From: Botryllus schlosseri
Lineage: Eukaryota
Direction of reading: 5' to 3'
Length of the DNA: 64,000 bases
Assembly (NCBI GenBank): GCA_051294905.1
Contig: CM119384.1
Coordinates: 15,252,001-15,316,000, forward strand
The notes below the pieces were generated by a model. The model had not been told where the DNA came from. It was given only the letters and a program-made list of their open reading frames with translations, and searched no databases. Position 1 is the stretch's first letter. Each line of letters opens with the position of its first letter. Below are positions 1-64,000 of the stretch, piece by piece. The position numbers and the translations under genes are program-made.

Positions 1-72
1 CCGACTGTTTACTACTTCGCAAAAGGCATCGATGACGATAGCTGTCTTGTATGTGCGTAGGAATGCTCTTAC

Positions 73-3000
73 TTTTTGCTGTCCATTTCGAAAAGGTCGG
101 GTTTACTCATATCCACTGCGTTTCTTCTCCGATTCTTAGTAGGAGTCGTAATTCCCGAGTCTTTGCCGATGGACGTCCCGGAATTCTTCCTGAATCCGCT
201 CTTGAACGGCGAATCGACTTGATCGCTGTTATTCGACGCTATGCTACCGGTACTGCCCGCTGTGAATGAGAAATGCCGAAGCCTCGCGTCAATTGTCTTA
301 TCGCGTTACAGAGTGAGAGATATCTGACGGTGTGCGATATCATATTCGAGAAATGTAAGTCAATGTTGTAATTACATGTACGTGTACGTGGTACATATAG
401 GGCGATCGCGATGACACTTATATCATATTCATTGTGGTTTTACCATCACAGTTTCCGGCTGTAGATAGGTATTGAAAGGTAATATACAGCTGTAGAAGCG
501 TATATAGATGCGAGAGTGGTGAAAGTAGTTGGCGTGATTCTCAAGTAGAAGTAGAAATTATGTGAATTTCTACGATTTTCATGATACGAAACAACTACTT
601 CAAGTATAGATGTAGATTGTAGATTGTAGACGAGAAGCGCGAAAGTAGTACCCTAGCGGGAGAGACATATGACGCTGACAATGCGTGGGTCGAAAATGTG
701 ATATTACTATTGTGCAAAGCTCCATTATAGATCGTTTATATCCGCGACCCGATTTTATCTAATATGCCAGAGTAATGGTTTCCATTACCTTATTCGCCAA
801 TCATGATCGAATTTATCACCTGGGTACATGTTAACTCGCGCTAATGCGAAACTTTTGACCCTGATATAACTATGAATAGCTGTTGAACAAAATTCTGGAG
901 CAAACTTTACGATCGGGCATCATGATTCATAAAGTAATGCGGATGAGCCATACGTGTGAATTTTGAATTCCGTGCTTATTGAAAGGAAGACTGTGCTATG
1001 TCAGCGCAACAAAACGCGACACACTTATGAATGGAAACGGTTGCATTCCTGTACTGTTATTGATACAGATGCCTATTCGGCACGGGTTGCCGCAACGGAA
1101 AATAGGCTGACCACGCCGTATTATTTATCTAGGCGGCAGTGACCCGACCACGGGACCTTATAGAGTGCAAAAGGTCGTCCATCTCTAATGGGTATGTAGA
1201 AGCGAACGTGAGTCATGGAATTCTAAAAGATTCGTTGGTACACAATTGAATAGTATATTCATATTGAAATGAACCCGAATATTTTTGGCTGACACTCGTC
1301 AGGGGTAATCGTCAGCAGCTTTGGATTAAGCAGAAACCTTGCTAGTTCAAAGGATGTAACGCAGCGTGAATAATATTGCGCGTGTGGCAAATGTATCTGG
1401 GGAAGTGTTACGAAGTGTAACAAAGACTATACTATACCACTGCCACAATTGCAATCGATTCATCATCCAAACTACTGTTTCATCATATCGGGAATATTGA
1501 CCCAAAATAGCCTTCTTTCCCTATCCTTGCGAGTACCTTAGAGTCCCATTTCTGATCTGCTAACACCACACCCATGTAGATTGGGCTATTTGAAATAAGC
1601 AGCCATACGTAATTCACCAAATCAGAAACATAATAACCGTAACCAACTACACCAACGGATAAAGCATTGATTTTAACCAAAGCCGCATTGCCACAAGCGC
1701 AGGGATGGTCAAAGTAGTCATTGTTGGTGACCAAGTAAAAGTAGAAGTAGAGACTTCCAAGTAAGTAAAAAGTGAATATTTTAGTGCCAGTTTTGCATAA
1801 ATACCTGTCAACCTAATATTACAAGTGGAAACAGTCTAAACCAGTGGTTCCCAAACTTTTCAAGAAAATTTACGAAATGGTCCAACTAACAATTTTTAGA
1901 AATTACTTACGGTCTCTTACCAAATTAACATAAAACAACATGTTGGATTTTATGGTGTCAATGTGACGGGTGTAGCTGATTTTTTTGCGACCAGCTCGGC
2001 TGTGTTTGGTTGCGTTTTTGACAACGCAACCCGTGAGCCGCATACATACAGAATACACATTCAAATTCATATTCAACCCCCTAAAAATCTGATATTGACA
2101 TTCATAGGGTGATCAACCCAATTTCTGAGCGACGAAGCCTTCAGACTCCTCTCACATCTACGGGTAATTTCATCGCTACACCCTTCATATACATCCGATT
2201 CAGAAACTGTGTCACACAATTCACAAATGAGTCCAAATAGGTACCAACCAGTGTTTTGGAAATGAGTGTGCAGTTATTTTTTAGTCGTTGTAGTGAATTC
2301 CAGAAATGTAGAGACACTAAATCACGCGACGCGCGATTAAAATTTCGATTTGAATAACTCCAAAATATGTATGTATATGTATTTTGAATAACGAAATAAT
2401 TTTGGGCCACCTTCGAGTTATAGGTTCAAACAATGAGTTGCCTGAAATCCAAATTTCCACAAAAAAAAAATTCACATCATCCAGGTGGTGCTTGGCTGTC
2501 CTAACAGATAATCTTGTGGACCCCAAAAGGAACGCTGACCCCAGTTTGGAGAAGCACTAGTCTAAACACATAAACACTCAAGTAGCGGATGAATTCGAAA
2601 CCTACTTGAGTACTCGGAAAAATGAGATATACTTCGTTACTGAACACCTATCTACAAGTGAACTTCAATATCGATTCACCCCTGGTTTTTCGTACACTTT
2701 CCTCTACTACACTACTGCACGCCACGATGCAATCATACAAAAACATCATTTGTGTTCTAAATCATAATTTCGCGTGCAACTCGCATGCCGACCACTTCGG
2801 TTTCATTTCAACGCGAACACTGGCATACAATCGTCTCCCGGGCCCGACACAGTTTTAAAATTCCCTCGACGAGACTTTGAAACAAAACTACAATGCTTTC
2901 CATCAAGTAACGGCGCTTATCTGCGCTGTTTAGTGACTCACACGCGGCACGCCCGTGAGCCCAAACCAATTCCCAAACCCGCTCAAGTGCTCAAACGCTG

Positions 3001-6000
3001 ATGCTGATATGCGCTCGCTGTGGGAGGCAAAAATTCAACGTGACAGCGATATAGGCAAATACATTCAATTCCATATGTGGTTAAATTAGTCAGCATTGCT
3101 ACACAAGTAGAAATAGAAGCATAATGCCCTAGATTTCTACTCATTCACAAGTAGAAGCTGCGATGGTCAAGATTAGCAAAGCTACTTCAAGTGAGGGATT
3201 ACAAAAGTACTCAAGTATGTAATTTCTAAAAGATAATTTGGTTGTGACATTGTATATACTTACAGTAGTCCACCAGAGGTGGCTATACTTTAAGTATTGA
3301 AAGATCCATCGTCGCGACCAGCACAAAATGACTATTAGCAATGTAAATGGGGCGTATTTCGAAAGAATATTCAGTTCAGATGATACAGAGGCTATTCGCT
3401 CGACTATCAAGACAATTTCAACCGTAACAGTGATGCAGAAAAAAACAAGCTACTTTCTACTTTACAAACTCCGTCACTTATGTAATTTTGCTTTAAAACA
3501 GCGAAATAAAAGTGTAAGTATTCTAAAACAATATCCACTTAATCAAATACCAAGAAAAAGTAAAATTACTCCGTGCCCAACTCTGCTGATTACTGTATGT
3601 AATCTTACTATTAAATGCCTCAACCAACCTCCTGCCAGCCTTGTTCCGACGGAGTCCGACAGATTGGCGAGATTTTCCGTGCTGGTTTTGGGTGACCTTC
3701 TCCTATCGGGCGACAAGCGTCGCAAGAGATCGGAACTGAAAACAGACAGGGTTCATGAGGTTATTCCGCAAAATTCAAACGGGGTGACACAAAGGGCTTT
3801 TAACTATCCAGCAAACGCATTCAACTCAGAGATCAGACTCTGGTAACAAGCGGATATCGCAGCGACAAAAAGGGGTTAGCGAAATGCTCGCTGATTTCAA
3901 AGTTTATAATATCTCCATCCATTACAGGGAAGGCATGTATTAAACTGAATATCGTCAACATGTTATGATTGTTATCAGCCTCCCAAATATACGGATTTAC
4001 CCTGCGGAAAGGCGTTTGTGAACCGAATTTCGCTTGCGCAGCGCGCCGCCTGCCACAGATAGGCAGTAATCTTCATTACTGCAATCTTCCATTTTATAAC
4101 CCTGCATCTTGGCCGCTTTCTTGTATTCCATTACGGTTTCGATATCGCTCGGTTTGCTGAAGCCTACCACTATAATCTGCAGCGGCCTGGAGTCGGCGGG
4201 TAGCGATTTCTTTGTGCACACTGACACTTCGCAAATGCTGAGGTGCTTTACTTCCTTGTGCGGCATGCACAGAGTGTCAGAGAAAAAATGTTCCGCTAGT
4301 TGCTGCAGTTTTTTCCTTTTCTTTTTCGGCTTGCACTCCGCGAGTTCGGAGTCGTCCCATTGCAATCCGGATATTTTGAGGAAAGCGGGCTCCGGCAAAT
4401 CAACCGCTTGGTTTTCGGCGGTTTGCAGTCGTTTGCTTGAGCTATCTACCTCAATCTCAGCTTTTTCGCGGAGGTAATCCAACAGTTCGCCGACTTTATC
4501 CATTTGAGTAACCACATCGCATAATTTCTCCTCTATCACATCAACGCGCGCAATGATTGCTTCATCCCTGCGTGTCATTTCATTGCTGATTGCATCGAAC
4601 TTCTCGTCGGCTATGACGTCACAATTTCTGGCACCTACAGTGTCACCATTCATGTTAACTGATACCTGTACTATAACAATACTTGACTGTGAGTACCACA
4701 GAACATAGAATTGATACGTTAATAACGGTGCCTTGTACTGTTCGGATGTCTACTCAGTAAACGGAAGCTGAGGTATTCTTTCAGCAGAGGTGTTTTCGTT
4801 ACAGCAAATGCACTGGAATGAATCATGCGCAACAATGGGACCTGAGAAACCTCATCCTGTCTTGACACGGTCCTCCATATACTGCTGCGGGCGATACGTT
4901 CTTTTGTAAGATAGAAAGATCCTCGCTGCAATTTATCAGACATGAATTCCTATGTTCTGCATTGAAGCTGATCAATTCATTTCTGATATTATCTTGACCT
5001 TCTGCGCCAGTGTGCGCTACATGCGTTAGGGATTTGGCGAATATATTCGAAGGAGTATATAGAGACAGAATTTTGGAAGGCCACATTGAAGTGAAGTCAT
5101 GGTTAAGCTGCCATGGCATACGCACATTGACGGAATATTTAACACATATACCTGAGCTAAAACTCCCGAGAAATGGGTCTACAACTACACCCCATTTAAT
5201 ACTGTTTACATTATATGTTATGGGTGTATTGCTCGATTTTGGTAGCGTCATCAGACCTGTGTGCATAACCCGCGTGTACTCTACTAAAACACAGGCGCAG
5301 ATAGGGTCATAGTGATGAGCGTTGGATTCTTTGTTGTAATTTAATTGGATGATTGCAATAAAGTTCGAAGTTGAGTGAGATTGTCACCGATTTACATCGC
5401 CGGGTTTAAATACCTGCTCCTCCCACTTGGCAATTTAGAAGAGAGTGAATTTGTGCAACTGAATATCCAAGGAGCTTGCGTTGTGACGTCACAGTTGTTA
5501 CTTATCGCAAATCCAAATCGTAGGCGCAAAATGCACGCTGGGTTTATACTGACTCGGCAGTGTGCTTCTAGCCTGCTAGTTAATATGTTTCGTGCCATTG
5601 ATCATGGATCCCTGACAAGGCAAATACATAGGAATATGAATGAACTAACGCCACATGTGATGCTATCCATGTGCATTGTGCATTTACCGTCAACGTATCC
5701 TCCATTCCGGCCCATATGTTAAAAACGATGGTTTGCCGTAGGTTCAAGGACCGATAGCTCTATACCCTGTATGCCTGCTCTGTCATTACTCAATGATATG
5801 AGGCTGACTACAGTGACCTGCATGTACCATTTTGCATATAAACTGTCGCATCAGTGAAAACAGTACGCGCCGAGATCGGACGTCGCCACTGTGCAGTGTA
5901 TCACAACAGGTATCCATCAAATTGATTTGAGCTATATGACTTCATCGCCGAACGAAACTACACACATGCAAGTTATGATCATGACTGATCACTTGATCAG

Positions 6001-9000
6001 TAATTGCGGCTTTCGCGGTTCAGTCAGTTTCGACGTAGGTGAATTCGCGAGTGAACGTAACTATGTTCGCTTATTCTGGAGTGCGGACATGGTACCGATT
6101 GTGTCGGGGCTCAATTAAAGACGTGCTTCCATTCTTTAATCGGCCCGTTTCCAGGTCTAAGGCAGTTACCTCTTAATCAGCACTTTTAAACCCTTCTTGC
6201 TTGCTTTTCGGGTGTCAGAATTGGACAGCGAACCGGAAGACGACCTGCGAAATTATATGGTATTATGTGAGAGAACCGACAGTTTTAGATATCCCTGGAG
6301 AACCGAAAATGGCAAGTATAGTGTTCCTCTTTTTCTCTTCAACTGATTCGCTGCTACCAAGCGATTACAAATAATATCTGTAAATTTTGGTGAAGTCACG
6401 TAATGGTTTCGGAAAGGAACTTGAGTAAAACATTGACGCAGGTTATAGTCCTGAGATGCTTCATATTGAAAAGCGTGGTTCAATTTTACTAACAAACTCA
6501 CAGTATCTACTATGGCCCAACAAGAATTGTGTTTTGGCGATATATAATGAGAAGAGCGGACATATGGCTCCCTGATTAAAAGGAGGATGGTTGCTTCGAT
6601 TTCGATTGCTCCGCAATGTATCCAGTATCCACACTTCGACAGAATGAATATGCAATTGTTTAAAAATAACTTTTTTCCTGGATTCCAGTGATTCACTGAT
6701 TAAATTGCCAGGTTACCCTAAAAAACGCTGCGCACCAAATTTGATTTGATTCTAACCAGTGTCAGCCGCTGCAGAGCCAATCAAATTTTTTAGTTTATTA
6801 GTGAAAATGAAAAAAATTCAAATTTCTCTGGTAACCCCATGAAATTGTTGAGTTGTCTTCAAAAACGATGCAAAATAAATTTGACTCGATTCCAACCGGA
6901 TTCCAACCACAAGGATAATCCGAGAATTATCAACGAAAAACTCAAATAACTCCGCGTCTACCGGTTGGAATCGAGTCAAATTTGTTTCGCATCGTTTTTG
7001 AAGACAAATCAACAATTTCATGGGGTTGACAGAAAAATGTGATTTTTTTTTTAAATTTTCCCCTATAAATTAACATTTTTTAATTGGCTCTGCGACGGCT
7101 TATACTTGTTAGAATTGAAACAAAGTTGGTGTGCGGCGTTTTTTAGGGTAACCTGACAATTTAATCAGTGACTGGCGGGAATCCGAAGAAAAGTTATTTT
7201 TGAACAGCCCTACTATGCATTCTTGCATAACTGACATTTTGACTACGGAGGGTAAATTTGGGATAATCCGATTGGTACCTTCGCCCACAATTTCGTGCTG
7301 GACACTGTGACACATCATTAACACTCATTATTTCACATTTGATCCATGAAATAACATCATGGGTAAAAAGTTCGACCCGAAAAATGTTCGTCTGTCTTCT
7401 GCAACTTTCATCTTGGCCACACGTATATCGTTGCGGAAATGCGGGTAGGCCGGGTATAGTTCATTCTCAATTCTGCTCAGTTGGGAACTAAATTCGGGAT
7501 TTTCGGCGAAAATTTGCCTTTCTTTACCAAGCGTTATCATATATTGTCTGCAGATTTGGATGAAAGTGGAGAAATACTCATAAGAGTGCCGCAACCGACA
7601 GCTGTGACGTCACAACACAGCATAGCTAAAATTCGAAATTTTGTATAACGGGGCCTATACCTAAGGTAGAAAGCCAAGGAGGTATAGCCACTTAAGACAG
7701 AAGTCTCCTCTCACTCAATATGCCAAATTCCCCCATACTTACGCAGCATCGTCGGGGTAGTGCAGACACGCCGCCGAATCCTGGGAGCGCTTTCTTTGCG
7801 CGGCGCGGTCCGCTTCGGAGTAACTGTGCGACCTTCGCCTGAACTTCATTTCGTCGGCAGTCAGATAATCCATACTTCCGCGTCCAACTCTCTTGGTGAC
7901 AGGAGTAGTTGTGACTGAAAGCGCACAGACAGTTTTGCATTGGCGGATTTTGACTCATGGCGACTTGTGCGTTTCTGATCTGCGCGCATACAGCGAAATT
8001 TGACCGGCGTGTGGCTTATTATCGACAGGCGTTTGTAACTTGCGTATTCAACATGAAATTACGCCAAGTCGACTAACCGCCTTGTCACAGGAATGCTTTT
8101 ATAGCGCTTACTATTCATAATCGGCGATATCAAGATATCATCTAGTTATATATATCATCACTATGCACTATGCAGCCTATAGTAGGAGTTCACTTAAGTG
8201 TATATTTATGTGATTGCACGCATGTGCACTGTACAGCAGTATCACGCTCAGGCGCAGTACATTAGCCCTTTCTGCAACGCTGAAGCCCCTTCCGTCCCAA
8301 ACTTCACTTGACTATAGTCATTGCACGCAACCATTCAACCCCAAGACATCAATGGTGCATGCGAGTAATTCACGACTGCTTTATTATAGTAACATTGATT
8401 TTCATGATATAGGTTCCGATAGGGGCGGCAAACTGAATTTCATTGTGGGCTACATTATCAGGTTGGCTGCAATTAATTGGTCAGACATCTTGCAAGTGTA
8501 ACTTCATACAAACTCGAACGCACTTGACAATAACTCACACTACTCTCGTCACAGGAGGGACTTGGGACATCGGGACTAGACACTTCTTTACGGCGTGGTG
8601 GGCACGGTAGATGGCAACGATATGTCCGTGCTTAATATCCGTGGGTTTGTAACCATTTTCTAACAGACCAAAAGGATTTTTGATATTTCGGTATACATGA
8701 AAATGATGGGGGGCGGGAGGGCATTTTGGACATGGATATAAAGACATGGACATGGACATGGACATAAAGACACCAATACGCTATGCTGCTGTGAAACTGT
8801 GAAATTCTAACTGGTCGCGACACAGGCACTGCTAGTCTGTACTAAATAGCTGATAACATAATGAAAAACGAATTGTAGTTGTAGACTGGAACGCGGTGTT
8901 TACGAATCAACGCTTGTGCAAGTTCTTATTTTTTTTTTACTTCGTAGCCACTATTATCAAGAAAATATTCACGTGTGCTACTGCCCTTCCAATAACAAAT

Positions 9001-12000
9001 ATTTCCAACGCTATCCCTAGTAAATACACTTACACCACCAAAGTTGTCTATGAAGTCAGTACCAAAGTTGAAAATAAATGACAGAAAGTGAAATGTATTT
9101 AGAATTAGATTATTTGACCTAGTGCCATTTGTAAAAATATCAGTTGATCTAACAGTGGTGCCGGGGGGAATTTAAGATTAACATGTGGACTGCGGGGTCG
9201 TCAAAAAGGTGGAACCACTTTTTCCGACTCCATGAAGAAGCTGGCATGGTAGATAATGATCAAATAAGTTTTTGGAAAAAATATAAATCCAGGTGACAAG
9301 GTAAAGGGCAAGCCGTATGAAACGCCTTGAGCATTCACCCCTTTAGTACAATGAAAGTGGCCCGTTATGAAATGGGAAGGTAAGAATGTGAGGAAAATTT
9401 TCCCCATTCGGTATCAGAATCGACAATATATGGCTTGTGAATTCATCCACGTTAAAATCTACAGCTGCCTACGTTATCGCGGGCACGCCATTATCTCGGG
9501 CATGATACTCAAACCTCGTAAGTTCAGACTATCATGCCTCGTAAGCAACCATAGTACGGTAAACGATGTAGCTGATGTCACAGACATAAACGTTGCTTGA
9601 CTCCGTGTGAGGCCGCGTATCACTGTGTTTTGATTAGTGTGAGATACGCTTCGAACAGCGCATTACGTAATATGTATTTTGATGGAAACGGCGAAGCTAC
9701 AATTAGGCCGTCAAGATGATCTAACATAGATCACTCGACACCAAATTTGGTAAATAGTTAATAAAGCTTCGATACATATTTCTCATTACCGCCTCCGAGC
9801 AAAATGCCTCCCGCTTACATCATACTATACTTGGATTTGGAAAAGGGATCGAAGCCGAGATCGTCATCTTATTTTTATATAGGTGATGCGACATTGATAC
9901 CAAATATCCTTCAAATGACGTATGTTCAACAGGAAGATTACACACTGTAGAGGCATATGTAGCCAGTTTTTACCTCTTCTAATGCCGTTTTAATCCAACA
10001 TAGGTTTATGTGTACGCAAGAAATCGGGATTGCAGACAAAACACGTGGAGTACGTTATGACTGCGACTCTAAATAATCAAACAGCTTTCAAAGTTTTCGG
10101 CTCGCACAAAATCTGCTGAAACTGTCTTTCGCGCTTTCTGCTAATCGAAGCTGTCACAGTTAGAATACCTAATCGGAAGCAACATGCCAACTGCGAAAGA
10201 ATAGTAATGCTCTCATAACACATCAACAACTCTACACGACTCCCTATTTAGAATTCCTGTAATCTTATCATCTAACAGACAGTGGAAGAAAAACATACCT
10301 TCGGTTTTCGTCTTCTCAGGAGGTGTTTTGCTCCCGGCTTTCTTTTTTCGAAAAGAACTTCTCAGAGACGAAGTAAATAATTTCCTTCTTTGAAACGGAC
10401 TGGGGGTGACATTTTCAGGCTGAGACGCTTTCCTGTCCGCTTTTTTAGACCAGAATCCATCCGACGTGCCCCGATTCGGGCAGCCATGAAAAGTCGATCT
10501 CAACGCGGAATTTCGCCTCATTACAATTGGTGTTGGCTTGAATTCTAGTTGTTGATTAACTCCCACGATACGGCTGTTCTCCTTTAAAATACAGCACTTT
10601 TGATTCACAGCACTTTCCACCTGCACTAGCGCTTGTTCAACGTCATTATCATTTGGTTTTCGAGTAGATATGTCGTTCTGTAACGGTCGCGTACATGACG
10701 TAATAAAAGAAATGGATTATTACAGTATCATGTTCCCAGCAGTATTTCATGGGCATCGATTACTGTCACACACACAACAGCTATAAGTGACATTCCGAGG
10801 TGGAAATCGAAATGAAAGTACCCTATTCTTATTGACTTTCCATATATTTCATGATACACGTTGACTAATTCTGCTGCGCAGGACAAATATACGGACTCAG
10901 ATTTGACCAATATGTTGAACTGCTGATTATTATTATCATTGATCGACAGGCCATGAGCTGATTCACGGATACCAATATACTTCACCTGCTGTAGACATTT
11001 CGTACAATGCCTTACAAGTGTTGTCGAGATGATCAGCAACCTTTCGCATCTCAGCGTGCCGAGAAGCAATCATCAATATTCTGTATACTCTATTCAGCAA
11101 ATAAGAGTACTTCAATGAGATGACGCCGAAATCAAATTCGGTATATATATTCACAAATCTATATTTAGTTCAAATAGTGTGGACTATTTATGATCTTACG
11201 ACATATAATATCTGCGCTGACGAGCAAATGCCGATTGGACGCGTGGACCCCCCGGCACGTTGAAAATGAAAGGGATACCAATATGTGGCCATCATGTGGC
11301 ATTCAGATGAAATCAAATATCTAAATACATTTTAAAACGATACACGCGAACATGGATCCGTTGACGGGCGACGAGTGTGGCGTTGGGTTAAATGACCGGC
11401 TCCGTTTTACATTAGGTCTGGTGAGAGCTCTGCTAATAGACGTTGTATCTTTTGCATGATATAGGTAACCTATATGTTACTTCAGGGGTGGGCAACATAC
11501 GGCCCGCGGGCCGGATCCGGCCCGCGATGGCATTTTGTCCGGCCCGCGGACAGATTCTCGTCTTATATGATAATGTGGCCTGCGGCCCATCAGTCTGCCG
11601 AGATATCCCACTTCTTGCTTACTACGTCAAATTTTAGTGACTGTGCGTTATTATATCCTGGTGTGCGCCCTGCGCAGCGTGCGAGAGTGGAGCTTACGGG
11701 CAAGTTCGTTGAAGCGAAAAGACTTGCACTGTCAGCATTAACTATGTACTCATCCCTAATGTTATTGGTGGTAATCATGGTGTTAGTCGTCCACAATGGT
11801 CATTTACACCAGGCCGATATTTCTTATTTTTCATTCCGTAACCGCCAACTGCTGGTAGCACGGCACACGTCCAGGCTTTTGTGAGATACAGCTTAGTAAT
11901 CATGCCGATGAGATGGCGAGGAGGAGCCTAGATAAAGCTCCATCACTTAGGTAGGAATTCTGGAGTCAGACTCGAAGCCACAACACATCGGTTTTGTAGC

Positions 12001-15000
12001 TGCGGATTATACAACTACGCTATCTCGCCACCTACTAAATTGGCGGTACAGGGCTTATCGAACGTCTTAAAATCATAATTTAGGATTGCATCTTGTGTTG
12101 ATTGATGAGAGAGAAACAGATATGGCGGTGCATGTATGACAGCGGTTCTCAACCTGTGGGGGGACGGGAAAGTATCTAAAAGTGGCGCGAAGTCACAGTT
12201 AACTGAAACTTTTTCGCGCTCCGCGCGATTCACCTCCAGCTTATGGTGATTACTATGTCTAGTGTACGAATTTCATATTTGAGAACTCTCTCATCAATAG
12301 CCATAACCTTTAATGCCATCAAACTACCCGTTGGGATGGCTAGTAGGGATGGTGTGAACGTGAGGTTCACGTTCGCGTTCTGTGTGTGAACTTCGGAAAT
12401 TTAGAGGTTCGCGTTCACAACAGAACCTTGGTAGGTTCTGCACTGTGAACCTTTTGGTAAATTGTAATTTTCACTTCACTATAAGATCTTTGGCTCAAAT
12501 TTATCGCATTTCAACTGCGGGCCACTCCACATCAGAGATGGAAGCGGGCCGGGTGAGCCGGACCCGAACCCGGCCTGAACCCGACAAGTTCAGCCCGAAC
12601 CCGGCCCGAACCCGACGGTCGAGTTTTGAGCCCGTTTCGGCCCGAAACCAAGTTCAAATAGCAATTTTCAACTGTTGCGAGCAAATAAGCTGATATACGA
12701 TTCAGATTTCGAGCTTTTCAACGCTTTCAATGCTCTCACTTTGTTTTCTTTCGATAGCAATCTTGCATATGGCAAGAGAACTTAATATATCTGAATGAGA
12801 ATACGCTGAAAACAGCCCCACTCTTAACTTAGTTCCACCATCCTTTTTGCAAAATGTGAACTGTATTAAATGGTTCAATACCAAACTAAATTAAAGAAAT
12901 AAAGGAATAAAATTGGCCAAGATGAGAAAAAATAGTGTGTTCAAAATACAAGTCAACTGTCATCCATACAAAGGGCGTTGCATTCACACGTTATACGAAG
13001 AATTGATTATTTCAATAGCCTCAACAGTTACTGGATACAGTCGGGTTCGTCTTTCAATTTTAAATGGGTAATGTGTTGCATCTTATCAATTCGTTCTCAA
13101 TCAATTCTCCATTCTCTATTTTGGCTGGTGACTATCAACGTAGTTTACCAGTTCTACGTATATGTGAGCGATACAGCGCCTTCTTGCGTGTATATTCAAC
13201 TCTATATTCGTTTAGCGGTTCAGAATCAGGGACCACTCAATATGTATTTCCGACAGCTAGCAAAATGCAATGATGCAATCATGCCTCATACTTCGAAATG
13301 GCAACTTGACTTGAATTGTGACTTGACTCGTGACTTGACTTGACTCGACTTGACTCGAGTCACCTCCAAAAATCGAGTGACTTGACTTGACTCGAGTCAG
13401 CTTTGAAAATCGATTGACTTGACTTGAGTCAAAATGCGCAATGACTCGAAATGACTCGTGACTCGAAGGTAGTGACTTGATCCCAACACTGCTATATAAC
13501 AATACTACCGCTGTCACATAGCCTAATACAATATAAGTTAGTTTCCGTACAGACCTAAAGCAATTCACCATGGACGACAAAATCACTATGGCGCATCTAA
13601 AAGCTTTCTTTAATAAATATTAACACCGCCGTAACACATCTATCGATCAATTCTGCTGTGCCACAACGGAAGCCGTCGTCTCATCACCTGCTTCTAGCTG
13701 TTCAGTTCAGCATGCCTCATCGAAATTAAAACTAAATTGGTAGTAATCCAGGCTCCAGCATGGTAATCCATCCATCCGTAAGTCATGTTTTCGTCACAAT
13801 GTGGCCTGAACAATGATCAATGTCTGGCGTATTTGGGACACTTGTTTACTATTTAGCTGACATTGTTTCATTATTCAATCATAGTCTTCGGGCCGTCTTA
13901 TAATGAAGTTTATCTGGGTTCGTACTTCGTATAAAATTTATTCACAGATATTGCCATACTTATACGTGATACGGTATTGGTGTATCTTATATGTAGTTGT
14001 GCCACTTTCGAACAAAATTGCAAATCAAATTTGTATATGAAGTCAATGCTTTTCGTAGTGACTATTCGGCCCGATTCAATCCCGATAATTTTTATAACTT
14101 TGGGCCCGAACCCGGCCCGAGCCCGGCCCGAACCCGGCCCGAACCCGAAAAGCCCGGCCCGACTTCCATCTCTGCTCCACATGCATGGTGCTGGCAGCAT
14201 AATAAATCAACGCTTAACGAGCATGCAACATGCACCTGCACCTCGACAACCTTAAAAGTTTTAGTTGCTTTGTAGCACAAATTTTCTCGAAATAACCAGC
14301 TTTCCGTTTGTGAATATTTAGTGACTCTCTGCTCTGAGCTTGACCCGCATTCATACAACATCACGAGCGATATGATGCTTATTCAACCAATCAATGACAT
14401 TGATATCGTCTTCTGATGTAAAAAATCGAACGGGTGTACGGGGTCAATCTTGACTTCATATCTTTACCGTATCATTAAAACCAAATCCGTGCGATTAAGG
14501 TGCTTGTTACTGCTGCATAACTTGTTGTTGTTTGTGGTATCGGTAGCGAGTATAGAAACCCGTTGTACACTCTGCTCAATATCAATGTAGCAATACTCAG
14601 ACTCCGAACACATTGTCCGGTCTGGCTAAGACCGTTAAGGCGTAAGCTTATATTCATTGGTAAGTCCTCGTTGAAATTGTTGGCAAAGCGACGGAATGTA
14701 TTGATTTTACGCAATTATTATATCCTTTGATTACCGCTGTTGATACATTTAGCGACGTTGAAAACGCCGATATGTACTTCAGCATTGTGGCATTATGTGG
14801 ACCGAGTCTTCGCTAGGTATCGTGTACATTAATATATATATATAGGCTATCACTTCATTGGAAGATAGGGTTGGAATTAGCAATATGACGTCACGTGACG
14901 TCACGAGGTTCACGTTCGTGTTCACACAGAACCTTTCAAAAAGGTTCGCGTTCACACGAACCCGAACCTTTCAGAGGTTCACACCATCCCTAATGGCTAG

Positions 15001-18000
15001 CATTCTGATTTATCTCTTTAATATATCATGATAAGGAAGGGGGGCGCAGAATTTTTCACTATCAAAAAGGAGGCGTGCTAAAAAGTTTGAGAACTACTGC
15101 TGTATGACAATACGGTTCTCAACTCCTCATTGTCATCGTCATTATCGGCGAGAAATCGCTTGAAATGACATTGCTCTCGTTAAAATAGATTCTTTAAATA
15201 CGATTTATTCCTTGTATAACTGAATAAATGGGCGAATAATCTATCCATTAAGCAATCCGGCCCGCCAAGTGCTTAATTTTCCTATATCCGGCCCGCCGAC
15301 TGGAGAAGTTGCCCGCCCCTGTGTTACTTTCATATAATGACTTCTGTGTTGACGTAGTCATACATCTTAGAATCATGCGAACTGCTGCCGCCCTCTTGCG
15401 ACAACGAGCTGTTAGAATAAATCATCACTAACGCAATCATTCCGTAAAAAGCATATGATCAATAGTATCTATATGACACACGAATTTGAAGCTCAACAAT
15501 CAACATACTAGCGACTAGCCCAACATGTTTACCGGAGACCATCTACTTGTGCATGAACGTAAACATTATGAATTCTCGCACAACGCTGTACGTTCAAATA
15601 AGTGTTTCCGTGTTTCCTGTTGTTAAATCATTGGGCATTGGGCCATCTGCTCTTTCATAGCCCCCGCCCTCCATTACCACGTCCGAGACACGGATCGGAA
15701 TGTTATAGCGACATATGACCAGCGAATATTGAGAGATAAAGATTGGACTCGGACATCGATTTTCCACTCCACTTGACTGACTGAAGCATCAAGTCAACTT
15801 AAACCGAGATAGAACTTGGGTTGGCCAGGATAACAACGATATTGAGGTTTTGAATTCGACAAGAATTCAAAGCATGCGTCTGAAGTTAGCATTCAATGGA
15901 AATATTAAATCCCCTCGCGTTCGGCATGGAAATATTGGGGGCGACCTATTTTACATGTTTCAACCGTTGTATTGAAAATGCATCACAATAAAATGATTAT
16001 GATGAAGAGGCATTATGAAGACACACATATCAAATCCAATAAATGACGCAAAATCTGGATATTGACGGCACAAAAAGGTCAACGTCAACCCACTTTACGA
16101 GTTCGGTCTAATCTAATTTTCGATAAAGGTTGAAGTTGAAGATATATCTATCATAGGCTTCTTGCGGTCTTCTTGCGTCTTACTAAACCCTAGAAACGAA
16201 GTATAGAGCAACAGGCGACACTTCCGATTTGGATCATTATGAAGTCATTCCGATATTTGCTTGACATAGCTCTAATATCGAGAGTCATATTACTTCTACC
16301 TAAATTTTATTTTTACTTCAGGCATAGCTATTACGAGTTGACATAACTGATATAAATCTGAATGACTTACGGTTCTTGCGCCAGTTGCGCGATGCTGAAT
16401 TGATTTCGTATTTTTCCACACAACTCGACTCGATTGAGGCTGCTTAGTATCTTCCGTCCAAACAGCATTGCCTTTCCCTGCGCCACTGCGACTATCTGAA
16501 GGATGGACGTCGTTAAGGCGAAGTGGAAAAGCATAATTTTATCGCAGGAGACCTCTGCCAAACACGATAATGGCCTGATTCGCCCTGTAATGACGGTAGT
16601 CAGAAAATGTCATGATGATCGGATTTATATATAGAAATCAGTATCTTGGATTATTGGTACGGGTATTATCTATAACGGTGACTATGCTTCGATTCCAATC
16701 ACTCTAAATGAGATACGATGATTTCCTGATTTTCACCATGGTGTAAGTTGTAAGGCGCATGCTGTAGGGCCAAGATGTCAATCATATGGCCCGCGGGACC
16801 GATCCGGTCCGCGAAGCAATGATGAGTAAATGAAAATATGCATGTATTATCGAGCACATTTCTACCAAAAGCTTATTGATAAAGAATAATTCCGCGTAAA
16901 TATTCCCACCAGACATCAAATATCTAACATGTTCAGAATTCATATGCCGCATTATAACCGAACGACGGCAATGCTGCGTTTTCACTCTTGTCAAAATCAT
17001 AATGAAGTCTGACATCGACACCAAATTCCGAGAAAGTAAAAAGGTGCACACTGTACAGTACATGCACAGTGCACACGCATTTCAGGGTTTTCAGGAAAAA
17101 TGGATAATGCAAATATCTGTAATCGCACTGCTATACACCGTACGTTATTAGAGCTACTGTTTCCTTGACCTATAACTAGGCTTTTGGAAGTAAAAAACTT
17201 CAATATTGCAGCAAACAATACGTTCATATTGCCAATTTTATTCCACTCGAAGCTTTTCGACTGACTCTCACCAGGATTTATAACTGTATTCCATCGACTA
17301 ATTATCGCGTTCTTTGCAATTCCATTGTTTTCGAATCAAGGTGTTGCTATAATAGAACCCTATCATCAGTATATTATATAGACTTGACAACAAACTATCC
17401 TACTGAGAAACAGAATGGATTTGTAGGTAACATTTTGGTATCATGAGACTGATGTGTCCCGCAAACGATCAAGAGCTTCAAGTCAGGTCCGTAACCGAAT
17501 CTATTTTGCCTACCCCTGGTGTAGGGCGAAAATCAGTTTTAGGACACTTTTTAGTACAACACTCTACTTTCACGCCACAGGCCTATAAGTCGGTGCGAAT
17601 GAACCATCTACGAAAATTCTTAATAAGCCACACGCATAGAGTGCGGTAGGTTCTGTTTACCAGTACAATCCCAAGAAGGTGCAACAACAACCTTAGGCCC
17701 CGAAGATGTAGCGTAGAGCCACCTGAACTCACGCACATGCTGACTAGGGCTCTTCAAAAATGACTTTTTTTCTCAAATCGTACTGGCTACTTGATAAAAT
17801 TGTTAGGTTACCTAATTTAAGCCTACACACCAAATTTGGTTCAATTCCAGCCAGTAACCGCTTTGCTACAGGAGAAGTAAGTTTCTATTTATCATATAAA
17901 AATAAATAATAAAAAATTTGAAAATTTTCTGTTCACCCCATGAAAGTGTTAGGCTGTCTATAGAAACGATGCTCGCCAAATTCGGTTCAATTCCAACCAG

Positions 18001-21000
18001 TGGAAGCGGAGTTATTGCAGTCGAAAAATTTTGATTTGAATAAAATAGTATTTACGGTGAGCACAACTATAATAAATAAACAAAGAATCGGTCACCGTAA
18101 ATACTATTTTATTCAAATCCAAATTTTTCGACAGTAATAACTCCGCTTCCATTGGTTGGAATTGAATCAAATTTGGTGACCATCGTTTCTATAGACAGCC
18201 TAACACTTTCATGGGGTGAACAGAAAATTTTCAAATTTTTTATCATTTATTTTTATATAATAAATAGAAACTTAATTCTCCTGTAGCAAAGCGGTTACTG
18301 GCCGGAATGGAACCAAATTTGGTGTGTAGGCTTAAATTATGTAACCTAACCAGTTTATCAAGTAGCCAGTACGATTTGAGAAAAAAAGTCATTTTTGAAG
18401 AGCCCTAATGCTGACTCATGCTAATTTATACCAACTGGTATATGATTGCAAAGACCAAACGTTCCAGAAAGCGCCGCTAAACTGATTCGCACCCCACGCC
18501 AGAATGAGAATAAATCAGGATATGGAAAATCTCATTTACACCGCACACTACATTTAGCATTTAGCAATATCGCAATCACCAGCTTCCACGCATGAGATTC
18601 AACTACGCATAGCAAGAGATAGGAATTGGGGGCAATATACCTGCGTCTATCTTTTGCGATGACTTATCCGTAGATTCGGCGCTCTCCGCGATTGTGTCAT
18701 CCCGCGTAGGGAATTGAAACGGTCTTCTCGGCGATTTCGGAGTGAAATTACCGCTACCTGGAAGATGCGAGGGCGATGCGTAAACAAATCTTCAATGGAC
18801 GGGACCTGGTGGTTTAGGTCGCACATGAATGGAATTATTCAATTCGCATCGATCTGTTTTCGGCGATAATCTGATACAGGAGCGTCCCGTATATGAAGGC
18901 ATTGTGAAGAGGGTTTGTAAACATTTGCGATGCTGACGTAGAATTCATATTTTCCCGGCCAGCATAGGCGAATAAAAACAAGTCCGGTTTGTCAGCCATG
19001 CATTGCATTGTGCAACGAATCCTTAGATGCATATTGCTTGAGCGGACTGACCAAATCCATTTGCATCATTAATATTATTATTATCATCCAACAATGGTGC
19101 TTATCGCATAGCACCAAGTCACGGATTTTGTAATTATACATTTCATTGCGACGCTGTCTCACTCTCTTTTCCGCCCTCCACCCTCTCACATACGTGTACT
19201 GTATATTCATCTTTGCCTTGCATGCAACTGCAAGCCAGACTCACTGTTCTTCTCTGGGCTTGTGATGACACTGCGTGCGCAGTGGAGTTAACGATGAGGA
19301 GCGAAGATAAACCTCCGACGATTAGAAGATATGCGAAACCGGACTTCGAGCCCATTCACATTGAGTTTATGACACTAGCATGAAAACGCAACGCCACAGG
19401 TGCACAGTGCACACAGCATGTGTAAATTTAAAGTTCATTAGGCTTATTTTCCGTTATTACACAGGCAGTTGTTTCATTAATTCCACATGCTCTTTGGCTT
19501 ACTGTATTTCTGAGGACAAATGAGACGCGATTTTAAGGTTTTGATTAGTTTTCTCAGAACGTCCAATACAATTATCAAATGATGTTGGGAAATATTATAT
19601 AATCTTAAATCAAGACGGAAGTTTGTAGGCAGGTGCTTTGTTATTATTCTGGAAATTTTGAGACGATATGAAATTCATTCATTAAGTCGGATCATGCAAG
19701 TCACGAATTGATATGTTTGGCATTAAATCGCGAGTTTTTGTATTATCTGTCTAATTGCATTCTCTATGAAAATTATGAGATGTGGGAAATGAAACGGAAA
19801 TATGCCTTCGTTTATAAATGTGATATTGACGCGATTTTGCGGTAAATTTGGATTTATGAATTATGTTATATATATAATCGCACTGCGCGTGACGCTGAAA
19901 ACTACTTTAGTCCAGGGATATTGATCAATTTAGTCGAATAAATATTCTTAGAAATCCTAATGGGCAACCCGTTGAGTCGGGCGTGCTAAATGTGGATTAT
20001 ATATTGATTCGCCGTGATACAGTAAACGTTATCTGGAAGATTAAAAAATTGGAAGAGATTGAATCACCGTCAACATCGAAAGTCATTCGACGCTACATTT
20101 CAGAAACGAACCAGTGTAATGAAAATTGTAAAGATGTATGCTGGCGATGGGGGATTTGCTTGTAAGAGAAAACACAATTCAGGTGTGAGATATATATCGT
20201 TTACGGCGCTGTCTCTTGCTATCGCCCAGAGCAAAACTATATTTTTCTGGTGATAAATTACGAATATAAGCTTTTCATTAAGGTAATATCCGAATCATAA
20301 GCCATACTTGTAAACTGAAACTCCAAGACATCCCTAGTTATTCTCATTGTTATTACATTTGGTATTAATGGTAGAACTGGATTGGTGGCTATCGCCATTT
20401 TCGGCGCTATAGGCAAGGATGAATTTTCAGAAAATGATAAATAGGATATACATCAAATGTTATAGAATCTACATTAACTATACTTTGTACTTCATAGGTT
20501 TAGTATGAATTGCTGAATTTATCGCTAGAATAGATATCTTATGTAACTAAACGGTAATAAAGCATAACCTCGAGTACTAGTCATAGTCATATGGTGCTGC
20601 AAACATATATATGCATCGTACAATTCGCGTGGGCTATCTTCTGAAACGGACAATAATCACAACTAATGGGAGAGCTTAGATTCTGTGAGTACGGTTCGGA
20701 GTAACAATGCCGCCTATGGCCTTACCGAAGAAATTTTGTCTGGATTCTGCGAACCAGGATCGGAAATGCGACTACTGCACGGAGCCGTTAATGCTTCTTC
20801 AACAAAAAGACTGGATAATACCGGGATCTGGACTTTGGTGATGTTGTGAGAGAATTGCGAACAATCTTTGCTGAAACTGGACATAATTTGCTCAAATCTC
20901 GAATGCGTGCCCATGCGTTCGCGTATTTAATAAGTGCGCGATCGAAGGATTTGACACCTACGTATCCTGGACAGTTGCCAATTTCGTTATCGACCACCTA

Positions 21001-21150
21001 AAGACCGATGAATTGCAACCTATGCAAATGCAACGTTACCTGCACTTCCAGGGCTTTTCTCTTCCCAGAATATCCTGAGCTCGTCAACTTTGCAATTTGA
21101 TCCAACAATCGCTATCGATGGAGGCCTGTGATCCCTGTTCATTCTGTAGT
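73..21150 (-). CDS. Putative large multi-exon gene of unknown identity, 3' end runs off the window
   Basis: Open AG..GT-bounded segments with mostly compatible phases: 21040-21150 (YRMNRDHRPPSIAIVGSNCKVDELRIFWEEKSPGSA), 20822-20957, 20726-20774, 10299-10677 (NDISTRKP...SSLRSSFRKKK...KTE), 7743-7914 (TTTPVTKRVGRGSMDYLTADEMKFRRRSHSYSE...), 7377-7547 (QYMITLGKERQIFAENPEF...), 6170-6244, 5688-5759, 5414-5474, 5152-5280, 4001-4665, 3629-3735, 73-259 (GSTGSIASNNSDQ...). 18641-18757 is a further open phase-1 segment. Links 6170 to 5759 and 5152 to 4665 are unresolved. No family recognised. Confidence 0.45.
1243..1320 (-). repeat. Short interspersed repeat family A (hammerhead-like core), copy 1
   Basis: Reverse complement nearly identical to 45171-45250 and 22147-22230. 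The GAAA of the core is mutated to AAAA in this copy. Confidence 0.85.
1842..2559. mobile_element. Non-autonomous hAT element
   Basis: Ends CAGTGGTTCCCAAAC / GTTTGGAGAAGCACTA, perfect 8-bp TSD GTCTAAAC (1834-1841, 2560-2567). A degenerate minus-strand segment (HFWNSL...TYL) resembles a hAT transposase C-terminus. Confidence 0.85.
4001..4665 (-). CDS. Coiled-coil plus RRM-like segment resembling LINE ORF1p/Transposase_22; probably an internal exon of the minus-strand gene
   Basis: ORF 3997-4653 (218 aa): N-terminal heptad-like helix, then FLKISGLQW...EHFFSDTLCM...RPLQIIVVGF...KKAAKMQGYKMED, paralleling the ORF1p pattern LRISGLPE...FF...RPIIVKF...K.L....I.ED. Acceptor TACAG at 4666-4670, donor GG|GTAAAT at 4000. 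Confidence 0.55.
6656..7212. mobile_element. Foldback-type MITE (TAGGGCT-ended family), left tip eroded
   Basis: Long inverted arms (AAATAACTTTTTTCCTGGATTCC...GGTTACCCTAAAAAACGC vs GCGTTTTTTAGGGTAACC...GAAAAGTTATTTTTGAACAGCCCTA). Homologous to 43600-43952 and related to 17745-18407. Confidence 0.8.
8743..8765. repeat. (GACATG)n microsatellite
   Basis: Nearly four tandem GACATG units, directly visible. Confidence 0.8.
11750..12029 (-). mobile_element. tRNA-derived SINE (family S1)
   Basis: Minus-strand head GGCGAGATAGCGTAGTTG...GGCTTCGAGTC with degenerate A/B boxes. Body is homologous to 27060-27225 joined to 28051-28100. Confidence 0.6.
12533..14174. mobile_element. hAT element with CCCGAACCCGG subterminal arrays, nest layer 4
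   Basis: TIRs CAGAGATGGAAG / CTTCCATCTCTG, perfect TSD CTCCACAT (12525-12532, 14175-14182). Absent from the 35881-36876 copy of family B. Confidence 0.9.
13310..13491. repeat. GACTTGACTC subterminal array ending in a hAT-like terminus
   Basis: Repeated GACTT/GACTC units ending ...GATCCCAACACTG. No matching left TIR found, so a truncated end. Confidence 0.6.
17745..18407. mobile_element. Intact foldback hAT MITE, 663 bp
   Basis: Starts TAGGGCTCTTCAAAAATGAC and ends GTCATTTTTGAAGAGCCCTA. Inverted arms of about 300 bp around a short spacer near 18061-18090. Perfect TSD ATGCTGAC. Confidence 0.92.
19245..19355 (-). CDS. Candidate first coding exon with hydrophobic signal/anchor peptide
   Basis: ATG immediately preceded by in-frame TGA; MGSKSGFAYLLIVGGLSSLLIVNSTAHAVSSQAQRRT then strong donor GTGAGT (phase 0). 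Confidence 0.35.
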
Positions 21151-22146
21151 CTGCAACACGAAATATCCACCAATTCGTTCAACAAAACCAGCTCAAACGT
21201 AACCAAAATTAGGTGACTACCCTGTGAGGAATATGTGCATCTGATTGAAAATACATTCGCCCACTCAGGCTTCGCTGTTGACTACGCAAATCTTACAAAA
21301 CTAATATATAGCGTCATGGAATGGTAATTCAAACTTCCTGGAGTGGTATATATCTGTAGCATTTTTGTACGGCAACGTAATGTTTATGCGGATACTGGCT
21401 CATAGCGTAAAGAAAGAGACATATAATACTTGAATTGCGAAATTAGCAAATACTATTATGGTGGAATACGGTTGCTGTAAGTATAAGCTATAAGTTTAGG
21501 TTTGCAATGAAGCAAAGTCAGGAGATGGGAGTATTGCGATAAGGATTAGAAAGGAGGATATGAGTTCACGATAGCAATTGTTACACGTATCAAATTAATT
21601 GCCATGTCTGTCTGTATGTGTGTGAGTGAACCCGTCTATCGTAAAGTATGTACATTGTACATGGTACAATTACATTGAAGATTTTATTCTGTCTAATCAA
21701 GGGTATATCCACTTTTAATAGCAATCATGTTTTTATGTTAGGTTCAAATTATCTAAAATTTGACCCGAAATATTGCGAAGGAGAATATCCAATGTATGGG
21801 CACGCCGATGTAGCATTTGATTTGAAACAGGGAATTCGCTATGTCTTTGAGATTGTCGGCAATCAGGACCAGATTTCGAGGGGAAAATACAGTTGGTGAT
21901 CAGAGCCGTTATACTACAACCGGTATAATTCAGCAGGACTGCGTATTTTCGGTTTCAAAATCCATGTCTGCTATCAATAGAGTTTGGAAACTTTCGTTGT
22001 AGTTTCACCGCGTGGTGCATGACGGCAATCACACCAAACTTTGTCAAAACAGGCGATCAATCATTACACCGCCGTTTAGTAATATAATCATGCCAATTAA
22101 GAGCTGCTTCATCAAACACGAAAAAATGATAATTTGCGCTACCTAT

Positions 22147-22256
22147 AGTTGCTGACGATTACCCCTGACGAGTGTCAGCCGAAAATATTCAGGTTCATTT
22201 CAATATGAATATACTATTCAATTGTATATTGAAGTGCTGTATCTCCAAGAAGTTCT
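22147..22256 (+). repeat. Repeat family A, copy 2 (longest contiguous copy)
   Basis: AGTTGCTGACGATTACCCCTGACGAGTGTCAGCCGAAAATATTCAGGTTC...CTCCAAGAAGTTCT matches the other copies. Confidence 0.85.
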
Positions 22257-22323
22257 TTATTTAAGCAGGCGATTAACCAGGTTGATTAAAGTTGTTTTGG
22301 CCCAATACAAAATCAATTTTCAG

Positions 22324-22743
22324 CCACAACGAAGAACGACACTCGAATATCGTCGAATTATTGCCAACTACGTATATTCTTAACTCAAAGGCCTGAGATT
22401 GATTTCATAATAAAATCAGTATTATGAATACTAACAGTATGTACTGCATTTTTCTAATCATTACAGCTTCCGTAAGCCTTATATACATGAAACGAAATCT
22501 TTGATCTACAACTTCAAAGCAGTCCCGACATTGGAACAGAATACGGATGACACAAACAGTACGTCGGCATCGACATCTCGTAGCGGAGCACAGTCAAGCT
22601 TCACGGTCCATTCTTCTCTCACTGACACTGAACTCCTAAAGAATTACAGAGAATCACATGGCTCCTCTGACATGTCTACATCTAATTGTCTCGCCTCGAC
22701 TCTAGATTGGGAATATAACGATCTACACCTGGCCACAATTTAA
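22324..22743 (+). CDS. Candidate last two exons of an unidentified plus-strand gene
   Basis: TTTTCAG|22324-22371|GTATAT and TTACAG|22467-22743 join in phase: HNEERHSNIVELLPTTFRKPYIHETKSLIYNFKAVPTLEQ...DWEYNDLHLATI*. Upstream exons not resolved. Confidence 0.35.
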
Positions 22744-24216
22744 CCCCGCATTTCGCTTTGGCTTCTTGCTTTCTGCATATCTGAGCGACAAAACCGTAGT
22801 AAGTAAATTGGAGCGTGTTATATCATCCATCAGTCAAGAAGCGTGTAAGGCCAACATAACTTATTCATTTAACAACGTACACGCAGCAGTTGCCCAAACA
22901 TGTTGATGTTGATACATTCCTTAACGGACACGCCGACCTACTGTCGATATTCCTCTGAAACGAACGCGTGACCTGCGCTGGTAAAAACTTATACCAATAG
23001 CGCGTAGGAAGTAGCCTATTAGAACCTGTCATTCATCTACACTTGCTGCAAAGATATATGATTTGCCCCTTATAATGAGTATACAGGTTCCTAATTTCAA
23101 GTTATTAGAACCGATTTGTCGCTCGGTTAGCTCAGTTTGCGAACCTGGTAATTAGTCTTTAAGCTGAAAAGATTTCTATTGAATAACTTCGCGGTTTATG
23201 GGATGATTCGCAAAGCTTACTGACCGTCGTTGCTATATTGAAATACTTAATCGTTCCCCATTATGACAACACAAATGAAATAACATGATATTGATGACGT
23301 GGGTTTGTTAATACACATCTAATTCGAACTGCTTTCAAACCTGTTCGTATTCAGTTTATTCGGGGGTAACTAACAATGTTGCATCATAAATTGAAATTTG
23401 GATAGGGAATGGCGTCATAATGACCGAGTCGAAACTTTGGAGGGGCATTCGCGCCTTTCGCCATACCCCAAATGGTTACAGCCTGGAATTAAATTTGGAT
23501 GGGAGAATGTTCAAAATACATTGAACTCAACTTTATGCTGGCGTTTCTGACTTCAAGTCACTGATTTTGCTATATTCATTTCATTCATATATTAGTCTGC
23601 GAAAGATGTTTTTCATGAACAGCACTGTATTTGAATTGAATTTCAGGTAAATTTGACGCATTATTTAGTTTTAGTTTTGTTACATTGGAAATCACTTTGA
23701 CCGCACGTCAGAAAATGACCCATCTAAGTGTTATATACGTATTTCAGTTTGACTATAGTAAATCCCATTGACAGAGGCCAAAATCGGTGGTGTTTGACTA
23801 CTAGACTAGAAACATTTCGGTTTCATTGTCAGTGCGTAATTTTTCATTTGATAATTCGGTGAGAGCAAATACATGTACAATTGTACATTGTACAATCTAG
23901 AGAAGCTTGAGGAGCACCCGCTCAAATAACAAACTAAAACATTAATATCCAACAACTAATAATTAAGCTCAATAATACTCCGTGATAGCGGAGAGGAAAA
24001 GAAGCAGACATGAGAATCACAGCATATTATTAGGCTATTTCCGCGTCGAACTTACGACAAGTGTTTAAACATCGCTTATTACCAATTGACGCACGATATA
24101 TGTCAACTAGAAAGTTCTGCGACATGATAATATTTCACAATATTCACGTTCATTCGAAGAGATTCAATGTACAAAAGTGAAGAAATTGAGGTATAAGGTT
24201 TTTTGGAACCATCAAG

Positions 24217-27200
24217 TTACGCATCTTCAGTTGATTTATTTTCCTCTCCAAGGCGCTTGTCATTCGCCGTACGCCAATCAACAGCCCATACAATTCTGAA
24301 AAAGTAAGAATCGTTGAATTAAGTTCAATCTATCTTTTGTCAAATACAATAAATACTCGCGTATAGGATTTTGGCTGGAAGACAATAATTGGATAGGGTG
24401 AAAGCTCGCCACAATATACAACATTGTGACAATTGAATTGTGGCCTTTACGTCATGATACCCGAAATTCAAGATTTGGAGTGAGGTAGAGTAGCGCATTA
24501 CTCCGGTCGTACCTCGAGATATGAGACATGTATAAGCTTTTGACATCTCCTTAATGGTCTCAATACAGATTGCATCGCACGACATTCACGTATATGTTTG
24601 GTATTAAGGCAAAATGTAACGTAGGGCCTAGTGGTAGTGTGCTGTATTTCTAGGCTATAGTAGCACTGTTCTGGATATGCAATGTCATTGCCGTCGGCAA
24701 TTGACAGTTTTATGGATTATTCTGAGGGAAATTCATGAAGCACCATTTACACGGATCCTTTATTCGGTAACAGTTCTATCAAACTCCCCCGGATTACTGC
24801 AGATAACTTTTTTGACACACTCAAAGGTCATTTCTCCCATGCACGCGTGGTATATCACGAAATGTAGCCTACACTGTTGTATACATGCAGTGCGGCGAGG
24901 TACCGTAACTGAGAAAACTTACCCCATGAGAACAATCGGAATCATCGCCACACCAGCAGAAAACATCCAAATGAACCAATGTGAAATATGCTGAGTCGAT
25001 GAGTACATTGTCAAGTAGCTGACGGTGGCGAGAAGAAAACTCAGCACTTCGCTGGACGAGAGGAGAGCGAACGCAGCGCCTGAGAGGAATTGGAAGAAGT
25101 TATAGGCTCACATTTTCCTCTTGCACCTATCTATATGGCGAACACATTTAGTGAAAAATTTGTCGATGACTAATCCCCTGGATCTGGTGCGTTCGTAGTG
25201 GAATTCATATTTTCAAATCTAAATCCCTTTAGTGGTACCATCTTCATTCTTCATCCCGTAACATGGCCAAATCCAATTATATTTCAATTTTTCAGGATTC
25301 GTTGAACGAAAATTCAGAATTTCAAGTTGAAATGGGAACCTAGTTTCACAAAATACAAATCATTTCGTTTCAAAAAATCCATATCCTCGGTCAAATCCGG
25401 ACTATAAAGATTTTAAGATACAGCGACCGCAGAGCCGGAAACAGGACATAAAATGGAAAAGCTCAACTGATGATCATATGTCTTCAACGGCGATGCGTAT
25501 ATGGTTCTCTTCGACCAGACTTGCAATGTGATAAAATAAGATCGTTGTGGTGAGGAACTTGGTATCGCACCAAAATTGTCTTCATCTTTGCGGTTCGAAT
25601 ATATATATCATCAACCCGACGTGCTTTTTCGGGAAATGTCATTCGAAGCGAGCGACGAAATATAAAGTTGTAATATGGAGATACCTTGTTCAGTCTCTGA
25701 CGCCAACGAGGACACCTGAGCTTGCATGAAGGGCTTCGCAATGCTCCCTAACATCATAGTGCTGGTGGCTGTGAATAGAATGCGACTGCTATTCAAAAGG
25801 TACTATGATACCTTTTCGCTATAGTTAAAGTTTGTCATGGCTGCGTCACAGTGTATGTCTACGTGCATGGCAATGTCTCCAGGATCATTTACGGTGGGCT
25901 GTATCAGTGGGATGTCAATTAGATGTTGTCGATTTATCACGAACAACATCAATTTCGTTTCATAGTTTGTTTACAATGTTGGAGCGAGAGACTTATTGCC
26001 TTTTTTGAGTTACCAACGCAGTGGTTCCCAAACGTTTTTGGCTTGTGGCATACTAGAAAAATTATAAATAAATAAATAAATACATAAAACAGTCACGGCA
26101 CACTTGCAGAATTTTTTTTATAAACAACATTTACGTGGTAATGTGATGGCTATGCCTATTTATACGAACATAGGCTGAAACGAGTTTGCTTTGTTGTAAA
26201 CATGGGTGCATTTCGCCGCCGATTTCAAAGTCGCTCGAGTACAGCTTTTAATATCAGTCAAAACAAAAAAGCTATGCTGTTCACATAACCATAGCGATGC
26301 ACATGACAATAAAGGTATGATTGCTTTGTACCTATTATCATCGTATTGCATTGCAAGAGACAACCATAACTCGTCCATTTTTGTGGAAACAGATTTTTTT
26401 AAACAAGGCTTTCCGTAAATCAATGAGCCGTTTTCCGTAGAAAGATTGCTTCATCGTTACTTCCAAAAGAACTAGCTACCCATCTAAAGTTGTTGTGAAC
26501 AACAAATTCTGAAGAGTAATATTGCAGTGCAAGTTGAGGTCCGCAAGCAGTGTGCTCACGTTTAGCGGAATCTTTTCTTTTGTTTTGTTTACGAGTTGAG
26601 CCAGCAGTTACTAAACATAAATAGAGAAGCGGTCCGACATTACATTGAACAACTATATGGAGAGACATCTAAATTATAACCAAACATATCCATTCGCGAA
26701 TAGAAAGGATGAAACTTGAGCAGGGCAAAATCACTAACACTGCGCTGTGACGACAGCGGCGTGTAATGTCGTAATCGAAATCTCGACGGGCTTAGACGAG
26801 TCTGACGAAAATTGATATTCTTGAATTATAAGAACCAGTGCCGGTCCGGACAACTTACCGGCCAAATATATATTTCAATTTAATTTCAAATCCAAGATGT
26901 GAACATTTTAAGGCTAAATAAAACACGAAATTCTGAACTGATTTAAAAACGTCATTTAAAACGCTTTCTGGTGTGATGTCAAATAGTTCATGCTCTACTT
27001 TCTAGGTATCCTGTACGTCACAATTCTACGAGTGCTGTACCAACTCTGATGTTGTTCTTATTATTTGTGGTATTCATGATGTTTGTCGACTACTATGGTC
27101 ATCTACCCCGGGCCAATTTTTTTAATCTTTATTTCGTAGCTGCCGACTTGTAGCACGGCCCACCTTTGGGCTTTTTTATTTATTTATTAGACACCGCTTA

Positions 27201-30200
27201 CACGGACGAGGACGAGCCTATAGATCAGTGGTTCCCAACCGGTGGGGAATTCTGGTGGGGAATAGACTCACTTTTGAAAATATCTTTACTGCAATATTCT
27301 CCTTTATTAAATGTCGTTTTGAAACGCCGATCGTATCTCGAATATTTCTTAGCTCATTTGCAATTCAGCGATTCATATAATCAGTGCCTCCAATTAGCGA
27401 GAATCGCCTGGATAGCGACACGCGATCTCCAGCGAATGTTTTTATTCATTTGTACACCATCATCGGTCACGAAACGCAGTTGTAATAAGAGCTCATATTG
27501 CTGAACATGTATTCAAGGGAGATCATAGACTCGCTAATTGAGAGCACATCCGGACTCGTTACAAATGAAATTACATATTAATGTTATTTCAAGTTCTTTT
27601 AGTAGTGTGCGAAAGTGTAGTTTACGGCAGTTTATATATATATATATATATATCGCACGCATGAGTTATAGTCAACATCAGGAAGTTTATCTGACCCATG
27701 TATTATTCGGCATTTACGTATGTAAACTGATGCTATTCCGCAACATTTGGAAAATATTCAAACCCCTCCTATTTTTCTCTTGGCTGCGCGCCGGGGTAGA
27801 TATATATATTTACGGAGGTGCGTTTACGGTTACCAGTTCATTGCTGTGCTAATTTTACTGTGTGCTGATCAATTCCGGGGATCTTAACATTCACTAATAG
27901 CACGTAATATTTACTAAGCAAAGTCTTGCAAAATTTTATTGGAGGTAGCATTTTGAAGGGTGGATATGAATATCGAGATTTTAGGTGGGGAATGAAGGCT
28001 CGGAATAATTCGGAAGTGGAGAATTAGGATAAAAAGGTTGCGAACCACTGCTATAGATAAACCTCCAACACTTAGGTCGGAATTCTGGAGTTGACCTCGG
28101 TCAATTGGTGTTGCAGCTGTGAATTATACCACTATGCTATGTCGCCATGTACCAACTTTGAGAAAGTAAACTATAATTCGTCTAAGACAAGTAATATGTG
28201 AAAGATCAGAAAAAAAAACATGACGAAATTCGACAGTTCAAGTTAGCGACATTTGACGGCATAAAATCTAACCAATAGTCAAGTAGCATTTCTGTCAAAA
28301 GACAGTCAAAGTCGAGCCGGAGCTTCGACAGAACTTTGCCTAGCAGAAATTTCAATAGAACCACACAAAATAGACGTAATATCAGAAATACAGCAGAAAA
28401 TTTCTCAGTCATTTAATGTTCTAATTCTTTGTTTTGAGTTCCACACTTTCGTCTTGATTACATTTTGCGTTGATATTGATTTTTTTAAATGCACCGGTCC
28501 CTAAAATCTGTTTTGTTGAAATTTAACCTATCCGCAAGCTGAACTGGTTTAGAACCTAGAACTACTGTATTTTAGCATGCGAAATGTAGTATGCTGGCTT
28601 CCGATGATATTCCCACAGAGCTCAAACACATTCTCTTATGCCGTGATCGATGGCTTCGGTCACGACGCAGGTCGCGCTCCACCAACACGGAACACTTGCT
28701 AATTACGTATCTAAATTGTAAGTCTAGTTTCGGTGGTAGTGTCAATTCTCAATTTCTTATTATTCCGGCATCGCGGATACATCTTCGAAAACATTAGCTG
28801 TCAGCCTGTCACGCTCGTTGTAGGGCTTGACGAGGGAATTTGCATCCGCATGCTTTGCCAAAACCCATTCAGGTCGTAGACATTAATTAATTCGCCTCTT
28901 TCGGGTATTGACTATAAATAACTAAACTCCATTTGCGTGCGAGTCATAAGCCGACGCGATAAAAATAAGCGAACACTTTTCGACGGTTGCGAACCGGGAT
29001 AATAATGGAAGCGCATACCGAAAGGGAGGACAGATTTGAAACCTTAACTACCAGTCAGCATGCGTATACCTGTGCTATAGGGCTGCATTTAAAACAGAAA
29101 TCAAATAAAAACAAACATGTTTAAAACAGAGGCCTTGTTTAAAACAGTGTTTTTTAACATTTTTAGCCATGACGTCACGACGTATTGGCAAACTGAAATG
29201 TATACCAGGTGAATATGGCTCCTTGGCGAAAAAGGCTGCCTACCCTGACTTAAACTGACCAAACATATTTTTGACCCGGAATACATCGTTATTCAGCAAT
29301 TTTACGGTTGGCTGTCATTATTATCAGAACACCTATTCCGTAACAATGATGTCGAGGGTGTTAGCCACCCTCACCCCACTCCCCACATCGTATCAGTCGA
29401 CTATATATTGGGTGAAAATCGTCCGTATAGGCTCATGCGGACGTAGTGGTGATAATAAGAGCCTGCTATGCACGGGCGTCCCGGGTTCGATTCCGCGTCG
29501 GAGGTTATTCGGGGCTCCTATTCCCCGCGTCGCGCGTCGCTGTTCTCATGGCAACAAAAAAGTCAAGAAAAGGACCATTCTTTAATATGATCTGTTCATT
29601 AAATCGTATTGTGTCTTATCGCATTGTGCAGTGTGTGTGTCTTGTTCAGATGAAAATATAATCTGCCGATTATATTGATTATTATTAACTACATGTTTTT
29701 TCGTAAGTATTTACACAATTATAGCATATGAAGATACTTTTTGGGGTGCAGAACTTTAATCTACATTTAAGTAATATATTCATTGAATAAATATATTGAA
29801 ACTCCGTTCGAGTCGACACTCTTCAGGGGCAATCGTCAGCAAATGAGAAATTTCAAAAACGTGCATCCAGCTACATTGCACACAACCAATTATGTCGTCA
29901 TAGAAACAAACAACATAAAATACATGCAAACCGCGTGCGCAGCTAGAGGCCAATTTTTAGATTGAATAAATTTCCTTCTGTTGACACAGGCGCGGTTGGT
30001 GGATCTTAATAAAAGTAGATTCTAGTGCGGACAGATGGAAAAGAGTGTGGTCAGTACCCAAAAGAACTAACCCAAAGTCAGACATCCGCATCGCAGCACT
30101 ATAGAGATGTACAAAAGCTGATATTATTGCTGTTATTATTTATGTCTATGAATGCCTTCCTAGAGGAGTACGCTACATGACTAGAGGGTGAATACTATAG

Positions 30201-33200
30201 CCATCTGATACGAGGGGAGTTATGGCCAACTTGACATTCAGAAGTATGGTGTCACACCGGTATCAGTGCCTTCATTTGTAGTATTTTAATAAGTATAACG
30301 CATAACACTGCATGAACAGGATAGGAACGGACTGCTTGGATATCTAGAAATGTGCATTTCCTATGTCAATCTTTTCTTTTTATCACAATTATCTGTTTAT
30401 ACAAGCCTAACAGAGGAAGGTTTTCCTGCACTGGCGGAGAACCATGCCTTCAAAAGAGCCACACCCTTTGTCGCTGCGCATTTCATCGTGTTATATTCTA
30501 TACTCTTTAACATTATCCTTCTTACAGGTCTGGTCGCTGTAGAAATGCGCCGGTGATTTGCTTTCACTACCACACGATGGATCCGTGAGATCACGGTCAT
30601 TGATTAAAAATGTCCAACTGCACCAATCATATTTTCGGCCTGGATTAGCCGATTGTTTTTGGTGAAGGGATGAAAATGCAGTGCTTGGATATGCACAATT
30701 GCACAATATGCACATGGTAGCATGCAATGACTGTATTTATAACCTTAACGAATATGTAATTTTGGGGGCGGATTTACGAAATTACCTTGACAATGAGGTG
30801 ATGTCATAAATTGACTGTGGCTCATTAACTAAATGTGAAGTCATAACAGCCAAGTAGGAAATTTATCGGGGAAATGCGCCTATCGCCCCCTCGCTACGCC
30901 TCTGACAGTAAAGGCTACCAAGGGTGCAAAAGTAGACATCGTTGGTACTCAAGTAGAAATAACGGCGTGAATTTCTAATCGAGTAAAAAGAAGCATTGTT
31001 TTCCAAGCTGGCAACAATCTTATATTAGAACACTCACCAACAAAGACCAGCCATGTTTGGTGGGCGAAGCACATCAGAAAGGGAAAGAAAAAGTACGCGA
31101 CGAGACTGAGCATGATCACGGTCTGATTCTTCAGGCGGCAACACCGTTGAAAGACCACAACGAAAACGGGCCCGGCCACATTCGCGATGAACTTCAAGGA
31201 CTGAAATCATTGGCACGGGTCAAACATCGAGGATTTGCAACAGACACCGCGGGATCACGCAGACTTACCATCTGAGCGCCGATCAGGACCGCGGAAAAGC
31301 ACAGCGGATACGCAAGAAAGAATATGGTCTGAAAAACCATGATTCCTACGTTGGTGAACATGTACGCGCAGTAGGATATGATGTAGAGCCATAATCTCCA
31401 AGGCCGGCCGGGATGCAGACCTCCACCATGTCTGCAATTCTTCCGGTTCAGATCTGTATTAATGGGATGGTGATTTAATATAATCCTAACATCATTGCTA
31501 TCAGAGATGGAATTGCGAATGTGCAATGAAATGTCGAAACGGTAAAGCGTCAGTTTGGCCGCGACAAGGTCAGGGTGAATGGTATTTGATAACCCCAGCA
31601 GTGGTATAGTACTTCACAGATTGTAAATTTCAGTCCGATTTTCAGGACTGAAAATCTAGTGTGCTATACACGAGGTCTGCGATGCTGGGTCGCACGACAA
31701 TCGATATCAAATCGAGTGTCACACATAAATTTGGAAGGTCATGCTATAGATTCCTGTCCGAACATTATTACTACTTTTAGTCCGACGAAACACACCTTCG
31801 ATTTTAGGCTTTTTCCCGAAGCACTTTTCGCATTCCTTGTACTCAGTCGTGTAAACCTGCCAAACGGATTTCCACAGATCTCCAAACGAGTACTTGGCTT
31901 TCGTTTTCTCAGCTCTATGCAAAAGTGGAGTCGATTCTTTCGCAGACAGGCCTGCACCCTCGACACTGTCGTACGGGGCTAGTTCGTCCTCGCTATATGC
32001 TGTATTCGATGAATCTTTATCAACGCTATTATCAGGCTCTGTATCCCGTCCACGCGCCCTCGATTTTAAGGAGTTCGGTAACAGCGGAACCAATAACTGT
32101 GCAACAAAGGTCATTGCTGCGGTACTCCACACAGGAGGAATGAAACCTTGAGCGTTGATCCAATATCCACCACCGAGACCGGCTATACCGCCGCCGATTC
32201 CGATGAATGTTTCCAGTATGGTGAATCTATACTGGCAGTGAAAATCGCAACATTTAGAGCAAATCGAATGTAGAGTGGTTAAGGAATCATCGATATTAGC
32301 CCTAACATTTCATTTACAGACAAGCACAAAGCAAACCGTTCGTAGTGTATAGAAAGTAGCAGAGAATAGCAGCTTAGGACGACGTATCCCCCGATGTTTT
32401 TGTTTATATCGCACTGCAAGTTGAAAAATTGCAATATTCATCTATGTTACCAAGACCAAACCCACAATCGCAAATTGTGCGTCAAATGCTCCATCTGAAA
32501 TTTCGACAATATCTACTTGGTCGCAATATTTTAGAATGACAGTTTGGGAAGGTTTGAATGAAGCGATTTGAGATTGCATACCGCTTCCCTCTGTCTTTCA
32601 GCGGCGTAACATCACTCAAATACGTGGTTCCTTGTATTAACACTGTCATGAAGTATCCGCTTCCTCCCGCGATAGCCCCGTATCCGAGCATAGTCTCCAG
32701 GGGCCAGCTGCATGTAAAGAAACGCGGCGAAATATGACGTTTCCGATAAATGAAGAACGGCACTTACTTCAAATGTATAATTAGGGCTTGCAAAACACTG
32801 CTTGCAGTCATTCCAAATAACGGTATGGAAATGGTGATTTTGCGACCCACCCGGTCGCCCCAGGATGTTAGCAGCGCGCCGACTATCATGGCGGGAACGA
32901 ATATGGATAAATTGATGTACATAGTCCATCTGAAAGTTCAATGACACCGTATGAACGCTACATCCTATACAATTAGGGTTACCACATGTCCTCTTTCAAG
33001 AGGATTTGTCTACCTTTTTTCAATACAACTAAAATGTCCTCCCAGGACACCCAAATGTCCTCTTTTTCGCAATCGGTCATCTCTATTCATTTTGAGTGAA
33101 AGGCGACTTTCCAGAGTCGACTGATAATGGTCAACTATCAACAAAGTTCACGTGATAATCGGCTTATCCTGGAACTGCCACGGAGGTTGTCCAATAAAAA

Positions 33201-34855
33201 CCGAACGAAAACTGTCCGTGGTAACCGGATTTAAGATATCGGTGCGGGAAGTTGACCTTTTTTTAGTCAACTTAACGGGCGATCAGCATTAGGACCCTAT
33301 TTTCCCCGAATTTCCCTCATATTGTAACTTGAAGAAATTGTCCTCTTTTTCGGATCTTAAAATTGGGTAACCCTATATATACAATGTCACAACGTCATAG
33401 TTTTTATCTATTTCAAGTGAATCCAAAACGTCAAATATTGTGATGATATAGTTGAGAAGGAAAGACGTCGCTCAGCATCCTTTTGACACTTGAGCCGCCT
33501 AAAGTTCCTATTTCCGATTAGTGATATGTCGCCTTCCGATCAACGTTCAGGAAGATGCGCAACGAAAATCGCACATTGAACATTGAGCGCCATGTTGATT
33601 AGTCATAAACACACCACGTTGGTAATTCTCTGCTTGTGTCCAGTATCTGCTAAGTGCACATGCACAGCGTAGAGCAGGGTGTTCAATGTTCACTGTCCGG
33701 TGTTTTTGTTGGAGGACCACTTGCGGTTTAAGGATTATTACGCGGGTCACTTGAGTGTTTACTGCTTATTTGTATAGAAATCGCTGTTTTCTTATTTCTC
33801 TCTTAAAGCTCGAGTATACGACAGTGTGGAAAGGAAGTGGAGTAACAACATGGAAAATGTGATGCGTGACAATATGCATAGTGATGCAATGGCATTTCAT
33901 TGACCTGATGTGCACCACTCTATTGGATACTACAGTAGTAGTATATACTATAGTAGTAGTTATCAACCTTTTTCATACAGCGACGCGTTTAGCAACCCCG
34001 TGTAACTAACAATCGATACCAACCATATGTAATGCATTTCTGTATGCGCAATACCTTAATTGATATTGTTATACATCAAAAGCCTTGGAAAATGCGTAGC
34101 CTACGACCCCCGTGCGGGCCTTGACTCACACGTTTCAAACCACTGCTATTAAGTATACAATAGACAAATAAAGTATAAAATAAATGTCAATGTCTCGGAT
34201 TATAAGTTCACTGTCATTTACGTAGGCGACTATAGGTCTAGGTTGACATAAGTAATTTCGAAAAATTACGCGTGAGCCATTTGGAATCTTCCCGCAGGCC
34301 ACGAGTTGGACACCCTGGTGTAGAGTGAAGGTATCTTGATTCTCAGATAATAATAATCGATATCTCCAGTATGCAACTAACTTTGTAGCTTCATCCGCTA
34401 TCACCTGATCTTCTTCTGTTTGGTTTGTATTGTTTGGCGTGCAGTAAGTTCGCTTTGTCTTGGTGTAATTATGGCGCTGCGCAACTCTCTAAATATAAAA
34501 CGACAATCGCATTTGTATAGCTTTGTCTTCCACCTGAAATAGGGTCCGAACACGAAGCCATACATCATCCCATGTTGTTGATAAAATCAAATAAAGAATG
34601 AATGTAGTTCATTGGAGATAATGAGCGCAATGGGTAGAGCATTGCTTAATGCTTAGTTCCGCACTTTATATACATACTATACTATACACCGCTTTGCATA
34701 CTGAATTAAAAAATCCCATTTTTGACTCTTATGAGATCACTACAAATAAATCATTCACAAACCTGATATATGAATTCGTTTCTTAGTGGCATCAACACGA
34801 ACGCTGAGCATGCCGCCAGGAAAACAATTAGGTCGACAAGATAAAAACGCTTCAT
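24217..34855 (-). CDS. SLC46-family (PCFT/HCP1-like) MFS transporter, 10 exons, about 528 aa
   Basis: Exons 34763-34855, 34382-34488, 32768-32929, 32582-32707, 31796-32226, 31269-31453, 31038-31200, 25685-25768, 24923-25079, 24217-24295 are all GT-AG and in phase (1587 nt). Motifs: LTSWGDRVGRK (MFS motif A), TYLSDVT...RGKRFTILE, YPLCF...LIG, QVSSLASETEQGAAF. Paralogue (A1/A2/A3) cannot be assigned by eye. Confidence 0.9.
27060..28100 (-). mobile_element. SINE family S1 copy interrupted by a hAT element
   Basis: Removing 27226-28050 and one TSD restores ...GAGCCTATAGATAAACCTCCAACACTTAGGTCGGAATTCTGGAGT, collinear with 11920-11970. Confidence 0.7.
27226..28050. mobile_element. Non-autonomous hAT element
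   Basis: TIRs CAGTGGTTCCCAACC / GGTTGCGAACCACTG, perfect TSD CTATAGAT. Confidence 0.9.
29430..29505 (+). mobile_element. tRNA-derived SINE head or tRNA pseudogene
   Basis: A-box-like GTAGTGGT and B-box GGGTTCGATTCC (29483-29494) at tRNA-like spacing. No clean cloverleaf. Confidence 0.55.
29742..29842 (-). repeat. Repeat family A, divergent copy
   Basis: Reverse complement GCTGACGATTGCCCCTGAAGAGTGTCGACTCGAAC... and GCAGAACTTTAAT segment align to family A. Confidence 0.6.
32974..33375. mobile_element. MITE family D with TGTCCTC subterminal motifs
   Basis: TIRs TAGGGTTACC / GGTAACCCTA. TATACAAT flanks both sides, with 2 extra nt on the right. Related to 55817-56259 and a fragment at 43481-43560. 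Confidence 0.8.
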
Positions 34856-35880
34856 TATCAGGCGTGGATTATGGCTTCATTCCGTCTGATCCACGTGGAT
34901 ATCCAACTTCGTAGCCAAATCAGTTCTACGATATTTCAACCGTCAAGGCCGAACTAAGCTAAAATAGTGGTATTTGCCGCCACAAAGACAAGTCATTCGA
35001 ACTAAATGCATGATTGTATGGTTCTGATTATGGACTCCCTATTACTGATGTAGATCGCGGGTACATTGCATAATGTCCAACGCTCACGAATTCGCATTGC
35101 GCAACTATTCCGCATTACACAATGCAGTTTACCATCCTTCGTTACATGCGCTCCTTCCGGATAGAACTTCATTAGTTTGATTCGTAGTATATAGTCAAGC
35201 TGAATACCTTCTTATAAGCTACGGGTATGACAACCAGCGTTCATGATGCATAGTCAATATCAACACACACACAGTGATAAAGACAAACACCGAGTACTGT
35301 AGTTCTACAAAACTAACGAGAACATGCACATGCACATGCACAAATGCACCATGGAGCCGGTAAGACTCACTTCCTGATGCCATACAAACTATATACACAG
35401 TATACAGTATACATGGTACAACCGCGGTTGGAAAAGAAATAGGAACATCATAGCAAATAACCACGATAATCTCTGATATATGTCTCTTGACACTACTCGC
35501 GGCACCGAAAAGCACGAAACGTAGATAATCAACCCTGCAGGTAACGGAACTCCGCTACATTGCGTAACCGCTAACAAGCAGTCGCTCTGCGGTAATGAGG
35601 CAATGCAACATGATCAAATGTCGAGGTGACAAAGGGAAGTGAGATATGATACCTAATATCAGATGCATGTTGCGTTGACAATAGGGCGTAGGTCTATATT
35701 ACCTAAGCTTTGTTCCAATCCGAACTGCGACTAGTGATTTGTTTGTATACCTGAAAAAAACTACGTCTGACCACATAGCATGCATCTTCAGTCCAATATC
35801 TCAGGCATATTCAAAGTTCGAGATAGAGGCTTCAACGAAAATATCGACTCATACAATAAAACGTATGAGTGTCGCATGAC

Positions 35881-36876
35881 TACGATGGTGTGAACCTCTG
35901 AAAGGTTCAGGTTCGTGTGAACGCGAACCTTTTTGAAAGGTTCTGTGTGAACACGAACGTGAACCTCGTGACGTCACGTGACGTCCTAATGCTAATTCCA
36001 ACCCTATCTTCCAGTGAAGTGATAGCCTATATTAATGTACACGATACCAAGTGAAGACTCGGTCCATATAATGCCCCAATGCTGAAGTACATATCGGCGT
36101 TTTAAACATCGCTAAATGTATCAACAGCGGTAATCAAAGTATATAATAATTGCGTAAAATCAATACATTCCGTCGCTTCGCCAACAATTTCGATGAGGAC
36201 TTACCAAGGAATATATGCTTATGCCTTAACGGTCTTAGCTAGACCGGACAATGTGTTCGGAGTCTGAGTATTGCTACATTGATATTGAGCAGAGTGTACA
36301 ACGGGTTTCAATACTCGCTACCGATACCACAAACAACAACAAGTTATGCAGCAGTAGCAAGCACCTTAATCGCACGGATTTGGTTTTAATGATACAGTAA
36401 AGATATCAAGTCAAGATTGACCCCGTACGCCCGTTCGATTTTTTACGTCAGAAGACGATATCAATGTCATTGATTGGTTGAATAAGCATCATTCGCTAAC
36501 TACGTATATCGCTCGTGATGTTGTGTGATTGCGGGTCAAGCTCACGGCAGATAGTCACTAAATATTCACAAACGGAAAGCTGGTTATTCCGAGAAATTTT
36601 TGCAACAAAGCAACTAAAACTTTTAAGGTTGTCGAGGTGCATGGTGCATGCTCGTTAAGCGTTGATTTTTTATGCTGCCAGCACCATGCATGGAGTGGCC
36701 CGCAGTTGAAATGCAATAAATTTGAGCCAAAGATCTTATAATGGAGTGAAAATTACAATTTACCAAAAGGTTCACAGTGCAGAACCTACCAAGGTTCTGT
36801 TGTGAACACGAACCTCTAAATTTCCGAGGTTCACACACAGAACGCGAACGTGAACCTCACGTTCACACCATCCCTA
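35881..36876. mobile_element. hAT element family B, uninterrupted copy in opposite orientation to 12344-14992
   Basis: Near-identical to the reverse complement of 12344-12532 joined to 14183-14992. Ends CCATCCCTA followed by ATGACTAG; left tip damaged (ATGACTACGATGG). Confidence 0.92.
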
Positions 36877-39173
36877 ATGACTAGTCAGAAAAAGAGCACA
36901 TTCGGGATCGTGTTTTACCTATTGCTGGATATAAGTATATACCATTGCGCGCAAATATATGCTTTACCTAACACAGATGTATATTACGCCCGTGAACTTT
37001 CACAGATTATTGCGATAATATTTTTCAAAATTGCTTCCATTGAAAGTACATTTTAACACGCTAAAAGCTTTTTATGTGCCCCTTATGAAGAGTTTACGCA
37101 GCGACTGCGAGAGATGCCTATTTTTAACGAAAACAGATTTGTGAACTGTGACGTAACCAAAGTAAAATTTAAAATAGGCACACTGCACAGCGAGTTACTT
37201 TTATATGCAACGACTGCAACAGCACAGCAATGTTAATTGTGTGCACCAACTGCAGCAACACAAAAGTGCGAGCATAATAAGACAATGCCACAAAAACCGA
37301 TTTAGACACTATAGTAACTATACGGATCTATCATTTAACTGAGAAATTCATAGAAAGAACACTAATATTCTTGGTTATGGCTGTTAAATGCATGCAAGTT
37401 ACTGACTGCCGTCGCTTCGTTCCTTTGTCTAATCGCAAGCGGGCTGCTACAAACTCATGCAATAGCATTACACCCACCCCATCAGTCACTTGCATTGCAA
37501 CTCAAATATTGAATATGTAAATATACACAGGACTAAATATTGGCTGCTAGATTTTGAATGACCAATGGGTATATTATTTGCAGAGTGGCAAGTTGACCCG
37601 ATACCGAGATTAACATTACCTCACAAGAAGACAGCTTCAGTTCAGTTCAGTTTTATTAAGAATTTCATCATTTCAAAACACCACAAGACTGCGATACAAT
37701 GAAAATATAGGAAGGTGTCGAAACGACTTGGAGTAGTCCTTGAAATCAGACACCCACCTAGGTCTAGTCGATGTAAAGAGGAGGCATACACCATGGATGA
37801 AAAGTAAAAGATACTACCGTACAGGCGACAAAATGAGGTGGCATGTGACGGAAGGCGTGATCGATATCGTGATCTGGTAAACTTGCGGGCTGACTATATA
37901 TAGTACATCCATACATACCAGGCTTGTCGCTGTATTGGAGGTAAGTGAATAGTGCAAGCATACGATGTTTAAGATGTTTCCTTATCTTCGATAATTTGTT
38001 TTACGATCCTTATTCCGCCCCTTTATCGATGTTTGACTCGAGAGATAGGACTATAGATGTAATCAAGGTATTTATTAAAGATACTTTTGTAGAAGTATAA
38101 AATGCCTTCAATTTTAAAATATTCATCTTCAATACATGTCATGGTACTTGAAGAGAAATCGAAAACTCTGAAAATTAATCCAGTAAGAGGTTCAGAGAAG
38201 TAGATCGGGATGGGACGTCGCAGGCTTTTCTGTAGTCAATTGCAGGTGGTAACCTTACAAATGGCAAGATGCATTTTATTCCCGAGTAACGCAAAATAAC
38301 TGATCGCGCCACACATGCGCTCATTTTTTTTATGTTTTTATGCTGTTATTGTAATGTTGAAAATCAAAGACAAATGTTACTTGGTTCTGATTGTTCCGTT
38401 TCTTCTGGAAGAATTGCGACTTCGTTTTGCTAGCCTCACTACATTGTCAAATGCCGTAACATTGAAAGTTTAAGAATTTTGTTTAAAACGTCGTGTTTGC
38501 TCACAACTACATGTTAGCCATTGCAACTTCACAATTGATACGCCATCGATTCTCGAAGTCAATAGCGAATAGCCGATTGCACATTGTTTCACTACGTTGC
38601 GATTTTCGGATTGTTAGAACAACAATCGGCGTGGCAGATAGATTTTGTGCCTCATATTCCATTGTTTCATTGTTGTGTAATTTTTCGCAACAAAGCCTGA
38701 TTTCACAATCTTTGGCGATTCAGAGGGGATTTTGAAGCCCCGATGCTATTATTATAGTGATTTTCGGAATCGGAGCGACGATAGCATTCGATCGATTCCA
38801 GCTATTTAGATACTGAGCTGATTATGAGGGATTGCGCTATCGCATGTGAAACTTGGCTTTGAAATCATCTGTAACCCACGCTCAGCTCTCTTTTTCCCCC
38901 ATAGTTTCGAACAGTAAATATGCAAATTGCGAAATTGTGGGTGTAAAAATGTTCAAGATTTGCCATTCATGAACATCAGTAGTATATAGGAAATGACGTA
39001 GTTTATTTTTATCCTTGATGTTTGTGAGGCATATACACCGATTCGTGGTCTGTGCATATCCAATACGCATATAGTATGAGACTATGAGTGCATGATGTAC
39101 ATATGCCGCTGGACAAGGAAGGTACAGATATTGCCTTGCACGGCTTTTCTAAGTCTTGCACCACCCTCCATGC

Positions 39174-40559
39174 CAGCGGTTCTCAACCGGGGGTCCGCGA
39201 AGCAATTTCAGGGGGTCCGCGAGACCTCTAAATTTTTAAAATTGTTGATCACACAATTTTTATTTTATTTTTTAATTAGAGAAAGGATGAGGAAGTTTCG
39301 CACCACAACTGCTAAAACCTCATGACTCATATCATAATAATAATCGTCTGACATGGACTATCGTAGTGTGGAAACTCATTTTCATTCCCAATTTTCCAAT
39401 AACCTGCTGATACAAACATATTGCTGCTTAGAGACGTTTTGTTGGGGTTTGTGGAAAAAATAAAAATATGGAGATAGTAACGTCATTCGGGTGACTTCGT
39501 AATGTCTACGAAACCTTCTCCATTTGAAGTTGTCAGTCTCATCAAATTAGTGAACAGTCGTTTGAAATAAAAATTTCCGAAGTATTTCGATAATTTGTCC
39601 CGATGCAAGGAACAGCTTCTTGGAGGTACAGAACTTTAATATACAATTGAATAGTATATTAATGAACCCGAATATTTCCGGCTGACACTCGTCATAAATC
39701 GGACAATGATATACCTGCTCTTAAAGCTCGGCTATCAGGTTTGGCGCATTCTTATTGCGGATGCCCTATCGACAAGGCTGATTTTTTTTATGAACAAGGA
39801 GTGTTTCGTTGCTATCAAAGCATTACGCTCCAACCCTGAAATCCATATCAACAGTTATATTGGTATGCAGCCTTGTCTTGTTAATGTTCAATTGTTCATG
39901 GTCGAAAATGTTTGCTCGTAAATATATACGTAAACCCGAACAGAACAAGTCGTTTCATTACAGTCTTTCTCTGGGTGGAAAACGTGGATCCATTCTGTGG
40001 AGCATAAAATTTGTCTCTACTTTTAGATTAGGATTTCACTTTGACGGTAGAAACTCTCTGCGGGCCGAATCCGGCCCGCGGTCCTTATGTTGCCCGTCCC
40101 TGCGCTATAGATGCTGGATGTGATATGTTCATAAAATATTTGTTTCTTCATTTTGGTGCCAAAAATGTTGCGATCACACCAAAAGTATCGTCGGAAGCGT
40201 TATGCGTTAATATTGCATTAGCTTCCATCTATCTTTGCGGAAATGGTTTTTGGCACTCCTCGTTCATATCAAAACGAAGACGCGGATTTTCAAGACACGA
40301 CCACGTACTTCACGAAATACAGAAGCAAAACTAGACTTGAAATAATAAAAGTCCACCAATTTCTACATAAATAGTATGATGTTATCTCCAAGAAAATCAT
40401 TATTTTGCTGTTTATCACAAGCCTACAGTTCATATTTACACAAGACAGCTGAAGGTTGCACCGTAATAGAGCTAAAATTGAACTGAACCTTGAGGGGGTC
40501 CGCGAGGGTCCGTGACGGTCAAAAGGGGTCCGCGAAGCCAAATAGGTTCAGAACCACTG
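39174..40559. mobile_element. Non-autonomous hAT element with GGGGTCCGCG subterminal motifs
   Basis: TIRs CAGCGGTTCTCAACC / GGTTCAGAACCACTG, perfect TSD CTCCATGC. Contains a family A copy and a second hAT right end near 40070-40101. Confidence 0.88.
39615..39694 (-). repeat. Repeat family A, copy truncated within the hammerhead-like core
   Basis: CTTCTTGGAGGTACAGAACTTTAATATACAATTGAATAGTATAT...GAACCCGAATATTTCCGGCTGACACTCGTCA. Confidence 0.8.
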
Positions 40560-41041
40560 CTCCATGCTATCCCAGTAACGCATGAGCGCTAAGCAGGGAT
40601 GTCATGGATGCCAGTGCTACTTATCAGGTCTTTGGTCTGACCCGGCCGGGCATCGAACCCACGACCTACCGATCAAGAAGTCAGACGCTTCACCACTGCG
40701 CTATCTTGTCGGTACCAATAAGACGGTTTTGACAATTTTCTCTTGTATTATCCTGACGACAGGTGAGGCAATGCCGCACTAAAACAAGTGAGACACTGCT
40801 TCGCCTGTCTCCCCTGATTCTAAATGAGTTCACTGACGTACCTGCATGAGCTCCATGACAACACGATGCAGAAAATACCTTCAATTTAAAATCTGATTCT
40901 TTGTTCATCTATAATAATTAATGGAAGGTCATGAAAGTTCGCACGGAGCGGCACCGGATTGCAGACCGACAGTTCAGAACCACTGAAATATGTATAGACG
41001 GCAGACGATCGGAGCAATGCTACGGATGTAGCTATATAGAG

Positions 41042-42644
41042 CAAGGGTGGGCAACCTTTTTGATATTCACGGCCCCATTTCGATTAGTTATGTAGCCCAA
41101 GACCGCATTTCCAGGACATAGTCACAATGCACCAACTATGGACACCAAATACCCAAATTAAACCATCCAGTGTCCGTGTAGATTTGCGGTGAAATTCGGA
41201 GTAAGCTCCATTTTCATATCGTCTCACTATACGCAATTACGCCTCGAAATCGCTAGTGGTCATGTCATAGTTACTGGGAATGACTATGGTCGCGCCAAGC
41301 GCGACAATTTTTCCAGATTCGCAAATGAATTTCGTCATTAATATTAGTAGTTTCACATATTACTATCAAATATCTATCCTTTCTCATCCCATGTGACCAG
41401 ATTCACCGGTAGAGTTGATGGAGGGAGTGTTTTCGAAAATTTAGGGCAAGTTATAAATGATGATGCATATTCGGGTGGGCCAATTGTTATTAGTCACTTT
41501 GTTGCATGCTGTTATTTCTTGACCCCCTATCAAGATTGTCAGTATGGTGGTTGGAATCTCCCAAACGCACCAGCAGAAACAAATTTCTTTCGTGAGGAGC
41601 ACACGATTCCAAGTTGGTATTTTTATATGGAATGCATCATTTCCTCCGCTGTTCGCATCTGTACTCTGGGGCTCAGATTGCAATGAGCGCTACTATATTA
41701 GAATCGAAGCCGCATTGAATCGCGCGTAGCGCGAAGAGAATTTCAAGATCAACTAAATTTCTCAAAGATTAATTAATCTCCCAAAAATTCAAGAATAAAT
41801 TCATAAATTCAATTTTCATGTAGACGGCCGCCAACACATACTAATTGAATTACGTATCCAGGCCACACAAATTTCCTTATAGAGCATTTGTCTCGGGCCG
41901 CGATATCATTTTTTTGCAGCTCGCATCGGCATTTTGAATTATTCGACAATATTTAACTGCTGCAACATATTTTTTTAGATTTAAGAACTTGAAAAACGCT
42001 CGAAAACTATTCCAAAAACCTGAAACTACTCTTCAAACGCGATACGACACACCAAGACATATGTAGTTATATAGGCCATGTAACGTGCGACTCTGAGAAG
42101 TGTGCCAAAACTACCCGCAGCGAGAACATTGCCATTGTGCTGACCAAAAACTTCGATATACATACATTTATGTAGTCCATAGGTGCCTCGAAGGCTGGCG
42201 CCGAATGTTCCTGTCCTGTCGATCTGAGACCCACAAGACAAATGCCATCCCACGGTAAAGAAATAGCAATTTGAAATCGTGTGCGTCTTCTAGTTTAGTA
42301 CGTTTGGGCGATTTCAATGTCTTTTGACATAGCAGATAGGAGGTCAAGAAATGGCATCATGCAACGAAGTCATTATACCAACCGGTCGGCCCGAAGACGT
42401 TTAATTATTATTTAGTGGCAAATGTAGATAATAAGTAGCGGCAAAAAGCGTCTGGCCTGAGGGGGTGGGCGATTCCCCCCTCAAAATTTCGGTTTATCTC
42501 TCTATGAGGGGCCCAAAACCAACGTTTTGGGGGCTGACGAAGTGCTGTTACGGTCCTGTGACCGTACCCATTGGTGCTGTGGCCCGCGGCGACATCAAAA
42601 ACTATGAAATTGGCCCGTGAGCACATTTGAGTTTGAGACCCCAG
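41042..42644. mobile_element. hAT-derived composite or chimeric element
   Basis: Left CAAGGGTGGGCAAC and right GTTTGAGACCCCAG come from different end families. Flanks ATATAGAG / CTATAGAG. Right end is homologous to 57850-57910. Confidence 0.5.
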
Positions 42645-43599
42645 CTATAGAGGGTGTCGCAAAAGACGCTTTCAGTTCCTTCCCTGAATTTTAGTTTGGG
42701 TCATCCTAAAGTTTAGAAAGTCAGAAGAAGAGTGTGATCTCACTGCAGTTTCATCGTGGTAGGGTGACGGTAGACTACAAAGAGCATCAGCAACGACATA
42801 GTAGGCCACTCATATGAACTAGCGTAGCCTATGTGTATTGTATAATTCAGGTAGCCTATGGCTAGTTTTGGACATTTGGTATGTGCGAGTCGGGTTCAGA
42901 GTCGCAAATATAGATTTGAAGTAAACAGGGAGCCAGATTCTCTATTTTGAATCGACGCTAGTTTTGATTAGCAATTGCAACGAGATTCCTCTGCTGACTT
43001 GTATTGACACATTTTGAGTATTATTTCTTCTCAATTTGCCTTGGGATCGTCCCCAATCGTCGCACAACCAGGTTTTGCAGCAAGCACAGAACAATGTCAC
43101 CAGTAGCCCACCTCTGCCAACAGAGACCTTCAGTCAGTCAGTACCGACAGAAGCATCGCGTCACCACAACGTTTATAGTAGTCTGGCTACACTTTGTTGC
43201 AAGGTGATTGCTCTTCGCGTAACTAGATGCTGCTTTACAGCTTCCCGAATAGTGAGATCTCTGAAATCGCACAATAGCTTCTTGGAGAGAAGTTTAATAT
43301 GCAATTGAATGGCGACATAGCCGTCGCTGGTTAGCCCAAACTTTCGATATTGACAAGTCTGACCGCCGAAATCGTCGGCACCGACAGTCCTGTCCTTTTA
43401 TCTAGGCCCTGCAGAGCTATTTCGTAATCATTGTGATAGCAATCTGCTGGATTTTACTAGCATCATAAATCGGTGTATAGTAGGGTTACCACCATATGTC
43501 CTCCTTCTCAAGAAATCGAAAATGTCCTCCGAGGACGCCCAAATGTCCCTCTTTATAGCTTCGACACTCGACAGCCAGGCGCTTGTACGATGGCGCTTG

Positions 43600-43952
43600 T
43601 AGGGCTGTTCAAAAATAACTTTTTTCCGGATTCCAGCCATTCACTGATTAAATTGTCAGGTTGCTCTGAAAAACGCTGCACACCAAATTTGGTTCAAATC
43701 TAACAAGTATAAGACTCCACAGATCCAATAATTTTTTTAATTTATTAGGGAAAATATAAAAAAAAAGAGATCAAATTTTTCTTTCAACCACATGAAATTG
43801 TTGAGATGTCTTCAAAGACGATGCAAAACAAATTTGACTCAATTCCAACTAGTAGAAGCGGAGTTACCTGAGTTTTTCGTTCATAATTCTCGGATTATCC
43901 TTGATTGGTGGGTAATCCAATAATTATCAACGAAAAACTTAAATAACTCCGC
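43600..43952. mobile_element. Foldback MITE family, left arm and centre only
   Basis: TAGGGCTGTTCAAAAATAACTTTTTTCCGGATTCC... collinear with 6656-6960; truncated on the right. Confidence 0.8.
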
Positions 43953-44431
43953 CACCTCAAGAGTCCATGACATTGGCGATCGAATTTGATATTCGGACAT
44001 GCAGTTTCGTTTCCGAAAAAAACTGGGCGGATTACAGTTTATAGCTACTTCGAAATACGAGGGTCTTCAGTTAGAGTCATGATTTTCAATTTTGCGGGGC
44101 CCGAAATTCAAGGTCGGATCGGTCAAAGAGCAGAAAAAATTGTCGCAGCTGATCAGGATATGCCAATATTATTTTCTAATTCAGTTAAAAATCGTATGCG
44201 TAAGTAAATCAAAAAATATCAAGAAACCAAACGATCCTCGAGTTAAAGCGCGAAGCCCCATCCCAAATAATCGCGGACGTCGCACGACTCCACTGCCCTG
44301 TTTTCAAGGAGCCCATGATAACCGATCATTAGGGCAAGTCTTTGCAACTTTTTTACAGCTTCCTAAATACTTGGAAGTTATATAGTATGGTGCTTCAAGC
44401 TGTTTGGAGGAATCTTATATCGCAACTTTTT

Positions 44432-45781
44432 CAGAGGTGGTCAGTAACGAAGTACTTCTACTTTTTCGAAGTACTTCTACTTTTTCGAGGTACTCGAGTA
44501 GTTTCCCTCTGCTTCTGGTACTTACTCGAGTAGATCCTTTTTCGCTACTTCTACTTCCACTTCAGAATATTTTGTGAACTACTTACTTACTTCTCGCTAC
44601 TTTCAGTATGTCAAGTAGAAGTAGTCTAATCCCCCAATAAGAAAGATAGCCGAAGGAATTTCGGGGCTGTTTTCACGTAGTACCAACATTTAATTTGCAT
44701 AAAAGTCATGTAATACACAGAATTTTCGTTGCGCTTCGCGTACAGTAGATATGGAGTGAAAAATATGTTTTAACGAAAGAATCGCTGAATATAATTTAGA
44801 TACCGAGTTGCGTGGTTCCGTTGGCACCGCATTGTCGCCTATACCAAATATTTCATCACAGTAAGTATGGCCCCCATAACGTTTGAAACTGCCGTCTCGC
44901 CATCTAGCAATTACCTATTATACCTAGCAGCCCATGACGTGTCCTAATCTGGTAAAGTGGACGAGTATTATACGTTGAGTTCTAATTATAGTTTCCGTTC
45001 TTTTGTCTGGAGAACATACATGTTGAAGTATAAAAGCAAGTGCAGTAATGCCTCATATTTTCCGAAAATAAAGCTTGAAGAGCTTCTTGGAGGTACAGAA
45101 CTTCAATATACAATTAAATAGTATATGCGATATGCGATTGTTGATATACAATGTTCTTTCCAATTCTCTACTAGTTGCTGACGATTACCCCTGACGAGTG
45201 TCAGCCGAAAATATTCGGGTTCATTTCAATATGAATATACTATTTAATTGAAAATAAAGCTATACACTGTATGCCATTTTTACATTCTGCCATATTTTTA
45301 ATTAACGTATACTAATGGCGCAAAGTGTTAAAGCCGTATCCAACACAACTTCTCCGTATTGCTTTTCGACTGAACTAGGGGCCTTATAATATGGGGGAGG
45401 GCGCCATACCACGATATTCTCTAGATGGGGTGTTCGAGTAGTATCGCATTTCCATATCAATACTAATACTATCATTTACATCCCATGATGTGGACGATTG
45501 CTTATTCGGTCAAAAATTGACACCTCCTGGGATGCATCAATTTGAATCAAGCTCTCTGCACCTTCCGCATAGCTCAATTTGCAGCTTTTGACAGTCCATG
45601 CGAACGCATTACGATCGTTTTCACTACTTACTTACTTGAGTAGATTTAAAGCCATTCAATTCTACTTCTACTTCAAGTAGTTTTAGGTTGCTCATGTAAG
45701 AAGTACTTCTACTCGTACTCGAGTAGATTTTTTTCGTCACTACTTCTACTTGAGTAGCTTTCTTGACTTTGACCACCTCTG
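44432..45781. mobile_element. hAT element with TACTTCTACT subterminal arrays
   Basis: TIRs CAGAGGTGGTCA / TGACCACCTCTG, perfect TSD AACTTTTT. Related eroded pieces near 480-700, 1730-1780, 2570-2655 and 58050-58212. Confidence 0.88.
45064..45261. mobile_element. Family A insertion with inverted 3' segment and 11-12 bp direct repeats
   Basis: GAAAATAAAGCT at 45064-45075 and 45250-45261. Inverted tail at about 45076-45125, forward head at 45171-45250. Confidence 0.7.
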
Positions 45782-46433
45782 AACTTTTTTCGATGCAACC
45801 TTTCCCTGCAACTTTTGTGAAAAATAAATGCAACTTTCACCGGATTTGACGGCAACAAAAACTTGCCCTACTGATCATTAACTCGTCTCCTTAGCGCGGC
45901 AGTGGACGATATTCTATCACTCTTTACAGACGCCGGTGAATACTTTTGAATTTGGACATAAGTACAAGGACTTTGTACACCTTTGATTTAGTGCGTATAA
46001 TGCCACTGTTGTCTACTCTATACTATCGTAGTGAAAATAGGACCTGATACTGCCGATGACTGATGACCTTTGCTGTTATGGCATTGAATCACCACCGAGT
46101 AGGATTTCATTACGCATGCGATCGCGTAATAAACACATCGTGACAGCCTATGAGTAGCGAGTACCCACTGGCGACTGAAGAATGACATTGCAATGAAGTC
46201 ATCAATCCACACAGTGCACACCAACGTAAATCATAGAAAATGTGTATCTTTGACATTTATATTCGAATGCAACGAGAGATGAAACTTGGACCGAGTCCGC
46301 AAGTAATGTGAAAATTTTCAAAATCTGAAATATCACAACATACAGAAAGATGCCAGAAGCACTGAGCCCGGGACTGCAAATTCACGCCACTCACAGCTAT
46401 AGCGATACGGTAAATAATATAATACTGTATAAT

Positions 46434-49400
46434 TCAAAAGGATACGGTTCCCTCCGGTAGACTGGCGTTAGACAAATGAAAATACCTCAAATCGTTAACG
46501 AAAGTTTTCATGCACTGAATATAGGAAGGCTGGTCCTTTTCTTTGGTAAAATTATTGTACAAAGTCTCCTTCTGACCGGGTGTGAGACCTTGCACGTCTC
46601 GTAAAAAGTACGGCAGGAACTTATCGTGAAACGTTTCGAAATCCACGCTGGCCATGTAGTAGGTGGCGTCGTAAATCTCGTCTTGCAGCAAATCGTGCGA
46701 TTTCTGTATTAGCGCCTGCACCAGCACTGTAATGAACTGGAACAGGATGTTCTCCTCGGGAAGCAGCTTGTAGATTTTTTCGTAAAGTTTCTGCTTGTGA
46801 TTCAACGACTGCAGGGCGAGCAGGTTGTTCCGAAACACCGTAATGTCGGGTTGCAGAAAAGACTGACCGAACGCTTGCATGATAGCGAGAAAATCGTCTT
46901 TGTGCCCCAAAACGCCGACATTATTATCGGTCAGAAATGAAGCCAGCACAGGCGATGGGAAAAAATGCCGGGTCTTACGAGACAAAATATGATGCATCAA
47001 TTCAAAAAGCGACTCTTTCACGTCGGGTGACGATCTCTGCGCCACGATTGGGTAAATTCTGTGGACCGCCACGAGTATGATTCCAGGAGTCAAACTTTTA
47101 AAAGAGTTCGAGCTCTCATCAATAACGAGCTCGAGTATCTTGATAAACTTTTCGACCACGCGCGCGCCGGCAGAATTTTCGTGCGATATCGTCTTCTCTA
47201 ACACCGGCGGGGTAAAAAGTTTGAAGAAAGTATCTATCATTTTGATCGTTTTTTCCGGGCCCATCTGCGAACGCAGTCCCTTGAAACACGCCAAGAAAAA
47301 ACCCATCAGGCTCTCTGTGACTTCAGGATGGCTCATGAACAACGGGAAGAGTTCCAGTCCAAGTTCAATGCACGCTTGAAAAGATACGTAGCAAAGTTGC
47401 CGCGTCTTCACAACCTCTCCTTCGATAGCGATAACAAGATCCTCCAACACGCAAAGCGATTTTATAATGACTTGCTTGACTTCGGACATGTTTTGGTGGA
47501 TGTGCGATAATTTGTCGGCCAGCGAAAGGTAATCGCTAAGCAGCGCTTTGACGAAAGACACGTGGTTGCCCTGTCTTGCTTCCCAACATTGTTCCGAATC
47601 GGGAGTGTTAGGCCATGGGAGTATCAGGAGATTTGACAGGGCCCGGTACACTAGTTTCTGCGAATCCATGGCAAGATTGCTGCACAAGCCATTAGCGACT
47701 TCGCTGTAAAATTTTTCGATAGTGGGTGATTGCAGAAGGAAAGCCGCGCGGACGGTATTGATAGCAGACAGCAGAGTGTGGCTAGCAGGAAGTACAATCT
47801 TGTCTGGAGCTTCCGTGTTCAACATCGGAATCACCGCGTTCAAGTACCCTTGCATAATCTCCACTAATTTAGCTTGCGAATGACCGGCCTGTTGCGACTC
47901 TGTGTACAACTGAAACAACCAATGAGTGTACGGTTGCAGAACAGCTAATGCTTGAGAGTGCACTTCCGTTACGTCGGCATATAAAACTGGTGACATCCTG
48001 CCACGAATTTCATAAAATTTGATGCGACTACCGAATACCGCGAGGGTTAAAAACTTTTCGATCAGCGACATGGCCTCTGGGCGGCTGTGAAAATGCTCGC
48101 CGATGAAATACTCGGATAAGCGTCCGAACGCTTGCAGTGCGGTTGACAAGTCTTTCAAAGCACAGTGTAATTGATCATGATCACTGCCGGATGGGTTGAT
48201 GTTGAAATGTCGGTCGGGGTTTCGCGCTGGCGCGCATGTACTATCACTTATGCTGACATACAAGTTTTGATTCACGGGCAATACATGCCTGCCTATCTCC
48301 AAATATATCTTGGCGTTTTCTTCTAGAATCGGGTAGAGCATTGACATCGTTTCGCCTGGGTAAAAACTGCAAATTTTTGCGATGATCTCCAGATTATCAA
48401 TGACGTATTGCTGCCATTCGGTGTGGCCAGTGTCGTCTAACGTGTCATTGTCCAGGTCTACGAGCCGGGACTGGTTGCCCCTGAATTGAATTTGATTCAT
48501 TATTAGCCGCGCGAGCAAGTTCAAACCTTCCCGATACGGCATCAAAATCTGTCTTTGCGTCGATACGTCTTTCCCTTCAAGCTTGTTGGTTAGATAGTCT
48601 AAAAATAACTCCCAAATGTCCAGACAGCAGAGATAACCGTCAAATGTTGGTTGGTTAAATGTAAACTTGAATAGTAATTCCAGAAACTGTAGTAAAGGGA
48701 AGCTTTCATTTGCTTCAATACGACCGAAATGAACGGTCACAAAAAGCCGTAAAAACTCAGTGAACTTTTCCAGATAATCTTCGTCCAAGAGATCGAGGCC
48801 CAGTTTGGGGTCCGAGTTTTGCGTGACTTGCTTCAAAAAGTGAAAAGAAAACTTGAAAACGGTGATAAAATAATCTTCGAAGTTGGTAGGAATGCAGCTC
48901 TTCCCCATCAGTTCATTAATGCAAGTCATCGACAATACGCCGAGTCTCAAATTCGGCATGTTCGCATTAGTCGAATTCTGGTTTTGAATTAACGCGGGAT
49001 GGACTCCGTACCGCGTGTACGCGAACAGAACATTAAACAGGCGAGGGGAAATACTGGTGGAAAGCGGTATCCAACTGAACAGGTGGCACAAGCACTCCAG
49101 CGCTTCGACTATCAAGGAATGGGATATTTGCGGCAAAAATGGCGGAAGAACTTCGGACATAGCGTCAGACCCGGCGAGGTCAAATAATCCGACTAAATTC
49201 GACGATGTGGGTGACGAATTGAGAAAGGAGCTCTGATTACCAAAGCCCGACTCGGAATGCTTTTTCCATTCTTTCTCCATGGTGTCCGATATGATGTCCA
49301 GCATCAGCGGCACTTGTTGCAGTAGAAGTCTGCGAAGTTCCTTTTTTCTTTGATGTGGCAAATCCTCGCGTGGCAATGCCATTTCTTCCGATATAATCCG

Positions 49401-49859
49401 AAGAGCATTCAAGCCCATCGTTCTGGTCTCTTCGTCATTTGGAGCGCACGCCAGCTTTACAATGTTGGTAAAAAAATCCGGATAAAACATAGGCCAGTCC
49501 AGCCTCCCGATGTCGACAATACATTTCAGCAGTTTCTTTTTGATGTAAGGAATGAGGGATTTATGTCTTTCCAGTAAAATTTTATATAAAGCAGTGCGCA
49601 GTTCACCTTTCTCCGCGGAGCCAACACCAGCCCACATTTTATTCACCAAGGATTCGATAACCGATAAAGAATACATCATCACATATTCATTTCTGGTCTC
49701 GGTGAAAAAGTAAAGGCAGTCCCTCCAAGAGCCTTTTTGCTGGCCGAATTTTGATAGCTGCTCTTCAATTTCACGCTTACGTTGATTTGACGTTCCGGCG
49801 TGGAAAAATTCAGTCATAATATTTTCGAGAGAATGCAGATTGCTGTTATTTCCGGACAT
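46434..49859 (-). CDS. XPO6: Exportin-6 (actin/profilin nuclear export receptor), single coding exon, 1141 aa
   Basis: N-terminus LENIMTEFFHAGTSNQRKREIEEQL...YVMMYSL...VDIGRLDWPMFYPDFF and C-terminus FVNDLRYF...SLPEGTVSF match my recollection of vertebrate XPO6. Uninterrupted ORF. Confidence 0.95.
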   Translation of the reverse strand: MSGNNSNLHSLENIMTEFFHAGTSNQRKREIEEQLSKFGQQKGSWRDCLYFFTETRNEYVMMYSLSVIESLVNKMWAGVGSAEKGELRTALYKILLERHKSLIPYIKKKLLKCIVDIGRLDWPMFYPDFFTNIVKLACAPNDEETRTMGLNALRIISEEMALPREDLPHQRKKELRRLLLQQVPLMLDIISDTMEKEWKKHSESGFGNQSSFLNSSPTSSNLVGLFDLAGSDAMSEVLPPFLPQISHSLIVEALECLCHLFSWIPLSTSISPRLFNVLFAYTRYGVHPALIQNQNSTNANMPNLRLGVLSMTCINELMGKSCIPTNFEDYFITVFKFSFHFLKQVTQNSDPKLGLDLLDEDYLEKFTEFLRLFVTVHFGRIEANESFPLLQFLELLFKFTFNQPTFDGYLCCLDIWELFLDYLTNKLEGKDVSTQRQILMPYREGLNLLARLIMNQIQFRGNQSRLVDLDNDTLDDTGHTEWQQYVIDNLEIIAKICSFYPGETMSMLYPILEENAKIYLEIGRHVLPVNQNLYVSISDSTCAPARNPDRHFNINPSGSDHDQLHCALKDLSTALQAFGRLSEYFIGEHFHSRPEAMSLIEKFLTLAVFGSRIKFYEIRGRMSPVLYADVTEVHSQALAVLQPYTHWLFQLYTESQQAGHSQAKLVEIMQGYLNAVIPMLNTEAPDKIVLPASHTLLSAINTVRAAFLLQSPTIEKFYSEVANGLCSNLAMDSQKLVYRALSNLLILPWPNTPDSEQCWEARQGNHVSFVKALLSDYLSLADKLSHIHQNMSEVKQVIIKSLCVLEDLVIAIEGEVVKTRQLCYVSFQACIELGLELFPLFMSHPEVTESLMGFFLACFKGLRSQMGPEKTIKMIDTFFKLFTPPVLEKTISHENSAGARVVEKFIKILELVIDESSNSFKSLTPGIILVAVHRIYPIVAQRSSPDVKESLFELMHHILSRKTRHFFPSPVLASFLTDNNVGVLGHKDDFLAIMQAFGQSFLQPDITVFRNNLLALQSLNHKQKLYEKIYKLLPEENILFQFITVLVQALIQKSHDLLQDEIYDATYYMASVDFETFHDKFLPYFLRDVQGLTPGQKETLYNNFTKEKDQPSYIQCMKTFVNDLRYFHLSNASLPEGTVSF

Positions 49860-51658
49860 GTTGGCGTCAATTATATGGTATTACGATATCAAAACTTGAA
49901 ATATAAATAAACAACAAAGATAAAGTTACAGGTCATATTACTGAGAATGATATTCCATACCAATATTATGGCTTTGGGGTCAATGAAAGCTGAAATTCGT
50001 GATCTACTCTTTTACAAGGTTGAGGCCAGATAATGATAACAATTGATCCCACATATCTGTGCCCTGTGCCATCTCTACTAATGAGATCACTTGGGTATGG
50101 CTTAGCCAGGACATCATAAATAATGATCACCCAAGGTTAGATTCAGAGTGGAATTGGTGGCAACATCCATTGTTTCAAGTTTGGCAGTAGACCAGTGTTG
50201 GTGCGATCGAGAGAACAATAAGGACAGTCGAATGTATATAACTTGTTTCCAAATTTGACTTTTTCATCTAATCTTTGAAATACCATATCCAATTATGGAT
50301 CTAAATCAGGGGCTGCCAAATCAAAATGGGGCGAGCACCACTTTTCAAATTTTACAGCGGCCACGTGCCGCATCAATTCAATATTGAGATAAAATAAGCA
50401 ATAAGCTACAGTTTAACAAAAACGTCAGTGCAACGCTGTGCTCTCTAACATGGGCGAAGGGCACAATTACCACAAAAGAAATCATATTTCATCAAGGACA
50501 TACAACAACAATATTTTTACGGTGAAATCAATTTCAGCATTTCCAAATGCTTCAAGCGTTTTTCTGAAATCCCAACTCAGACCGTGGAACGCAAAATATG
50601 ACCTCGTGTGTTGGTGACCCCTGATTTAGATCCTTCTCTAATCTACTGCCGCAATCGACTCTTTGGATCAACCAGGACTGAATTTGGATATGATGGGCTT
50701 CAAACATTTCCGTCACATTAGCTCATGACCCCTATGGAATCTCGTTTCATTTTTTGAAATAAATCCTACGTGATGAGATCTTTTCTGCATAGAATAATTA
50801 TGTAATTTAACAGAAAGTTCTGTGTGACGTTTGCACCAGTTCCACTCTGGGCTCATAACAGCACTTCTCAATATCGCTCTTCAGTGAGTGATTTACATAT
50901 TAGGCATATATGTCAAAATGGGTTTGAAAACCAGGATTTCAAATAGTCAGTCGTCGCCTGTCTGTTTACACATAGCCTATAGAGTATATTTTCTGTACGA
51001 ATTGGAATTAATTTAACCGTGATACACGTAGCCTAAACCGACTAAACGTACAGCTCACGAAGTGAAACTTTTTAGGGAATGAAAGGGTGAAAGAACATTA
51101 TCGGCCTCGATTTCCCGAGAGATAAATTGTACCCTTATGACAACTTTAGCGACATAGGTATTTTGGAATGCCACTGCACCGTCAGGCCCCTCTCATCATC
51201 GTAATCTAGCCCGTAAACAGAAGCACTAGTACTGCAACTATAGATAACTAACCTATAGTGCAACAGCATAGTGTACGTTACAGCAGATTAGACACATCAA
51301 TGATCGGTCCGCCGAGTAAGCCACGCCTACGTTCTTCAGCATTTGATCGTTGTCAAACGCTAGTAATTCTTATTACAATAATTCTTGATTTTCGTGTGAT
51401 ACTCATTAAAACTGCATATAGTTGAATGAGAAGACAAATGCACAAGCACACAGAAAAAATGCAACTCATGTTGACCACAACGTTTTTTTACACAATCAAA
51501 ATCAAAATACTCAATTACGACACCTCATGGACAATATAAATATGTTTTGATTTTATCGTTTGAGTGACATGTGTAGTTTATGTGTAATTTTGCATTCAGG
51601 ATATTGTGTTCCGTCTAGATAAACTTGAGAATAGCAGCTGGCTCAAGGCGAAGAAGAA

Positions 51659-52387
51659 ATGAACACCGATGTTCCGCTAAGTCAACAAACTGGACAGACA
51701 TTTGACGTTACCTTTCTCACCGAGATTCACGATATTTTAAGCAAGTCAGTAAATTAGCAATTAAGTTTTGTTTTATTTGTTATCATCACGCGAATTTTAA
51801 TTGATAATGCAATGAAATAATGGGTGATTATAACCTTTTGTTAGCATATATATCATCATGTATCAAAACATTGTACGTCAAACGTCATCATGTATATTTT
51901 CCCATTCACCCTGACCCTGTTGGCCTCAGCAACAGGCACTTGTCCGTTTGAGATAATTTTTACATTGTTTGTGTTGGTTACGTCACAATATATCCACGAC
52001 GTCACCAAACAGCACTGCACTCTCCTTCACTCCAAGATGTAAAGTTTTTACCCTGCGTTATTACTGCAGCCCCTCCATTTATGACAGTTTGAGTCCTTCA
52101 ATCACAGACCCTCTGGCTTTGATAAGCCTAGTGATTCAATTGATTTAACATATTCATGTTTCAGGCTTGAAGTCGGACAAGACATTGAAACTCTGACGAA
52201 CAAAGTAAAGGAGCTGACGGGCAAGTTCGAGCAAGCAAAGCAGGAGATCAACTCCGAAAGTGGCATCGACTCCACCAAAGAGCGACAAGAGCTCGTGCTG
52301 AAATCTCTAAAACAGCAGCTGCAAATCAAAAAACAAGTCATTGAAAAGTACCAGAGTCTCACTCTAACCCCGAACTCACAAACTTGA
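51659..52387 (+). CDS. MED9: Mediator subunit 9, 2 exons, 102 aa
   Basis: Exons 51659-51744 (AA|GTCAGT) and 52165-52387 (TTTCAG|G) join to ...FDVTFLTEIHDILSKLEVGQDIETLTNKVKELTGKFEQAKQEINSESGIDSTKERQELVLKSLKQQLQIKKQVIEKYQSL..., matching the MED9 pattern (FLP.VH.II, KF...R..I..MPGI, L..L..Q...K..L..KY.SL). Not in the supplied ORF track. Confidence 0.85.
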
Positions 52388-52406
52388 TGCCTGACAACAC
52401 TCGGAC

Positions 52407-55400
52407 ATGGAAAATGCGAACGAACAATCGAAATATTACTTCGAGGACGAAAAGTCGAGTCCAGAAATTGTGTGTGAGTATCCCGCAAATATCCCCAAAG
52501 ACTGTCCCCTTGTTATCGACAACGGGTCTTATCAATTGAGAGCCGGGTGGACTTGTAACGATGCTCCGTCGCTTGTGTTCAAGAATGTGGTTGCAAGGAA
52601 CAGGTAAGCTTATGTTAATTAGATAGGCTGCCTGACCATAAAAAACTCCTGAAAGATTCTGAGCTTTTATATGAAGCTCGTTGTGAACAGCAACCGTTCA
52701 CGTTGCCATGTAACGCCACATTGCTGATTCTAATCTTTACATTGCCATAAGGCAGGAGTTTCTATCCTGGTGTCCGCAAACTAGTTTTAAGGGGTCCATA
52801 AAAGACCACTGTTGAAACTACAACTAGCCTATATACTATACAACTAACTAAATGGTACTTATAAGATCTGTCCTTAATTTTAACTTATCTCCACATATTG
52901 TGGATATATTCAGTGCACACCACAGGTCATAATAGCCACACGGGCGATACAAACAATAATTCTTCTTATTCTTGCGATATATGCTCAAGAATACTTGAAG
53001 TCAACCGAATTGATTTATTATGTGTTCTGCAATTAAACCGCGGCCAGCCGGCCGCTGCAAAAATAGCTACTTTGCTCCTCCTTGTAGATACGATTGCTCA
53101 TTGTGTTAATTTTGAAAATTAGATTCAGACCATTGATTTAGGTGACCTATATGGAAACACTTAACTATTATTCAAAATCTTCCATTTTCTACTAGTGCTA
53201 AACTAATGTCTTAGTTTAACCAGTTTTTCATGAGTGTATCATACATGTTTATTATACCGGCATCCTTCCTCCAAGGGGAAACCGCAAAGACCGAGACTGG
53301 GACATTTTGGTTGGTAATGATATTCCTGACTTGGAGGCTGTGAGGTGGATGATCAGAACCGCCTTCGACTTCAACGTTGTTATAAACTTTGGTATTCAGG
53401 TATGCCCTGCAATTATCTGCCCTCACATTTTTCTGCGCACTCATCACCAGTACGCTTTAATTCTATTAACAAAATTCTAATGGTATGAATGAGCCATTTC
53501 TTCCATGCTTACAGGCATTGTGCAACTGAATTATTCCTACTTTTCTACATCCACCATTTTAGCATTTAAGTGTCTAGCTCTAGCTAGATAACTTGGTCAC
53601 TTTATGTAACTGAATGTCGTTCCGAATTCTGTTATGTGGCAAATGAGTCTTGGATTTTTATGTACCGTAATTTGGCAATATAACGCTACGCTAGTATCGT
53701 GATCAATTGATCATGGAATATAATTTTGAAAATGCATTCATTTGTAGCATCGTTAGCGTATCTGCGCGAGTAATCATGATGCATTTCGCTCTTCTGATTG
53801 ATGTCGTGGGCTGATGACAATTAAAATCCTGTGATGTGTCTAGCCATTCTCCTGGGTTTCCTACTTTATGCATCTTTCCTCTCCACTTTATTTTTTTGAG
53901 ATAGCCAACAACTTCTTCAGTACTTTCACATTGTGTCAGAACTCTAGCAGAGACAAGAATTTCACTTCGAAATTGCGCTGTATTGCAGGAGAACATCCTT
54001 GACCACACATTTTCCCATCTTGGTATCGACTCTGAAGGTGAAGTACGCCATCCTCTGGTCATGACAGAGGCAGCCGCCAATCCTACTAATAGCAGGAAGC
54101 AGATGTCCGAACTTTTATTCGAAGCTTATGGCATACCCAAGGTAATGCTTCGAAATTTTAGTGGCAATTTCAGCCTGAAAATAATGTCGACTCTGACGGC
54201 AGCTGGCGTATGGAATTGATAGCATGTTCAGTTTCCATTATAATATAAGGGAATTAGGACTCGGAGACGATGCGTTGGTAATTGCTTCAGGTAATGTGAC
54301 CCGTTGACATGAGTTTTCCGTGAAATCTACATGTCCTGTAAATATTCAGGATTTCAATCTACTCACGTAATGCCGATTGTCGGGGGAGTCTTGGATTTGA
54401 AGAATTGCCAGAGAATTAATCTGGGTGGCTACAACAACGGAGCCTATCTGCAAAGGCTTTTACAGCTGCGTTTCCCCAAGCTGAGTCCTGTGTTCACACT
54501 GACTAGGTATGTTAGGTCGGCAGAGGTAGTAGGTAATGAATTGCTTCTACTTTTTCTGGTAGGTTTTGCCTATTTGTATTTCTTGCTCGTGTGGTTATGT
54601 TTTAGACTACTTCCACTTGTACTTGAACAGTTTTGTAGGCAAGTAGAGAGTAGTTTTTGGATATGCTTGCATCATTTCTATCAGTGACTGTATCATGGTA
54701 ACTGTGATATTTTAAAAAATTTTCAGAAAGCGCTACTAGAACTAAAACTACTTACTTTTGAAAACATGCAACTAGAACTAACGACATTTAAAAATTATTA
54801 CACCGCAAAGGCGCAAAATTTCGTGCACACTTTTGACTCAGCCCGCCAACGTATTCCCTGCTTCACATTCTCAGAAAAATAATTGCCCACCTCTGGCATA
54901 GGTGTTCCCGTGTCATTAAATGTTATAAACCATACCAAATTGGATTTCATTATCCTAGGCAACGCATTAATTTCTATTTTATCGGAAATATCAGACAGAG
55001 AATCGACATTTCGAAATGACGGGGTTTCAGGTTAGGCATGGGACAGTTTCAACCCCGACTCTGAGCTAGTAATGGCTGCACAAACATCGTTGAAAAGAAC
55101 ACCAGTATCTCGATTCATACAAAACGACGACACATACTTTCTAGTTGTCCTAATATTTTTTGAAATGTTACACTAGGACTAGAGCTATTCACATTTCAAA
55201 ATCCACAACTAGAACCAGAACTACTCACTGTTCAATATTCACAACTAGAACTACTCAATTTTCAAAATCTCTAACTAGAAATAAAACTACTCAAAAAACG
55301 TTAGTAAGTTGACCGTCAAATAGCTAAACGAGTAGTTTATACAAATCTGAGTGTCATGGGACATATTGCGTTAGTCGTGAAGACGCATCCAATTATCTGC

Positions 55401-58400
55401 CGAAATTATGGGACCCATCACTCAATTGTACTTTTTGGAACTACTTGAGTACTTCCATCAATTTCGACATGCCTTGGAAATTGATACTTCTACTCGTAAT
55501 TGAGTGAATATTTATGGGAACAACTCCTCTTTCCTTCATAATAACACCGCCACCTAGAACTTGAGTTGTAATCTCCTGATTGCCCAGAATCATATCATGC
55601 ATCGGTAATTTTCCCTTTAGAATGGACCAATTTCTTCGAGACATGGGCGAAATCCCTGGAAATTACGGTGACGAAATCAAAAAATGGAATGACTCAGCGT
55701 ATGAATCGTTGAACTGTGTCATGATGCAGATTCCCGAGAGAAATGTTACGTGTAAGTAATCTTGGTGACCCCAACAACTTGTAACGTGGTATTGTTGTGC
55801 AGTGTGCACCTGACACTAGGCTTACCATACGTCCTCTTTTAAGAGGATTTGTCCTCTTTTTTGACTTTTTTGAAAGTGTCCTCGGAGGACGCCCTTTTGT
55901 CCTCTTTTTTGAGATTTTGTCCTCTTTTTTGAAAATTTAGGTCAGATTCAGAACAAATTGCGAGTGATATGCCGCAAATTAGCACAGAAGTGAAGCTTGA
56001 GGCTCCGGCTTCGGAGTGAAAAACGGTGATTTTAGCTCTGAGCGAAAAGATGACCTTTTTTTTTTTTAGTCATCCACTTGGCAACGTGGAGAGTAAAACG
56101 GTATTTTGAGTTCTGAGCAGAAAAGATGACCTCTTTTTAGTCAACCGATCTCAAAGTGGGAAAAATTCACCGGTTTTTGAGAATTCTTCTCCGGTTTTGC
56201 AAGTCTGATATTTCTGAAAAAGTGTCCTCTTTTTAGATTTCCAAATTATGGTAAGCCTACCTAACACACAATCGGTACATATCATTGATCTGTGCATTCT
56301 TTGGCCCGAATTCTTGTACAAATAGTGAGTTAACATCCCCGACCACATAGCTCTGGTTTTGATTCAGTCTAGAGCAGAGGTCTCAAACACGCGGCCCGCG
56401 AGAGCATTTTGTGCGGCCCGCGACGGCATTTTGGAATTTCCAGTATTCGACAATATATTCAAGTGCCATATATTTTTTAGGTATAAGAGCTTAAAGTTCA
56501 ATTTAAAACTACTACAAAAATCACTGGAATCTCAACAAACTTTCACTATCACTTCACTATCACATCACTTTTAGAAGCTACCATGAGGTAGAAGATCAGC
56601 TATTACGTCACATTTCTAGTTCATGACGATAGAACATGACCCGTTGATGATTCGTGACTTAAAATTGTGATTTGGTTTGGTGCGACCTCCTCGTCAAATT
56701 GCTGGGTTTCGGATTGACTGGGTGATTATATAAAAATGACTCGAGTTGAGTCGGATCAAACGTTAAAATCAGACACGGACTTGCGAATCGAAACGGCGAC
56801 TTGTTAATCCTACGAGCGCAACAATCTATGAAACTGTCATGGAGAATAGTAATATATCAAAAGGTCGTAGCTTGTGCTGCTCAGGGTATATAACTATATA
56901 ATCAGGTCAGTATGGCAACCATTGGCATTCTAGGACCCCTGTGACGTATAGTTGATTACATGCTGGGTGCTGTTTGTTATCTTTGTCCATGTTATTATCG
57001 TAGGCGAGTAGGGTAGCACTGCGCTCTACAGCTGTAACGCCATTGAATTATTCGCCGATTAGACATTTCTATTTCAGGGGTTCTTAACCCGGGTCCGTAG
57101 TCCCCATCGGGGTACGAAGCACCACATCAGGGTGTGTGAGATTCATTGTGGAATTAGGCCTAGGCCTATATGCTGTGGAATATTTTCTTGGCAAATTTAT
57201 TCAACTGGAAAATAGTCTGGTGTGAATGGGCTTTCTGATTTTAATATAGGTACCATCAGAAATTGTGTTGAAAATGGACAGGCTCTATGAGAAATCTCAC
57301 TGGAAGCACAAGGGGTACGATCGCTAAAAAGGCTAAGAAGCAATGCTATTACTGTGGCTCAATAATTATTATATTCAAGATGTTATTGATAAGTTCCAAT
57401 AATAATCAAAGGCAAAATCTAACGCTGATTTAATTTGACTTTGGCAATAACAATAGCCTATATTTATTAGGACTTAAACAAAATCAGAGTTAGGCTACAC
57501 CGCTCGAATGCTCTGATCTCAGATCAATCTTCAGTATATTTTAAAATATACTACATAACATTGTGGCACGTCAAAGGTCTACTAGCTGCACTATTATAAC
57601 CCGACAGTTTTACGATTTCATGATGCATCCTCTCGTATTATGTCTATAACTTATTAATTAGAAAAAGTATGCCCGGAACAAAAAAAAATTCAAATATTTG
57701 AAAATGTGATTATATTTCGTGTCAAGCATGAATAATGCAATAGTAAATCACATTTCCACGATGTTTGTGGAATGCCTGTCTGCAAGGACCCGTCAAATAA
57801 GTCCTAGTTGGAACCTATACATTGAATATCCTGATTATTGATGCTGCGGCCTGCGGCGTCATCAAAAACTAGGAAATGGCCCGCGAGCACATTTGAGTTT
57901 GAGACCTCTGGTCTAGAGTGATACTCAGATGGCAACAGTATATATTTTATAACATTTCCCCGTTTGTAGTTTCATCCATACTTTTATGTTGCCAAAACAA
58001 TTTATCTTGCAATTTTAAAAGAAATCCACCCCCTATTTACTACTACAAGTATGCGACACCTCATCCGTATCTACTTTTAAAAATACTTTTCTACTGGAAG
58101 TAGTTTTAACATGTCTCGGAAATCGCTACTTATACTTGTAATTGAGTAGAAATTTACATCATTACTTCTACTTCTACTTGTATAGCAATGCTGACTACTT
58201 TGACCACTTGTGGACATAGATTTGCAAATTAGGAATTGTCCTCAGAATTACAGCCTTGTATTTGAGTCTTCCCTCTGATGGTATGAAATACGCTGCAACT
58301 TGATCACGTTCACAAACAGCAGCGCAATCATCTGCAGTGGTGGTCACAGATGCTACTTTAGTAGGAAATGAAGCAGAATCTGTATGATTTCAAAAGTGCT

Positions 58401-61156
58401 GTTATCTACTTTGAATGTAATCATACTCAATTTAGCTTCTCAAGCTCCCAACCCGCCGTGCGAAGTCACCGTTATGCTCGGTCAAAAACTGCGTCGGGTA
58501 AGAATTGCAATCTCTAAGCACTTCACAATCGGTCGGAGAACAGAAAGGACTATTTTCAGATGGAGTGCAGACTTTATGATCTGGAATGCATACTCGAGTT
58601 GGAAGATGAAAACACGGAGGCCTTTGCGAAAACATTGGCGGACTATGGGCTACGCGATGCTGACCACCTGAATAAAAAAATCGTCAAGGTATTTCATGAG
58701 GCCGGAGTATGACCAGGCAGGGTTGGGCAATAGAAGAGTGCTTCCACTTGAAAGGAATTATCAAGTCCTTTACAGTGACTTGATGCACTGAAGTCCAGAG
58801 TTGCTTATAAATTGATTTGTGACGCGTGTGTGAGTGAAATTCTACCAAAGCCACATAGAACAGTTTCGAAATCGTGCTGGCAGTGTTAATATGCTCATGG
58901 CGATCCGGTTTGAAATTTCCAAAATATTTAATGTCAGTTATTTGTCTGAGGAAACCTGGAGTTTATAGCTCGTAGCTCTAGCTACCTTGTTTCTCATCCA
59001 ACCTTTTTTAAATGTACTTCAGGTGTGTTTGGTCTAACATGAAAATAACAATTTCCATACGTCACCGAGTATTATTTATATGTAGGCTACTTCGGCAACA
59101 ACACAATAATTGTTTTCTGGGCATTTTTGGAATGTAGTCTACATAGTCTACAGTAGGAATGCGCGTGTAATCTATATTGTCATACGCCGATTCCGTTTTA
59201 GCTGCACAAAGAAATTGAATCCACACACGAGAAGATCACATTTCTGCAACAGAACTGCATTCTGCCGAGCCAGGTAATTCGGATAAGTGATATTGATTGT
59301 AATTATCCTTTATTGAGACCAGCAATTATAGCGTTGTGACTAGTTTATTATGCTATACATTGCAGAGAATTTTTGTTTTTCAAAGTCACAATATTGTGGA
59401 TGTTTTCGAAGTACTTATCTTACGTAGGTTTTGTGGGATCGCACTAATTTACTTTCACTTCTACTTAGAGGTACACACACAACTATAGGGATAGTGAAAT
59501 TTGTATTTTTATAATCAGGAAATAGTTGTGGGATGATATTGTACCACTTTTCCATTTGAAGTAGTTTTGACATCACTTGGAACTTGCTACCATGTGTGCT
59601 GGGTAGGCCACGCATACCTAGTAATTTTTTTGGGTTTGGATCATACGCATAATTCTGTCAGGTATGTATCGTCCCTAATTAGCTGGTGAATTATGCGATA
59701 TAGAAATAATTTTCAAGGTATTTACTTTTACATACTGCCGCTTGTATACATGATATGCGTAAATTCATCAACAGGAGAAAGCTTATCTGATCCTTGTATT
59801 ATAGGCATTTACGCATGTACGTTACGCTGATAAATTGATGCAACTTGGTAAAGTTGAAATAATTTTAAACTACCTTTTTAACCCCCTTTTACTCGGCTGG
59901 GCAGTGACCACGCACCTGCTTGTTATTATAATTTTGTCACCATACATAAGCGACTAGGTAATGCTCTAATAGTGAATATATATATTTTGCATTTATATAA
60001 TCTATGAATTTCACCTAAATTCACCTATTTGTGACATCATCAAACCCGCATGCCTGCACAAATTAGCGTACGGCGTCTATGCTTGCTACTGCTACTTGCA
60101 AGTAACAACGCTGAATACGTTCCGTTGACCACCTCTGATATCAGTTTGACTTTTGTCACCAAATTTTTCACTGGTCTACTTCGCCCGCAATGCCTGCTGC
60201 CATGACAGGTACCGATCCGAATCGAAAAGCATCAGGCGTTGGAGATAATCTTTCAACCAATGCTGGTCGGGTACGAACAAGCAGGCGTCGGTGATGTTCT
60301 CGAGACGATTTTTCGTCAGTACGATCCTGACCAATGCAGCAGAATGGCAAGGAACGTGCTGATAACAGGTGAGTCATAAGCATGAAAACCCCTTCTTATA
60401 CCAAGAGGTGGGCAGTGGTCAGAAACGTAGCGCTCCTACTATTTTAGAGAACTCAAGTGGATTTGGCCTACTTAGCCGTGTGTTTATGTTATTAGACTGC
60501 TTTCGATTCGTATTGGGAAGTTTTTTGAGTAAATACACGTACTTATTACCCATTTTGATTTTGTAATGCAGAGTTTTGTGGTCAGTTTGCACAACCTTTG
60601 CGAGTGAAATTTCATAAGAACCCGTGAAATATCATGGCGGCTAAATACAGTTTCGAAGATTCTTTGTGATGTCATTAGCCATTTTGTGTTAGTCGCAAGG
60701 ATGGATTTTGCGAGTAGCCCTCTTCGATTAAATGCTATAAGTAACGACCCCTCTACAGAGTGAGTGGACTATTTGAAAGTGCTCAACTTTAATCTCTCCT
60801 CCTAGCTAGCTTGAACGTTGGTTTCTATTTCGATATGGCTGAATGTATAAGCGGATGAATTGAAGAAATGACCGTTTTACGTGATTTCTGCAGGAGGGAA
60901 CACGCAGTACAGTGGCTTCAAGCAAAGAATCGTGGCCGAGCTGACTGCGTGCAGACCCTTTGGTTCGGAGATCATTGTGAGAGAAGCCACGGACCCCAGT
61001 CTAGACGCATACAACGGAGCGAGACAGTGGGCTAAAGAAAATGCCGACCGAAACGACGTCTGGATGACAAAGCGGGATTTTCTCGACAACGGATGGGATT
61101 ATTTGAAAGAACATGGCGCTTCAAACAAGTACTTTGCTACATCTGGTCATACATGA
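52407..61156 (+). CDS. ACTR5: Actin-related protein 5 (INO80 subunit), 11 exons, about 508 aa
   Basis: Exons 52407-52603, 53276-53399, 53989-54141, 54203-54290, 54350-54506, 55621-55751, 58445-58497, 58560-58688, 59202-59273, 60209-60368, 60894-61156 are in phase (1527 nt). Motifs [72 protein letters not shown]. Confidence 0.92.
55817..56259. mobile_element. MITE family D copy in an ACTR5 intron
   Basis: TIRs TAGGCTTACCAT / ATGGTAAGCCTA, flanks CCTGACAC / CCTAACAC. Confidence 0.82.
56375..57910. mobile_element. hAT element in an ACTR5 intron, with a probable nested MITE at about 57075-57345
   Basis: TIRs CAGAGGTCTCAAAC / GTTTGAGACCTCTG, perfect TSD GTCTAGAG. Confidence 0.9.
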
Positions 61157-61338
61157 GCTTCCTGTGGGATTGCCAGGCATTGTCGTAAGACTGCAAGACA
61201 GTATGTTGTCATGTGGAAGCAAGAGAATGAGATAAGACGGGATAAAATATTCAGCGTTAACAGAGACCGGACTGAGGGGTCGTGTTTCAGAGTGGCACAC
61301 TCTTTCGGACGCTACGGTCAACATATTGCTCAATTTTT

Positions 61339-62003
61339 ATGTCTGAAGTGCTGCCACCTTCTGATTTTTTGATAAAAATACTTTTGCTAATGATATTGTC
61401 TTGGTGCACTGCTTCTGAAAATGCCAGAATTACATCTTGAGAAACCGAGAGATTCTGTAGATCATTTGTATTCATTTTCATCCATCTATTGCGGCTGACT
61501 TGAACACCCTTTTTACTTTTCGACTCCAACATACGTAGCGCTTGCTGGAACCTGTAGATCTGACACAAATGTACAAACGATACACCGTACGGCGTACATT
61601 GAACACGACATTGAAGGTGCGCTAGGATACTTTGCAATTACTGCACGGCAACTTGGATTTGTGCCCCACTATGTATCGGGAACATATACCGAATCAGATC
61701 AACAAATTTATTGCTGCAGGCCAAGTCATGACTGTATGACATCAGCTAATGTATGTCTTCAAGTAAGTGCGCTATTGGTTGTAAACACATGCACATCAAG
61801 CTGCTACTCAACTAATATCCCGGCACCAAGCAAGGCAAATACCACCTGGCATACCACCTCGGTTTGAGAATTGGCATCTTCAGAATAAATTGCTGATCAA
61901 TTCTACCATGAAGCACTACTGCAAGCCAACACAGGAAATAGACGTCTTCAAAGCAGCTCATCGACTTGTCATCCAAGTTGAAACTTGTGGTCGGCAACAA
62001 TGA
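61339..62003 (+). CDS. Candidate small secreted Cys-rich protein gene or pseudogene with an in-frame TGA
   Basis: Segments 61339-61456, 61539-61762 and 61884-62003 join in phase (462 nt) through GT-AG introns; AATAAA at 62162-62167. TGA at codon 34 (61438-61440). Confidence 0.4.
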
Positions 62004-62484
62004 TCTGTCCTGTCTTCTTACTATCCTCTATAGGGGGGCGCGGAGTGACGTTCAAGCTAGAACACATTAAATTGCAACTATATTTATTCTTCGCCATTCT
62101 CATACCGTGATAGGAGCCTAAATCCCGGCCAACAAATATCAACATTATCGAACCCCGGTCCAATAAAGAAAAATATGCATCAGTTCGAATACGCTATGTG
62201 CATGTGCACTAGGCGATTGTTAAAGGTTCAGCTGGTACACACTGATACCCGCAGTGCCACTGTGCATTCTCTACGGTTGTAACAGACATAATTAAATAGT
62301 GAACAGTAGCCATCTTATGATGCTTCTCGTATATTTGAGCTTGCCCGCTCGACTATGTGCCGACCTACATACTGCATTTATTCGTAAAATGATCTGTCAA
62401 ATGTAATGGGGTCGTTTTCACAAGCTTTTCTTCGCACAAAAACTCCGCATAACACCCAAATAGAAAAATATCGGTAACAATTCT

Positions 62485-63563
62485 TCAAACCATACGCCGC
62501 ACTTCGAAAAATCTCTTCAAATAATATATTTGTCCGAGCGTCATGGCGACGAGTACAACAGACTCGAAGAACGCCCACAAAACGACTCTTGAATTGGTGT
62601 TGTCATTGACTGAAAATGAATACAAATTGCGAATGAAGTAAGACTGGAATACAATAAACATGTTGAAATAACAAGCTATGTGATGTTATAAAGCTAACTT
62701 TGGAAGTTGTGAAATGATGATACGTTTTACGTGGAATTTATTGAGGCATTCAACACACCACTTAATAGCTAGTACTAAATCAAAATAATTACAGTTAGCT
62801 TAAACTCCAAACATCGTTTATTCGTTAAACTCTTGATAGCAATTCCAAATTGACAATTAAGAGTGACTTAACAGAAACCAGTGAACTCATTATTTAGGCC
62901 TATTTCTTCACCAACACACGACTGTACTAAATGTAGTAGCCTACCACTTCCTAGACTATTTTCACAAAATGACCTATCAATTCCACGGCGACATCATAAC
63001 AAGTTGGAAATCTTGTAATTGAAAATCCAACGACTTTGTAAGCTAAACAGCACTGAACAAAATATGTGATTTGCTTCAGTAGGTGGTCCTCCTTTATTGG
63101 AGCATTATATTAAAAAATTGTTACTATGGCATATTCGACAATGCTCCTGAAGATTTCTACTGGGCTGCCGGTCAGAATAAAGCATAAATTTTACATACTT
63201 GCTCTATGTATCCTTTCTCTGACCTCCATGTATTCCTGCTCGTGCTTGACTCCCGTCATAGCAACTGACAACTCGGTGACCATCGCCTGTAACTTGTCAT
63301 GATGTTCATCTGCAAACAACATCCCATTTAGAAGCGGTCGCGGTCCGCTGAAGTCGTCATTGGATTTTACCATCACTTTCAGGGCTTTCGGACTTCGGCG
63401 TGTCTCCGACGTCAATGCTGAACATGACAATCTTCGGAGTCATTGTAGACATTTTATTGCTGAAGCAGAACTTGTATATGCCTTCCTTGTGCGCAGCAAA
63501 CGTGTATCGTCCGCTTGATTCCTTTGTGCCTTTGTAAATACTTTCGCCATCAGGACCAGAAAC
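62485..63563 (-). CDS. TMED2: p24-family cargo receptor TMED2, last three exons (first exon beyond the window)
   Basis: Exons 63371-63563, 63199-63309 and 62485-62609 in phase: [64 protein letters not shown]. Confidence 0.95.
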
Positions 63564-64000
63564 CTGGAAGGAAACAAACAATACACATCAATTCACAAAT
63601 ATTGTTATATTTAGCTATGAATCATCAGGCAGTTGTAATTTGATGGATCGTTGCGAATCAGTGCTCTGCGTTTCATACAATGGAGTGCAGAATATGAGCA
63701 GTGAGCACATGTGACATGTGGACAGCAGCATCCAAGGGATGACCGACTGTTATTAGTCAAGCATCAAGTGATACTCGAGGCGGAATGGGAGGTTTTGAAT
63801 ATCAATATATCAATGGAAAATAGTAGCCTACTATTGAAAATGAGCAGTATGAAGAGTAATCGAATAATTTAAACTGAGAAGTTTAGGCTATTTGACAGAA
63901 ATTCACTCTCCCAGCAATAATACCATAGCACAGTGGGTCTACGGTGTGCCGCTTGAAAATGCGCTAAATGAGTGCTAAACCAAAAACAAAAATTAAGGTC

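What the first reader, a model, noticed from the sequence alone, without database searches (positions are those of the whole stretch)
52165..52603. MED9 stop lies 19 nt from the ACTR5 start: operon-like or bicistronic junction
Seen: MED9 TGA ends at 52387 and the ACTR5 ATG is at 52407, same strand. The spacer TGCCTGACAACACTCGGAC has no AG and no AATAAA and is not a multiple of 3, so there is no readthrough fusion. The nearest AGs (52353-52356) lie inside the MED9 CDS. The stop overlaps an ATG (TGATG) that opens a 50-codon out-of-frame ORF (52387-52539) over the ACTR5 start. Established: tunicates and nematodes resolve polycistronic pre-mRNAs by SL trans-splicing. Inference: a trans-splice site inside MED9 making the two mRNAs mutually exclusive, a true bicistronic mRNA using reinitiation or leaky scanning, or an ACTR5 promoter within MED9. 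Any of these couples a Mediator subunit to an INO80 subunit.
Basis: partly seen in the sequence, partly recalled or inferred. Interest (0 to 1): 0.72.

Follow-up and report, generated by a model that had tools for sequence, protein, structure and literature searches.

The report
Conserved sea-squirt MED9–ACTR5 two-gene transcript
In this sea-squirt genome the Mediator gene MED9 and the chromatin-remodeller gene ACTR5 lie 19 bases apart and are copied into one RNA, a pairing kept across many sea squirts; here the gap lacks the splice signal that normally separates such gene pairs.

Summary
MED9 (2 exons, 102 aa) stops at 52385-52387 and ACTR5/Arp5 starts at 52407. The 19-nt gap has no AG. An in-frame TGA upstream leaves 52407 as the only possible ACTR5 start.

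The pair is an old tunicate two-gene unit. MED9 directly precedes ACTR5 in at least 10 tunicates:
- Gaps are 5-31 nt in Styela clava and five species known only from cDNA contigs.
- Gaps are at least 50 nt in three others; two of these, including Clavelina, show clear acceptor-like sequences.
- Spliced cDNA contigs carry both ORFs in five relatives.
- A cDNA contig of this species runs unbroken from the MED9 coding sequence through the gap and ACTR5 exon 1.

Ciona-type resolution (SL acceptor and poly(A) site at one AG in the gap) cannot happen inside this gap. The ACTR5 leader must therefore contain MED9 coding sequence.

Whether ACTR5 is translated from the dicistronic mRNA (my best guess, about 0.4) or from an SL-trans-spliced or internally started RNA is unresolved. 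Raw RNA reads gave nothing. Tests for AUG depletion and RNA structure were negative or inconclusive.

The scan has noted similar AG-less short-gap pairs elsewhere in this genome (TM2D2-IGBP1, SMIM13-EXOSC3, COA4-SANBR).

The parts
51600..51658 (+). MED9 5' leader, downstream of an acceptor-like ttgcattcag at 51590-51599
   Evidence: Sequence. An X10 cDNA contig covers 51606-51690, with 24 further unmatched letters on its 5' side (record 1). Whether those letters are a spliced leader is unknown.
51659..51744 (+). MED9 coding exon 1 (ATG at 51659)
   Evidence: Model translated. The joint 51744>52165 is seen in an X10 contig.
51745..52164 (+). MED9 intron 1 (GT..AG); holds a cluster of four ACGTCA motifs
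   Evidence: GT..AG joint that skips 420 nt. Motif cluster.
52165..52387 (+). MED9 coding exon 2, ending in TGA at 52385-52387. It has no ATG in any frame before the TGATG at its end.
   Evidence: Pfam Med9 1.3e-10. ATG positions.
52388..52406 (+). 19-nt intercistronic gap TGCCTGACAACACTCGGAC, with no AG
   Evidence: Two SNPs in an X10 allele (52392 T>C, 52405 A>C) create no AG either. The AG-free run extends over 52357-52443.
52387..52539 (+). Out-of-frame 50-codon ORF that starts at the ATG overlapping the MED9 stop; probably incidental
   Evidence: It has no conserved counterpart in L001, L003 or L008, and only different short upstream ATGs in S. clava and L005.
52407..52603 (+). ACTR5 (Arp5) coding exon 1
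   Evidence: Pfam Actin. tblastn with a relative's Arp5 gives 82% identity. An X10 contig runs unbroken over 52225-52604 (record 3).
52407..61156 (+). Whole ACTR5 gene. About 10 coding exons, including 53276-53399, 53989-54141, 54203-54291 and about 54346-54507. Stop TGA at 61154-61156.
   Evidence: tblastn of P0007 on the window, exon hits, and joints 53399>53989 and 54141>54203 in X10.
46434..49859 (-). Divergent upstream neighbour, an exportin-like single-exon ORF. It shows that MED9 is the first gene of the unit.
   Evidence: Pfam Xpo1 4e-18.

Best explanation
MED9 and ACTR5 form an ancient tunicate two-gene transcription unit driven from the MED9 promoter.

Shown:
- The two genes are co-linear, 19 nt apart and single copy.
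- RNA-derived contigs bridge them.
- The pairing is conserved in at least 10 tunicates.
- Relatives with longer gaps (Clavelina 124 nt, one ENA genome 50 nt) have classical pyrimidine-tract/AG acceptors just before the ACTR5 ATG, as in SL-resolved operons.
- In the styelid lineage the gap has shrunk to 12-31 nt. In this species and two relatives it contains no AG.

Any ACTR5-coding RNA must carry MED9 coding sequence in its leader.

Inferred, and my preferred mechanism (about 0.4): the spliced MED9-ACTR5 dicistronic RNA is itself the ACTR5 mRNA. Ribosomes reach the ACTR5 AUG (good context, GACAUGG) in one of two ways. Either they reinitiate 19 nt after terminating the short 102-codon MED9 ORF, or they scan past the MED9 AUG and through the 242 nt from the start of MED9 exon 2 (52165) to the ACTR5 AUG, which hold only one weak-context AUG. 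A separate, more abundant MED9-only RNA ending near the junction is suggested by contig depth.
For: - Sequence and gene models.
- X10 cDNA contigs: the MED9 e1-e2 joint, and a 380-nt contig running unbroken over 52225-52604 across stop, gap and ACTR5 exon 1. Depth is about 11-13 over MED9, at most 4.6 over ACTR5 exon 1 and about 3 over exons 2-4.
- Dicistronic, intron-free cDNA contigs in relatives:
  - L003: a complete 1933-nt contig with MED9, a 12-nt AG-less gap and a full 511-aa ACTR5. L004 is a replicate from another run.
  - L005 and L006: 19-nt AG-less gap.
  - L001: 31 nt.
  - L008: 5 nt.
  - L016: 19 nt.
- S. clava genome: 18 nt.
- Clavelina and L015 have canonical acceptors.
- Among five styelid-like species, AG in the gap is present in only 2. 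Gap sequences are unrelated while gap lengths stay short. This argues against a conserved acceptor in the gap.
- After the first 13 nt of MED9 there is no ATG until the TGATG at the stop. All out-of-frame ATGs in relatives open ORFs of 3-19 codons.
- A second pair in this genome, TM2D2-IGBP1, has a 9-nt gap and only 3 ATGs in 564 nt.
- Published baseline: Ciona operons abut at an AG that serves both as acceptor and as poly(A) site (PMC1488885).
Against: - No read-level evidence. Three raw RNA runs gave 0-2 reads, so no cap, SL or poly(A) ends were seen.
- Assembled contigs can merge overlapping or precursor RNAs. L008 visibly includes unprocessed upstream sequence, and Satou 2006 treats dicistronic ESTs as rare precursors.
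- The scarcity of AUGs is fully explained by the protein's composition. Synonymous resampling expects only 0.24-0.67 ATG in exon 2. Of 59 non-tunicate MED9 proteins, 37% also lack Met there.
- The MED9 AUG has a purine at -3 in 5 of 6 species, which is not a leaky context (the context print was truncated at each MED9 start).
- No RNA structure is detectable at the junction (z from -0.6 to +0.9).
- Reinitiation after about 100 codons is normally inefficient (general knowledge).
- A stop codon upstream of 9 splice junctions would invite NMD (inference).
Confidence: 0.4

Rival explanations
1. SL trans-splicing upstream of the gap. The spliced leader is added at an acceptor inside the MED9 region. 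The most plausible site is the strong cis-acceptor of MED9 exon 2 (catgtttcag|G at 52164/52165). That would remove exon 1, which holds the MED9 ATG, and turn the ATG-free exon 2 into a 242-nt ACTR5 leader. A weaker candidate is AGAG at 52353-52356. Each pre-mRNA would then yield either MED9 or ACTR5.
For: - Tunicates trans-splice over half of their genes, and 72% of Ciona operon downstream genes have SL ESTs (PMC2760879).
- SL addition to an internal exon acceptor has been seen in Ciona operon 42 (PMC1488885).
- In every species examined, almost all extra ATGs lie in the exon-1 part (for example 6 in S. clava). The exon-2 part has 0-1.
- The two genomes with an intron at this position (this window and S. 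clava) have tiny gaps. The two with an intronless MED9 (Clavelina, L015) have long gaps with their own acceptors.
- Other notes of this scan report SL genes in this genome.
Against: - No SL-bearing read or loose end was seen at 52165 or 52357, although SL tips are too short to survive assembly.
- An upstream donor normally makes cis-splicing win over trans-splicing (general knowledge).
- The AGAG at 52353-52356 sits in a purine-rich context.
- No AG position is conserved within the last 60 nt of MED9 across species.
- The ATG contrast between the exons is as expected from the amino-acid sequence.
- In the TM2D2-IGBP1 pair the upstream ORF is single-exon, so this route is not available there.
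Confidence: 0.3
2. ACTR5 has an independent promoter inside MED9 (intron 1 or exon 2). ACTR5 mRNAs would start within MED9 exon 2, or in the intron. MED9 mRNAs would end near or beyond the junction. The two genes would then simply overlap, and the assemblies merge them.
For: - MED9 intron 1 holds the densest ACGTCA (CRE half-site) cluster of the 64-kb window, four sites in 125 nt.
- Exon 2 is ATG-free, so it would make a harmless leader.
- Contig depth differs about 3-4-fold between MED9 and ACTR5 in X10.
Against: - The motif cluster is absent from the S. clava intron.
- The tight adjacency is conserved even where MED9 is intronless and the gap is 5-50 nt. That fits co-transcription better than many independent internal promoters.
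- No contig coverage falls within intron 1.
- No TSS data are available.
Confidence: 0.13
3. An ordinary Ciona-type operon after all. Cleavage/polyadenylation of MED9 and SL addition to ACTR5 both occur within the 19-nt gap, at a non-AG acceptor or on an allele that carries an AG.
For: - Relatives with an AG in equally short gaps could work this way: S. clava TAAAG/ATAG, L008 TAAAAG|CAATG, and L016 with a good cttctaacTGAcgttcag acceptor.
- Ciona operon upstream genes usually lack AATAAA (PMC1488885).
- The higher depth over MED9 suggests a MED9 3' end near the junction.
Against: - Neither the reference nor the second allele seen in X10 has an AG in the gap.
- L003/L004 and L005/L006 lack one as well.
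- Non-AG trans-splice acceptors are not an established class in the papers read.
Confidence: 0.07
4. Artefact: a wrong gene model or a mis-assembly creates a false adjacency.
For: None found.
Against: - Introns are confirmed by cDNA joints.
- Both genes are single copy.
- The same layout is present in the S. clava and Clavelina genomes and in cDNA contigs from six other runs.
Confidence: 0.02

Closest known systems
Ciona intestinalis SL-resolved operons (Satou et al. 2006, PMC1488885; Satou et al. 2008, PMC2760879)
   Same: Same-strand housekeeping genes less than 100 bp apart, transcribed together. There is no AATAAA. Dicistronic cDNAs are detectable. The phylum is the same, and relatives of this locus (Clavelina, L015, L016) show acceptor-like sequences directly before ACTR5.
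   Different: In Ciona the boundary is an AG whose G receives the upstream poly(A) and after which the SL is joined. Here, and in two relatives, the whole stop-to-start gap lacks AG. It is only 19 nt, which leaves no room for separate UTRs. No SL junction has been observed.
C. elegans SL1-type operons without intercistronic space (as cited in PMC1488885)
   Same: The upstream 3' end and the downstream acceptor coincide, and expression of the two genes can be mutually exclusive.
   Different: Those operons still use an AG acceptor and an AAUAAA signal. Neither is present here.
Green-algal bicistronic mRNAs translated by leaky scanning (Duenas et al. 2024, PMC11291117)
   Same: A short upstream ORF, a short gap, few AUGs before ORF 2, and conservation of the pairing.
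   Different: The algal loci show weak ORF-1 Kozak contexts and statistically significant AUG depletion. Here the MED9 AUG context is reasonably strong and the AUG scarcity is not significant. Mature dicistronic mRNA is not proven.
Viral termination-reinitiation (TURBS-type; reviewed in PMC10275272, title and abstract only)
   Same: The stop and the restart codon lie within a few tens of nucleotides after a full-length ORF.
   Different: The viral cases depend on structured or 18S-complementary elements upstream of the stop. No significant structure was found here.
Animal dicistronic genes such as SNURF-SNRPN, MOCS2A/B and Drosophila Adh-Adhr (recalled from memory, not tested here)
   Same: A small upstream ORF and a larger downstream ORF on one spliced mRNA.
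   Different: Those organisms lack SL trans-splicing. Here an SL route is available and ancestral for this very pair.

Membership tests
Tunicate (Ciona-type) SL-resolved operon | Same-strand neighbours separated by less than 100 bp (operational definition in PMC2760879) | tested here: met
   19 nt between the MED9 stop and the ACTR5 ATG. Gaps are 5-124 nt in 9 other tunicates.
Tunicate (Ciona-type) SL-resolved operon | RNA spanning the intercistronic boundary | tested here: met
   X10 contig over 52225-52604. Dicistronic spliced contigs L001, L003-L006, L008 and L016. The caveat is that contigs are not single molecules.
Tunicate (Ciona-type) SL-resolved operon | AG trans-splice acceptor at the boundary, between the upstream stop and the downstream ATG | tested here: not met
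   There is no AG from 52357 to 52443, in the reference or in the X10 allele. The gaps of L003/L004 and L005/L006 also lack AG.
Tunicate (Ciona-type) SL-resolved operon | Spliced leader on the downstream mRNA, and upstream poly(A) added at the acceptor G | not testable with these tools
   Raw RNA runs X16, X17 and X20 laid 0-2 reads and the single read-laying run is spent. SL tips are lost in assembled contigs. The Ciona SL pattern is not enriched in this genome.
Leaky-scanning bicistronic mRNA (green-algal type) | Depletion of AUGs upstream of ORF 2 beyond expectation | tested here: inconclusive
   Only 3 ATGs occur in 328 nt. However, synonymous resampling expects 0.24-0.67 in exon 2, and 37% of 59 non-tunicate MED9 proteins lack Met there.
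Leaky-scanning bicistronic mRNA (green-algal type) | Weak initiation context at ORF 1 | tested here: not met
   The base at -3 is G or A in the window, L001, L003, L005 and L008. Only S. clava has T, and it has a second in-frame ATG. No species-specific Kozak model was built.
Termination-reinitiation (TURBS-like) | Restart codon close to the stop codon | tested here: met
   Gaps of 5, 12, 18, 19, 19, 19 and 31 nt in seven species.
Termination-reinitiation (TURBS-like) | Conserved structured element upstream of the stop | tested here: not met
   Folding about 140 nt around the junction in six species gave z-scores from -0.61 to +0.92. Complementarity to 18S rRNA was not tested.
Mediator subunit 9 (Pfam PF07544) and actin-related protein 5 | Significant profile or ortholog match | tested here: met
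   Med9 at 1.3e-10, above the curated cut-off. The nearest named MED9-side hit is an uncharacterized S. clava protein with a Med9 Pfam domain. The ACTR5 relatives' best named hits are 'actin-related protein 5' of S. clava, Clavelina and vertebrates. Window exons are 61-85% identical to a relative's Arp5.

The most novel reading that the evidence does not exclude
In styelid sea squirts a set of ancient SL-type operons (MED9-ACTR5, and the TM2D2-IGBP1, SMIM13-EXOSC3 and COA4-SANBR pairs noted elsewhere in this genome) has lost the intercistronic acceptor. These pairs are now expressed as true dicistronic mRNAs. The second protein is made by reinitiation or leaky scanning after a short first ORF. 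This would be a class of translationally coupled gene pairs in a chordate that still has SL trans-splicing.
Probability: 0.33. Interest if true: 0.75.

Novelty: new variant of a known kind. Interest (0 to 1): 0.5.

Why it matters
Tunicate operons are textbook cases of polycistronic pre-mRNAs resolved by spliced-leader trans-splicing at an AG that also marks the upstream poly(A) site. This pair is clearly descended from such an operon, because relatives keep the acceptor. In this species and two relatives, however, the acceptor is gone and the cistrons are 12-19 nt apart.

If ACTR5, a conserved INO80 subunit, is translated from the dicistronic RNA, the locus would show how an SL-resolved operon can turn into a translationally coupled one in a chordate. 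Together with the other short-gap pairs in this genome, it would give a natural system for studying reinitiation after full-length ORFs.

If instead the leader is added at the MED9 exon-2 acceptor, the locus would be a clean example of a cis-versus-trans splicing choice that decides which of two proteins a pre-mRNA encodes.

On either reading, Mediator and INO80 subunit expression have been physically linked throughout ascidian evolution.

Tried and rejected
- Raw RNA reads. X16, X17 and X20 (same species label) laid 0-2 reads on 51100-54599.
- Ciona SL search. The Ciona leader plus GT, with up to 2 mismatches, gave 55 hits in the genome against 37 for the reversed control. There is no enrichment, so the species' SL was not identified.
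- AUG-depletion tests. AUG counts are low but as expected from the amino-acid sequence. Absence of Met is common in MED9 of other animals. I rejected this as positive evidence for leaky scanning.
- RNA structure at the junction. Nothing differs from shuffled controls.
- Retrocopies that might preserve a mature mRNA 5' end. Both genes are single copy.
- Readthrough fusion. It is out of frame here. In S. clava the gap is in frame but blocked by TAG. Only in L003 is it in frame and open. It is therefore not a conserved mechanism.
- The 50-codon overlapping ORF at 52387-52539 is not conserved.
- The AG-free run across the junction (89 nt) is long but not exceptional: 29 of 3319 inter-AG gaps in the window are at least as long.
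- Species identity of the Logan runs. No paper in the library cites the accessions.
- The contig for P0001 (own species, SRR25569784) had no DNA available and looks unspliced.
- L020, a TARA metagenome MED9 of unknown taxon, is not followed by ACTR5.
Full report
**1. Observation**

- MED9 is encoded by 51659-51744 and 52165-52387 (102 aa, TGA at 52385-52387).
- Exon 2 matches Pfam Med9 at 1.3e-10, above the curated cut-off.
- ACTR5 starts at ATG 52407, and its exon 1 runs to 52603. It matches Pfam Actin at 5e-5 and is 82% identical to a relative's Arp5.
- The gap 52388-52406 is TGCCTGACAACACTCGGAC: 19 nt, with no AG and no AATAAA.
- The nearest upstream AGs are 52353-52356.
- In the ACTR5 frame a TGA sits at 52392-52394. 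With no acceptor available, 52407 is the only possible start.
- The TGATG ATG opens a 50-codon out-of-frame ORF at 52387-52539.
- ACTR5 continues through about ten coding exons to TGA at 61154-61156.
- The upstream neighbour is a divergent, single-exon exportin-like gene at 46434-49859 on the minus strand. MED9 is therefore the first gene of the unit.
- Both genes are single copy in the 495-Mb genome.

**2. RNA evidence in this species**

Three raw-read RNA runs labelled as this species laid 0-2 reads, which is no test. Run X10, held as assembled contigs, is evidently cDNA because it shows GT..AG joints. From X10:
- It confirms the MED9 intron (51744>52165) and two ACTR5 introns (53399>53989, 54141>54203).
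- It contains a 380-nt contig running unbroken from 52225 inside the MED9 coding sequence, through the stop and the gap, to 52604, one base past the end of ACTR5 exon 1 (52603).
- That allele carries two SNPs in the gap (52392 T>C, 52405 A>C). Neither creates an AG.
- Contig depth is about 11-13 over MED9, at most 4.6 over ACTR5 exon 1, and about 3 over exons 2-4.
- No contig enters ACTR5 intron 1.
- The depth step hints at an additional MED9-only RNA that ends near the junction. The depths are low and come from one small run.
- A contig across two genes does not prove a single molecule.

**3. Comparative evidence**

I searched for relatives of MED9 exon 2 and of a relative's ACTR5. I then fetched the contigs that encode them. 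MED9 lies immediately upstream of ACTR5, on the same strand, in at least ten tunicates (junctions).

| Source | Kind | Stop-to-ATG gap | AG in gap |
|---|---|---|---|
| L008 | cDNA | 5 nt (TAAaagcaATG) | yes |
| L003, L004 | cDNA, two runs | 12 nt | no |
| Styela clava (L002) | genome | 18 nt | two |
| This window | genome | 19 nt | no |
| L005, L006 (MED9 about 85% identical) | cDNA, two runs | 19 nt | no |
| L016 | cDNA | 19 nt | yes, good cttctaacTGAcgttcag acceptor |
| L001 | cDNA | 31 nt | one |
| L015 | ENA genome contig, both genes intronless | 50 nt | yes, tttttag/ttttag |
| L014 | cDNA | at least 51 nt | yes |
| Clavelina lepadiformis (L007) | genome | 124 nt, ending tcctttttttgttcttattttgaag\|tATG | yes, textbook acceptor |

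- L003 is a complete, fully spliced 1933-nt contig. It has a 43-nt leader, MED9, the gap, a 511-aa ACTR5 and a 24-nt trailer.
- One exception, L013, has an alpha-SNAP gene upstream of ACTR5 instead of MED9.
- The pair is therefore an old tunicate unit. Its ancestral form looks like a normal SL-resolved operon.
- In the styelid-like group the gap has collapsed, its sequence is unconstrained, and an AG comes and goes (2 of 5 species).

**4. What is known**

- In Ciona about 20% of genes lie in operons, defined as same-strand pairs less than 100 bp apart. 72% of downstream genes have SL ESTs (PMC2760879).
- Most Ciona operons have no intercistronic DNA. The G of the acceptor AG receives the upstream poly(A), and the SL is joined to the next base. 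16 of 18 lack AATAAA. Dicistronic ESTs are regarded as rare precursors (PMC1488885).
- The missing AATAAA here is therefore normal. The missing AG is not. Ciona-type resolution cannot take place within 52388-52406, so the ACTR5 leader must include MED9 coding sequence.

**5. Mechanism tests**

Leaky scanning:
- The MED9-to-ACTR5 stretch has only three ATGs: the MED9 start, one at +10 opening a 3-codon ORF, and the TGATG.
- In relatives all extra ATGs open ORFs of 3-19 codons, and almost all lie in the exon-1 part.
- Resampling synonymous codons predicts only 0.24-0.67 ATG in exon 2.
- Of 59 non-tunicate MED9 representatives, 37% have no Met in the homologous region.
- The scarcity is thus compatible with leaky scanning but is not evidence for it.
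- The MED9 AUG mostly has a purine at -3.

Reinitiation:
- The short gap (5-31 nt in seven species) fits.
- Folding the junction in six species shows no structure beyond shuffled controls.

Trans-splicing upstream of the gap:
- No AG position is conserved in the last 60 nt of MED9, and AGAG at 52353-52356 is purine-rich.
- A more attractive site is the exon-2 acceptor at 52164/52165. SL addition there would drop the exon that holds the MED9 ATG and leave an ATG-free 242-nt leader.
- Ciona operon 42 shows that the SL can join an internal acceptor.
- This could not be tested.

Internal promoter:
- MED9 intron 1 has the densest ACGTCA cluster in the window.
- The cluster is not conserved in S. 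clava.

**6. Other pairs in this genome**

Earlier notes of this scan list TM2D2-IGBP1 (9 nt), SMIM13-EXOSC3 (13 nt) and COA4-SANBR (18 nt) as similar junctions. I fetched the first pair. The gap is TTCCTCATC. Both ORFs are single-exon. The 555-nt TM2D2 ORF has only three ATGs. An exon-skipping SL route is not available there. This nudges me towards a translational mechanism for the class. It is one extra locus, and an acceptor-like cttacacccgcag lies 37 nt upstream of the IGBP1 ATG.

**7. Verdict**

Shown:
- a real 19-nt junction that is conserved and co-transcribed between MED9 and ACTR5;
- membership in the broad class of tunicate operons;
- failure of the defining boundary-AG feature of Ciona-type operons.

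Inferred:

| How ACTR5 is expressed | Confidence |
|---|---|
| Translation from the spliced dicistronic RNA | about 0.4 |
| SL addition upstream of the gap, most likely at the exon-2 acceptor | about 0.3 |
| Internal promoter inside MED9 | about 0.13 |
| Cryptic resolution within the gap | about 0.07 |
| Artefact | about 0.02 |

I class the finding as a new variant of a known kind, with moderate interest of 0.5. Long-read cDNA or SL-PCR would settle it quickly.

Noticed in passing
window 46434-49859 (-): Single-exon 1141-aa ORF with an exportin-1-like domain (Pfam Xpo1, 4e-18). It is divergent from MED9, and the two start codons are 1.8 kb apart, so a shared bidirectional promoter region is possible.
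   Followed up: partly
window 51875-52005 (MED9 intron 1): Four ACGTCA/TGACGT motifs within 125 nt, plus one at 51703 in exon 1. This is the densest cluster in the 64-kb window and could be an internal promoter. It is not conserved in the Styela clava intron.
   Followed up: partly
window ~56368-57915 (ACTR5 intron): A roughly 1.5-kb insert bounded by terminal inverted repeats (tctagagcagaggtctcaaac ... gtttgagacctctggtctaga). It looks like a DNA-transposon or MITE-type element.
   Followed up: no
L013:196-3158 (Logan SRR25569774): In one distant tunicate, ACTR5 is preceded by an alpha-SNAP gene 416 nt upstream instead of MED9. The MED9-ACTR5 link has therefore been broken at least once.
   Followed up: partly
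L007:6001-9816 and L015:5001-10783: In Clavelina lepadiformis and in an unnamed ENA tunicate genome, an arginyl-tRNA synthetase gene follows ACTR5 on the same strand. This gives a MED9-ACTR5-RARS synteny, and in both genomes MED9 and ACTR5 are intronless.
   Followed up: no
L002:14449-16197 (Styela clava): A 582-aa protein-kinase gene is called inside an intron of S. clava ACTR5.
   Followed up: no
L003:359-376: The 12-nt gap of this relative (TCAAACTTTGCT) is in frame and free of stops. Readthrough of the MED9 TGA would therefore fuse MED9 to ACTR5 in that species only.
   Followed up: partly
L017 minus strand (G000:C7:10285624-10289571): The TM2D2-IGBP1 pair of the same genome has a 9-nt gap (TTCCTCATC) and both ORFs are single-exon. 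Only 3 ATGs occur in the 564 nt before the IGBP1 start. An acceptor-like cttacacccgcag lies 37 nt upstream of the IGBP1 ATG.
   Followed up: partly
window 51606 (X10 record 1): A 109-nt cDNA contig matches 51606-51690 and carries 24 unmatched letters on its 5' side. This lies just downstream of the acceptor-like cag at 51597-51599, so it may be a spliced leader on MED9. The letters were not shown by the tool.
   Followed up: no
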